Origin: a virus | Taxonomy: Duplodnaviria > Caudoviricetes | DNA length: 41,847 nucleotides | IMG/VR virus record: IMGVR_UViG_3300034388_000042 | Location: 1 to 41,847 of that record | Strand: one strand, 5' to 3' | Part shown: positions 1 to 41,847 of the stretch, piece after piece | Numbering within the stretch: position 1 is the first letter of the stretch | Layout of the letters: each line of letters begins with the position of its first letter | Program-made: the position numbers and the translations under genes | Notes under the pieces: generated by a model | Databases searched by the model: none | What the model saw: only the letters and a program-made list of their open reading frames with translations | Told to the model about the DNA's origin: nothing

Positions 1-73
1 GTAGTGGGGGGTCCCGGTCCCGTCGATGGGGTGCCCCCCTGCCCGTGGCATCGCCGCAGGTCAGAGGCTTGTC

Positions 74-382
74 TCACCATCGGCGCGAGGTGATGAGCAC
101 ATCGATGGGCTTGGACCTGTGCGGTGACCGCTTGCCTCGTGCTGAGTTGCATCGGTGGTGTGCGGCTCGGCAGTTGCTGCGCACGAGCGCCAGCTGTGGT
201 GCCTCATCGACGGGCACCACGTGGTCGAGGGTCCAGGACAGTGGATTGACGCGGCGGGTGGTCGGGTCGCGGTAGGGCAGCGCGCGGTCGATCTGCTGGC
301 CGCACAGCCAGCATGCGCCCTCCTCCCGCCGTACCTGCCGGACCAGCGCCCGGTAGGGGTGGGTGTGCCGAGGGTCGGTCAT
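74..382 (-). CDS. HNH endonuclease, terminase-associated packaging type
   Basis: CWLC...TLDHVVP...SNCRAAHHRCNSARG motif. Last gene before TerS on the circularised map. Start taken as ATG 382. Confidence 0.88.
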   Translation of the reverse strand: MTDPRHTHPYRALVRQVRREEGACWLCGQQIDRALPYRDPTTRRVNPLSWTLDHVVPVDEAPQLALVRSNCRAAHHRCNSARGKRSPHRSKPIDVLITSRRW

Positions 383-393
383 GGCCGGCCCGG

Positions 394-495
394 TCAGAGG
401 GCGGAGTTGAACCTGGCCAGCGCCGCCTCGGGGTCCTGGTCCCCCTCGCACTCGGCACGCTGTACAGCGAGATCGAACTGGGTGGGCTCACCCAT
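394..495 (-). CDS. Small hypothetical protein (33 aa, MGEPTQFDLAVQRAE...)
   Basis: GGGAGG RBS upstream of ATG 495; fills the gap before the HNH gene; below the ORF-track size cutoff. Confidence 0.35.
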   Translation of the reverse strand: MGEPTQFDLAVQRAECEGDQDPEAALARFNSAL

Positions 496-685
496 GGCGC
501 TCACCTCCCGGGCGATGTGCAGCAGCCCCGCCGTGATCCTCGGTCGTGGATCCGCGCTGCAGTGGCGGCGACGGAGGGGCGGGGCTGCTGGTCCGCGAGA
601 CTCCCGCTCACGGTCGGGTCGGCTCGACTCGGTGCCGGGCTCTGCACGTCCCGGTCACGCTGGTGCGTCGGCCGAACTGAGAGAT

Positions 686-1150
686 CTACATGTGGATCTG
701 GCCCTGACGATAGCGCCGTGATGTCGGCGTCTTGCGCATCGGGGTCGCCGTCGGCCTGACGCGGATCGGCGTCTTGATCTCGGGCTCGCCCCATTCCTCG
801 ACCACTGCGGCGATGTACTCGAGCAGGATCGGGCTCGGGTGGTACCACTCGCGGCCGGCGGCCCGATGCGCGCTCAGTTCGGCGTGAATCCGCTGCTCAT
901 CAGCGAGGGTCCCGGGATGGACGGCGAGGATCTCGGCGTTCGGCGGATAGGTGCGCATCCGCTGCGCCAGGTTGCTGGCGTAGCCGACCTTGATGCGGTC
1001 GCCGTTCTGCAGGTAGTAGATCACGCCCTTGGCTGGCCTGGCCTTCGCCTTGGGCCGCTCGGGTGCGGGGATCTCGCCGCCTTCAATGTCGGCGTTCACC
1101 TGGGCCCAGACGTGCAGGGCGTGCTTCTGGCATAACTCCATGCCGGGCAT
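686..1150 (-). CDS. GIY-YIG superfamily T5orf172/MUG113-like protein (5' end possibly frameshifted, see findings)
   Basis: VIYYLQNGDRIKVGYASNLAQRM...EQRIHAEL...GREWY pattern typical of T5orf172-domain proteins. Confidence 0.8.
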   Translation of the reverse strand: MPGMELCQKHALHVWAQVNADIEGGEIPAPERPKAKARPAKGVIYYLQNGDRIKVGYASNLAQRMRTYPPNAEILAVHPGTLADEQRIHAELSAHRAAGREWYHPSPILLEYIAAVVEEWGEPEIKTPIRVRPTATPMRKTPTSRRYRQGQIHM

Positions 1151-1227
1151 GCGGCCCCCATTTCAGTGATCCGCACATGGGCCAGCAGCATCGGGGACGG
1201 CTCATCACGCCGCCCGACAGATCAACG

Positions 1228-1280
1228 ACTCTGGGTGCATTCTGCGTTCGCGCAGGTCAGACGTCAACTCTCGGTGCCTT
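1228..1280 (-). promoter_or_regulatory. Candidate sigma70-type (late) promoter flanked by direct repeats
   Basis: Minus strand TTGACG (1267-1262), 17-nt spacer, CAGAAT (1244-1239). Plus-strand repeats ACTCTGGGTGCATT (1228-1241) and ACTCTCGGTGCCTT (1267-1280). Confidence 0.55.
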
Positions 1281-2139
1281 TCCGGTCGCGTGTCGGGGCA
1301 CCTTCGCGGGCGAGCTTCGACACTGCGGCCACGCTGTAGCAGGGCTGGCCGGCGGGGTTGACGTAAGCCACGGCGAGAGTCTTGCGGTGCGCCCAGCCGC
1401 GGATCATCGCCGCCGTGACGACGCTGGGGCCGAGCATCCTGGCGATGACGACAGCCGGCGCGGCCACGTCGTTGGCGGCCTCGATCATCGCCGCCCGGCT
1501 GACCACCACGTCCCAGCGCTCCCCGCAGTCCCTGCACGTGGTCACCTTCGCATCCGGGTGCGACAGGATCTCGGCGCCGCAGGTGCACCTGCAGACGAGC
1601 ACCATCGGCTGTGGGGCGTCGACGGCCCGCTCGGCGGCGGTGACGGCGTCACGGATCTCCGCAGCAAGGTTGGCGGCCCACGGCCGGCGCCCCAGGTCGC
1701 GGACGTCGGCCAGCAGCAGCGCCTGCCGCGGCGCGGTGGACAGCCGTTGCCGGCGGACGGCGACCAGCCCGGCGACGGCGCGGACGGTGCGGCATGAGTC
1801 GTGCCGGCACCGGGCTGGGCAGACCGGGCCCTCGATCTCGTCGGCCTGCGGGGTCTGCTCGTCCCAGACGCGCGCCCAGCCGTGCACGACGTTCCGGATC
1901 GCGTCTCCGGCCTGCACGGCGCGTTCGTTGAGCGTCAGGCCGCCCTCGTCGCTGGGGCTGCGCGGGCCGGGTTCGCGCCAGCTCGAGCGCAGGCCGGTCG
2001 CAGTGGCGTCGAGCTCGACGAGCAGGCCGGGCACGGCGCGCAGGTTGCCGCGGGTGCGGCCGATGCACCCGCGGCAGATCACTTCCCCGGCCCCGAGCAC
2101 CTGATCGCAGCCGTCCAGCGGGCACGGGCGGTCGGTCAA
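1264..2139 (-). CDS. Zn-finger plus C-terminal HTH protein, putative late transcription regulator
   Basis: Cys pairs (CPLDGC, ICRGC, CRCTC, TCRDC) and C-terminal HTH-like VTAAMIRGWAHR. GGAGG RBS and TTG start overlapping the upstream stop. Typical right-end position. Confidence 0.65.
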   Translation of the reverse strand: MTDRPCPLDGCDQVLGAGEVICRGCIGRTRGNLRAVPGLLVELDATATGLRSSWREPGPRSPSDEGGLTLNERAVQAGDAIRNVVHGWARVWDEQTPQADEIEGPVCPARCRHDSCRTVRAVAGLVAVRRQRLSTAPRQALLLADVRDLGRRPWAANLAAEIRDAVTAAERAVDAPQPMVLVCRCTCGAEILSHPDAKVTTCRDCGERWDVVVSRAAMIEAANDVAAPAVVIARMLGPSVVTAAMIRGWAHRKTLAVAYVNPAGQPCYSVAAVSKLAREGAPTRDRKGTES

Positions 2140-3461
2140 CAGGGCCTCCGTCGCAGGGATCCGGACTGCTCCAGGTCGGCCCGGGTCGCACCGCATCCGG
2201 AGCATGGCGTCCACTCGCCGCCGGCTCGCAGGCGGTCCATGTCGAAGCTGTGGACGCAGGAGTCCCGCGGGTCGGTCACGGGCGGGCGGTCGGCCTCCTC
2301 CATGTGATCGGCGGAAACGAGCCCGAGGGCGCCGATCAGGAAGCTCGCCATCAGCCGATCGGTGTCGCCGAGGGCAGTGGCGAGCAGGTGGCGCAACCGC
2401 TCGACCTCGTCGATCCGGAACGCAGCGCCCACGACACGTGCCACGCGCTCGGCGTCGTACGCGGTCAGGTGCTCGACGTCGAGGGCGGCGATGCCGTCCC
2501 CGATCGCGGTGACGGTGGCCTCGCGGGTGCCGCGCAAGCGCTCAGCCTCGGCGACCAGGCCCTCGACGTCGGCCCGCAGCCGCTCCACCTCGGCGCGCGC
2601 CTCGCCGCGCTGCTGGTTGACCACGATGCCGTCGCGCAGGGCCTTCTGCAGGGCGGCGCGGACGCTGTCCAGCTCGGCGTGTGCATGGTCGAGCGCGGTG
2701 GCCAGCTTGCGGGCCGCGGCACGGGTGTCGTGGTGCTCGCGCTCGACCTTCGCCAGCTTCTCGCGGGCGATCCCGAGGTCACCCAGCGCCTGCAGCATCT
2801 TGCGGCCGTTGCGGTCGGGGTCGATCTCGTCGAGCACGATCACCCAGATGCCGAGCCGAGGGTGCCGGGAGACGCCCGGCCCGTGGTGGTACATCGCATG
2901 GTCGCGGATCGACTCGGGGATCTCGGCGCCGGTGCGCACGACGACGTGCCCGGTGGGCTCGCCGGGTATCGCCCGGTCGAGCGGGTGCACGCCGGTCGGC
3001 CGGTGTTGGCCGCGCACCTGGTCGAGCCGCTCCCGCACGTCGTCCAGGGCCACGCGGTAGGGCTCAGGGATGGCGGGTGCGGTCCGCTCGGCGTAGGCGG
3101 CCTCGCAGCCGCCGAGGCACGTGCAGCAGCCGCCACAGGGCTCGGGGTTCGCGGACGGGCCGCCGCAGTCATTCCCGGCCTCGCACTTGCCGAGGGGGCA
3201 TTCGTGGCCCTTGGCGCGGGCCGGCGCGGGCGTCCAGGTGAACTCCCGCGTGCCGCGCCCATCCTTGGCGATCTCCACGCGCCGGCCGTCGGCCAGGTCG
3301 AGGGTCAGGCAGGCGTGGGGGCCCGCCGCGCCTGGCGGCTCGTAGTCGAACGCCTCGACGTCGCCCGGGGTGATGCCCAGCTCGGCGCACGTGGTGCTGA
3401 CGGCGGTCAGGTGCCGCTCGACCATCGCGGCGTGCTCGTCGTCGCTGATGACGGGGGTCAT
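2136..3461 (-). CDS. Mosaic hypothetical protein with Cys cluster and coiled-coil segments
   Basis: ATGA overlap at 3458-3461; CGGCCTCLGGC cluster; repeated EVERLR heptads. Confidence 0.55.
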   Translation of the reverse strand: MTPVISDDEHAAMVERHLTAVSTTCAELGITPGDVEAFDYEPPGAAGPHACLTLDLADGRRVEIAKDGRGTREFTWTPAPARAKGHECPLGKCEAGNDCGGPSANPEPCGGCCTCLGGCEAAYAERTAPAIPEPYRVALDDVRERLDQVRGQHRPTGVHPLDRAIPGEPTGHVVVRTGAEIPESIRDHAMYHHGPGVSRHPRLGIWVIVLDEIDPDRNGRKMLQALGDLGIAREKLAKVEREHHDTRAAARKLATALDHAHAELDSVRAALQKALRDGIVVNQQRGEARAEVERLRADVEGLVAEAERLRGTREATVTAIGDGIAALDVEHLTAYDAERVARVVGAAFRIDEVERLRHLLATALGDTDRLMASFLIGALGLVSADHMEEADRPPVTDPRDSCVHSFDMDRLRAGGEWTPCSGCGATRADLEQSGSLRRRPC

Positions 3462-3673
3462 CGGGCCCACCTCACGAACTCGGAGCCTCCGGGACCGGCC
3501 GGGCTCACCTCGGGGACGGGGCTGGCGGCGGGCGCGCTCGCTGTGGGCGACGGGGACGGCGTGGGCACCTGGACGGGGGCGGGGCCGGAGTCGCGGGCGC
3601 CCAGCAGCAGTGCAGCCACGGCGATCGCGAGGGCGACCAGGGCCAGGTGGGCCAGGGAGCGGGCGGGGGTCAC
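3458..3673 (-). CDS. Small membrane-anchored hypothetical protein
   Basis: GTGA overlap; hydrophobic LAHLALVALAIAVAALLLG followed by a Pro/Ser-rich tail. Confidence 0.5.
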   Translation of the reverse strand: MTPARSLAHLALVALAIAVAALLLGARDSGPAPVQVPTPSPSPTASAPAASPVPEVSPAGPGGSEFVRWAR

Positions 3674-3963
3674 TGGTCGCCTCGCAGGTACGCCTCGAGC
3701 ACGCGGGCGGTCCCGAGAACGTCGCCTTCGGAGAAACCGGCCCACAGGCGCGCGGCGGCCTGGAGCGCCTCGACGCGGTACGGGTCGGGGGCGGGATCGG
3801 GGCGGCTGCCGCCGGACGGGCCGCGCGGCGGGGTGCGGGGCGCCTCGTCGCGGTTGGCCCAGCGGTACTCGCCACGCGAGTGATCTCCGGCGTGGTTGAC
3901 GGGCCGGTCGCACGACGCGACCGTGAGCGCGTTGGGGTGCGGCGCGGCGCAGTCGGCGATCAT
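3670..3963 (-). CDS. Hypothetical protein
   Basis: Coupled stop/start overlaps on both sides; C-terminal helical segment. Confidence 0.55.
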   Translation of the reverse strand: MIADCAAPHPNALTVASCDRPVNHAGDHSRGEYRWANRDEAPRTPPRGPSGGSRPDPAPDPYRVEALQAAARLWAGFSEGDVLGTARVLEAYLRGDQ

Positions 3964-4520
3964 CGGTTCTTCCTTCCCTGAGCCGCGGCGTGCATCGCTC
4001 GCAGCTCGGCCTGTGCCGCGTGCAGGTCCCGCTCGGCGAGGTCGGCGCGCTGTGCCTCGATGCGGAGGGACCGGCCGAGGGAGGCCACGAAGTCGGCGTC
4101 ACGCCAGCCGGCGAGGTCGAGCAGGGCGCGGGTGGCCGCGCCCTGCTCGAGCGTCAGCGTCGGCACCGAGTCCGCGGCGAGCCGGAGCGTCGCTGAGCGG
4201 GCGATGGGGGCGAGGTCGCGGTCACCGACCACGATCCGCGCATCCATGCCGCCGCGGTGCCAGGTGATCCAGGCGCCCTCATCGCCGATCTCGCGGGGCG
4301 GCGTGAGGACCTCGTGCACTCGGCGGACGCAGCGCTCGGCGGGCGTCTCGGGTGCGATGTCGCCCGCCGCCTCGTCGGGCAGCGTGGCGGCGAACTCGCG
4401 GATCCGCTCGGCGACGTCGGCCGGCAACATCGGACGCACCCAGGTCTCGCCTTCGGCGGCGGCGTCGAGCCGGCGGGCGAGTTCGGCGAGGGCCTCGCGG
4501 GCGGTGGGGGCGGCGGTCAT
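3960..4520 (-). CDS. Hypothetical protein
   Basis: ATGA overlap at 4517-4520; high-GC3 coding style. Confidence 0.55.
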   Translation of the reverse strand: MTAAPTAREALAELARRLDAAAEGETWVRPMLPADVAERIREFAATLPDEAAGDIAPETPAERCVRRVHEVLTPPREIGDEGAWITWHRGGMDARIVVGDRDLAPIARSATLRLAADSVPTLTLEQGAATRALLDLAGWRDADFVASLGRSLRIEAQRADLAERDLHAAQAELRAMHAAAQGRKNR

Positions 4521-4753
4521 CGCGGGCCGTCCTGGGCGGCGATCGCGGCCCGGACGAGGCAATCCTTGGCCTCCAGAAGCTTCCGCAGGCCGGTGGTCAA
4601 TTCGGGGCCGTCGGGGAGTTGGGCGACGAGCGAGTGGGCGGCCGCGAAGCAGTCCCCGGCCACGGAACGGGGCAGGCCCTCGGGTAGGTGGCCGAAGTCG
4701 AACCAGCGAAGGATCTGCTGGGTGGCGGGGTGGCGGGGCTGGTCGGTGGTCAT
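4517..4753 (-). CDS. Small helical-hairpin phage protein, candidate Acb2/Tad1-like nucleotide sponge
   Basis: ILRWFDFGHLP...LPDGPELTTGLRKLLEAKDCLVRAA, a conserved-looking two-helix phage protein; function inferred only. Confidence 0.5.
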   Translation of the reverse strand: MTTDQPRHPATQQILRWFDFGHLPEGLPRSVAGDCFAAAHSLVAQLPDGPELTTGLRKLLEAKDCLVRAAIAAQDGPR

Positions 4754-5145
4754 GCGGTCTCCCGGGCTTCGATCTGGTTGGGGCGGCGGAACAGGTCCAC
4801 GACTCGCTGTGCGAGCTCGCCGTTGGGCACGAGGACGTCGCATGGCTCGTCGGCGTGGTGGACGGCCTTGCAGTCGGGGCAAATCCGGCCGTGCTCGCAC
4901 GGACGGGTGAGCTCGGCTTCGGCAGCCTCCGCGTCGGTCTGGGTGCGGCACAGCTGCCACAGGTGGCCGGGCTTGAGCCGGACGTCGGGCATGCGGCGGT
5001 AGTGCTGGCGCATCGCGGCCAGGGCGGTCTCGAAGTCGAGCGCGCCGAGCATGTCGTGCCAGACGAGGACGTCAGCGTCTCCGACGGTGCGCTGGTCGCA
5101 GGCTGCGGCGTAGCTGAGCAGGTCGACGACCTGGGCGCGGTTCAT
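4750..5145 (-). CDS. Putative helicase loader/inhibitor (G39P-like), partner of the initiator
   Basis: Directly after the initiator; LLSYAAACDQRT...VWHDMLG..DFETALAAMRQHY..P pattern. Confidence 0.6.
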   Translation of the reverse strand: MNRAQVVDLLSYAAACDQRTVGDADVLVWHDMLGALDFETALAAMRQHYRRMPDVRLKPGHLWQLCRTQTDAEAAEAELTRPCEHGRICPDCKAVHHADEPCDVLVPNGELAQRVVDLFRRPNQIEARETA

Positions 5146-6098
5146 GCGGGGTTTCCTCCGATCGCGAGGTGGGTGACGGTGGCCAGACCTGCGGCTTCGG
5201 CCTGGTCGAGGGCTTCGTACTTGGCGCGCAGGGACTGCGCCGCGGCGACGCGATCGTCGGTGGTGGAGCGGCGGCCGGCACGCGCCTGGCGGCGGTCGTC
5301 GATGCGGCGCTGTTCCTCGATGGCCCAGTTCCGCCAGGTGAGATCCCAGCGGATTTTCCGGCCGTCTTTCCCGGGTTTCGCCAGCCAGTGGTTCCGGAAT
5401 TTCTCCACGTCTACCCATCCGACATCCGGGGCATTCTTGCGGGTCCATTCGATGAGCTGGGGATCGGGTTGCCAATTCTCGGGAATTCGGGTGCCCCGAT
5501 CGGGGGACGCCTCGCGTGCGGGCGCGCGTGTCGCGCGCGTCTTAACCCCCCCGGAGGGGGGGTAAGAAGCTTTCTCAACCACAGATGGGTTAGGGCAAAG
5601 GGCGTGTCCGGCCGGGCCGGACGGTTCGCCGACGGTTGGGCGACGGTTGGCCCCTGAACCGTCCGGTGGGGCCGGACGGTTGGAGACGTCCGAACCGTCG
5701 GCGAACCGTCCGGTGGGACCGGACGGTTCAGGGGCCGAACCGTCCGGTGGGGCCGGACGGTTCAACCGTCCGGTGGGGCCGGACGGTTGGCCGTCGCCGA
5801 GGAGGCGCCAGACCGTGCGACGACGACCCCTGAGGGACATCTTCGCGACCAGCGCCGGACGCTGGGCAGTAGCCTTTTCGAGGCGTCCGAGAATCTCGGC
5901 GCACGACGATCGATGCATTCCCGTCCATTCCGCGATGACGTCATAGCCCGGCCCCGACTTCCAATCGAATGCGTCGCAGGCCAGGCAGAGCAGGACCAAC
6001 TTCTCCGCCGGCGTCATGCCGTACTCCCTGGGGAGTGAGGTGACCCATGCGACGGCCGGGCGGGGTCCATCGATCTCGATGCCGGCACCGCTCCCCAT
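5142..6098 (-). CDS. Replication initiator (lambda O-like architecture)
   Basis: N-terminal winged HTH (AEKLVLLCLA...YDVIAEWTGMHRSS), central iteron-encoded repeats, C-terminal IPENWQPD...KFRNHW...WDLTWRNW domain. Confidence 0.8.
   Translation of the reverse strand: MGSGAGIEIDGPRPAVAWVTSLPREYGMTPAEKLVLLCLACDAFDWKSGPGYDVIAEWTGMHRSSCAEILGRLEKATAQRPALVAKMSLRGRRRTVWRLLGDGQPSGPTGRLNRPAPPDGSAPEPSGPTGRFADGSDVSNRPAPPDGSGANRRPTVGEPSGPAGHALCPNPSVVEKASYPPSGGVKTRATRAPAREASPDRGTRIPENWQPDPQLIEWTRKNAPDVGWVDVEKFRNHWLAKPGKDGRKIRWDLTWRNWAIEEQRRIDDRRQARAGRRSTTDDRVAAAQSLRAKYEALDQAEAAGLATVTHLAIGGNPA
5606..5788. repeat. Iteron array, putative replication origin
   Basis: Four copies of palindromic AACCGTCCGG-TGGG(G/A)-CCGGACGGTT at 5657-5681, 5704-5728, 5738-5762 and 5764-5788, plus a partial copy at 5606-5626, all inside the initiator gene. 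Confidence 0.85.
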
Positions 6099-6204
6099 TG
6101 CTCAGGCTCCGCCTTCCCCTGGTCGCATCTGGTCCCGCACTTCAGCCGCCACCGCCACGCCCCGCACACCGGACAGCGGTCGATCCGGCGGTCCCGCACG
6201 GGTC

Positions 6205-6624
6205 TCACGGCGGCTCCCAGTCGTCCGGCAGGCCCATGCGTCGGTTGGCCGCGAGCCGGCTGACCATGCGCTGGTAGGGGCCGCGCAGGTCGTCCGGGTC
6301 GTCCTGGCGGCGCAGCGCGGACTCGATCGCGGATGCGGTGGTCCCGAGCCGCTCGACGATCTGCGGCGGCGTCAGTCCCTGCGCGGTCAGGGCCTGCACG
6401 AGCCGGGCTGTCTCGGCGGTGGTGCGCCGCGCGCCGCGCGACTGCGGTGGGGGTGCGGCCGGCGTCTGCCGGTACCGGGCCTCCCGCTGCGCGCGTAGCG
6501 CCCCCACGTCCTGGGCGAGCCTCGCGCGCCACTGCTGGCGGACGCGCCAGGGCAGGTGCGGCCAGTGCTGGGCGACCGCCGGCGGCACGCCGGGCGGTGG
6601 GCTGCCGGTGGTCGGGGCGGTCAC
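6205..6624 (-). CDS. Putative HTH DNA-binding protein
   Basis: LTAQGLTPPQIVERLGTTASAIESALRR is HTH-like; GTGA overlap start. Confidence 0.55.
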   Translation of the reverse strand: MTAPTTGSPPPGVPPAVAQHWPHLPWRVRQQWRARLAQDVGALRAQREARYRQTPAAPPPQSRGARRTTAETARLVQALTAQGLTPPQIVERLGTTASAIESALRRQDDPDDLRGPYQRMVSRLAANRRMGLPDDWEPP

Positions 6625-6875
6625 GCTGGTCTCCTCTCGCTGGGCAGCTCGGCGGGCAGGTGCACGGTCTCGACACGCCGCCCGCGCACCGTGGCAGCGA
6701 CGACGCGGGCGGCGACCAGGCGCAGGCGGGAGCCGCGGCAGCGTGCGTGGCGCGGCCCGTGGGTCCACAGGCGGCCGGCGAGGGTGAGGCAGTGCGTGTG
6801 CCAGCAGACGGGGCAGACGACCTCGCCGCGGCCGGTGACGATGGCCAACTGGTCGGTGTGCGGGACGGCCCTCAC
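6621..6875 (-). CDS. Small Cys/His-containing hypothetical protein
   Basis: CPVC...H...CRGS; coupled overlaps on both sides. Confidence 0.5.
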   Translation of the reverse strand: MRAVPHTDQLAIVTGRGEVVCPVCWHTHCLTLAGRLWTHGPRHARCRGSRLRLVAARVVAATVRGRRVETVHLPAELPSERRPA

Positions 6876-7501
6876 GCGGTCTCACCGCCCAGGGGCAACT
6901 CCGGGTGCGCCAGGGCGCGCTCCCAGGCGAGGACGTCGGGCAGGCGGCGGTCGGGGTACTTGGCGAGGATGGTGCCGTCCGCCGTGGTGGCGCCCATGCT
7001 GCGGGCGATCCGGAGCCGGCGCAGGCTGTTCACGCGGCCCATGTGCACCCGCTTCCCGCGCGCGACCGCTTCGCCCGCAAGTCGGCGTGCGTGCGGCCCG
7101 AGCTTCCAGGTGGTGTCGCCGCCGATGAAGAGGACGTCGAACGCGTTCCACGGCACGGTGAGTTGCTCCAGGCCGTTCTGCGCGACGAACGCGGCCGGGT
7201 AGCCGAGGGCCCGGATCGCGGGCAGCCAGGGTGCCGAGCGCTCCCAGGTGGCGGCGGCGTCGGCGACGACATCCGGGGCGACGGCGAACAGGCACAGGGC
7301 GGGGTCTGCTCGGTGCCCCGAGAGCCAGTGCATCCACGCACGCTCGCCGGGGTAGCCGGCGCCGAAGCACCCGTTGTCGAGGGCGTAGGGCACGCCGTCC
7401 GGCACGACATTGCCCTGCGCTGGGGTGTCGATGGCTCCGGGCCAGCCGGCGCGCATCGCGGCCCTGATGCGCTCGGTGCTCGGGTTGCCGAGCCACAGCA
7501 C
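6872..7501 (-). CDS. TGT/DpdA-like (tRNA-guanine transglycosylase fold) protein
   Basis: Ordered motifs LDNGCF, APDV, VAQNG, LFIGG, VHMGRVN and ADGT match the TGT-like TIM-barrel pattern; GTG start at 7501. Confidence 0.6.
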   Translation of the reverse strand: MLWLGNPSTERIRAAMRAGWPGAIDTPAQGNVVPDGVPYALDNGCFGAGYPGERAWMHWLSGHRADPALCLFAVAPDVVADAAATWERSAPWLPAIRALGYPAAFVAQNGLEQLTVPWNAFDVLFIGGDTTWKLGPHARRLAGEAVARGKRVHMGRVNSLRRLRIARSMGATTADGTILAKYPDRRLPDVLAWERALAHPELPLGGETA

Positions 7502-7505
7502 GTCA

Positions 7506-7739
7506 TCACCCCGCACCCCCCGTGCCGGGCCCGGGTGGCGCTTCCCCACGCTCACCCGGGCCCGGCGTCTGGGCGCGCCGCTGTGCCCGCTGGTCCTCGA
7601 CCTGCTGCCGGAACCAGGGGGCGGCGCGGCGGTGGTGGCACGTGCAGTCGCAGAAACCGCCCGTGCAGTGGTGGTCTCGGTTGGGGCGCCCCTCGCGGGC
7701 GGCCTTCGCGCAGTTGGGGGTCAGCAGGCTCACGGGCAC
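7506..7739 (-). CDS. Small Cys/His-rich hypothetical protein
   Basis: GAGGAG RBS; C...HHCTGGFCDCTCHH motif. Confidence 0.55.
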   Translation of the reverse strand: MPVSLLTPNCAKAAREGRPNRDHHCTGGFCDCTCHHRRAAPWFRQQVEDQRAQRRAQTPGPGERGEAPPGPGTGGAG

Positions 7740-7811
7740 CTCCTCGGTCGCTTGATGGTCAGGAGGACGGCGGCCGGGCCACGGGCCATCGGGCCCGGCC
7801 GCCGACGGTCG

Positions 7812-8063
7812 TCAGTCCTGGGGCTTGGCCGCGGCCTTGACCTCGGCGCTGCGGTCCCGGCTGGCGTTCATCGACGTCCCGATGAAGTAGCCGTCCGAGT
7901 CCTTGACGCTGACCTGGACGTACGCGCTGCCGTTCTCGCCGGGCTCCACGTGGTGCCCCGAGACGATGATCGTGCCGAGCGGGATGCGCTGCAGTGCCGC
8001 CTCGCTGACGGGCTCCAGGCGGACTCCGTCGGCGTCGTGGGTGATGGTGAGCGAGTAGCTCAT
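7812..8063 (-). CDS. Hypothetical protein
   Basis: GAAGGGA RBS; 9-bp hairpin CCGGACGCC/GGCGTCCGG at about 8093-8114 upstream. Confidence 0.65.
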   Translation of the reverse strand: MSYSLTITHDADGVRLEPVSEAALQRIPLGTIIVSGHHVEPGENGSAYVQVSVKDSDGYFIGTSMNASRDRSAEVKAAAKPQD

Positions 8064-8197
8064 CGCGTGGTGCTTCCCTTCGGTGGTGGTGTCCGGACGC
8101 CGGTCGGCGTCCGGGTGGTCTTGTCAGGCGCAGGTCACCACGGGGGCATGCCGTGGTTGCGGACGCAGTGCTTGCACGGTGCGGACTCGGCGCACGT

Positions 8198-8392
8198 TCA
8201 CTTGCCGCACTTGGGCCCGTCGGGGCAGTCGTCGTCTGGCTCGTCCTCGCCCTGGTCGCCGTCCTCGTGCTCGGCGGCGAGCAGCTCCAGGTCGGTCGCG
8301 GCGTCAGCGGCCGCGCAGTGGACCTCGTGGGCGAAGCGCTCCAAGATGCGCAGGGCCTTCGCGGCCATCTCGATGTCGCTGCGGGCGCTCAA
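8198..8392 (-). CDS. Small acidic protein, possibly truncated by an in-frame TGA (frame continues to 8135)
   Basis: TTGA overlap start; ends CPDGPKCGK* with the Cys motif continuing past the stop. Confidence 0.45.
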   Translation of the reverse strand: MSARSDIEMAAKALRILERFAHEVHCAAADAATDLELLAAEHEDGDQGEDEPDDDCPDGPKCGK

Positions 8393-8676
8393 GGCGTGCC
8401 CCACCGGGCGATAAGCGCGACCGCGGCCAGCGCGAGGTTGCGCCAGCTGGTCTCGGCGAGGACGGCGCGGCCGTCGTCCAGCACGACGAGCAGGGACGCG
8501 GACGGCGCCCCGCCCGTCATCCCGTGCGGAAGGACGCCGATCCTGGACAGCTGGCCACGTAGCGGGTTGCTGCCCAGGTACGGCGCCCACGCGCCGTCCC
8601 GAATCTGCAGATCGACCGCCAGGACGGTCCCCTGCGGGTCCTCCGGGTATCGGCCCGGACCGAACTCGACGGGCAC
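8389..8676 (-). CDS. Hypothetical protein
   Basis: AGGAGG RBS before GTG 8676; GMTGGAPSASLLVVLDDGRAVLAETS beta-rich pattern. Confidence 0.6.
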   Translation of the reverse strand: MPVEFGPGRYPEDPQGTVLAVDLQIRDGAWAPYLGSNPLRGQLSRIGVLPHGMTGGAPSASLLVVLDDGRAVLAETSWRNLALAAVALIARWGTP

Positions 8677-8677
8677 G

Positions 8678-9445
8678 TCAGGCCTCCTGCAGGCGCTTGC
8701 CGGCGAACCGATCGAGCCACAGCTGCCGGGCCCGAGCGCGCTTGCTGAGCGAGTCGTCATCGTCGTGACCGGACGAGATGAGGCCGAGGAACGAGGGCCC
8801 GCACTCGACCACGAACGCCCGGGAGTCAGCCGAGCCCGAGGGCACGGTCGTCAGCGGCGTCTCGTACAGCTTCGACGCTGGCAGGAACCGGGCCTGGGCT
8901 TGGCCCGGGGCCGTCAAGGGCTTCGGTGAGGGTGTCTTCTGCGCGTCGAGCAGGGCGCGGTGCACGATGCCCCACACGTCCGGGAAGCCCTCGGCATCCG
9001 GGGGTGCGGTCATCACGTAGGCGTCGCCGTCCATCAGGCCGCCGACGTCAGTGGCGGTCAGGGCGCCGTCCTCGACGTCCAGCTGCAGCATGGCCATCCC
9101 GTCGTCGCCCTTGGCGGGGAAGGCCCCCAGGATCCGGGCGGCGTGCTGCGGCAGGATGTCGGCGACCGCCGGGCCGGTCTTGCCGTCGTCGCTGGACATC
9201 CCGGCGTCGAGCAGGTCCATCTGTCCGCCGTCGGAGCGCAGCAGGGGCGCGACGGCGACCGCGCTGGTCGCGATGCACGTCGCCATGACGCGGACGTAGC
9301 CGGCGGCCGGGTCGAAGTAGAGCCGGACGCGACGCAGTGCCTGCGTGCCGTCGCCGCCGGTCTTGGTCTTGTCGGCGTGCCGGCGCACGGCGTCGAGCGC
9401 CTTGCGGAACTCCGGCGTGCTGACACGGTAGGTGCCCACGGTCAT
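8678..9445 (-). CDS. Sliding clamp (DnaN)-like phage protein
   Basis: EFRKALDAVRRHA...ALRRVRL...VMAT and GFPDVWGIV resemble beta-clamp-like phage proteins; GAGGG RBS before ATG 9445. Confidence 0.45.
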   Translation of the reverse strand: MTVGTYRVSTPEFRKALDAVRRHADKTKTGGDGTQALRRVRLYFDPAAGYVRVMATCIATSAVAVAPLLRSDGGQMDLLDAGMSSDDGKTGPAVADILPQHAARILGAFPAKGDDGMAMLQLDVEDGALTATDVGGLMDGDAYVMTAPPDAEGFPDVWGIVHRALLDAQKTPSPKPLTAPGQAQARFLPASKLYETPLTTVPSGSADSRAFVVECGPSFLGLISSGHDDDDSLSKRARARQLWLDRFAGKRLQEA

Positions 9446-9453
9446 CTGATCCC

Positions 9454-10086
9454 TCACTTCGCGGTGGTGGTAACCGGCAGCGACGAGGCGCCGCAGGGGT
9501 TGGTGTACAGCGGCACCTTCGCCTCGGTGGCCTTGGCCACCTGCCGCTCCCACGCCTGGATGCACAGCGCCTGCACCTGCTGCGGAGTGAGAAGGAGAAT
9601 CTGGCCGGACGGCGGGGGTGCCTCGACGAGGCGCCAGACGCGGACGATCAGACCGGGCAGGGTGAGCGGCTGGGCGACGCCCTGCCCGCACCAGTCCTTC
9701 GCCGCGTACAGCTCGACGACTTGGGCGTCGTCGCGCCAGACCTGCGCCTCGGTGAGGGCGTCCATCACGGCTCGGGCCAGCTTGTCGACGTCGCCGGTGG
9801 TGCCCTGGCCGGTGGGCCAGGTGGGTCGCGTCCTCGGGTGGCTGGGCGGACGGGTGAAGCCGAACGCGAGGGCGAGGCGGATCGGTCCGATGAGTGGCTG
9901 CCACGAGAAGTCGCCGAACAGGGCGACCTTCGCGGCCTGGACGACGGAGCGGCGCCAGGGCTTGAGCGCCTTGTCGTTGTCATCCAGCAGGATGGGCTTG
10001 CCGCCGCGTGACCGGCCGATCCGCTTGCTGCCCTGCGGGATCGGCAAGCCGGCTACCCGGAACCGGAGTATGGGCGCCGCGCTCAT
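9454..10086 (-). CDS. rusA: RusA-like Holliday junction resolvase
   Basis: GLPIPQGSK...WR...GDVDKLARAVMDALT..VWRDDAQVV..K catalytic motifs. Confidence 0.9.
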   Translation of the reverse strand: MSAAPILRFRVAGLPIPQGSKRIGRSRGGKPILLDDNDKALKPWRRSVVQAAKVALFGDFSWQPLIGPIRLALAFGFTRPPSHPRTRPTWPTGQGTTGDVDKLARAVMDALTEAQVWRDDAQVVELYAAKDWCGQGVAQPLTLPGLIVRVWRLVEAPPPSGQILLLTPQQVQALCIQAWERQVAKATEAKVPLYTNPCGASSLPVTTTAK

Positions 10087-10172
10087 GCCGGCCACCCGCT
10101 CACCCAGCCGGCCGCCCACAGTGCGGCGGCGCCGACGAGGGCGACCAGGACGGCCAGAGCCAGGCGCGTCAT
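10083..10172 (-). CDS. Tiny hydrophobic protein (29 aa)
   Basis: MTRLALAVLVALVGAAALWAAGW; ATGA overlaps at both ends. Confidence 0.45.
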   Translation of the reverse strand: MTRLALAVLVALVGAAALWAAGWVSGWPA

Positions 10173-10360
10173 CTGGGCACCCTCGGGACCGGGACGCGGG
10201 CCGGCTCGGGCGGCAGGTGCGCCGACCGGCGGGCCTCGACTCGCGCCCAGGCGCGCTGGGCGCCGGCCTCCAGCTCGGCCGTGACGGCGACCGCGGCGAC
10301 GATGGCCAGGCCCAGGAGGGCGACCGCGGCGGCCCAGGTGAGGGCCTGGTGGCGGGTCAT
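10169..10360 (-). CDS. Small membrane protein
   Basis: MTRHQALTWAAAVALLGLAIVAAVAV; ATGA overlaps. Confidence 0.5.
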   Translation of the reverse strand: MTRHQALTWAAAVALLGLAIVAAVAVTAELEAGAQRAWARVEARRSAHLPPEPARVPVPRVPR

Positions 10361-11697
10361 GCCTGGCCCGCCTCGTCCGCGGGCCACTCGGGCGACCAGT
10401 GGTCGCCACCCACCGTCGGGTCGGGCAGCTGCTCGTCGCCGTCCTGCGGCTCTGCAGCGGGCGGCGTCCAGGGCTGGCCGGTGGCTGCCTCGTCGGCCGC
10501 CGCGGCGTCCTCCAGGGCGCCGCCGTCGTCCTGACCCTGGCCCTGGAAGAAGTGCTCCTCCAGTGCGGCGCGGGCAACCTCCCCGGCGGAGCCCGCGGGC
10601 GCTGACCTGTCGAGGCCCAGCGCGGCAGCGACGACCCGGGCGCCGGCCTCGCCCGCCAGGTTGTCGAGGATGAGGTGCCCCTCGGCGGTGGTGAGCGACT
10701 CGGGGCCCTTCACCTCGTGCTCGACGATCGCGGCCATGACGGCGCGGCGCTTCTCCGTCTGCCCTGGGCCGGTCAGGTGCAGCTCGTTGAACCGGCGGTT
10801 GATCGCCGCCCAGCCCTTCATCGGCAAGGCCTCGTCGGCTGGCGCCGGCGCCGGCGGAGCGGCCGGCTGAGGCGCGGGCACGGGCTGGGCGGCGGGTGCC
10901 GGACCGATGATGTCCTCGGCCGTGATCGTCGCCGCAGGGAACTCGTCCTCCACCGTGATCTCGCCGCGCTTGATGCTCTGCCAGATCACCGACAGCGTGG
11001 CGAGATCCTGCGGCGTCCACTGGCCGGTCGGGTGACCGATCCGGCTCTCCAGCCGCTCACGGGAGATCCGCATCTCGTCGAACAGCCGCACGCAGTCCTT
11101 GACCCGCTCGTCGAGCGGCTTGCCGTTGCCGCGCTGCAGGGTCGCGGTGCACAGGTCGATGGCCTCCTGCACGTACCACTGCGGCAGCAGGCCGAGGATC
11201 ATCTCGCGCAGGCGTCGCGCGCCGTTGTTGGCGTTGTTCTCGTAGATGTCCCGCAGGTCCGTCAGGTCCCTGCGGCCCTTCTTGGTGTCGCGGGCGTGCG
11301 GCACGATGAAGGCGGTGGCGTTGCGGGTGTTGGTCTGCACGTCCCAGGCCATCGCCTGCATCTCGGACTGGCCGGCGCCGTCGTCGCGCCGCAGCTCGGC
11401 AATGCCGTTCTGGAAGTTCCCCCAGCACCGGGCCAGCTCGCGGGCGAGGTGGATGGACGGGCCCGTGACCATGCCGTCGCCGCGGTTGTACCGGTAGAAC
11501 GCGCGCTCGGCCAGGCGCGGCTGCTGGCACGAACGGCGCATCTCGTCGAGCGCGGCCTTTACGTTGCGCGGGCAGGCCTGCGCGACCTGGACGGCGGCCA
11601 TCACCTCGGCGACGGCCCGGGACTGCTCGACGACCGTGGCCTGCCCGATCCTGCTCGGGCCCTGCACGGGCTCCAGGTGCTGCACGTCGACGGTCAT
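10357..11697 (-). CDS. Putative single-strand annealing recombinase, partner of the RecE-like exonuclease
   Basis: Coupled to the exonuclease; EQSRAVAEV..AV.VA..PR...GPSIHLARELARCWGN family motif; low-complexity C-terminal tail. Confidence 0.6.
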   Translation of the reverse strand: MTVDVQHLEPVQGPSRIGQATVVEQSRAVAEVMAAVQVAQACPRNVKAALDEMRRSCQQPRLAERAFYRYNRGDGMVTGPSIHLARELARCWGNFQNGIAELRRDDGAGQSEMQAMAWDVQTNTRNATAFIVPHARDTKKGRRDLTDLRDIYENNANNGARRLREMILGLLPQWYVQEAIDLCTATLQRGNGKPLDERVKDCVRLFDEMRISRERLESRIGHPTGQWTPQDLATLSVIWQSIKRGEITVEDEFPAATITAEDIIGPAPAAQPVPAPQPAAPPAPAPADEALPMKGWAAINRRFNELHLTGPGQTEKRRAVMAAIVEHEVKGPESLTTAEGHLILDNLAGEAGARVVAAALGLDRSAPAGSAGEVARAALEEHFFQGQGQDDGGALEDAAAADEAATGQPWTPPAAEPQDGDEQLPDPTVGGDHWSPEWPADEAGQA

Positions 11698-12572
11698 GCG
11701 ATGTCCTTTCCGTAGGTGAACCAACGGGGAAGCGTGCCCAGCTGCACGCCGGAGTAGCCGGGCCAGCGGCCGCTCTCGACGCACCGGGCGTAGATGTTGA
11801 CCGCCTGCTCCATCTCGATCCGGCCCAGCCGCTCGGCCTCGTCGTCGAGCTGGACGACGTTCACGAGGTACGGCGGCTTGCGTTCCTGGGCGACGAACAG
11901 GAACTCGGGCTCGGGGTGGATGCCGAGGGCCTTGACGGCGGCGCAGTAGAACGCGCGCTGACGGTGGTAGCCGAACTCGGCGGCCGATCGCATGAACGCG
12001 TCGGTGCTGGCGTCCGTCGTGGTCTTGTAGTCGGCCAGGATGTACCGGCGCCCGGCCGGCACGGCGTGCGGCATGAGGTCGAGTCGGCAGCGCAGCATGA
12101 CCCCGGTGCGGTCGTGCCGCCAGAACAGGGACTGCTCCGGCTTCCCGCGCGCCGGATCGAGCAGCGCGGCCGCCTCGGGGTGCTCGCGCAGTGCCTGCGC
12201 CATGTCCTGGACGGCGTCCCACTCGCGTTCAAGAAGGGGCGCCTCGCCGCGCTCGTATGCGGCGTCCCGCTCGTCCTGGGCGGCCCTCTTCTTCCAGTTG
12301 TCAGCCTTGACGACGTGGACCTGCAGGCCTCGGCCGAGGACCAGCGAGTGTGCGGCGTGGCCGAAGTCGAACTCCCGCTTCGGCTTGTCGCCGCGCTCGC
12401 GCCAGTGCTTGAAGTGCGCGGGCGTCGACGGCGGGATCAGGTGCTTCGCGCCACTGTTCGAGAGGCTCCCCTCGGGTGTCGGGTCCCCGTGGTAGACCTC
12501 GTCCGGCATGTCGTCGTACACGCCGGGCCCGGAGATCTCCTGCCGCATCTGCAGCTCGGGTGCCGCGGTCAC
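11694..12572 (-). CDS. RecE/exonuclease VIII-like PD-(D/E)XK nuclease
   Basis: YHGD...LSNSGAK...FGHAAHSLVL...EQSLFW...RCRLD...DYKTT...YHRQ.AFY motifs. Confidence 0.88.
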   Translation of the reverse strand: MTAAPELQMRQEISGPGVYDDMPDEVYHGDPTPEGSLSNSGAKHLIPPSTPAHFKHWRERGDKPKREFDFGHAAHSLVLGRGLQVHVVKADNWKKRAAQDERDAAYERGEAPLLEREWDAVQDMAQALREHPEAAALLDPARGKPEQSLFWRHDRTGVMLRCRLDLMPHAVPAGRRYILADYKTTTDASTDAFMRSAAEFGYHRQRAFYCAAVKALGIHPEPEFLFVAQERKPPYLVNVVQLDDEAERLGRIEMEQAVNIYARCVESGRWPGYSGVQLGTLPRWFTYGKDIA

Positions 12573-12793
12573 CGGTCGCCGCCCGCGAGCACCCGGGACA
12601 GCTGGCGCACGACGTCGCCCGGCTCGGCGCCGGCACCCAGCCGCTTGCGTGCCCCGCGCACGAGGACATCGACGGCGTCGGTCAGGCTGGCATCGTCCAC
12701 TACGCAGTTCTGGTTGACCTCGAACAGGTCGAGCGAGGTCAGCCAGTCCGTGATCTCGTAGACGGCGTTGGCCTCGGCCACGGTCAGGCTCAC
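12569..12793 (-). CDS. Hypothetical protein
   Basis: GGGAGG RBS and GTGA overlap; helical composition. Confidence 0.55.
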   Translation of the reverse strand: MSLTVAEANAVYEITDWLTSLDLFEVNQNCVVDDASLTDAVDVLVRGARKRLGAGAEPGDVVRQLSRVLAGGDR

Positions 12794-13155
12794 CGCCCAC
12801 CTCCCGCAGCTGCGGCGCGCTCCAGCTGGGGCAGGAACTGGGCGATGAACGCCGCCGGCACCGACGTCGAACCGCCGTCGACGGTGACGCCGACGACGAC
12901 CATCGGGCCGCACACCGCGCTGTGGTACGCGCGGCCCGCGTACCGCCGGTAGACGGCATCGGCGAGGGCCTGGCCAGCGTCGTTGGCCGGCGAGCCGTCG
13001 AGCAGCGAGCAGTCGCCCACGTAGCCGATGACGTCGGGGGCGAGCCGGATCCCGTCGAACCCCTCGGGGAAGACGTCGGCGAGGTACCGGAAGGCGCCCG
13101 CGGGGCATTCGACGACGGCGGGCTTGCCGTCGGGGTCGATGCGGACGGCGATCAC
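12790..13155 (-). CDS. Hypothetical protein (DUF3846-like pattern)
   Basis: AVRIDPDG...YVGD..LLDGSPAN..A...VCGPMVVVG. Confidence 0.55.
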   Translation of the reverse strand: MIAVRIDPDGKPAVVECPAGAFRYLADVFPEGFDGIRLAPDVIGYVGDCSLLDGSPANDAGQALADAVYRRYAGRAYHSAVCGPMVVVGVTVDGGSTSVPAAFIAQFLPQLERAAAAGGGR

Positions 13156-13616
13156 CGGCCCTCACCTACCGTGGCCATCTCGCCGAGCTCGACCCACCGG
13201 GCGAGCGCCAGCACTTCGGACAGGGCCGCGCCGGGCGCCCGGTCGAGGACCTCGCCGAGGATGACGAGCCGGGCCCGCTGGTCGACCGCCAGGACGTCGG
13301 CGGCGGGCCGGTCGAGCAGCTGCAGGATCCGCGCGGTGTCCTCCTGCATGGCGGCGTCGGCGATCCGGCGCTCGACGTCCCGGTCGGTGAGCGTTCCGCG
13401 CGTCTCGGCGCGCTCGGCCATCTGCCGCTCGACGTCCGGGGGCAGCAGCTGCTCGCGGGTGATGACGATCGGCTCGTGCTGGTCCTGGTGGTCGACGATC
13501 GCGTCGAGGTCGGCCGGGACGGTGGGCATGGCGGTGTCCTCCTGGGATGGGACGGGGTGGCGCTCGGGCGCCAGCAGGCGGCGGACCTCGGCGGCGGTGC
13601 GGTCTCGGGTCGTCAC
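13152..13616 (-). CDS. Hypothetical protein
   Basis: GTGA overlap start; alternative ATG near 13529 after CAGGAGG. Confidence 0.5.
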   Translation of the reverse strand: MTTRDRTAAEVRRLLAPERHPVPSQEDTAMPTVPADLDAIVDHQDQHEPIVITREQLLPPDVERQMAERAETRGTLTDRDVERRIADAAMQEDTARILQLLDRPAADVLAVDQRARLVILGEVLDRAPGAALSEVLALARWVELGEMATVGEGR

Positions 13617-13888
13617 GGCTGGCCCACCTCCGCGAGGCCATCGGCGAGGCCGAGGACGTAGGCGGCGGCGATCCCGTGCCGCCACGCGAAGGCGGTGGCC
13701 AGGTCCCCGCGCAGCCACCGGTCGAGGCTGTCGGCGCGGTCCTGCGGCGTCCCGTGCTCGTCGGCCGACTTCTGGATCCGGGCGGCCGCGCGGATGACGG
13801 AGGCCTTCGCCTGGTCGTGCGCTTGCGCCAGGTCAGCGGCCGTGGGCTCGTCGAGCATCCGCTTGATCGAGTCGCCGTCAGCCATCAC
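13613..13888 (-). CDS. Hypothetical protein
   Basis: Coupled overlaps; helical composition. Confidence 0.5.
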   Translation of the reverse strand: MMADGDSIKRMLDEPTAADLAQAHDQAKASVIRAAARIQKSADEHGTPQDRADSLDRWLRGDLATAFAWRHGIAAAYVLGLADGLAEVGQP

Positions 13889-14301
13889 CGGGTCACCGCC
13901 CGGGACGCGCAGCCGCAGAGGATGCACGTCGGGCCGATGACCTCGGCGCCGTCATGGCACAGGCGGCACCGGTGGGTCACCAGGACGGCGTGCCCGCGCA
14001 TCGCGACAGCGGCCGGGAGCGGGCTCGGCACGCTGGTCAGGTCTCCGGACGACGGGGGCCGAAGGACCACGAACGGGCGGGGCAGCGCCGAGGGCGTCAG
14101 GGCCGGCTCGATGCTGGCCATCGGGGCGAGCGGGACGACACCGGGCCGCTGGACGGCGGCGGGGCGTGCGCCGGCCAAAGGGTCGCCGTCCGCCCGGTGC
14201 CGGACCTGGCCGCGGGGCTCGCGGGCCAGGAACCACGTCAGGGCGGCGAGGCAGCCGACCGCGAAGATCGAGATCGAGAGGACCTGCTCAGGGGTCATCA
14301 C
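13885..14301 (-). CDS. Membrane-anchored hypothetical protein with C-terminal Cys pairs
   Basis: N-terminal hydrophobic helix; CRLC...CILC; GGAGG RBS. Confidence 0.5.
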   Translation of the reverse strand: MMTPEQVLSISIFAVGCLAALTWFLAREPRGQVRHRADGDPLAGARPAAVQRPGVVPLAPMASIEPALTPSALPRPFVVLRPPSSGDLTSVPSPLPAAVAMRGHAVLVTHRCRLCHDGAEVIGPTCILCGCASRAVTR

Positions 14302-14420
14302 CGGTGTCGCCTCCTCCAGGCGATGGCGAGCGTGGCCAGGACCCAGCCGGTGCCGGAGATGACGGCGCCGATCAAGCAGGCCCAGGAGACGTATTCCAGG
14401 ACGGTCGCGGCGGCGGTCAC
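14298..14420 (-). CDS. Small membrane protein (40 aa)
   Basis: GTG start overlapping the upstream stop; VLEYVSWACLIGAVISGTGWVLATLAIAW-RRRHR. Confidence 0.45.
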   Translation of the reverse strand: MTAAATVLEYVSWACLIGAVISGTGWVLATLAIAWRRRHR

Positions 14421-14596
14421 CGCAGGCCTCCGATCCCGCGGGACGAGGTGGCGATCTCGTCCAACTCGGCGCGCCTGCGCCGGTAGGCGGCCTGGACGTC
14501 GGCGCGGTGTGCGCGGTGTAGGTCGCGGATCATCGCGGCCATGCCCGCCAGGACGGCCGCGGCGAGGATCAGGCAGGAGATCCCGAGGACGATCAC
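14417..14596 (-). CDS. Small membrane protein (59 aa)
   Basis: GTGA overlap; IVLGISCLILAAAVLAGMAAMI. Confidence 0.45.
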   Translation of the reverse strand: MIVLGISCLILAAAVLAGMAAMIRDLHRAHRADVQAAYRRRRAELDEIATSSRGIGGLR

Positions 14597-15009
14597 GCGG
14601 ACACCGGCCTCTCGGCCTCGTCGGCGGCCGCGCGGGCGGCGTCGACCTGGGCGACGAGGGCGCCCAGGTCGGCCGCGGGTGCCGGGTCAGCGATGCTCTC
14701 CGTGATGCGGATGACCACCACGACCTTGCCGAACGCCGTGCAGTCGTGCTCGTACCTGGCCTCGCGGTACCCGTAACGGGTGGTGACTTCGGCGATCGGC
14801 TCGGCGATACCGAGCTGCCGCAGCAGCGTCTCCGCCTCGATGGCGGTGCCCTGCTCGGTCCCGACGAGCAGTCGCACCCAGCCCGGGCGGTGCAGGCCGG
14901 GGATGAAGGTGACGCTGACCCGGGACAGCGGGACGTGGGCGGCCTTCGCGGCGGCGACCACGATGTCGACGGCCCGGCCTGGGAGGGCTGGCTCTGGTGT
15001 TGCGGTCAT
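14593..15009 (-). CDS. Hypothetical protein
   Basis: AGGA RBS; coding-like composition. Confidence 0.6.
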   Translation of the reverse strand: MTATPEPALPGRAVDIVVAAAKAAHVPLSRVSVTFIPGLHRPGWVRLLVGTEQGTAIEAETLLRQLGIAEPIAEVTTRYGYREARYEHDCTAFGKVVVVIRITESIADPAPAADLGALVAQVDAARAAADEAERPVSA

Positions 15010-15611
15010 GGGATCCTGCTCTCTGCTGGTGGCCGGGCCCTGTCAGATGCGGGGGCCCGGCCGCTGTCGTGTCGGGGGTCAGCGGGCGGGGCCTTCGCCG
15101 GGTCCGTGGTCGTCGGAGTCGCTGCTGGTGCCGGTGCGGGTGCCCTCGTCGCAGGTGCGGCCCTGGTGCCGGAAGGGTCCCCAAGCGGGGATCCAGGAGC
15201 AGGCGGCGATGGAGGCGTCGTCCTTGCTCATGCCGGGTTCTTGCCGTGGCCCTGGGGAGCCTTGGGTTCGGGTGTGGGCGAGGGGGCCCGTTGGGCTGGG
15301 CGGGCCGTGTCGGCCAGCGGTGTCCGGGTGGCTCCGTGGATCGAGCGGACCGGGTTCCACCGGTGCCTCCCCTCTCCTCGGTGTGTTCCCTCGTAGTGCT
15401 GGGCGGTTCCGGATTCGCCACCCTCTGTCCATGGCGCATCGCTCTCGGGCACGGCAAGATGTCCTCTCGTCTGCCCGGTCCCCTCGTCGCTTGGCCGTGA
15501 GTGCCGGGCGGGCCTGTGTTCGGGGTGGTGCGGGCACGCCGGGCGGCGAAGGGGTCCGTCATCCATGGCGGGGGCGGCGCCATCCGTGGCGGCGCGCCGC
15601 CCGGCGTGCGA

Positions 15612-15830
15612 TCAGGGGCTGGCGGTGCGGCGCAGCGCGCGGATGGTGGCCCGGTCGCCGCCGGTGACGATCCGATGGCGTCGCTGCTCGGTGCGTCGGC
15701 GGACGGCGACTGCGCGGCGGACGGCGCGGTACTCCTCGCCGGCGGGGCGACGCTGCAGGTCGCCCCAGGTCTGACCCTCGAGCAGGGCGGCCGCAAAGTG
15801 GTGCTGGTCACGGTGCGATATGGCGTTCAT
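15612..15830 (-). CDS. Small basic hypothetical protein coupled to the Cas7-like gene
   Basis: ATG 15830 overlaps the TGA of the upstream gene; Arg-rich. Confidence 0.4.
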   Translation of the reverse strand: MNAISHRDQHHFAAALLEGQTWGDLQRRPAGEEYRAVRRAVAVRRRTEQRRHRIVTGGDRATIRALRRTASP

Positions 15831-16501
15831 GCCGGCACCTGGTCCCAGCGGGTCACCGTGTAGCGACCGAAGCCCTGTGAGCGGGTGGCGCCGATGCCCT
15901 GCTGCTCGCCGGTGAGCCAGATCATGGCCCACTGCTCCGCGGTGAAGTCGTGGTCACTCAGGATCGTGAAGTTGACCTTCGCGTCCTCGACGTACTCCTC
16001 GTACTGGATCCCGGACCCGCGGAATGTGTGCACGAACCGCTGATTGATCCCGGACGCCGCATCGACGCCGAAATGAAGCCGATCCTCGACGACGCATACA
16101 TGCTCGGCGATATAGCCGAGCAGACCCTTGTTGGTCTTCCCCCAGGACTTCAGCGGCAGTTTCCCGGCGGCGGCGGCGACGGAGGCGGCCTCCTTGATGG
16201 CAGCCTTGAGCTGGCGGCCCTCAATGTAGAGGCCCTGTTCGTCACGCTTGAAGCCGTTCAGGTGCTTCTGCGTGTCGACGATCGCTGCGGCCTCTTCGGC
16301 GGTGACACCGCGCTCGGCCATCGTTTCGGCGACGGCCTGCCGGATCAGATCGTCGGGGTCGGCGAGCTTGGTGCGCAGCCAGCCTTCGGCGACCTTGGGG
16401 TCGGTGGGGATGCCGCCCGCGATGCATCCGATGTGGAGCTGGCCGGCGAACCGGTAGGGCCAGGCTCGGTCACGGAATTCGGCGAAAGCTGACGTGATCA
16501 C
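15827..16501 (-). CDS. Stand-alone Cas7/RAMP-like protein (224 aa)
   Basis: GAAAGGA RBS and GTG 16501. RAMP hallmarks: N-terminal strand then IAGGIP, LYIEGRQLKAAIKEAA helix, YEEYV, and C-terminal glycine loop GIGATRSQGFGRY. Confidence 0.8.
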   Translation of the reverse strand: MITSAFAEFRDRAWPYRFAGQLHIGCIAGGIPTDPKVAEGWLRTKLADPDDLIRQAVAETMAERGVTAEEAAAIVDTQKHLNGFKRDEQGLYIEGRQLKAAIKEAASVAAAAGKLPLKSWGKTNKGLLGYIAEHVCVVEDRLHFGVDAASGINQRFVHTFRGSGIQYEEYVEDAKVNFTILSDHDFTAEQWAMIWLTGEQQGIGATRSQGFGRYTVTRWDQVPA

Positions 16502-16521
16502 TGCGGTCCTTTCGGTGGGAT

Positions 16522-16998
16522 GTCGGGATGGGAGGGGCGTGTGCAGGAGTGGGGTGACTCGGCTCGGCAGGTCGGCCGGGGGGTGGCATGGCAGGTCTCG
16601 GGTCGGATCGTCGGGGCGGGACGGTTGGGGCAGGGGCGGGTAGGAAGGGGTCGTCGGGACGGGCGCGGGCGGGCTGGGTGGGCCTGTCGGGTGCGGGAGG
16701 CGTCGGGCGGGGGTGGGCGGTCCAGGGAGGTCGGACGGGGGCGGGGGGTTAAGCCGGGCAGTCGAGTGGGGTTGGCATGACGCGGGACGGGGCGGAGCGG
16801 ATTGGGTCGTCGGCGCGGAGCGGATCGGCTTGGGCACGGGTTGGGCCGGGCGGTCGGGCCGGGGCTGAGGGCGGATGGGGTCGGGACGACGCGTCGGGGA
16901 GGGCCGATGGGGGTTGGATCGGGCTGGGCGAGGGTGGCTAGTCGGGCAGGCGCAGAAAGGAGTGGCACGGCGACGGAACAGGGGGGGGTGGGTAGTCA
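16522..16998 (-). repeat. Pentamer-periodic array of about 11 units, CCGAC-NNN-(CCNNN)n, candidate guide-RNA array
   Basis: Unit boundaries (plus-strand GTCG) at 16522, 16571, 16610, 16653, 16686, 16730, 16761, 16809, 16853, 16893, 16941 and GTCA at 16995. Example unit: gac ccaat ccgct ccgcc ccgtc ccgcg tcatg ccaac cccac tcgac. Confidence 0.85.
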
Positions 16999-17520
16999 TC
17001 CGGTGATCGACCGCCGGAGTTCGGCGATCCGCTGCTCGTCGAAGCGGTCCCGGACGCGGCCGGTGCCGACCTGCTTGGCGATGGCGCGGAAGAACGCCGC
17101 TTCGAGCCGGGCTGACTTCGCGTCCGCGTCGTACTCGCTGGCCACGTACAGCAGCTCGGGTTTGAGCAGATCCCCGAGCGGCTTGCGGGTCTGCTGCTCG
17201 TCGACCACGTACCGGACGGCGAGGAATTCGCCGACGTCGCCGCGGTCACCGGCGTCCGCGAACGCTGACCGGGCGATACCCCGCCGGGCGGCACCCCGGG
17301 CGGACCGGTCGATCTGGCCGAGCGCCTCCCGGACGAAGCTCGTAGCGCCTAGGTCGAGCCAGCCAGAGAGCAGGCCGGGGTCGGTGGCGCGCAACTTCGC
17401 AACAATCCTGGCCGCGACGACCGGTGCTGCGTCGCCTACCTGCATCTCCGCGTCGAGGATGACGCGCATCTCCGCGGCGTAGTCGCGCTCGTGGGTCTCG
17501 GGGACCGGGAGCGCGGTCAT
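16996..17520 (-). CDS. Unknown helical protein directly upstream of the array
   Basis: ATGA overlap with the HTH gene; its TGA forms the first array boundary (TGAC). Confidence 0.7.
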   Translation of the reverse strand: MTALPVPETHERDYAAEMRVILDAEMQVGDAAPVVAARIVAKLRATDPGLLSGWLDLGATSFVREALGQIDRSARGAARRGIARSAFADAGDRGDVGEFLAVRYVVDEQQTRKPLGDLLKPELLYVASEYDADAKSARLEAAFFRAIAKQVGTGRVRDRFDEQRIAELRRSITG

Positions 17521-17792
17521 GCCGACGCCTTGCGCTGGACTCCGGCGAGCCAGGCGACGTCGCAACCGGTGGCGTGAGAGATGGCCTCACAGGCGGAGAT
17601 CAGGTTGCGGGGCGTGCGGCCCCGTTCCCACTCGCTCCAGGTGACCTGGGCGATTCCGCAGGTGACGGCGGCCTTCTTCATGTTCCACCCCATGCGCTGC
17701 CGCACGAGGGCCAGCCGGGCACCGAACGTCGAGGCGTCGGCTACCCAGGCCTCCTCATCGGGAGTCGTGCACTGCATCGGTTGGGATGTCAT
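17517..17792 (-). CDS. XRE-family HTH regulator in the Cro position
   Basis: FGARLALVRQRMGWNMKKAAVTCGIAQVTWSEWERG...TGCDVAWL; first gene of the early operon. Confidence 0.85.
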   Translation of the reverse strand: MTSQPMQCTTPDEEAWVADASTFGARLALVRQRMGWNMKKAAVTCGIAQVTWSEWERGRTPRNLISACEAISHATGCDVAWLAGVQRKASA

Positions 17793-17798
17793 AGGTGA

Positions 17799-17879
17799 GT
17801 TCTACCTGCTCACGCACAGTCGTGTCAAGCACGAGTAAACTGCGTGCTATTGACCAACACTCGTGTGATGCGCGACGGT
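17799..17879. promoter_or_regulatory. Divergent promoter/operator region (genetic switch)
   Basis: Minus strand TTGACA (17828-17823), 18 nt, TAGAAC (17804-17799). Plus strand TTGACC (17850-17855), 18 nt, GACGGT. Both ATGs lie ~6 nt downstream (leaderless style). Several CACG/CGTG inverted repeats. Confidence 0.6.
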
Positions 17880-17885
17880 TGGCGC

Positions 17886-17945
17886 ATGACCATACAACCG
17901 GCTGAGCGTGGCTGGATCCCCAGCGACGATGCATTCGGGGCACGA
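17886..17945 (+). pseudogene. N-terminal stub of the immunity repressor
   Basis: MTIQPAERGWIPSDDAFGAR aligns with MTSQP...WVADASTFGAR of the divergent HTH gene; similarity then stops before the HTH. Confidence 0.7.
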
Positions 17946-18008
17946 GGCCGGCTGCAGTCGTCCAGGCGACGGCCAGATGCGGGGCGCGCTCTCGCAGGGC
18001 ATCCAGGG

Positions 18009-18152
18009 TCACGAGCGGCCACCGGACATCCGGACGCCGAGGGCGCACCCGATGACGATCAGGGTGGCACCGGCGGGCAGGCCGCGCGCCAGGAGTTCCT
18101 CCTGGTAGGCGAGCAGATCATCGACGTCCTGCATGACCTGCGCGGTGCTCAT
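18009..18152 (-). CDS. Small hypothetical protein (47 aa)
   Basis: GAGAGGA RBS; ATGA overlap; MSTAQVMQDVDDLLAYQEELLARGL. Confidence 0.45.
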   Translation of the reverse strand: MSTAQVMQDVDDLLAYQEELLARGLPAGATLIVIGCALGVRMSGGRS

Positions 18153-18442
18153 GGCGTCCTCTCAGTGCTGCGGTCGTCGCCGGCCTGGGTGCGCCAGCGG
18201 CGGACGGTACGGGGATCGACGCCGAACATCTCGGCGCCGATCCGGTCGATCTCCCCGGGCTCGAGCAACCCGGCGTCGACCTGCCGGCGGGCCCACGCCA
18301 TCCGCGTCTCGTGAGGGTGGCGCGCCTGCGGGTCCACCGGCTCACGGTCTGGATGCGGAGGCAGTTTCCCGGGAGCGGCCAGGGGCCTGACCAGGGGGGC
18401 AGCGGGCCGCAGCGGACCGGCCTGGACATCGGGGGTGGACAT
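18149..18442 (-). CDS. Small HTH protein
   Basis: IGAEMFGVDPRTVRRWR recognition-helix motif. Confidence 0.5.
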   Translation of the reverse strand: MSTPDVQAGPLRPAAPLVRPLAAPGKLPPHPDREPVDPQARHPHETRMAWARRQVDAGLLEPGEIDRIGAEMFGVDPRTVRRWRTQAGDDRSTERTP

Positions 18443-18538
18443 CCGGTCCCCGGTGTCCGGGTCATCGGCGTCTGTGCCCTCTGGGCTGGGGGAATCGTGC
18501 TCGCACCAGCGATGTCCACCCATCCTGCAGGCGATGCC

Positions 18539-18712
18539 CAGTTCCCTGCCGGCCAGGTACACCTCGGACCAGTCGAGGCCCGCGATCTCGGCGGCGCGCA
18601 GGCCGGCGAACGCGCCGAGGGCCAGCAGGGCGCGCATCGCGTCGTCGGCACTGTCCAGGGCGATGGACAGCGCCTCGTCGGTGATGGGCCGGGGCAGGAG
18701 CCGTGGGGTCTT
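18539..18712 (-). pseudogene. Tyrosine integrase fragment (box I only)
   Basis: KTPRLLPRPITDEAL...ALLALGAFAGLRAAEIAGLDWSEV. No N-terminal domain, HxxR or catalytic Tyr seen. Confidence 0.8.
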
Positions 18713-18749
18713 CGAGCTCGGCCTCTGACCGGGGCCCAAACGCACGAGA

Positions 18750-18780
18750 CGCCCCCACCTCCGCGAGGGAGGTGGGGGCG
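18750..18780 (-). terminator. Intrinsic terminator-like hairpin closing the late operon
   Basis: 13-bp stem CGCCCCCACCTCC/GGAGGTGGGGGCG with a 5-nt loop, followed on the minus strand by TCTCGTGCGTTT. Confidence 0.65.
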
Positions 18781-18856
18781 ATCGCCGCCCGGCTGCCCGC
18801 CAACACCGGGCGCCGTCCGGACCGGGAGCACCGGACGGCGGTCAGGGGGAGATTAC

Positions 18857-18896
18857 TTGACATCATGTATTGGGTGCGCCAGAATAAGTGATGTCA
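18857..18896 (+). promoter_or_regulatory. Promoter with inverted-repeat operator
   Basis: TTGACA (18857-18862), 17 nt, CAGAAT (18880-18885); TGACATCA (18858-18865) and TGATGTCA (18889-18896). Confidence 0.7.
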
Positions 18897-18927
18897 GGAA
18901 ATCGGAGCGAGACACCGGGAGCAGATC

Positions 18928-19173
18928 ATGAGCAAGCTGGCCATCACCCTCAGCACCCCGCAGGCCGAGTACATCCGCGAGACTCTTGCCCCGGTCGCGA
19001 AGGTCGAGTTCTGGGACGGCGCCCAGGCTGGCGAGCAGAGGATTGCCCTCGGCGACGCAGCGCGCGCCCACCTGGAGAGCCTGCCCGAGGATTCTGACGG
19101 GTACCTCGACAGCGAGGGCCGGATCTGGATCGGCGGCACGGACTACCAGGCCGAAGCGATCCGCAACGCCTGA
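18928..19173 (+). CDS. Small acidic hypothetical protein (moron-like)
   Basis: GGGAG RBS, own promoter, opposite strand to its neighbours. Confidence 0.7.
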   Translation: MSKLAITLSTPQAEYIRETLAPVAKVEFWDGAQAGEQRIALGDAARAHLESLPEDSDGYLDSEGRIWIGGTDYQAEAIRNA

Positions 19174-19394
19174 TGACCACCGAACCGATTGCCCCCGAGC
19201 CGCCCAGGCGCGGCCGGGGGCAGCCTCGTCGGGTCGAGCGCCGGATCTCGATCGGCTTCCCTGCCGACCTACTCGCCGAGCTGGAGGCGCTGCGGGAGTC
19301 CGGCGCCATCCCGAGCATCAGCGCCGAGGTGGTCCGGCGCTGCCGGGCCACGCCAGCACCCGAGTCTGCGCCGGGACGCCGACCGGTTGCGTGA
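19173..19394 (+). CDS. Ribbon-helix-helix DNA-binding protein
   Basis: RRGRGQPR then RISIGFPADLLAELEAL...SISAEVVRR; TGATG coupling. Confidence 0.65.
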   Translation: MTTEPIAPEPPRRGRGQPRRVERRISIGFPADLLAELEALRESGAIPSISAEVVRRCRATPAPESAPGRRPVA

Positions 19395-19545
19395 GCGGCC
19401 CGTGCGGGATCTCCCGGCGCCAGACCGGCGGCGGGTCGGGGCTCGTGCCGAGCTCGGCGACGTCCGGACCCCACGCCGTGCCCGTCCACCAGCGCAACAC
19501 CAGGCCGCCCGGCGCGACCCGCCACCTGGGCTCGTCCTCGGTCAC
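19318..19545 (-). CDS. Small protein with DUF2510-like RWWxGxxW motif
   Basis: APGGLVLRWWTGTAWGP; overlaps the 3' end of the RHH gene. Confidence 0.35.
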   Translation of the reverse strand: MTEDEPRWRVAPGGLVLRWWTGTAWGPDVAELGTSPDPPPVWRREIPHGPLTQPVGVPAQTRVLAWPGSAGPPRR

Positions 19546-19630
19546 CGCAACGCCAGGGCGACGACCAGCACCGCCAGGACCAAGCCCAGCGCACCGGTCA
19601 CCGCGATCACCGCGGCGGCGCGTAGGGGAC

Positions 19631-19948
19631 TCACGTCAGCTGGTCCGGATCGCGCCGCGACTCCCTGACGGTCCGGTCGAAGTCGAGCATCCCGGACGTG
19701 ACCGTCAGCGGGATCTCGACATCGCCAGCCCGCGAGTAGGACGGCGCCGACGCCAGCCCGAGCAGCCACCCGAACCGGGGCGACACGTAGCGCTCAAGCA
19801 GCCGGACGACCGCGTAGTAGCCGCCGGCCACCAGCAGGCCGGCGACCAGCGAGATGTCCTCCGGCGTCCAGCCGGCCCACGCGGTCAGCGTCGGACCGGC
19901 CCAGGCCACCAGCAGGGGCACGAGGGTGCGCAGGAGCGAGGCGAGCAT
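19631..19948 (-). CDS. Putative holin
   Basis: Two hydrophobic segments; SLLRTLVP...YYAVVRLLE...GWLLG; GGAGGA RBS; lies in the lysis cassette. Confidence 0.7.
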   Translation of the reverse strand: MLASLLRTLVPLLVAWAGPTLTAWAGWTPEDISLVAGLLVAGGYYAVVRLLERYVSPRFGWLLGLASAPSYSRAGDVEIPLTVTSGMLDFDRTVRESRRDPDQLT

Positions 19949-19959
19949 GAGTCCTCCGG

Positions 19960-20346
19960 TCAGTCCAATTCGTCGGTGGGGTCGGGTGCGGGCCGGACCT
20001 TGCTACCCAGGCTGGCGCGCGCATGATCGGACAGGTGCCGAGTCAGCCAGGCGTTCGTGCGGACCTGGCGCTCGCCCAAGCCCTCAACCTGCTGGGTCAG
20101 TCCGGCGACGGCCCGCTCGATCCGATCCAGGGTTGCCGTCGTCTCGGCGGCGTACCCGTTGCCGGTCGGGCGGGCCAGCTCGCGCGCCTCGACGGCCGCC
20201 TCGTTGGCGTTCTCCGCGTGCTCGCGGGCCTCTCCAACGTCCCGTTTGGTGGCGTTGATCCGGGCGACTCCGACAGTGGAGATGGCGGCCGCGATGGCCG
20301 AGACGACTACCCCGACCGCGGTCCACGCCTCAGGGGACAGGCTCAC
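19960..20346 (-). CDS. Lysis-cassette membrane protein (TM plus coiled coil)
   Basis: N-terminal TM helix, PTGNGYA motif, heptads, ends with HLSDH. Confidence 0.65.
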   Translation of the reverse strand: MSLSPEAWTAVGVVVSAIAAAISTVGVARINATKRDVGEAREHAENANEAAVEARELARPTGNGYAAETTATLDRIERAVAGLTQQVEGLGERQVRTNAWLTRHLSDHARASLGSKVRPAPDPTDELD

Positions 20347-21149
20347 GCGCCCGGCGTGCGCGCCGGCGCAGCGTCAAGCTTGGCCTCGATCCGGTCCAGG
20401 CGGGCCAGGACCTCGCTGAGCGCGTCCGTGATGACCATGAGGTTGCCGGGCTTCTTCGGGTCCGGCTGGTCAGGATTGTGGACGCGGTAGAGGGCCTCTT
20501 CTCCGCCGGTGATGACCCCGGCGATCGCCTCGAGGGACTCGCGGGTCAGGTTGACGTTGGGCATGGCGCCTCCTGCGGCGAGCTTGATGATCCGGGCGAC
20601 GTCGAGCGCCCCGGGGTCGCGGTGGTCGTTCTGCGGGGCGTGCTGATGGCCGAGGACACCCCGGTAGGCGTCGTAGGCGATGTCGGTCAGCCGCTGCGAC
20701 TCCCCCGGCGCGTTGTAGGCGCGCCAGATCACCGTGGAGGTCAGGGGCATCCCCCACTGCGTGTGCAGCCACGCCAGCAGGTCGGCGACACCCTGCAACG
20801 CCCAATCTGGTGCACTCGGCCAGTACAGGCCCGGGCCGCCGGGGACGCACGTCCCGACGAGCTCCACCTGCACCACGTGGTCCCCGTTGGTCGGCTGGGT
20901 CCTGGTGTGCAGCAGTGCTCGGCTGGACATGTTGATCGGGAAGTGGCCACGCCAGTCGACCCGCTTCGCGGCGAGGTCGGGGCGGCCGGTCAGGTTCGGG
21001 GCACTGGCGCCGCCGGCGTAATCCGGCCACCCGGATCCCTCCGTCGTGTGCAGAAGGAGCTTCTCTAAGCCCGTGAAGACGAGCCCCGGGTAGAGCTTGT
21101 CGAATCGCTGCACGACGTTGTCGGCGAGCGGGTAGAGGGCAGGCGGCAC
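20343..21149 (-). CDS. Endolysin, N-acetylmuramoyl-L-alanine amidase type
   Basis: LLLHTTEG, QVELVG, GHQHAPQNDHRDPG Zn-amidase motifs. Confidence 0.85.
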   Translation of the reverse strand: MPPALYPLADNVVQRFDKLYPGLVFTGLEKLLLHTTEGSGWPDYAGGASAPNLTGRPDLAAKRVDWRGHFPINMSSRALLHTRTQPTNGDHVVQVELVGTCVPGGPGLYWPSAPDWALQGVADLLAWLHTQWGMPLTSTVIWRAYNAPGESQRLTDIAYDAYRGVLGHQHAPQNDHRDPGALDVARIIKLAAGGAMPNVNLTRESLEAIAGVITGGEEALYRVHNPDQPDPKKPGNLMVITDALSEVLARLDRIEAKLDAAPARTPGA

Positions 21150-21150
21150 G

Positions 21151-24100
21151 TCAGGCCTCCATCAGGGTGAAGTCGTCGAAGTCCACCGTCTTGCTGACGG
21201 CGGTGCCGTCCTGGACCGCGAGCAGGCCGACGTACCCGTCGGCCACCAGACCGGTATCGGTGGCCTGCAGCTGCCAGCCGGCGGGCTCGCTGCCGGCGGC
21301 CGCCCACACCTTCGCGCCATGCCAGCCGGACACGTTGACGATCCGGACCTTGTACGCAGTGGCTGCCGAAAGCGCGATCGCTGCGCTGGCCAGGGTGTTC
21401 GCCGGTCCGCCCTGCCGCTTGAGGATGACCGTGCCGCTCGTGTCGAGCTGCAGGTAGTAGCCGGCGGTGAACCCCGAGTCGTACCGGTAGAGGATCCGTG
21501 CGGTGCTGGCCGCGTCGTTGAGCGTGACCGTGATCGTCTCGTGGAACGTCGGGTACGGCCCGGTGTTCAGCGTCGCGTAACTGGTGACACCCGCGGTCGT
21601 CCCGGGGCTGATGCGCCCCCGGTTGGTCTGGATCGTGATGGCTCCGCCGGAGCCGGCGTGCGCCGTCCACTGCGCCGGCCAGGCCGCGCCGTTGCTGCCG
21701 GTCCACGTCTCGGTCGCGTAGGTGGTCAGCGCGACGGGCGTGGTGTCCATGGTGAGCGTGACGTAGTCGGGGTGGTAGGCCTCCTCCCAGCCCTGCACGT
21801 GATGGTCACGGGTCGGCAGGCCAAAGTGCGAGGTCGGCACCCAGGTCCGGATCCGCTGCAGCGGGAACAGGCCGCCGAGGGTGCCTGACTCGCTCAGCAG
21901 GACGTCCGTGTGGTCAGTCTGCGGGGCGACCAGGTCAAGGGTCACCTTGCTGATTCGGGTGCCACCCGCGCCGTCCGCGAGGATCTGGCCGGCCAGGGTC
22001 TGCGCGGCCGCCTGTGTCGCGGCGTAGCACTCGTAGGACTTGGAGCGGGTGATCCCGCCGGCCTCGGCGGCCTGGTCGACGGCGAGTGCCTTGCCGCCGG
22101 GCCAGGTCATCTCGATGCGCGTCGGGCGCTGGTCCACGCCGCGATCGAGGCTGGGCGAACCGATGCAGTCGGTATCCAGGTCGATGACGGCCACCGGGAC
22201 GGAGGGCCTGACCCCGCCGTCGGCGAAGGCAGCCACGATGTGCCCATCCCAGGGCCGGGCCCACGCGACGCCCCGACCCGTCCGCATCACGGCCTGGAGA
22301 TCCTGTAGGGCATATTTGCCTGCCGTCGTCCCCATCATGGCGGCTGCTGTTGCCGTCCCGGCCGAATTCCACGAGACCGGGAGTCGGGACGTGAATCCGG
22401 TCAGCCACTGCCACCTGAGGAACAGTGACGTGACGCTCCCGGCAGTCCAGTGCGTGTACCAGGAATGGCCGACGACATTCGTCGTCCCGCCCTTGACGTT
22501 CAGGCTCGCCCATGACCCGTTGACCTTTGGGGCCACTGCACCGGGCAGGTTGACGTATCTGGTTCCGCGCATGTCGACGGCGGCGGACAGGACTCCGGCA
22601 CTTGATCCACCGTAGATCTGCGCCGATGCCGTCGTGGTCGTTGACGAGTTCAATCCACCGGTTGGAAAGATTTCGACCCGTACCCACTGCCCGAACGGAA
22701 CGTTGTTCATGAGGCCAAGGTTCGTCGTGAATGCCGCGTTCATGAGGAACAGGGCATTCACGGTGCCGTTCTTAGCTATGGCGACGTGGCAGATGTTGGT
22801 GAAGCCGTTGTCCTGCAGGGACCCGATGCAGTACGCATTCGCATCCGGGATGAGCTTCTCCGGCGTCTTGAACATGAACTCGACGTAGCGGGTGTTCGGC
22901 TGCGTGTGAAGAAGCGTTTCGCTGACGTCGCCGTCATCGTTGACCTGCGCTGTGGCCATCCCCTCCGCTGAGATGTCCGAGTCGGGCGCGCCGAACTCCA
23001 GGTTCGGCCAGGTCGTCGACGTCGCACCCGTCGTCCCGCCCGGGGAGGCATCCTCGCTGTAGTTCGTGCCGATCGAAACAGTTCCGTTCGTTTCCCCCAC
23101 GAACTCCACGGCATCCACCGTGAACCCGTCGACGACGCCGCGGTAGATGGCCTCCTCGACCGACGGTGACCGTAGCTTCTTCTGCGCCAGCAGGCCGAGC
23201 GCATCAGTGGCGAGGATGGTGACGGTGGTCTTGTTCGTGTGATCGGACGGGAACTCAGGCCGAATGTCCTGGATCCATCCCGTGAACCTAGTGAAGGCGG
23301 AGGATCCCTTGGTGACGCTCCACCGGATCCGTTTCCCCTCCACGAAATTGGGATGATACGCAGCGAACGGATTGTCTGGCATGAGGTCGCCATCAACGTT
23401 GCTGAGGACGCACGTCATGGTGGCGGCGCCGACGTCATCGAACGGTGTCGGACGGCCCTGCCGGATCCGCAGCGGACCGGACCTGAATTCCGTGCGTGAG
23501 GTGAAGTCCGTCCACACCCCGGCTGTCAACTCGATCTCGAGGGTGCCGACGAACAGGTGCGAGAGCACCGTCAGCGCGCTCGTCATCGTCATCGCGGTGG
23601 AGCTGGCCCCGGTGAACGCGGCGCCCAGCAGCAGCCCACCGGTCATGGTCATCGTCTCGGCCAGCGTGCCGGTCAAGCTCGTCGAGACCCGCGCGAACGT
23701 GGCGATCGCACCGGACATCTGGTCTGCGGTCGCCGTGTGGGTGTGGGTGGTCTCCTTCGTGGAGCCGCCGGCCGTCGACGAGAGCCAGCCGACCGCGATC
23801 CCGCCCAGGCCAGAGTTCGCCCACCCGAACAGCCCGACGTAGGAGTTCGACCAGGACTGCGAGCCGCTGCCGGACGAGCCGGAGTCGATGGCGAAGAAAC
23901 CGATCGCCGCGCACGTCTGCGCCGGGTCCGCGGCGGTGCCCGAGGACCAGGACGTGACGGTGCTCTCGTCCGTGGTGTGGGTCGCTGTGCTGATGACCTG
24001 CCAGCTGCCGGACCCGGAGTCGGCGAACTCCCCAACCCAGGCGGTATCCCCGCTGGTGCTCGCCGAGGACCGGCTGACCGTGACGGTCGTCTCCCCGCCG

Positions 24101-24321
24101 GTCGCGACCTTGTATCCGACATATGTCGAGACGCTGGTGGAGGAATGCGAGACCAGTGCGGTGAACCCGGCCGGCGGCGTGATGGTGCCCGCCGACTTGT
24201 CCAGGCCCGCGGCAAACCAGATCAGGTTCCCGGCAGTCGCACCGCTCGACAGGGTGGCCGAGACGCTCGTCGAGGACGCCGCCGACGTCCCGGACGCCGC
24301 CTGAACGTTGGTGATGGCCAC
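21151..24321 (-). CDS. Large multidomain minor tail protein
   Basis: After the TMP. WTDFTSR...IRQGR...TCVLSNVDG...RFTGWI baseplate-like segment, Ser/Thr-rich N-terminal domain, lectin-like C-terminus (AKVW..GSEP.GW...DDF). Confidence 0.75.
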   Translation of the reverse strand: MAITNVQAASGTSAASSTSVSATLSSGATAGNLIWFAAGLDKSAGTITPPAGFTALVSHSSTSVSTYVGYKVATGGETTVTVSRSSASTSGDTAWVGEFADSGSGSWQVISTATHTTDESTVTSWSSGTAADPAQTCAAIGFFAIDSGSSGSGSQSWSNSYVGLFGWANSGLGGIAVGWLSSTAGGSTKETTHTHTATADQMSGAIATFARVSTSLTGTLAETMTMTGGLLLGAAFTGASSTAMTMTSALTVLSHLFVGTLEIELTAGVWTDFTSRTEFRSGPLRIRQGRPTPFDDVGAATMTCVLSNVDGDLMPDNPFAAYHPNFVEGKRIRWSVTKGSSAFTRFTGWIQDIRPEFPSDHTNKTTVTILATDALGLLAQKKLRSPSVEEAIYRGVVDGFTVDAVEFVGETNGTVSIGTNYSEDASPGGTTGATSTTWPNLEFGAPDSDISAEGMATAQVNDDGDVSETLLHTQPNTRYVEFMFKTPEKLIPDANAYCIGSLQDNGFTNICHVAIAKNGTVNALFLMNAAFTTNLGLMNNVPFGQWVRVEIFPTGGLNSSTTTTASAQIYGGSSAGVLSAAVDMRGTRYVNLPGAVAPKVNGSWASLNVKGGTTNVVGHSWYTHWTAGSVTSLFLRWQWLTGFTSRLPVSWNSAGTATAAAMMGTTAGKYALQDLQAVMRTGRGVAWARPWDGHIVAAFADGGVRPSVPVAVIDLDTDCIGSPSLDRGVDQRPTRIEMTWPGGKALAVDQAAEAGGITRSKSYECYAATQAAAQTLAGQILADGAGGTRISKVTLDLVAPQTDHTDVLLSESGTLGGLFPLQRIRTWVPTSHFGLPTRDHHVQGWEEAYHPDYVTLTMDTTPVALTTYATETWTGSNGAAWPAQWTAHAGSGGAITIQTNRGRISPGTTAGVTSYATLNTGPYPTFHETITVTLNDAASTARILYRYDSGFTAGYYLQLDTSGTVILKRQGGPANTLASAAIALSAATAYKVRIVNVSGWHGAKVWAAAGSEPAGWQLQATDTGLVADGYVGLLAVQDGTAVSKTVDFDDFTLMEA

Positions 24322-24324
24322 GGG

Positions 24325-24696
24325 TCAGGTGGCCCGCGGTGCGGACACGACGAGACCAGACACCACCAGGTCATCGCCGTTGATCACGGCTCGGCTGGCG
24401 GTGAAGGCGAACGAGCCGCGGAAGGTCCCACCGGACGACGCCGACCAGAACGCGCCATGGCTGATGGTCTGCGACCCGCCCGCCCAGCTGGTGAGCGTGG
24501 CCGTGCCGGTCTGCGTCGCGCTGCCGGCGGATGCGGCCGGGAAGGCCACCGCGATCCGGGTGGTTGACCCTGCCGTGTTCGATGCGCCGGACGCACCGGG
24601 GTCGCCGATGTAGAACTGCAGGTATCCGCCGCCTGCCGCCCCGGTGACCGAGTCGACGAAGGCGTTCGCGTTCGTGGCGGACGGGCCGAGACCCAT
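24325..24696 (-). CDS. Small minor tail/fibre-associated protein
   Basis: YIGDPG...TISHGAFWSASSGGTF...GD pattern; GGAGG RBS. Confidence 0.65.
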   Translation of the reverse strand: MGLGPSATNANAFVDSVTGAAGGGYLQFYIGDPGASGASNTAGSTTRIAVAFPAASAGSATQTGTATLTSWAGGSQTISHGAFWSASSGGTFRGSFAFTASRAVINGDDLVVSGLVVSAPRAT

Positions 24697-24731
24697 GCTG
24701 ACCTCCCTGGTGCGTGATGGTGGCTGGGTCT

Positions 24732-26702
24732 CTACCGGGCGCCGACCGGCATCAGCCGGTGCGGCAGCAGGCCCCTGGAGACTGCCTCGTCCAGGGCACT
24801 GACCACGGTGCGGGAGAAGGTCTCCCGGTCGCCCGCGATGACGCCGTGCAGGTGCACCTCGACGACCGTCCCGCCACCCAGCTCGGCGCCTGCGCTCGAG
24901 CTGCCGAGCGGAACGATGGCCTCAGGGCCGGCCTCACCGGCGATCAACAGGGTGGGCGAGGTGACGATCCCGCCCTTCGCCATCCGCGGGATGCTGTAGG
25001 AGTTCCCGCCGACGAACGGGATCCACGACGGGATAGAGAATGAGAATCCGCCGACCGTGGAATTCCAGAGAGAGCGGATCGCGTTGAACGCAGCTCGTTG
25101 CGGTGCGAGCAGCGCATTTCCGATGGCGCTACCGATTCGACCGAATGACGCGGGAAGGCCCGAGAAGAACCGTGTCATCTCCTGCCATTTAGTGACCACC
25201 CACGTGACGACCGCCCCGCCAGTATCCTTCACCCAGTTAAATGCTGTGACGATTCCCTGCATGGCAGTCTGGAAGATCGCACGACCCAGCTCGGTCTTGG
25301 TGAAGAACCAGACCAGCGCCGCCACCAGGGCCACAATCGCGAGGATTATCAGGCCGATCGGGTTAGCCGACAGTGCCGCATTCCACAGCCACTGTGCCGC
25401 CGTCGCCACACCCGTAGCGGCAGCGCCGGCCAGCTGGGCACCCTTGCTCGCGACCAGGCCGAAGTTCATCGCCGCCATCCCGGCGGCGACCTGCCCGACA
25501 CTGCCAGCCATCGCCAGACCCGGACCAGAGAATGCCACGGCGCCGGCCGCGACATCCCCGAGTGGACCCTTGGCGGACGCGAGCCCCTGAGTCCATGACT
25601 GGAATGACCGTTGCATTCCCTCGATCTTCGACTTCGCGTCACCGGAGACCGTGTCGGCCATCCGCTGCGTAGATCCAGTAACGCCCTCCATGCCCTCCTC
25701 GGCGCCAGCGACCGCCGGAAGGATCTGCCGCAGCGTGTCCTCCCACTGCGTACCGAACAGGGCGACGCCGGCCTGATTTTGCTTCACGGGGTCCTTCATC
25801 GAGTTCAGTGCCTGCAGCACGTTGAATGTCGCCGACCGGGCCCGGTCCCCGCCCGCCGCGATGTCAGCGGAGGTCTTCGCCGAGTCCAGGCCCAGCGTCT
25901 TGAGGCTGCTGCTCCCGGTGCCGATGGCCGCCGCGAGCTCCGGCCCAGCCTCCTTCTTCAGCTGCGCCAGGGCACCAGCGGTTAGTTTGCTGCCATCGAT
26001 CGCGCGGAGCGAGAACTCCTTGAAGGCATCGGCGATAACATCCGTGTCCCTGGCGCCCGCCTGGAGCCCGGCCGAGAGGATAGTGAGCGCCTGCGACCCG
26101 CCGATACCAAGCTTGTCGAACTGCGGCGAGTACTCGGTGAGCGTATCGAGGAAGTCACCGGCCTTGTCCAGGCCGAGTTGCTCGCCGCGGGTGATGATAT
26201 CGAACGCCTCGGTCGCATCCTTCGCGAGTCCATTCTTCATCAATGCGCCAGCGGCAGCGGTGGACTCGTTGACGTCGATGTCGAATGTCTGCGCGAGAGC
26301 GAGTGCGTTGGACGTAATTCCCTGCAGGTCGGCCTCTGACGATGTGCTTATGGACGCCATGTTCGTTGCCACGGACTTCAGGGCGGCGTCCACGGTATCC
26401 ATGGAATCGCCCCAGTTCGCCGCGTACACGGCGCTGGCGACCTTCCCGGCTTTCGCCGAGTCCTCGGTCGACAGACCGAGCTGTGCATTCAGTTTCGCCT
26501 GCGCCTGCCCGATGTCGAGGTTGTCGGAGAACGACTTCGCGAGCAGGCCACCGGCCGCCGCGCCGGCAGCGGCGCCAACGACGCCCAGGCCCTTCATCGT
26601 CCTGCCGAGCTTGCCGACCTTCTCCTCGGCGTCGCCGACGACCTTCCCAGCCCCGGCGTCCTCACCGGTCAGCCGGAACCTGAGGGTGACGTCATCGGCC
26701 AC
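24732..26702 (-). CDS. Tape measure protein
   Basis: Ala/Gly-rich helical protein, DTLTEYS and ALFGTQWED motifs, NPIGLII TM region, MAKGGIV...GEAGPEAIVPL C-terminus. Confidence 0.93.
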   Translation of the reverse strand: MADDVTLRFRLTGEDAGAGKVVGDAEEKVGKLGRTMKGLGVVGAAAGAAAGGLLAKSFSDNLDIGQAQAKLNAQLGLSTEDSAKAGKVASAVYAANWGDSMDTVDAALKSVATNMASISTSSEADLQGITSNALALAQTFDIDVNESTAAAGALMKNGLAKDATEAFDIITRGEQLGLDKAGDFLDTLTEYSPQFDKLGIGGSQALTILSAGLQAGARDTDVIADAFKEFSLRAIDGSKLTAGALAQLKKEAGPELAAAIGTGSSSLKTLGLDSAKTSADIAAGGDRARSATFNVLQALNSMKDPVKQNQAGVALFGTQWEDTLRQILPAVAGAEEGMEGVTGSTQRMADTVSGDAKSKIEGMQRSFQSWTQGLASAKGPLGDVAAGAVAFSGPGLAMAGSVGQVAAGMAAMNFGLVASKGAQLAGAAATGVATAAQWLWNAALSANPIGLIILAIVALVAALVWFFTKTELGRAIFQTAMQGIVTAFNWVKDTGGAVVTWVVTKWQEMTRFFSGLPASFGRIGSAIGNALLAPQRAAFNAIRSLWNSTVGGFSFSIPSWIPFVGGNSYSIPRMAKGGIVTSPTLLIAGEAGPEAIVPLGSSSAGAELGGGTVVEVHLHGVIAGDRETFSRTVVSALDEAVSRGLLPHRLMPVGAR

Positions 26703-26961
26703 GTCGAGCCTCCTTCATGGCGTCCTGGTGCGCGATCGCCTGCCGGACGTAGTAGGCCCACCAGTGCGCCGGCAAGTCGGTCACGTTGAACGGGGTGATC
26801 CCGGGCCACAGGTGGCTGACGAGGCCCATCCAGCGGCCGATCGACTCGGCGACGTCGTCGAACGGCCAGTCCTCGGCAGCTACGCCTCGAGGCCTGGATC
26901 GGGTTCGGGTGTCGCCGGGCCACCGCTGCCCGGCGTCGTAGGGTCCGTCTCGCCCGGACCC
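26692..26961 (-). CDS. Tail assembly chaperone -1 frame extension (gpT-like)
   Basis: The -1 frame is open from 26961 to 26692 and encodes WPFDDVAESIGRWMGLVSHLWPGITPFNV...WWAYY; candidate slip site GGACCCT at 26946-26940. Confidence 0.6.
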   Translation of the reverse strand, partial: GSGRDGPYDAGQRWPGDTRTRSRPRGVAAEDWPFDDVAESIGRWMGLVSHLWPGITPFNVTDLPAHWWAYYVRQAIAHQDAMKEARRGR

Positions 26962-27332
26962 TCATCGCCCGGATCGGGAATCATCGCCAACTCGCCCATC
27001 CGGACGTCCGCGGCCTCGAGGAACGACAGGCGGTCACCCGCCGCGCGCCGGGACAGGTACAGCACGACCGCGGTCCACACGTCGGCGTCATCCGGCGGGT
27101 CCGGCTCGACCATCGGCCGGCCCTCGTCAGCTGCGGCCTTCTGCTCGGCCTCGAACACCAGCTGGTAGTCCAGGGAGCGGCGGCGCATCGCGGACAGGGC
27201 CCGCATCCCCAGGCCCTTGCCGTCCTCGGACCACTCCTTCGTCTGCTGCTTCAGCTCCATCAGGTGCAGCAGGTTCGCGGTCGCCGGGTTGACCGCCTCC
27301 AGTTCCCGGCCATCGGGGAAGCGAATTCTCAC
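26880..27332 (-). CDS. Tail assembly chaperone (gpG-like)
   Basis: Position before the TMP; acidic end containing DPT. Confidence 0.7.
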   Translation of the reverse strand: MRIRFPDGRELEAVNPATANLLHLMELKQQTKEWSEDGKGLGMRALSAMRRRSLDYQLVFEAEQKAAADEGRPMVEPDPPDDADVWTAVVLYLSRRAAGDRLSFLEAADVRMGELAMIPDPGDEGPGETDPTTPGSGGPATPEPDPGLEA

Positions 27333-27814
27333 GACCCGGACCCGTGGGACTTCGCGGCGATCTGGTTGGCGACATCCTGCACCGCGGCGCGCATCGCGTC
27401 AGTCACCTGAGGCTTCACCGGTTCGAGGCATGCCTCGAACCACCCGGAGGGGATCGTTTGCGTCACCCACTTGTCGCGGTTCCCCCACGTCGGGTGCCGC
27501 AGCCGGCCGGCGTTCATGCGCTTCAGGTCGATGACGCCGCCGCCATCCTGTTTGGCGCGGCGCATGATGAGCACGATCCCGGGAGCCTTCCCGCCCAGCC
27601 GTTGCACCCTGAACTTGGCGCCCGCGATGACGGCGGCCAGGCCGCCGCGGCGCGGAACGCGGCCGGCCTGGCCAACACCCTTGCGGATCGCGTCCTTCGC
27701 CGGCTCCACGGCGGCGTTCGTCGCGAGCCGCATGGCCTTCGTCAACTCCTTGTCCTTCGCGGCCCGCAGTGCCTTCGCGACGGCGACAAGCTGCCGTTCA
27801 TCGGCGCCGATCAC
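27329..27814 (-). CDS. Putative neck/tail completion protein (HK97 gp10-like)
   Basis: Basic protein with GRLRHPTWGNR.KWVTQ...GWF motif; GTGA overlap. Confidence 0.55.
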   Translation of the reverse strand: MIGADERQLVAVAKALRAAKDKELTKAMRLATNAAVEPAKDAIRKGVGQAGRVPRRGGLAAVIAGAKFRVQRLGGKAPGIVLIMRRAKQDGGGVIDLKRMNAGRLRHPTWGNRDKWVTQTIPSGWFEACLEPVKPQVTDAMRAAVQDVANQIAAKSHGSGS

Positions 27815-28827
27815 AGGGCGGTGTCCGCGGTCCGCAGCACCACGTAGACATCCTTGTTCGTGCCATCGCTGGTGACGCTGGCGTCGACGTCCTGGATCGT
27901 GGTCTCCCCTGCCTTCACCTTCGGCAAGCCCTTGGTGAGGGCCAGCTGCGGGACGACGACCTGCAGCTGTGCGAACCCCGCGCTGATGGCCTCGGTCGTC
28001 GTCCAGGTCTGATACCAGGGGAATCGGGTGCCGGCTACGAGGCCGGCGGTGAGGGTGGTGCTGTTGTACTCCACCTTCCCGCCGAACTTGATCTTCTGTT
28101 GGCCGGCGATCGGCTGATTCCTGCTCCCGATCACCCACCGGCCGTCGTCGATCTGTTGGTCGATCTCGAGCTTCCAGCTGCGGAAGTCGGCGAACGCCGT
28201 CAGGCCCGTGGCCAGAGCCGTCGTCGTCGGGACCGTCAGCGTGCCGCCCATCCCGACCGCACCCTGGTAGTGGTCGAAGATGGTCGGCGCGGCCACGTAA
28301 GACGGCGACGCCGCCGCGGTGCCCGTCGTGTACGCCCGAGCATCGGCCTCCACCTCGATCGTGGCGGCCTCGTCCTCCGGCTGCTCGATCGTGATCTTGC
28401 TTGCGGTGCACCCGGAGTACGTCTCGACTGTGCCCGTCTCCGACCCGGTGTTGAGCGGCTTCACCACCTGGATCGTCGCCGAGGGCAAGACGGTTCCCGT
28501 GATCCCGGTGTGGAAGACGATCTGCGACCCGCCCGTGATGCTGGTGACCGTCGACACCCCGAGCGCCCAATCGAGCAGCACTCCGCCACCCTTGGATTCC
28601 AGCTCCGCCTTGAGCTTCACGCTGCCCTGCCCGATCGGCAGATACCAACGTGAGCCGAGCGGTCCACGGCGCCCATTGCCGCCCTGCAGGCCCTGAGACT
28701 GGCGCGGCCGCGGATCCCAATCGGACTCCACCCCATCCATCCACGGGTAGAACCGATCCACCACGACCGGCGTGTTGTAAACGGACTCCTTCTTCATGGC
28801 CCAGCGGCAGTCCAGGACCGTGCTCAT
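27811..28827 (-). CDS. Major tail (tube) protein
   Basis: KESVYNTPVVVDRF N-terminus, SATIQV, YSGC; size and position. Confidence 0.8.
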   Translation of the reverse strand: MSTVLDCRWAMKKESVYNTPVVVDRFYPWMDGVESDWDPRPRQSQGLQGGNGRRGPLGSRWYLPIGQGSVKLKAELESKGGGVLLDWALGVSTVTSITGGSQIVFHTGITGTVLPSATIQVVKPLNTGSETGTVETYSGCTASKITIEQPEDEAATIEVEADARAYTTGTAAASPSYVAAPTIFDHYQGAVGMGGTLTVPTTTALATGLTAFADFRSWKLEIDQQIDDGRWVIGSRNQPIAGQQKIKFGGKVEYNSTTLTAGLVAGTRFPWYQTWTTTEAISAGFAQLQVVVPQLALTKGLPKVKAGETTIQDVDASVTSDGTNKDVYVVLRTADTAL

Positions 28828-28830
28828 CGC

Positions 28831-29148
28831 TCAGCCCTCCTCTCCGGCCGACACCGACGCCGCTCGCCGCCACGAGTCCTCCTGCGCGAGCAGGCCCTCC
28901 CCCGGATCACGCGTATACCAGACCGGGTTGCCCTCGTGGTCGAAGGTCTGCCCGTCCCGCAGCGGCCATCCGGCGGGCGTCCACCCGCCGGATGGCGTCA
29001 TCTCCCCCGGCAACGCGCGCCGCCACCCCTGGTCTGGCTCCCGGCCCGCCACCTCGTCCGGGACCTCGACCGGCTCACCACGGGCCGCCGTGACCCCGCA
29101 CTGCGGCAGGTACACCTCGGCGCACGGGCCGAGATACTCAACAATCAC
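28831..29148 (-). CDS. Small virion-module hypothetical protein
   Basis: GGGGAG RBS before GTG 29148; YLGP...RGEPVEVPDEVAG...GLLAQ..W. Confidence 0.6.
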   Translation of the reverse strand: MIVEYLGPCAEVYLPQCGVTAARGEPVEVPDEVAGREPDQGWRRALPGEMTPSGGWTPAGWPLRDGQTFDHEGNPVWYTRDPGEGLLAQEDSWRRAASVSAGEEG

Positions 29149-29159
29149 AGCGCGCTCCC

Positions 29160-29663
29160 CTAAATCCTCGTGCGGAATCCGAAAGTGAAATCGAGCGTGC
29201 ATTTCGACCCGGCATCGTTCTCCTGCCGAAGCGAATACCGGTTCATGATGTAGGAATAGCGCATCCAGGACGGATCCAGGCCGAGCGTCGGATTCGTGCG
29301 GGTGATATTCTCCAGGACGGCCATCTCCGCGAACACCACGTCACGCGCCGCCTTCGGCGGCGCCCGGTCGCCTGTCTGGCACAGCGCCCGGCACGGGATC
29401 TCACCCCGCTCATCCCGAGCCCGAGCGACGTTCCCGATCGGCCCGATGGTCTGCTCGCCCTCCGCGGCGTCCTGGGGGGCGTCCGGCTCACCGGACCAGC
29501 CGATCGCCAACCACGTCGTGACCCGATCGGAGGTGATCCCGTACTGCGGGCCATCGAATACCGGGATCCCGGTCGCGGTGGACTCTGGGTCACGATGGCC
29601 GGTCGCGGCCCGGGCCAGGGACACCAGCGCGTCGATCACGTAGGGGAGGCGGGCCGTCGTCAT
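29160..29663 (-). CDS. Putative tail terminator
   Basis: VFDGP...LAIGW...NPTLG pattern; lies between adaptor and tail tube. Confidence 0.6.
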   Translation of the reverse strand: MTTARLPYVIDALVSLARAATGHRDPESTATGIPVFDGPQYGITSDRVTTWLAIGWSGEPDAPQDAAEGEQTIGPIGNVARARDERGEIPCRALCQTGDRAPPKAARDVVFAEMAVLENITRTNPTLGLDPSWMRYSYIMNRYSLRQENDAGSKCTLDFTFGFRTRI

Positions 29664-30487
29664 GCGACCTGCTCCCGGATCCAGGGCTCCCAGCGCTCGC
29701 GGACCGCGTTCGGGAGCGTGAACCCGGCCGGCAGCGACCAGTCCGAGTCGCTGTTCTTGCGTGGCAGGCCGCTGCCGCCGCGCTGCGTGTTCCACAGGTG
29801 CTCGACCAGCATCAGGACGCCCTGCCGGATCTCGTCCGGGATCAGGCCGTCAGCGGCACCCGCGACGTAGGTAACCGCGACATTCTGCCGGCCGGCCGCC
29901 CACCGCAGCCCGCACGACGTCGACGGCCCGCGGTACAGCAGGCCGTCCTCGAGGACGGCCGTGTAGCCGGTCGCGGAGTCGACCGCGGTGCCGCCCTCGG
30001 TCACCGTGGTCACGGAGATGATCGGGTATCGCAGGCGCACCAGCGTGCTGCCGCCGTCCTTGGTGGTGGCCAGGGCCTGACGGCGCCACACCTGGGTGCG
30101 CCGCTCACAGTGCCCCGAAGCGACCCGCACGTACCGCTGCAGCAGCACGTCGTCGCCCGTCGAGTAGGCCCGGCACTGCTCCCGAGCCTCAGCCAACGAG
30201 CACAGCGGCGGGAGCACCTGGTCGACGTAGAACGAGTCCAGCGGCGGGGCCTGCGCATTCGTGCCGCCGAACACGATCCGGACCCCGTACAGGCCAGGCA
30301 GCGTCGGAGTGTAGGCCGCGACGTACGTTCCCGTGACGCTCGGTGGGTTCGTCACCGTCGGGGTCGCTGTGGTGCCGTCCGGCAGGGTGATGGTCAGCGT
30401 GGCCGTGGTCGCATTCGCCAGCGCGCCGGCGGAATCGCGGACCAGCCACGGGCCGAGCGTTACCGGCTGGCCCAGGGCATAGCTCAC
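29660..30487 (-). CDS. Head-tail adaptor with N-terminal beta-sandwich extension
   Basis: CSLAEAREQ...VTYVAG...PDEIRQGVLMLVEHLW adaptor motifs; GAGGAGG RBS before GTG 30487. Confidence 0.75.
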   Translation of the reverse strand: MSYALGQPVTLGPWLVRDSAGALANATTATLTITLPDGTTATPTVTNPPSVTGTYVAAYTPTLPGLYGVRIVFGGTNAQAPPLDSFYVDQVLPPLCSLAEAREQCRAYSTGDDVLLQRYVRVASGHCERRTQVWRRQALATTKDGGSTLVRLRYPIISVTTVTEGGTAVDSATGYTAVLEDGLLYRGPSTSCGLRWAAGRQNVAVTYVAGAADGLIPDEIRQGVLMLVEHLWNTQRGGSGLPRKNSDSDWSLPAGFTLPNAVRERWEPWIREQVA

Positions 30488-30547
30488 CTGCCCCACCTCC
30501 TCTCGTGGTGGGGCAGGTGAGCAGAACAGGCCCTGGGCTACGAAGCG

Positions 30548-30648
30548 GAAGCCAGCAGGGCCGCGTTGGTGCGCTGGCCTGGCCTTCATCTGTGCCGATC
30601 ACCTCGACGCCCTGGGCGCCAGGCTGGTTCCGCCACCGTCCCGGAACC
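30548..30648 (-). other. Structured intergenic element (two hairpins)
   Basis: GGTTCCG/CGGAACC inverted repeat (30626-30648) and a long hairpin with CACCAA loop (30548-30587). Confidence 0.4.
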
Positions 30649-30663
30649 GCGACTATGTGTGGT

Positions 30664-32748
30664 TCAGTAGGTGGCTCCGGAGTAGACGTGCTTCCACCCC
30701 GAGCCAGTCCCCGCCGACGAGTACACGACAAGCCCGGCCCCACACGACAGGGCTCCGTTGGAGTTGACGCACGTGTCTCCATTGGACGGCGTGAGCGTGG
30801 AGATGTCAGCCGAGATCGACGGGCTCACGACTCGAACGGCCTCGGAAGCAGCCTGCTTCACCACTGCCGCACCATCCACAGACCCACTTAGCACAATCGA
30901 CGCGCCGTTCACGTAGAACGCCTCGTTGACGGTGCTGATCCGGGGCCCGAGCAGCGTCACCGTGGTGTTGGCGAGGCTGTCAGACACACGGCTTGCCCCA
31001 GACAGGTACGTCCCATCAATGACGACCTTCGCCCCATCGGTTGCGGCCGTCTCGATCTTATACATGCCATTTCCGTTAATCTGATTCCCGCCCCGGAACG
31101 TCAGACGGCCGAGCGTTCCCTGCTGGATATGAACGCATCGGTGGGCGATCGTTCCGGCGAAGTTCCAGTCGCAGTTCTCGATCAGAATCTCGCCGATGTT
31201 GACGGCGAACGCTCCGGTATCGATCCCATCGAATGCCCCGGACGCCCTCGACACAAACATGTCGCGGAGCACGATCTTTCCGACGGTCACCGTTGCAGTG
31301 TTGAATTTGATGATGTTGGAGCAGGCATCGGTCACCCTCCCACCATTAATGATGAGCTGGCGGATGGTGGCGGTGCTTGTGCCCTTCACCATGACTGGGG
31401 TGTCGACGTCTCCGTTCCCGGACTGAGGGGAGTGGTAGAGCTTCATGGTCAACCGGTCTATGGCCGGCGAGAATAGCGCGACCACCGCGTTGGAGGACGA
31501 CCGACAACGGGCGTTCACGTTGCCCAGGTCGATCGTCCCATAGGTTCCACCGGTGGTGTTGGCGGATGCGGTGTCGTCACCAATCCAGATAGGGTTTCCG
31601 TTGAGGATGTGACCCGTTACCTGCCCGTCAACAGTGATCCCGTCGATCAGCCATCCCGCGCCGGCAATGAACTTCAGGCTGTTCCATGCGGTTGTCCTAC
31701 TGGAGTCGATCGTCCCGATGGTGACGCCGATGATGTCGCCAGCGGTCGGCTGCTCGGTGGCGTAGTCACCCGCGGTAAACGCCACCTGGTCATCGCCGCT
31801 TCGACCTGCAACGTAGTCGATCCGCCCCCATGCTGACGGGCCGTTGACCTGCACAGTAGGACCGGCGAGATTCGAATCCTTCACTCGAACCCAGTACCCG
31901 GATACTGCGCGGAGACTCACGCCCCTGCCATACCCCGTTGCGGATATCATCTCGATGTCGATCGTGACATCCTGCGCGGACATTATCATGATCCAGCCGG
32001 ACGGATACGGGCAGGTGTTTGCCCCGCCGTCCCACCAACCCCCGAGGATGGTGATTCCTGAATCGACCGCGTAGAGGGAGACGGTCGCGCTGGACACGGT
32101 GGCTGTTGCCTGGCACTGCCGGTAGTCGAGAGTTCGCAAAGTTATCGTGGTAGCCGTTGTCGCCGAGACAACTCCGACCAGTGGACCGTTCCCATTTCCG
32201 CCCGCGCCAGCGATGACGGCGACCTGCCCAACGACGGCGACAGCCCCGAGCGCGGTCGATACCACAGCGGAACCGGACGTGGTCGCAGTGTCGGTTGCCG
32301 TGGCCAGTGGCGTGACGGAGCTGTGGTTGCGGATCAGGCGCAGGTTTGAGCCCGCCGACCTGCGCAGAACACACCCACGCACGTCGAGGGTCGTACCGGA
32401 GCCGATCACCGGTTCGCCGGTGATGATGTACGTCTCGCCCGGCATACCAATGACCCGGCCTCTTCCCGCCAGACGAGCGGCGGTCAGGGCGCTCTGAATC
32501 GTCGACGTATCGTCGGTCCCGTTCGACGGACCGAGGTGCCGAACATAGGTGCTCGACAGCCCGGCCGTGACGCTGGCCTGGTCCATCTCATCCCAGGACA
32601 CCGCCTGCTGCGCCGCGGTCGGCGTGAAGAACGCACGGCGCGCGATCACCGCCGGATCAGACTCGTCGAGCAGCTCCCCAACCGCGATCGTCCGGGGCCC
32701 GCCCGCAGTCTGGTAGGAGAACGAGGCATTGCACTGCACCAGGGCCAC
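30664..32748 (-). CDS. Right-handed beta-helix (pectate lyase-like) virion protein
   Basis: GTDDTSTIQSAL...GETY, GGWWDG, SGDDQVAF and repeated I.I.N strands; GGGAG RBS. Confidence 0.8.
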   Translation of the reverse strand: MALVQCNASFSYQTAGGPRTIAVGELLDESDPAVIARRAFFTPTAAQQAVSWDEMDQASVTAGLSSTYVRHLGPSNGTDDTSTIQSALTAARLAGRGRVIGMPGETYIITGEPVIGSGTTLDVRGCVLRRSAGSNLRLIRNHSSVTPLATATDTATTSGSAVVSTALGAVAVVGQVAVIAGAGGNGNGPLVGVVSATTATTITLRTLDYRQCQATATVSSATVSLYAVDSGITILGGWWDGGANTCPYPSGWIMIMSAQDVTIDIEMISATGYGRGVSLRAVSGYWVRVKDSNLAGPTVQVNGPSAWGRIDYVAGRSGDDQVAFTAGDYATEQPTAGDIIGVTIGTIDSSRTTAWNSLKFIAGAGWLIDGITVDGQVTGHILNGNPIWIGDDTASANTTGGTYGTIDLGNVNARCRSSSNAVVALFSPAIDRLTMKLYHSPQSGNGDVDTPVMVKGTSTATIRQLIINGGRVTDACSNIIKFNTATVTVGKIVLRDMFVSRASGAFDGIDTGAFAVNIGEILIENCDWNFAGTIAHRCVHIQQGTLGRLTFRGGNQINGNGMYKIETAATDGAKVVIDGTYLSGASRVSDSLANTTVTLLGPRISTVNEAFYVNGASIVLSGSVDGAAVVKQAASEAVRVVSPSISADISTLTPSNGDTCVNSNGALSCGAGLVVYSSAGTGSGWKHVYSGATY

Positions 32749-32836
32749 GGAGAGGCTCCCTTCAGGACGGGCAGTGAAGAGGGATGGACTGCTGCCCGCC
32801 GGAGCCGGGAGACACCCGGCAGGCAGCAGCAGCAGG

Positions 32837-33409
32837 TCAGGTGACGATGACCAGCGGGACCGTCGCCACCGTCGTCGGGCTCGCGATCGTCGCCGGAGCC
32901 GTCGTAGTCAGCGCCGATCCTGACGTCACCGACAGAACCTTCTGCCCCGTCACGACCGCACCAGCCTCCACCGCGTTGTGCAGCGTCCGGCCCGCCAGCG
33001 TCGGCACGGTCGTCGCCTTCATCATGATGTCGGCGTAATAGATGCCCGTCGTCAGCACCGGGTACGGCGATGCGAGGGCCAGCGTCTTCGCGGTGTTCGC
33101 CGCCCACGCCGTCGTGGTCTGATCCGCCGTCTGTCCCAGCAGCGCCGGGGTAGCCGCATTCGAGTGGAGCGCGAACCACCAGTTCGTCGGGGTGCCCGCC
33201 GCAGTTGTCCCCGAGATGAACGTCAGGTTCGTGACGACGTCACCCGCCTCGAGGTAGACCGCGACGCTGGACATCACCTGCGTGGTCAGCGCCGCCACAT
33301 TCCCGTCGGTCGCCGCGATGTCGATCCGGCGCATGTTCTTCCGGACGAACACCCCGCCATCCAGCCAGTAGTCCAGGTCAGGGCCAGGCTGGCTCTGTGT
33401 TGCCGTCAC
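32837..33409 (-). CDS. Putative head decoration/accessory protein
   Basis: Thr/Ala-rich beta protein shortly after the capsid gene. Confidence 0.55.
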   Translation of the reverse strand: MTATQSQPGPDLDYWLDGGVFVRKNMRRIDIAATDGNVAALTTQVMSSVAVYLEAGDVVTNLTFISGTTAAGTPTNWWFALHSNAATPALLGQTADQTTTAWAANTAKTLALASPYPVLTTGIYYADIMMKATTVPTLAGRTLHNAVEAGAVVTGQKVLSVTSGSALTTTAPATIASPTTVATVPLVIVT

Positions 33410-33675
33410 TGCGCACCATCTCCCTGGCCCGCACGCCGGCGGGCCGTGCTCGTCTGCCGCACCTCACCAGGCGCAGCGCTAGCCGTCTCCATGGCCACCG
33501 CCGTCACCGACTGCGGCACCGCCTCCTGGCGGGCCACCTGCGCCTCCACCGCCTCGAAGAGGTGGCCGTGGGTCTTGAGGATCGGGTCCTCGTCGCTCAC
33601 GAGCCGGCCAGCCGCGAACACCAGCGGACCACTCTCGGTCTGGACGGCGAAGCCGCCCTTGCATCGTTGCGTCAT
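33406..33675 (-). CDS. Small head-module protein
   Basis: AAGGAG RBS; ATGA overlap; GRLVSDEDPILK...LFE...ETASAAPGE.R. Confidence 0.7.
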   Translation of the reverse strand: MTQRCKGGFAVQTESGPLVFAAGRLVSDEDPILKTHGHLFEAVEAQVARQEAVPQSVTAVAMETASAAPGEVRQTSTARRRAGQGDGAQ

Positions 33676-34331
33676 GCGTTCTCCTTGTTGCTCCGAGTCA
33701 GGTAGTCGAGGGCCGCCGCCAGGATGCTCGGGCTGTCCCGGAAGTTCCCGAGGCCGACGTTGCAGTTGTGGCAGAGCAGGCCGCGCACCCGGTTCGTCTC
33801 GTGGCAGTGGTCGATGTGCCACCGCTCGCCTCGCCCACCGGGGACATCGGTCCGGCAGATCCCGCACCGCCCACCCTGCGTGGCGAGGATCTCGGCCCAG
33901 CCCTCCTCGGTCAGGCCGTACTTGCGCAGCGTCCGCTGCCGGTCGCGCACCGAACCATCACGACGGTCCACCTTGCATCCGGAGCAGACCGGGTACCCGA
34001 CCAGGGTCTGGACGGGACCACCGCACGTCCTGCAGGTGCGCGGAGGCTTCCCTGCTGCCTTGGCCGACCGGCGTTCCTCCGCAGCACGATGCGAGCACCG
34101 ATCGCTGCAGTACTTCGCCGCCGGATGCCGCGTGGTCTTCTCGGCCCCGCACTGTTCACACCTGATCTCCCGCGGTGGGCCGGCCAGGGCGTAGGTCTTG
34201 CGCACTCGCGCCGCGTTGCACTTCAAGCACTGGGAACGCAGCCCATCATTCGACCGCGCCGAGCGGCCGAATGCAGACAGTGGCAGCACCTCTCGGCACT
34301 CAGTGCAGACCTTCGTCATAGCATTGCCCAT
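33672..34331 (-). CDS. Endonuclease VII-domain protein (probable free-standing homing endonuclease)
   Basis: KYGLT...QGGRCGIC...HIDHCHETNRVRGLLCHNCNVGLG.FRD motif plus N-terminal CxxC arrays. Confidence 0.88.
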   Translation of the reverse strand: MGNAMTKVCTECREVLPLSAFGRSARSNDGLRSQCLKCNAARVRKTYALAGPPREIRCEQCGAEKTTRHPAAKYCSDRCSHRAAEERRSAKAAGKPPRTCRTCGGPVQTLVGYPVCSGCKVDRRDGSVRDRQRTLRKYGLTEEGWAEILATQGGRCGICRTDVPGGRGERWHIDHCHETNRVRGLLCHNCNVGLGNFRDSPSILAAALDYLTRSNKENA

Positions 34332-34334
34332 GGG

Positions 34335-34458
34335 TCGGACCTCCAGTGTCCGATCAAGGGCCCGGCCGGTGTTACAGCACCGCGATTCCGGGCCCGCTCG
34401 TTTTCATTCTACCGGTTCCGCCTGTCGCAGAATGCGATCCGCACGACAGGCGGAACCG
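34335..34458 (-). promoter_or_regulatory. Structured leader and promoter of the Endo VII gene
   Basis: 15-bp perfect inverted repeat (34413-34427 and 34444-34458), TAGAAT -10 (34411-34406), hairpin 34358-34395, and hairpin 34335-34353 covering GGAGG. Confidence 0.6.
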
Positions 34459-34467
34459 ATAAATGAA

Positions 34468-35976
34468 TCAGGTGACATTCAAAAGGACAAAAGCGGAGTC
34501 GTTCACACTGTCCGCCCCCACCCTGTAGTACGCATACCAACCGCGGGAACCGGTCAGTCGGCCGTTGGCGCCGAACAGGTGCGGGATGAACTCGACAGAG
34601 AATCCGATCCGGTCGGCAATCACGTAGTTGCTGAAGTCGCCGTACGCGGCCATGTAGTTCTCAGCACCAGCATTGATGGTGCCGTCCATGTCCTCGGACT
34701 CGTACGCCCCGCGCCCCACCAGCTGCGGCGGGACGTCCGCGCCGATCCGCTCCCACATCTGAGCGCCACCGCTGGTATCGAACTGGCGCACGAGGTTGAA
34801 GGTCTTGCGGTTCGCCAACCACGAAGCGCCCCGGCGGTACCGGGCCGGGAGGGCGCCATCCACCTTGTAGATGTCCGCCGCGGCGAACGTGTCCGTGGTG
34901 GTGCTGGTCTGGATGATGCTCGGCGAGGAGGCCACCAGCGCCGTGACGATGCCCGTGGGCTGACCCACGCCAGACCCGGTGGCGAACGCCGCGGCCTCCA
35001 GGGTGTCCTTGCCGAACGCGAGGATGCGTGCCACCTCTTGGGTGACGTTCGCCTCGTCCTGCAGTGCCTCGATGGAGATCGGGATGAACCCGGCCGCCTT
35101 GTAGTTCGGCACCACCGGCTGACCAAAGGTGGTCGTGTCGTCGCTGACCTGAACGCCCTCGGCGTCCCAGCTCCAGGAGGCGGCGCCCGAGCTGACGCCG
35201 TTCCACACGTTGGTGGTGGCGACGACCGAGCGGGCGATCATCCGGATGTCGTTCCGGCTGCCCGCGCTGGTGATGATCACCGTGGGATCGAGCTGGAAGG
35301 GGACCAGCACGCCTCCGCTCGCATCGGTCAGCGACATGGTCCGGGACAGCACCTGCTGATCCGCGTCGGTCAGCGGCTTGCTACGCATCTTCTTCGACCA
35401 GGCCCGCATGTACTCCGGGCTGCTGGTCGCCAGGCACAGCTGGCTGATCGTGCCGGACTCGTCGTCGTACCGCTCGATGATGTCCGTCGCGGCCGCCCGC
35501 ACGCGGTCCGAGGCGCCGCCCATCCGCTCGACGGCCGACAGCGCCCGGGAGCGCAGCTCCTGCGTGACATCGGTCTTGTCCTTGCCGAAGGTCCGCACCT
35601 CGGACAAGTCCCACGGGTTGCGGAACCGCTTCTGCTCGATGCTGTCCGGCTCCAGGATCGGGTCCAGGTCGTAGTCGAATCCACCGGTCTGCAGCCCGCC
35701 GGCGCCGCGGTCCGTCTGGCCACGGCTCAGGGCATCCTGCGCCGCGGTCCGCAGGCCCTCACGGGTCACCCGCACCCGCTCGGTCGCCGCGGCCCGCTCC
35801 AGTGCCTTGCGGTGCTCGTCGACCTCGTCGAACTCGCGGGTCAGCTCAGCGAACGTGGTCTCATCCTCGGGGACGAGAGGACCAGCCTCGCCCTTGCGCT
35901 GCAGCCTTTCCAGCTCGTCGAAGATGTCCTTCAGGCGGGCGACCGCCTGGGAGTGCGTCAGGGTGACGCCGCTCAT
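34468..35976 (-). CDS. Major capsid protein, HK97 fold with N-terminal delta domain
   Basis: Coiled-coil N-terminus, GGVLVP, WDAEG, GSGVGQPTGI, YGDFSNYVIADR; GAGGAG RBS. Confidence 0.95.
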   Translation of the reverse strand: MSGVTLTHSQAVARLKDIFDELERLQRKGEAGPLVPEDETTFAELTREFDEVDEHRKALERAAATERVRVTREGLRTAAQDALSRGQTDRGAGGLQTGGFDYDLDPILEPDSIEQKRFRNPWDLSEVRTFGKDKTDVTQELRSRALSAVERMGGASDRVRAAATDIIERYDDESGTISQLCLATSSPEYMRAWSKKMRSKPLTDADQQVLSRTMSLTDASGGVLVPFQLDPTVIITSAGSRNDIRMIARSVVATTNVWNGVSSGAASWSWDAEGVQVSDDTTTFGQPVVPNYKAAGFIPISIEALQDEANVTQEVARILAFGKDTLEAAAFATGSGVGQPTGIVTALVASSPSIIQTSTTTDTFAAADIYKVDGALPARYRRGASWLANRKTFNLVRQFDTSGGAQMWERIGADVPPQLVGRGAYESEDMDGTINAGAENYMAAYGDFSNYVIADRIGFSVEFIPHLFGANGRLTGSRGWYAYYRVGADSVNDSAFVLLNVT

Positions 35977-36911
35977 CGTGTGCTCCTCTGGGTGTGCTCG
36001 ATGACGACCCGCCGCGCAGAAAGCCACCGGTTCAGATCGGTGCGCAATCCTGCGGGCCCGTCCTTTCGGGTCGGCGATCGGTGCTCACCGGGAGTGCCAT
36101 CGCTGCCATCCGGCGCCCCGGCAGGGGCGTGGCGGGCGGGCGTGGCGACGCTGGATCGCGGCCGTGCCGTCGTGCTGGTCGTGCTCTGCTCGCCGTCGTG
36201 CGCGTCCGCTATCAGGACGGCGCGGGCGAGAAGACTTCGGGTGGCCGGCTCGTGGAGCCGGGATAGGTCGATGACGCCACCGGCCGCGCGAACGTCCACC
36301 GACGTCGCCGTGTAGGCCGGCCACACCACGGGCCCGACCTCCGGAATCTTCACCTCGCGCAGGATCCGCAGCAGCGGCCCGTCCTCGGGTGGCTGCCACA
36401 GCATCTCGGCGATTTGCCGGGGGTCGGTCATCCGCTTGCCGGACGCGTCGTACCACTCGTCGCGGACCACGGAGAACCGGAAGCTCATGCCGTCGACAGC
36501 CCGCGCGGCGATCGCCTCGCGCACCGGCTCCACCAGCCAGTTCTCCATCAACCTACCCAGGCAGTGCAGGCCCTCCGGCTCCTCGACCGGGTACCCGTCG
36601 TCGTACATCCCGATCGGGATGGAGCCGATGAGCGGATGCCGGCCGTGGTCGAACTGCATGCGGGGCCGCTGCTCGCGCAGCGACTTCTTGAAGACCCCCG
36701 GCGCGTTCTGCTCGAGGAAGCAGCCCTCCCACGAGTCGATCATCGCGGTCGCGGGATCCTCACGGTCGCCCAGGGTCTTGGGGAACACCGCGCCGTACCC
36801 GTCCAGGATCCGGCCGTCGTCGCCCGCCCCGGCGGCCATGTCCCGCTGGACGAACCCGACCGTGCGGCTCAGGCCCTCCCGGGCCACCTCACGGACCATC
36901 ACGTCAGGCAC
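35973..36911 (-). CDS. Prohead maturation protease (HK97 type)
   Basis: GYGAVF, FDHG, GMSFRF, EVGPVVWPAY motifs. Confidence 0.92.
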   Translation of the reverse strand: MPDVMVREVAREGLSRTVGFVQRDMAAGAGDDGRILDGYGAVFPKTLGDREDPATAMIDSWEGCFLEQNAPGVFKKSLREQRPRMQFDHGRHPLIGSIPIGMYDDGYPVEEPEGLHCLGRLMENWLVEPVREAIAARAVDGMSFRFSVVRDEWYDASGKRMTDPRQIAEMLWQPPEDGPLLRILREVKIPEVGPVVWPAYTATSVDVRAAGGVIDLSRLHEPATRSLLARAVLIADAHDGEQSTTSTTARPRSSVATPARHAPAGAPDGSDGTPGEHRSPTRKDGPAGLRTDLNRWLSARRVVIEHTQRSTR

Positions 36912-38301
36912 CTGCGCCTCCCGTCGGTGCGCCAGCTGGCGCCGGAGTGGTGGAGTCGGCCGAGCCGGGTTTCTGGAGCTGCACAGAGTAGAGGCCGCTG
37001 TGCTTCAGGACTGACCAGTCATTGGCCAGAACGGCAGCCTTGACCGAGTCTGGTGTGTAGCCGGCATCCAGCAGGTTCCGGATCGTGATGGCCTCGGACT
37101 GCTGGATGGACGCGACGTCCTGAGCGTCGTCCCGCAGGAATGCGACACCGCGCGGGTCATACCAGAGCTGCGCGCCCGGCGGCGGAGGGAATAGGACCTG
37201 CATCGACCCGGCCACGTTCCGCCACAACGGCCGGAACGTCTTGTCACCCGTCGCACGCTTCGCTGCTGCGTAGTTCCCAGCATTCAGGGAGCTGCCCTGC
37301 ATTCCCTCGGAAAGGCCAGCCACAACGGGATGGATCCCGGCTGCGAGAGCGATCCTCGTCTCACCCTTTCCGACGACGTTCCCGAAGTCGACCTCCGCCA
37401 TATCCTTGCCGATGACCGTCACGTCCGCGCCGGCCCCGGTGTACAGGGTTTTGTAGGCGTTCTCAGCGCCCTTGTGGTCACGGTCCATCGCCTCGACGAA
37501 CTTGATGAACTTCTCCGGCTCGTCGACCTTCAGGGACACCGCAAGATTCGGTGTGGCAGCATTCTCCCAGAATGCCTGCTTGTGGAGCGTCGCCTGCCGG
37601 TCCGCCTGGATCTCCCGGACCACCGGAGTGAGCCATGACATGCCCCGGAATGTCGCCAGCGGATCCGGGAGCGGCGCGAAATGCGCCACCTCGTCCGGAA
37701 GGAACATGGCCGGCTCGTCAGTAATCCCCTGGCCGCCCTCATAGTAGGCATACCCGAGTTTCCGCCAGCCCACCTGCCTCGTCTTCCCGCCCATGTTGAT
37801 GAGTCGCTTCCCCAGCACGATGTCCACCCAGTCCGGGCGCAGCCGTACCAGTTCCGTGTTGATCCGTGCCCAATAGGCGTTCCCCGCCAGGTCCGCGTCC
37901 AGGAGCACGCGTGTCAGTAGGTCACCGGTCGTCCCGCCCATCCATGGAGTCTCCAGAAGTCCCAGCTCGGGCGTCCCGAACAGGTCACCTGGCCGTCCGG
38001 AGCGCAGTTGCTGCCAGATGAACCTGGCCTCGGAGAAGACGTTGAGCCGGATCCACTCAAGGCCAGCCACTATCGGGTTGTCAAACAGACCGCCCGCGGA
38101 ATAGCCGACGAATGAATTCGCGATCGGCTCGACCGGGTTACTGGGATACGTCGTCGAGATCGGCTGGCCACCCATGCCGACCGGGAAGTAGCTGCCCCCG
38201 AAGCTGAATCCCATCTGCTGGATGTACTGATCCAGGCTGTACCGCGCCCGGCCGGCCGGGACCAGGGACGTCGTGCCAGGCCGACGCCGGAACAGACTCA
38301 C
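36904..38301 (-). CDS. Portal protein
   Basis: DLAGNAY, LRPDWV, EVAHF..PDP...GMSWL HK97-type portal motifs. Confidence 0.92.
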   Translation of the reverse strand: MSLFRRRPGTTSLVPAGRARYSLDQYIQQMGFSFGGSYFPVGMGGQPISTTYPSNPVEPIANSFVGYSAGGLFDNPIVAGLEWIRLNVFSEARFIWQQLRSGRPGDLFGTPELGLLETPWMGGTTGDLLTRVLLDADLAGNAYWARINTELVRLRPDWVDIVLGKRLINMGGKTRQVGWRKLGYAYYEGGQGITDEPAMFLPDEVAHFAPLPDPLATFRGMSWLTPVVREIQADRQATLHKQAFWENAATPNLAVSLKVDEPEKFIKFVEAMDRDHKGAENAYKTLYTGAGADVTVIGKDMAEVDFGNVVGKGETRIALAAGIHPVVAGLSEGMQGSSLNAGNYAAAKRATGDKTFRPLWRNVAGSMQVLFPPPPGAQLWYDPRGVAFLRDDAQDVASIQQSEAITIRNLLDAGYTPDSVKAAVLANDWSVLKHSGLYSVQLQKPGSADSTTPAPAGAPTGGAGA

Positions 38302-38504
38302 CGGTGACGCACCACTGGCCGCGGCGAGCGGGCCACCAGCTGCAGCAGCACCGACGCCAGGCCCAGCACCGCAGCCGCAGCTGCCAGGCCGGCGCCGGCG
38401 CCCACCAGGCCACCCACCATCCCGGCTGCCGCCAGGCCGGCACCCACCGCGAGCAGCACGATGGCCACCAGCTCCAGAATGCTCGTCACCAACTCACCGC
38501 CCAC
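38298..38504 (-). CDS. Small membrane protein preceding portal
   Basis: Two hydrophobic helices; GTGA overlap with the portal start. Confidence 0.6.
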   Translation of the reverse strand: MGGELVTSILELVAIVLLAVGAGLAAAGMVGGLVGAGAGLAAAAAVLGLASVLLQLVARSPRPVVRHR

Positions 38505-38541
38505 GATCCACCGGCCCCTCTCTCGCTATCTCCAGGCCGCG

Positions 38542-38808
38542 TCAGGTATGGAGTACCGACACCAGAACGTCGGTGGGCGTCCCGCGGATCGCGTACACAA
38601 CGTCATTCGCCTGCAGTGGGATGACCGCCATCTCGCCGCCACGCAGATCGAATCCACTCCCCACCGCCACCCCGCTCGGACCGAGCACCACAATGTCCGA
38701 TCCGACCCAGCTACCATTCCTGACCGTCAGCGTCGAGGCCGCCGCATCAGCGGTATTCAGCGCCACCTCGGTTGAGCTGACCTTGATCCGTGCAGCCGTG
38801 ACCGCCAT
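38542..38808 (-). CDS. Small beta-rich protein (paralog B)
   Basis: LTVRN...VLGPSGVAVGSGF.L...NDVVYAI. Confidence 0.65.
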   Translation of the reverse strand: MAVTAARIKVSSTEVALNTADAAASTLTVRNGSWVGSDIVVLGPSGVAVGSGFDLRGGEMAVIPLQANDVVYAIRGTPTDVLVSVLHT

Positions 38809-39071
38809 CAGGCGCTCCGGATAATGACATTGGCCAGCACGAACCCTGAGGGGACAATCCCGTAAAGCTGGTCCCCAGGACGGACCTCAGAATGGAATTC
38901 CAGGTCGCGCCCGAAACGGTGGTATCCGCTCCCGGTACTCACGTCGGGCCCACCGATATACCAATCAGCGCTCTGGTCGATGTTGACCCAGATCTCAAGG
39001 TCACCGGCCACCGCCTCAACCAGAAGGACCGGGGTGTCCGTGACGGTAACTCCCACCGTGCGGAATGCCAT
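38808..39071 (-). CDS. Small beta-rich protein (paralog A)
   Basis: GAGG RBS before ATG 39071; IWVN...YIGGPDVSTGSGY...GDQLYGI. Confidence 0.65.
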   Translation of the reverse strand: MAFRTVGVTVTDTPVLLVEAVAGDLEIWVNIDQSADWYIGGPDVSTGSGYHRFGRDLEFHSEVRPGDQLYGIVPSGFVLANVIIRSA

Positions 39072-39093
39072 CGCTAGCGCCTCTCTCTCGTCA

Positions 39094-40632
39094 TCATCGC
39101 CATGCCACCAGCGGTATAGCCTCGACCGGCTCGGGGATCGTCGACAGGCCCCACAGCGCGCCCGTGAGCGCCACCAGGGGGCAGATGTCCGCCGAGGATG
39201 ACGTCCGGTCCCACGCCCAGGCGTCCAGCAACTTCCGCTTGCTGGCGCCCTTGATCGCATCCGTCAGGGCCCGCTGCCCGGCGTGCCGCCACGTGCGTTG
39301 CCGCTCGACCGCCGGCCGTCCGCCGGGCCCCAGCAGGTCCGCACCCTCCTGCAGGGACGCACCCGCCTTGAGCGCCGAGCAGGCCTGCGCCTGGTCCCGG
39401 CCACTCATCAGGTGCAGCAGGCCGTCCGGGTGGTCCCTGTCCGGCTCGATGAACCCGGCCTCCCGCAGCGCCGGCAGCAGTGCCCCCGCCGGCCCCGCTG
39501 GATCCAGCACCACTGGCCGCGGCCCCCACCGGTCACGCAACTCCACCAACCGGCCGACGGCCCACCCGTCGCCCTCCCGGTAGTCCGCCACCTCGCCGTG
39601 CGCTAGGCCGTCCCGCCGGGGGCCGGCTACGGCGATCGCCGCGGCCCGCGACCCGGGCGCCACGTCCAGGCACCACACCATCCAGTCGCCCGCGATCTCC
39701 GACCCCGGGTCGGTGACCGCCGCCCAGTCAGCGGCCGGGATCACCTGGTTGCCGTAGCCGCTGGGCACCCACAGGTTCAGGTACGCCCGGCAGAACTTCC
39801 CCAGGCCGCCGTTGTCGACGTCCGCCTTCGCTTTCTCCAGGGCGGCCCGCACGGTGTCCTCGGTGACCGTGTGGCCGAGCGCCGGCATACACGCCCACCA
39901 CGTGGCCGGATCCTCCGGGTCGGCGTCCTCGTCGGCGCTGTACTCGACGTACAGCACGCCCTCGTCGACACCCTGCTCGGCCATCAGCCGGCCCGAGTCG
40001 ACCTTGCCGCGAAGGTAGACCGACCGCTCGGTGCCGGCCGTCGACACGATCCACAGCTGCGCGGACCGGCGGGTCATCATCGCCGGTTCCATCGCCTGCT
40101 CGGTCCGGTCATCGACGGCCGCGAACGCCTCGTCGATGTCGCCGGCATCCAGCGTCCCGCCGTGGCCGGCGGTCTCGGTGTTGGCCTCGATCCCCCACAG
40201 GGAACCGTTCTCCCAGCAGATGGCCTCTTCGCCGATGGTCTTCCGTTCTTTCCACCGGCCGTTGAAACGCAGTGCCGCCCGCAGATCGGGAACCCAGTCA
40301 TCCAGCAGCTTCTTCTTCGCCGCTTTCCTGGTCTGGGCCGTGTAGAGCAGATTCTGGCGTCCACCGAACGCCTTGGCGTCCACCATTCTCTGCACGTTCT
40401 TCGCCAGCAGTAGCGTGGACTTCCCGGACTGCCGAGGAACGGTGAGCCGGCACTCTCTGTAGACCAGGTGCCCGCCGTCGTCACACTCGAGCGCTATGTC
40501 AAGAAGATCCTGCTGCCACGGCATGAGTGGCCTGCCCAGGGCGGCGGCGACCTTGCCTACCCTGGGCCCCCATGTTGGTCTGTTTTTACTCCGAGGTGTT
40601 GACCATGAGGGACGGGCAGTGCTCGGCGGCAC
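39094..40632 (-). CDS. terL: Terminase large subunit
   Basis: LMPWQ, Walker A VPRQSGKS, Walker B IDEAF, VSTAG, nuclease-domain LDV. GTG start chosen from the GGGAGG RBS. Confidence 0.95.
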   Translation of the reverse strand: MPPSTARPSWSTPRSKNRPTWGPRVGKVAAALGRPLMPWQQDLLDIALECDDGGHLVYRECRLTVPRQSGKSTLLLAKNVQRMVDAKAFGGRQNLLYTAQTRKAAKKKLLDDWVPDLRAALRFNGRWKERKTIGEEAICWENGSLWGIEANTETAGHGGTLDAGDIDEAFAAVDDRTEQAMEPAMMTRRSAQLWIVSTAGTERSVYLRGKVDSGRLMAEQGVDEGVLYVEYSADEDADPEDPATWWACMPALGHTVTEDTVRAALEKAKADVDNGGLGKFCRAYLNLWVPSGYGNQVIPAADWAAVTDPGSEIAGDWMVWCLDVAPGSRAAAIAVAGPRRDGLAHGEVADYREGDGWAVGRLVELRDRWGPRPVVLDPAGPAGALLPALREAGFIEPDRDHPDGLLHLMSGRDQAQACSALKAGASLQEGADLLGPGGRPAVERQRTWRHAGQRALTDAIKGASKRKLLDAWAWDRTSSSADICPLVALTGALWGLSTIPEPVEAIPLVAWR

Positions 40633-41251
40633 GAGCACCCTCCCGCCCCACGAAGTTGTCGCCCGTCCTATGACATGGGCGGCACTTCGGTGCGTAATGC
40701 GCTGGGTCTGCGCTGTACCTCCGTCGCAATCCATCCGGCTCGATCAGTTCCGCCGGATCGTCGTTCAAATACGACCACTCGGCGGCTTGGCTTCCACACT
40801 CGGTGCAGACCTGCGCTGACGCCGGTCCGCGCACTCCCCGGACCCTGTCGTGCGCCCCGCCGTAGCCGATGCGGTCGCCGAGCCAGTTATGGTGATCTTC
40901 TCCGAATGGACGGTTCCGGACAGTGAATGGAGATCCGGTGCGTACCCATCGCCGGTAGTGCGTCTCGCACCATCCGTGCCGGACGCGCCCCCTGCCGTCA
41001 CATCCGTCGATCGAACAACCTGTCGCCGCTCGAACCTCGGTATCCGGCCCGGCGACGTCTCCGCGCTTCGTCAGCCGCTTGTAGTGCATCCCACAGAGGC
41101 CAACGGTCAGTTCCCCGCCTCGGGAACACCCGTCGACGGAACAGGTCGCTGTCGACAGCGAGGCCATGTGCTGCCGGTAGTGCCTTCGGCACCGGTTGCG
41201 AGCCAGGACGGGGTTAGAGCAGTCGGCATTTGTGCAGGTCGCATCGGTCAT
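40586..41251 (-). CDS. HNH-like endonuclease with three N-terminal Zn-finger repeats
   Basis: Three C-x4-C...C-x2-HY.R repeats; C-terminal AHDRV...CTEC...EWSY...CRPCH. Confidence 0.7.
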   Translation of the reverse strand: MTDATCTNADCSNPVLARNRCRRHYRQHMASLSTATCSVDGCSRGGELTVGLCGMHYKRLTKRGDVAGPDTEVRAATGCSIDGCDGRGRVRHGWCETHYRRWVRTGSPFTVRNRPFGEDHHNWLGDRIGYGGAHDRVRGVRGPASAQVCTECGSQAAEWSYLNDDPAELIEPDGLRRRYSADPAHYAPKCRPCHRTGDNFVGREGARAAEHCPSLMVNTSE

Positions 41252-41293
41252 TGGTTCATTGTCCCACGTCAGTCTGGGAGCTTCTGCCGGTTC

Positions 41294-41785
41294 TCAGGCA
41301 CCGACGACCACCGGCCCGGCGCCGCCGAACAGGTCGTCCTCCTCCGCCTCCGTGGCGGTCACCAGCTCGTGAACGATCGAACGCAGCTCCCGCGACAATG
41401 GCGGCACGATCCGAGGGTCGGCCACCTGCACCGCCGGACTGTCCAGCACCTGCGCGAGAACGTCCGCGACCCGCTCCAGGGTCCTGGCCGCCGGGTGCTT
41501 GGAGAACACCGCGGCCAGGTCCCCGCGCAGCGCCTCCCGGATCGAGCCTGCCTCCACCGCCTGACCGTCCGGCTCACCCGCGGAGGCCTCCACCTCAGCC
41601 GGTACGGGCGAGGCCACCTCGTCGGGCTGGACGACCCGCAGCGGCGACCGCTTGCGCCGCTCGCGCTTCAAGTCCCGGGCCCTCCGATGAGCCGGACACC
41701 GAGTCGGTAGCGGCCCGCGCGCACCGGCCTCGTGCTCGCAGGCATCCGGAGGGCAGTCCGTGCACCGGTAGGTCCGACGGTCCAC
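41294..41785 (-). CDS. Terminase small subunit (putative)
   Basis: First gene of the packaging module; helical LAQVLD...PPLSRELRSIVHEL C-terminal domain. Confidence 0.7.
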   Translation of the reverse strand: MDRRTYRCTDCPPDACEHEAGARGPLPTRCPAHRRARDLKRERRKRSPLRVVQPDEVASPVPAEVEASAGEPDGQAVEAGSIREALRGDLAAVFSKHPAARTLERVADVLAQVLDSPAVQVADPRIVPPLSRELRSIVHELVTATEAEEDDLFGGAGPVVVGA

Positions 41786-41847
41786 AGGAACTCACCCCCG
41801 CCGGAAACCACCGCGTCATGATCGGCCCGCGCGAAAAAATGCTCGAC

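Follow-up and report, generated by a model that had tools for sequence, protein, structure and literature searches.

What does a siphophage do with a lone RAMP gene that stands directly behind an array of five-nucleotide repeats? The window analysed here is a whole virus record of 41,847 bases with siphophage head, tail and replication genes; on its minus strand an HTH gene is followed, without gaps, by a 174-aa gene, then the array, then the 224-aa RAMP gene (Table 1). In the reading that we favour, to which we give about two chances in three, a Vipr-type RAMP protein with a partner and 13 units built of five-base steps would guide the silencing of rival mobile elements on DNA. What we observe are the fold of the protein, its homology to Vipr, the structure of the array and the decoded sequence matches.

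Table 1. Features of the putative guide-RNA locus, with positions in the window
Feature	Positions	Strand	Basis
vipr, 224-aa single-RRM RAMP (Cas7/Csm3-like) with G-loop	15827..16501	-	Model, Foldseek, hhalign
Ribosome-binding-site-like motif of vipr, right after the last GAC of the array	16507..16513	-	Sequence
Putative guide array, 13 units GAC-NN-(ccC-NN)n-ccC of 13-54 nt, without structured tail	16510..16997	-	Sequence, shuffles
Intact 9-NN unit, target not found	16525..16573	-	Genome scans
Intact 8-NN unit, target not found	16613..16655	-	Genome and IMG/VR scans
Intact 9-NN unit, target not found	16764..16811	-	Genome and IMG/VR scans
Intact 8-NN unit, target not found	16812..16855	-	IMG/VR scan, self-match search
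Putative guide unit, 9 NN; predicted target, catalytic-tyrosine codons of a tyrosine-integrase family	16896..16943	-	Decoded matches
Partner gene in the vap position, 174 aa	16996..17520	-	Conserved upstream of vipr
Cro/cI-like HTH gene, first of the operon	17517..17792	-	Pfam HTH_31 (E 3e-7), PHROG repressor (E 2e-18)

The original prediction, made from the letters alone, named a 224-aa protein with two RAMP motifs, and both motifs are present in the gene. The predicted RAMP fold was borne out by an AF2 model (pLDDT 79.8), for which the best Foldseek matches in the PDB are chains of type III and type VII CRISPR complexes (E 8.6e-7, TM ~0.5; 98 matches at E up to 0.001), with no Vipr structure among these matches to compete with them. 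Uncharacterised viral proteins are structurally nearer to the model, with TM up to 0.69. The protein thus models as a Csm3/Cas7-type RAMP with an RRM core and a G-loop. Searches of Pfam, PHROGs, PADLOC and PDB sequences with the protein gave no match, and a single-sequence comparison with the Vipr of Escherichia phage SUSP1 was not significant; when a profile of 117 clade sequences was compared with one of 110 SUSP1-family sequences by hhalign, the match reached 92.3% (E 5.5e-7, 159 columns), with 24% identity in aligned columns. We collected 1,654 homologues. Two of them (L007:57-806 and L035:4001-4774) match in two parts, which suggests an insertion around residue 87-90. A cultured phage recorded from Microcystis (PP395641.1, 37713-38459) encodes a homologue at 36% identity and carries a few units of this kind, all of it annotated as hypothetical.

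A homologue of the partner gene stands upstream of vipr in 40 of the 46 loci with full flanks, duplicates counted. Its product is mostly helical in an AF2 model (pLDDT 90.9, pTM 0.58), with no PDB match at Z 5 or more and no known fold or family; an hhalign comparison with SUSP1 vap1, against one sequence only, gave 0.4%.

The periodic array stood up to analysis, with small corrections to its predicted make-up of about 11 units of 31-54 nt: on the coding strand we count 13 units and a terminal GAC, running from the stop of the upstream gene to the ribosome-binding site of vipr. Eight units are cleanly in phase and five are short or out of phase or broken. Identity at lag 5 is 0.484, compared with 0.386 ± 0.017 in dinucleotide shuffles, none of which reached it in 500, and the 300-nt stretch with the best period-5 signal in the 41.8-kb genome starts at 16551. 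Of the delimiter first read as CCGAC, the constant part is GAC, the preceding CC being the end of the previous step. Nor is each step a CC with three variable bases: across 61 steps from eight hand-picked in-phase units, C occupies the scaffold positions at 57%, 80% and 97%, and just two positions are near-uniform. Each step is therefore c-c-C followed by two free bases, and the same profile recurs in 455 units from 64 loci, under a unit filter that itself demands the third C. The RNA of the array folds worse than 100 of 100 shuffles (z +2.37) and has no Rfam match.

Adjacent periodic arrays, as expected of homologues, were found in 39 of 43 distinct homologue loci examined with 1 kb on either side; the array lies on the vipr strand in 38, on the other strand only in one, and four have none by the filter. 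One homologous phage also carries a 1.2-kb array about 33 kb from its vipr (L202:524-1738). The absence of other cas genes and CRISPR repeats held as well: none of the 20 largest repeat families of the window forms a CRISPR-type array, and none of the 44 ORFs scanned matches a PADLOC Cas model.

An initial target search, in the flanks alone, stayed at shuffle level, with no enrichment. The units were decoded under skips of 0-3 bases. Against 107 vipr genes the guides gave 3/367 strong matches at a 1-nt skip, all in codon frame with the skip on the wobble base; skips of 0, 2 and 3 gave none, and 40 rounds of shuffling gave one. Against 5.8 Mb of loci and phage contigs, searched on both strands, there were 3/322 strong matches (two in vipr genes and one in a terminase Walker-A region), none at other skips and none in 20 shuffle rounds; a weaker tier of matches was at shuffle level (7 versus 1-7). 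In all six target-bearing guides the matching begins at the NN directly after GAC, and one homologue guide (L053) matches up to the next GAC (24/24), so the units appear to be separate guides, as the original prediction had it. A test for overdispersion of codon orientation was discarded: its value was reached in 41 of 1,000 within-locus shuffles, and it was seen in other frames too.

The vipr gene of this phage is itself matched by guides of rivals, 16/16 by L046 and 23/24 by L053. Carriers mostly mismatch their own vipr copy (14/16, 14/18), the exception being the L100 guide, which matches its own at 14/14. The homologues' guides are predicted to target rival vipr genes and a terminase. The terminase case is a homologue guide at L158:12592 that matches 18/18 with Walker-A-like codons in a gene of another phage (L194:18719), judged by eye to be terminase-like.

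One guide of the window has a predicted target. Decoded with a 1-nt skip, unit 16896-16943 agreed in 17/18 positions at 19 places, spread over 17 of the 401 Actinomycetes genomes searched; its reversed-pattern control matched at 0 places in the 401. Seventeen of the places encode the integrase motif LGHxDPGFTLRVYxH in wobble alignment, which we take to include the catalytic tyrosine of tyrosine integrases, and two are unrelated. One integrase place is in an unpublished genome (G047), on which no claim rests. Among 18 ORFs scanned, 12 score above the Phage_integrase cut-off, four are motif-bearing fragments and two are the unrelated ones. Every integrase site has the same mismatch (Ser in the guide, Thr in the target), with no 18/18 integrase match found, and the skipped positions vary across 16 sites. 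A 2-nt-skip version found no match in 191 genomes, six of which the 1-nt version matched. The 17 integrase sites are one gene family and so count as one event, not 17. The phage's own best match to the unit is 14/18.

We examined the neighbourhoods of seven targets, scanning 43 of their 97 predicted ORFs. Four of the seven have the integrase together with RepSA or Prim-Pol and FtsK Tra; of the others, one is without an identified Rep and two were barely scanned. In the available text of PMC3218068, a tyrosine integrase with RepSA or Prim-Pol and an FtsK Tra defines actinomycete integrative conjugative elements (AICEs), and by this gene content some of the target elements are AICEs. A relaxed IMG/VR scan added three integrases, in a 35-kb provirus, an 11-kb record and a 10-kb head-gene fragment; a RepSA search of three viral records gave no match, and neither did its controls. 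The 11-kb record (G436; 1-11371) encodes an integrase, a primase-like protein, capsid, portal, protease and terminase, and no tail gene was matched in it. Capsid-forming satellites (cfPICI) have an integrase, a primase and their own head genes but no tail or holin, according to the part of PMC10085698 available to us, and the 11-kb fragment fits this in the 9 of its 11 ORFs scanned, making it a candidate for a capsid-forming satellite of actinomycetes. By gene content, then, the carriers of this integrase family include a prophage and a satellite-like element alongside conjugative elements.

This guide is the only one of five window guides tested at scale that has a target. Exact IMG/VR scans with four guides gave 3, 7, 3 and 41 matches, unrelated or within a single family and off-context, which we ascribe to chance. 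Against Actinomycetes, unit 16764-16811 gave 0/186, unit 16525-16573 gave 0/401 exactly and 0/191 at one mismatch, and unit 16613-16655 gave 9/186 versus 16 control matches. A self-match of unit 16812-16855 in the prohead protease gene (15/16) was rejected, since it does not fall on the wobble frame and 5 of 300 shuffles did as well. These guides do not converge on integrase-bearing elements.

Matches to double-stranded DNA cannot reveal which RNA strand is the guide. The C-rich strand is probably the guide RNA, because in 30 of 33 arrays it runs the same way as every identified neighbour, because it puts a near-invariant pyrimidine directly before NN and because the residues that read G in SUSP1 are replaced. 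SUSP1 requires Y in that position and excludes purines, as given in the available text of 10.64898/2026.04.26.720927. In a distant profile alignment at 24% identity, its G-readers D177, W178 and R138 are not kept in the clade but align to A205 (A in 112 of 117), S/T206 and E168, and R179 of its pyrimidine pocket aligns to an invariant R207. It is unlikely, in our judgement, that the same system is guided instead by the opposite, G-rich strand (G-g-g-NN) as an NNNGG or NNNNG variant. Every tested vrRNA is G-based and NNNGG, YNNNG and NNNNG variants are on record (10.64898/2026.04.26.720920), the DNA matches are strand-blind and the array of one homologous locus is inverted; such a guide would nevertheless call for an antisense promoter at almost all loci, place the excluded purine in the third position and do without the G-contact residues. 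In the locus with the inverted array (L086:3699-3941), moreover, the array lies downstream of vipr, beyond a hairpin that looks by eye like a terminator. Less probable again is a complex that binds or cuts RNA as Csm3 does, through a conserved Asp34. The type III and VII structures among the best PDB matches, the retention of Asp34 in 108 of 117 clade sequences and the pairing of five of the six target-bearing guides with mRNA, given a C-rich guide strand, all speak for RNA; yet those structures had no Vipr to compete with, the L100 guide matches the other strand, the make-up of the free bases agrees with codon positions 1-2 in either orientation (r 0.76), and the Vipr that has been tested binds DNA (10.64898/2026.04.26.720920).

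The locus could also be VIPR-like with an array in decay and an integrase match that is a relic or an accident, which we think quite improbable. The mismatch at all integrase sites, four guides without a target and five short or out-of-phase units would suit such decay, but neither vipr nor vap is damaged, and eight of the units keep their phase. The background for this pattern is only two unrelated places in 401 genomes, and by a rough estimate the chance that any of five guides would hit catalytic codons of a mobile-element gene in wobble alignment is about 1 in 1,000 or less. Least credible of all is the code first proposed, in which a CC scaffold and three read bases pair with a contiguous target. 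The base after NN is C in only 57% of steps, as a read base might be; we reject this code because that base does not track the skipped target base, agreeing at best in 4/11, 5/7, 5/7, 4/8 and 5/6 positions across five homologue guides and the window guide.

Silencing on DNA by C-rich guides, the reading we prefer, can be spelled out by analogy with SUSP1. The C-rich strand of the operon would be transcribed, the transcript carrying the guides; one Vipr subunit would cover each step, burying the c-c-C triplet and presenting NN for pairing with double-stranded DNA, every third base being skipped; and the filament bound to DNA would block transcription. Each GAC would reset the register and open a new guide. 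Unit 16896-16943 would silence the tyrosine-integrase family at its catalytic codons, and a resident satellite, prophage or conjugative element would thus be unable to excise during infection. At a catalytic, wobble-aligned site, synonymous change would offer no escape.

The locus probably works like VIPR and fits that class as broadly defined, but is not type II. It is a viral, non-CRISPR, minimal locus with a gene in the vap position; its RAMP, with RRM core and G-loop, is homologous to a characterised Vipr; and its repeats are 5-nt steps of a fixed triplet and NN, here c-c-C-NN, with a wobble-aligned 1-nt skip found computationally. VIPR repeats are described as GGY 'or a related consensus' with NN (10.64898/2026.04.26.720920), and the distinct C-based variant that was foreseen agrees with Vipr-family homology combined with c-c-C in place of GGY. 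The type II system of SUSP1, as far as the available texts describe it (10.64898/2026.04.26.720920, 10.64898/2026.04.26.720927, 10.64898/2026.10.15.759431), is likewise a phage-borne lone RAMP with one partner gene, and shares the 5-nt steps of three fixed and two free bases, the 1-nt wobble skip, an array on the vipr strand and, as predicted for the clade, recombinase active-site codons and rival vipr genes as targets; in the text seen of 10.64898/2026.10.15.759431, it silences a satellite recombinase at active-site codons. The scaffold differs (c-c-C here, G-G-Y in SUSP1), along with the G-reading residues, and neither strand of the window array has a run of four steps of the type II consensus YNNGG (GGY-NN), which SUSP1 has. 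SUSP1 makes four RNAs of 9-16 steps with a structured 3' pseudoknot tail, whereas here 13 GAC-delimited units of up to 10 steps abut directly, in RNA less structured than its shuffles. Relatedness of the two partners is not detectable in the single-sequence comparison above.

Other VIPR types also show abutting guides, register shifts and a relaxed consensus, and their NNNGG and NNNNG are reverse complements of the clade's pattern (available parts of 10.64898/2026.04.26.720920, including figs S17-S18), so this clade may have been typed already, within I-VII and perhaps from its opposite strand. Non-canonical VIPR-like clusters (GAC/NN, CAC/NN and others) have non-GGY triplets, two of those named ending in C, beside Vipr-like folds; their triplet repeats about ten times, whereas GAC here only opens a unit, and the accessible text of 10.64898/2026.10.21.760802 gives neither targets nor a skip rule for them. 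With the Csm3/Cas7 backbone of class 1 CRISPR-Cas the locus has in common a RAMP fold with G-loop; unlike class 1 systems it has a 5-nt gapped code, with no CRISPR array or other cas gene found. Neither a c-c-C scaffold with GAC punctuation nor a conjugative-element target is described in the VIPR literature text available to us, figures and data sets aside, and the string 'Actino' has 0 occurrences in the available text of 10.64898/2026.10.15.759431.

More tentatively, the clade could be a separate actinophage VIPR type, in which the reading of G has given way to that of a single C, tail-less GAC-punctuated arrays are cut by Vipr itself (through the conserved Asp34) or read uncut, and one guide silences an integrase family common to satellites, prophages and conjugative elements; if so, the phage would have broad control over host gene transfer. 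Class 1 CRISPR effectors are proposed to descend from VIPR, whose tested examples are G-based and come from Proteobacteria phages. By apparently retaining the gapped code with another scaffold letter and without the tail, the clade would show which parts of the code are fixed, and it would offer multiplexed guides of 30-50 nt for GC-rich hosts. With the decoded integrase site, conjugative elements join the predicted VIPR targets, and a ready, falsifiable test is at hand. What is gained over the published class is this decoded, testable target and a residue-level argument for a C-based strand.

The host of the phage is probably an actinomycete, because among cultured phages those of Gordonia, Mycobacterium and Rhodococcus come nearest to it in DNA (~65%) and the named close homologues of Vipr are from Nocardiopsis, Streptomyces and Pseudonocardia. 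The HTH gene is phage context, its membership in the VIPR-like system being only putative; no sigma-70 promoter site was found. In one public run, possibly the source sample, contigs spanning 16475-16625 and 16881-17030 show zero substitutions. Next to the operon, the immunity region at 17844-18745 looks broken: a plus-strand stretch near 17887 starts, by eye, like the N-terminus of the HTH gene and then diverges, and 18149-18745 holds only a short integrase-like piece (PHROG E 4e-4) and a C-terminal HTH, with no whole integrase among the phage ORFs scanned. Elsewhere in the window, five 26-nt direct repeats lie iteron-like within the replication initiator gene (5601-5788), where their arrangement marks a likely replication origin.
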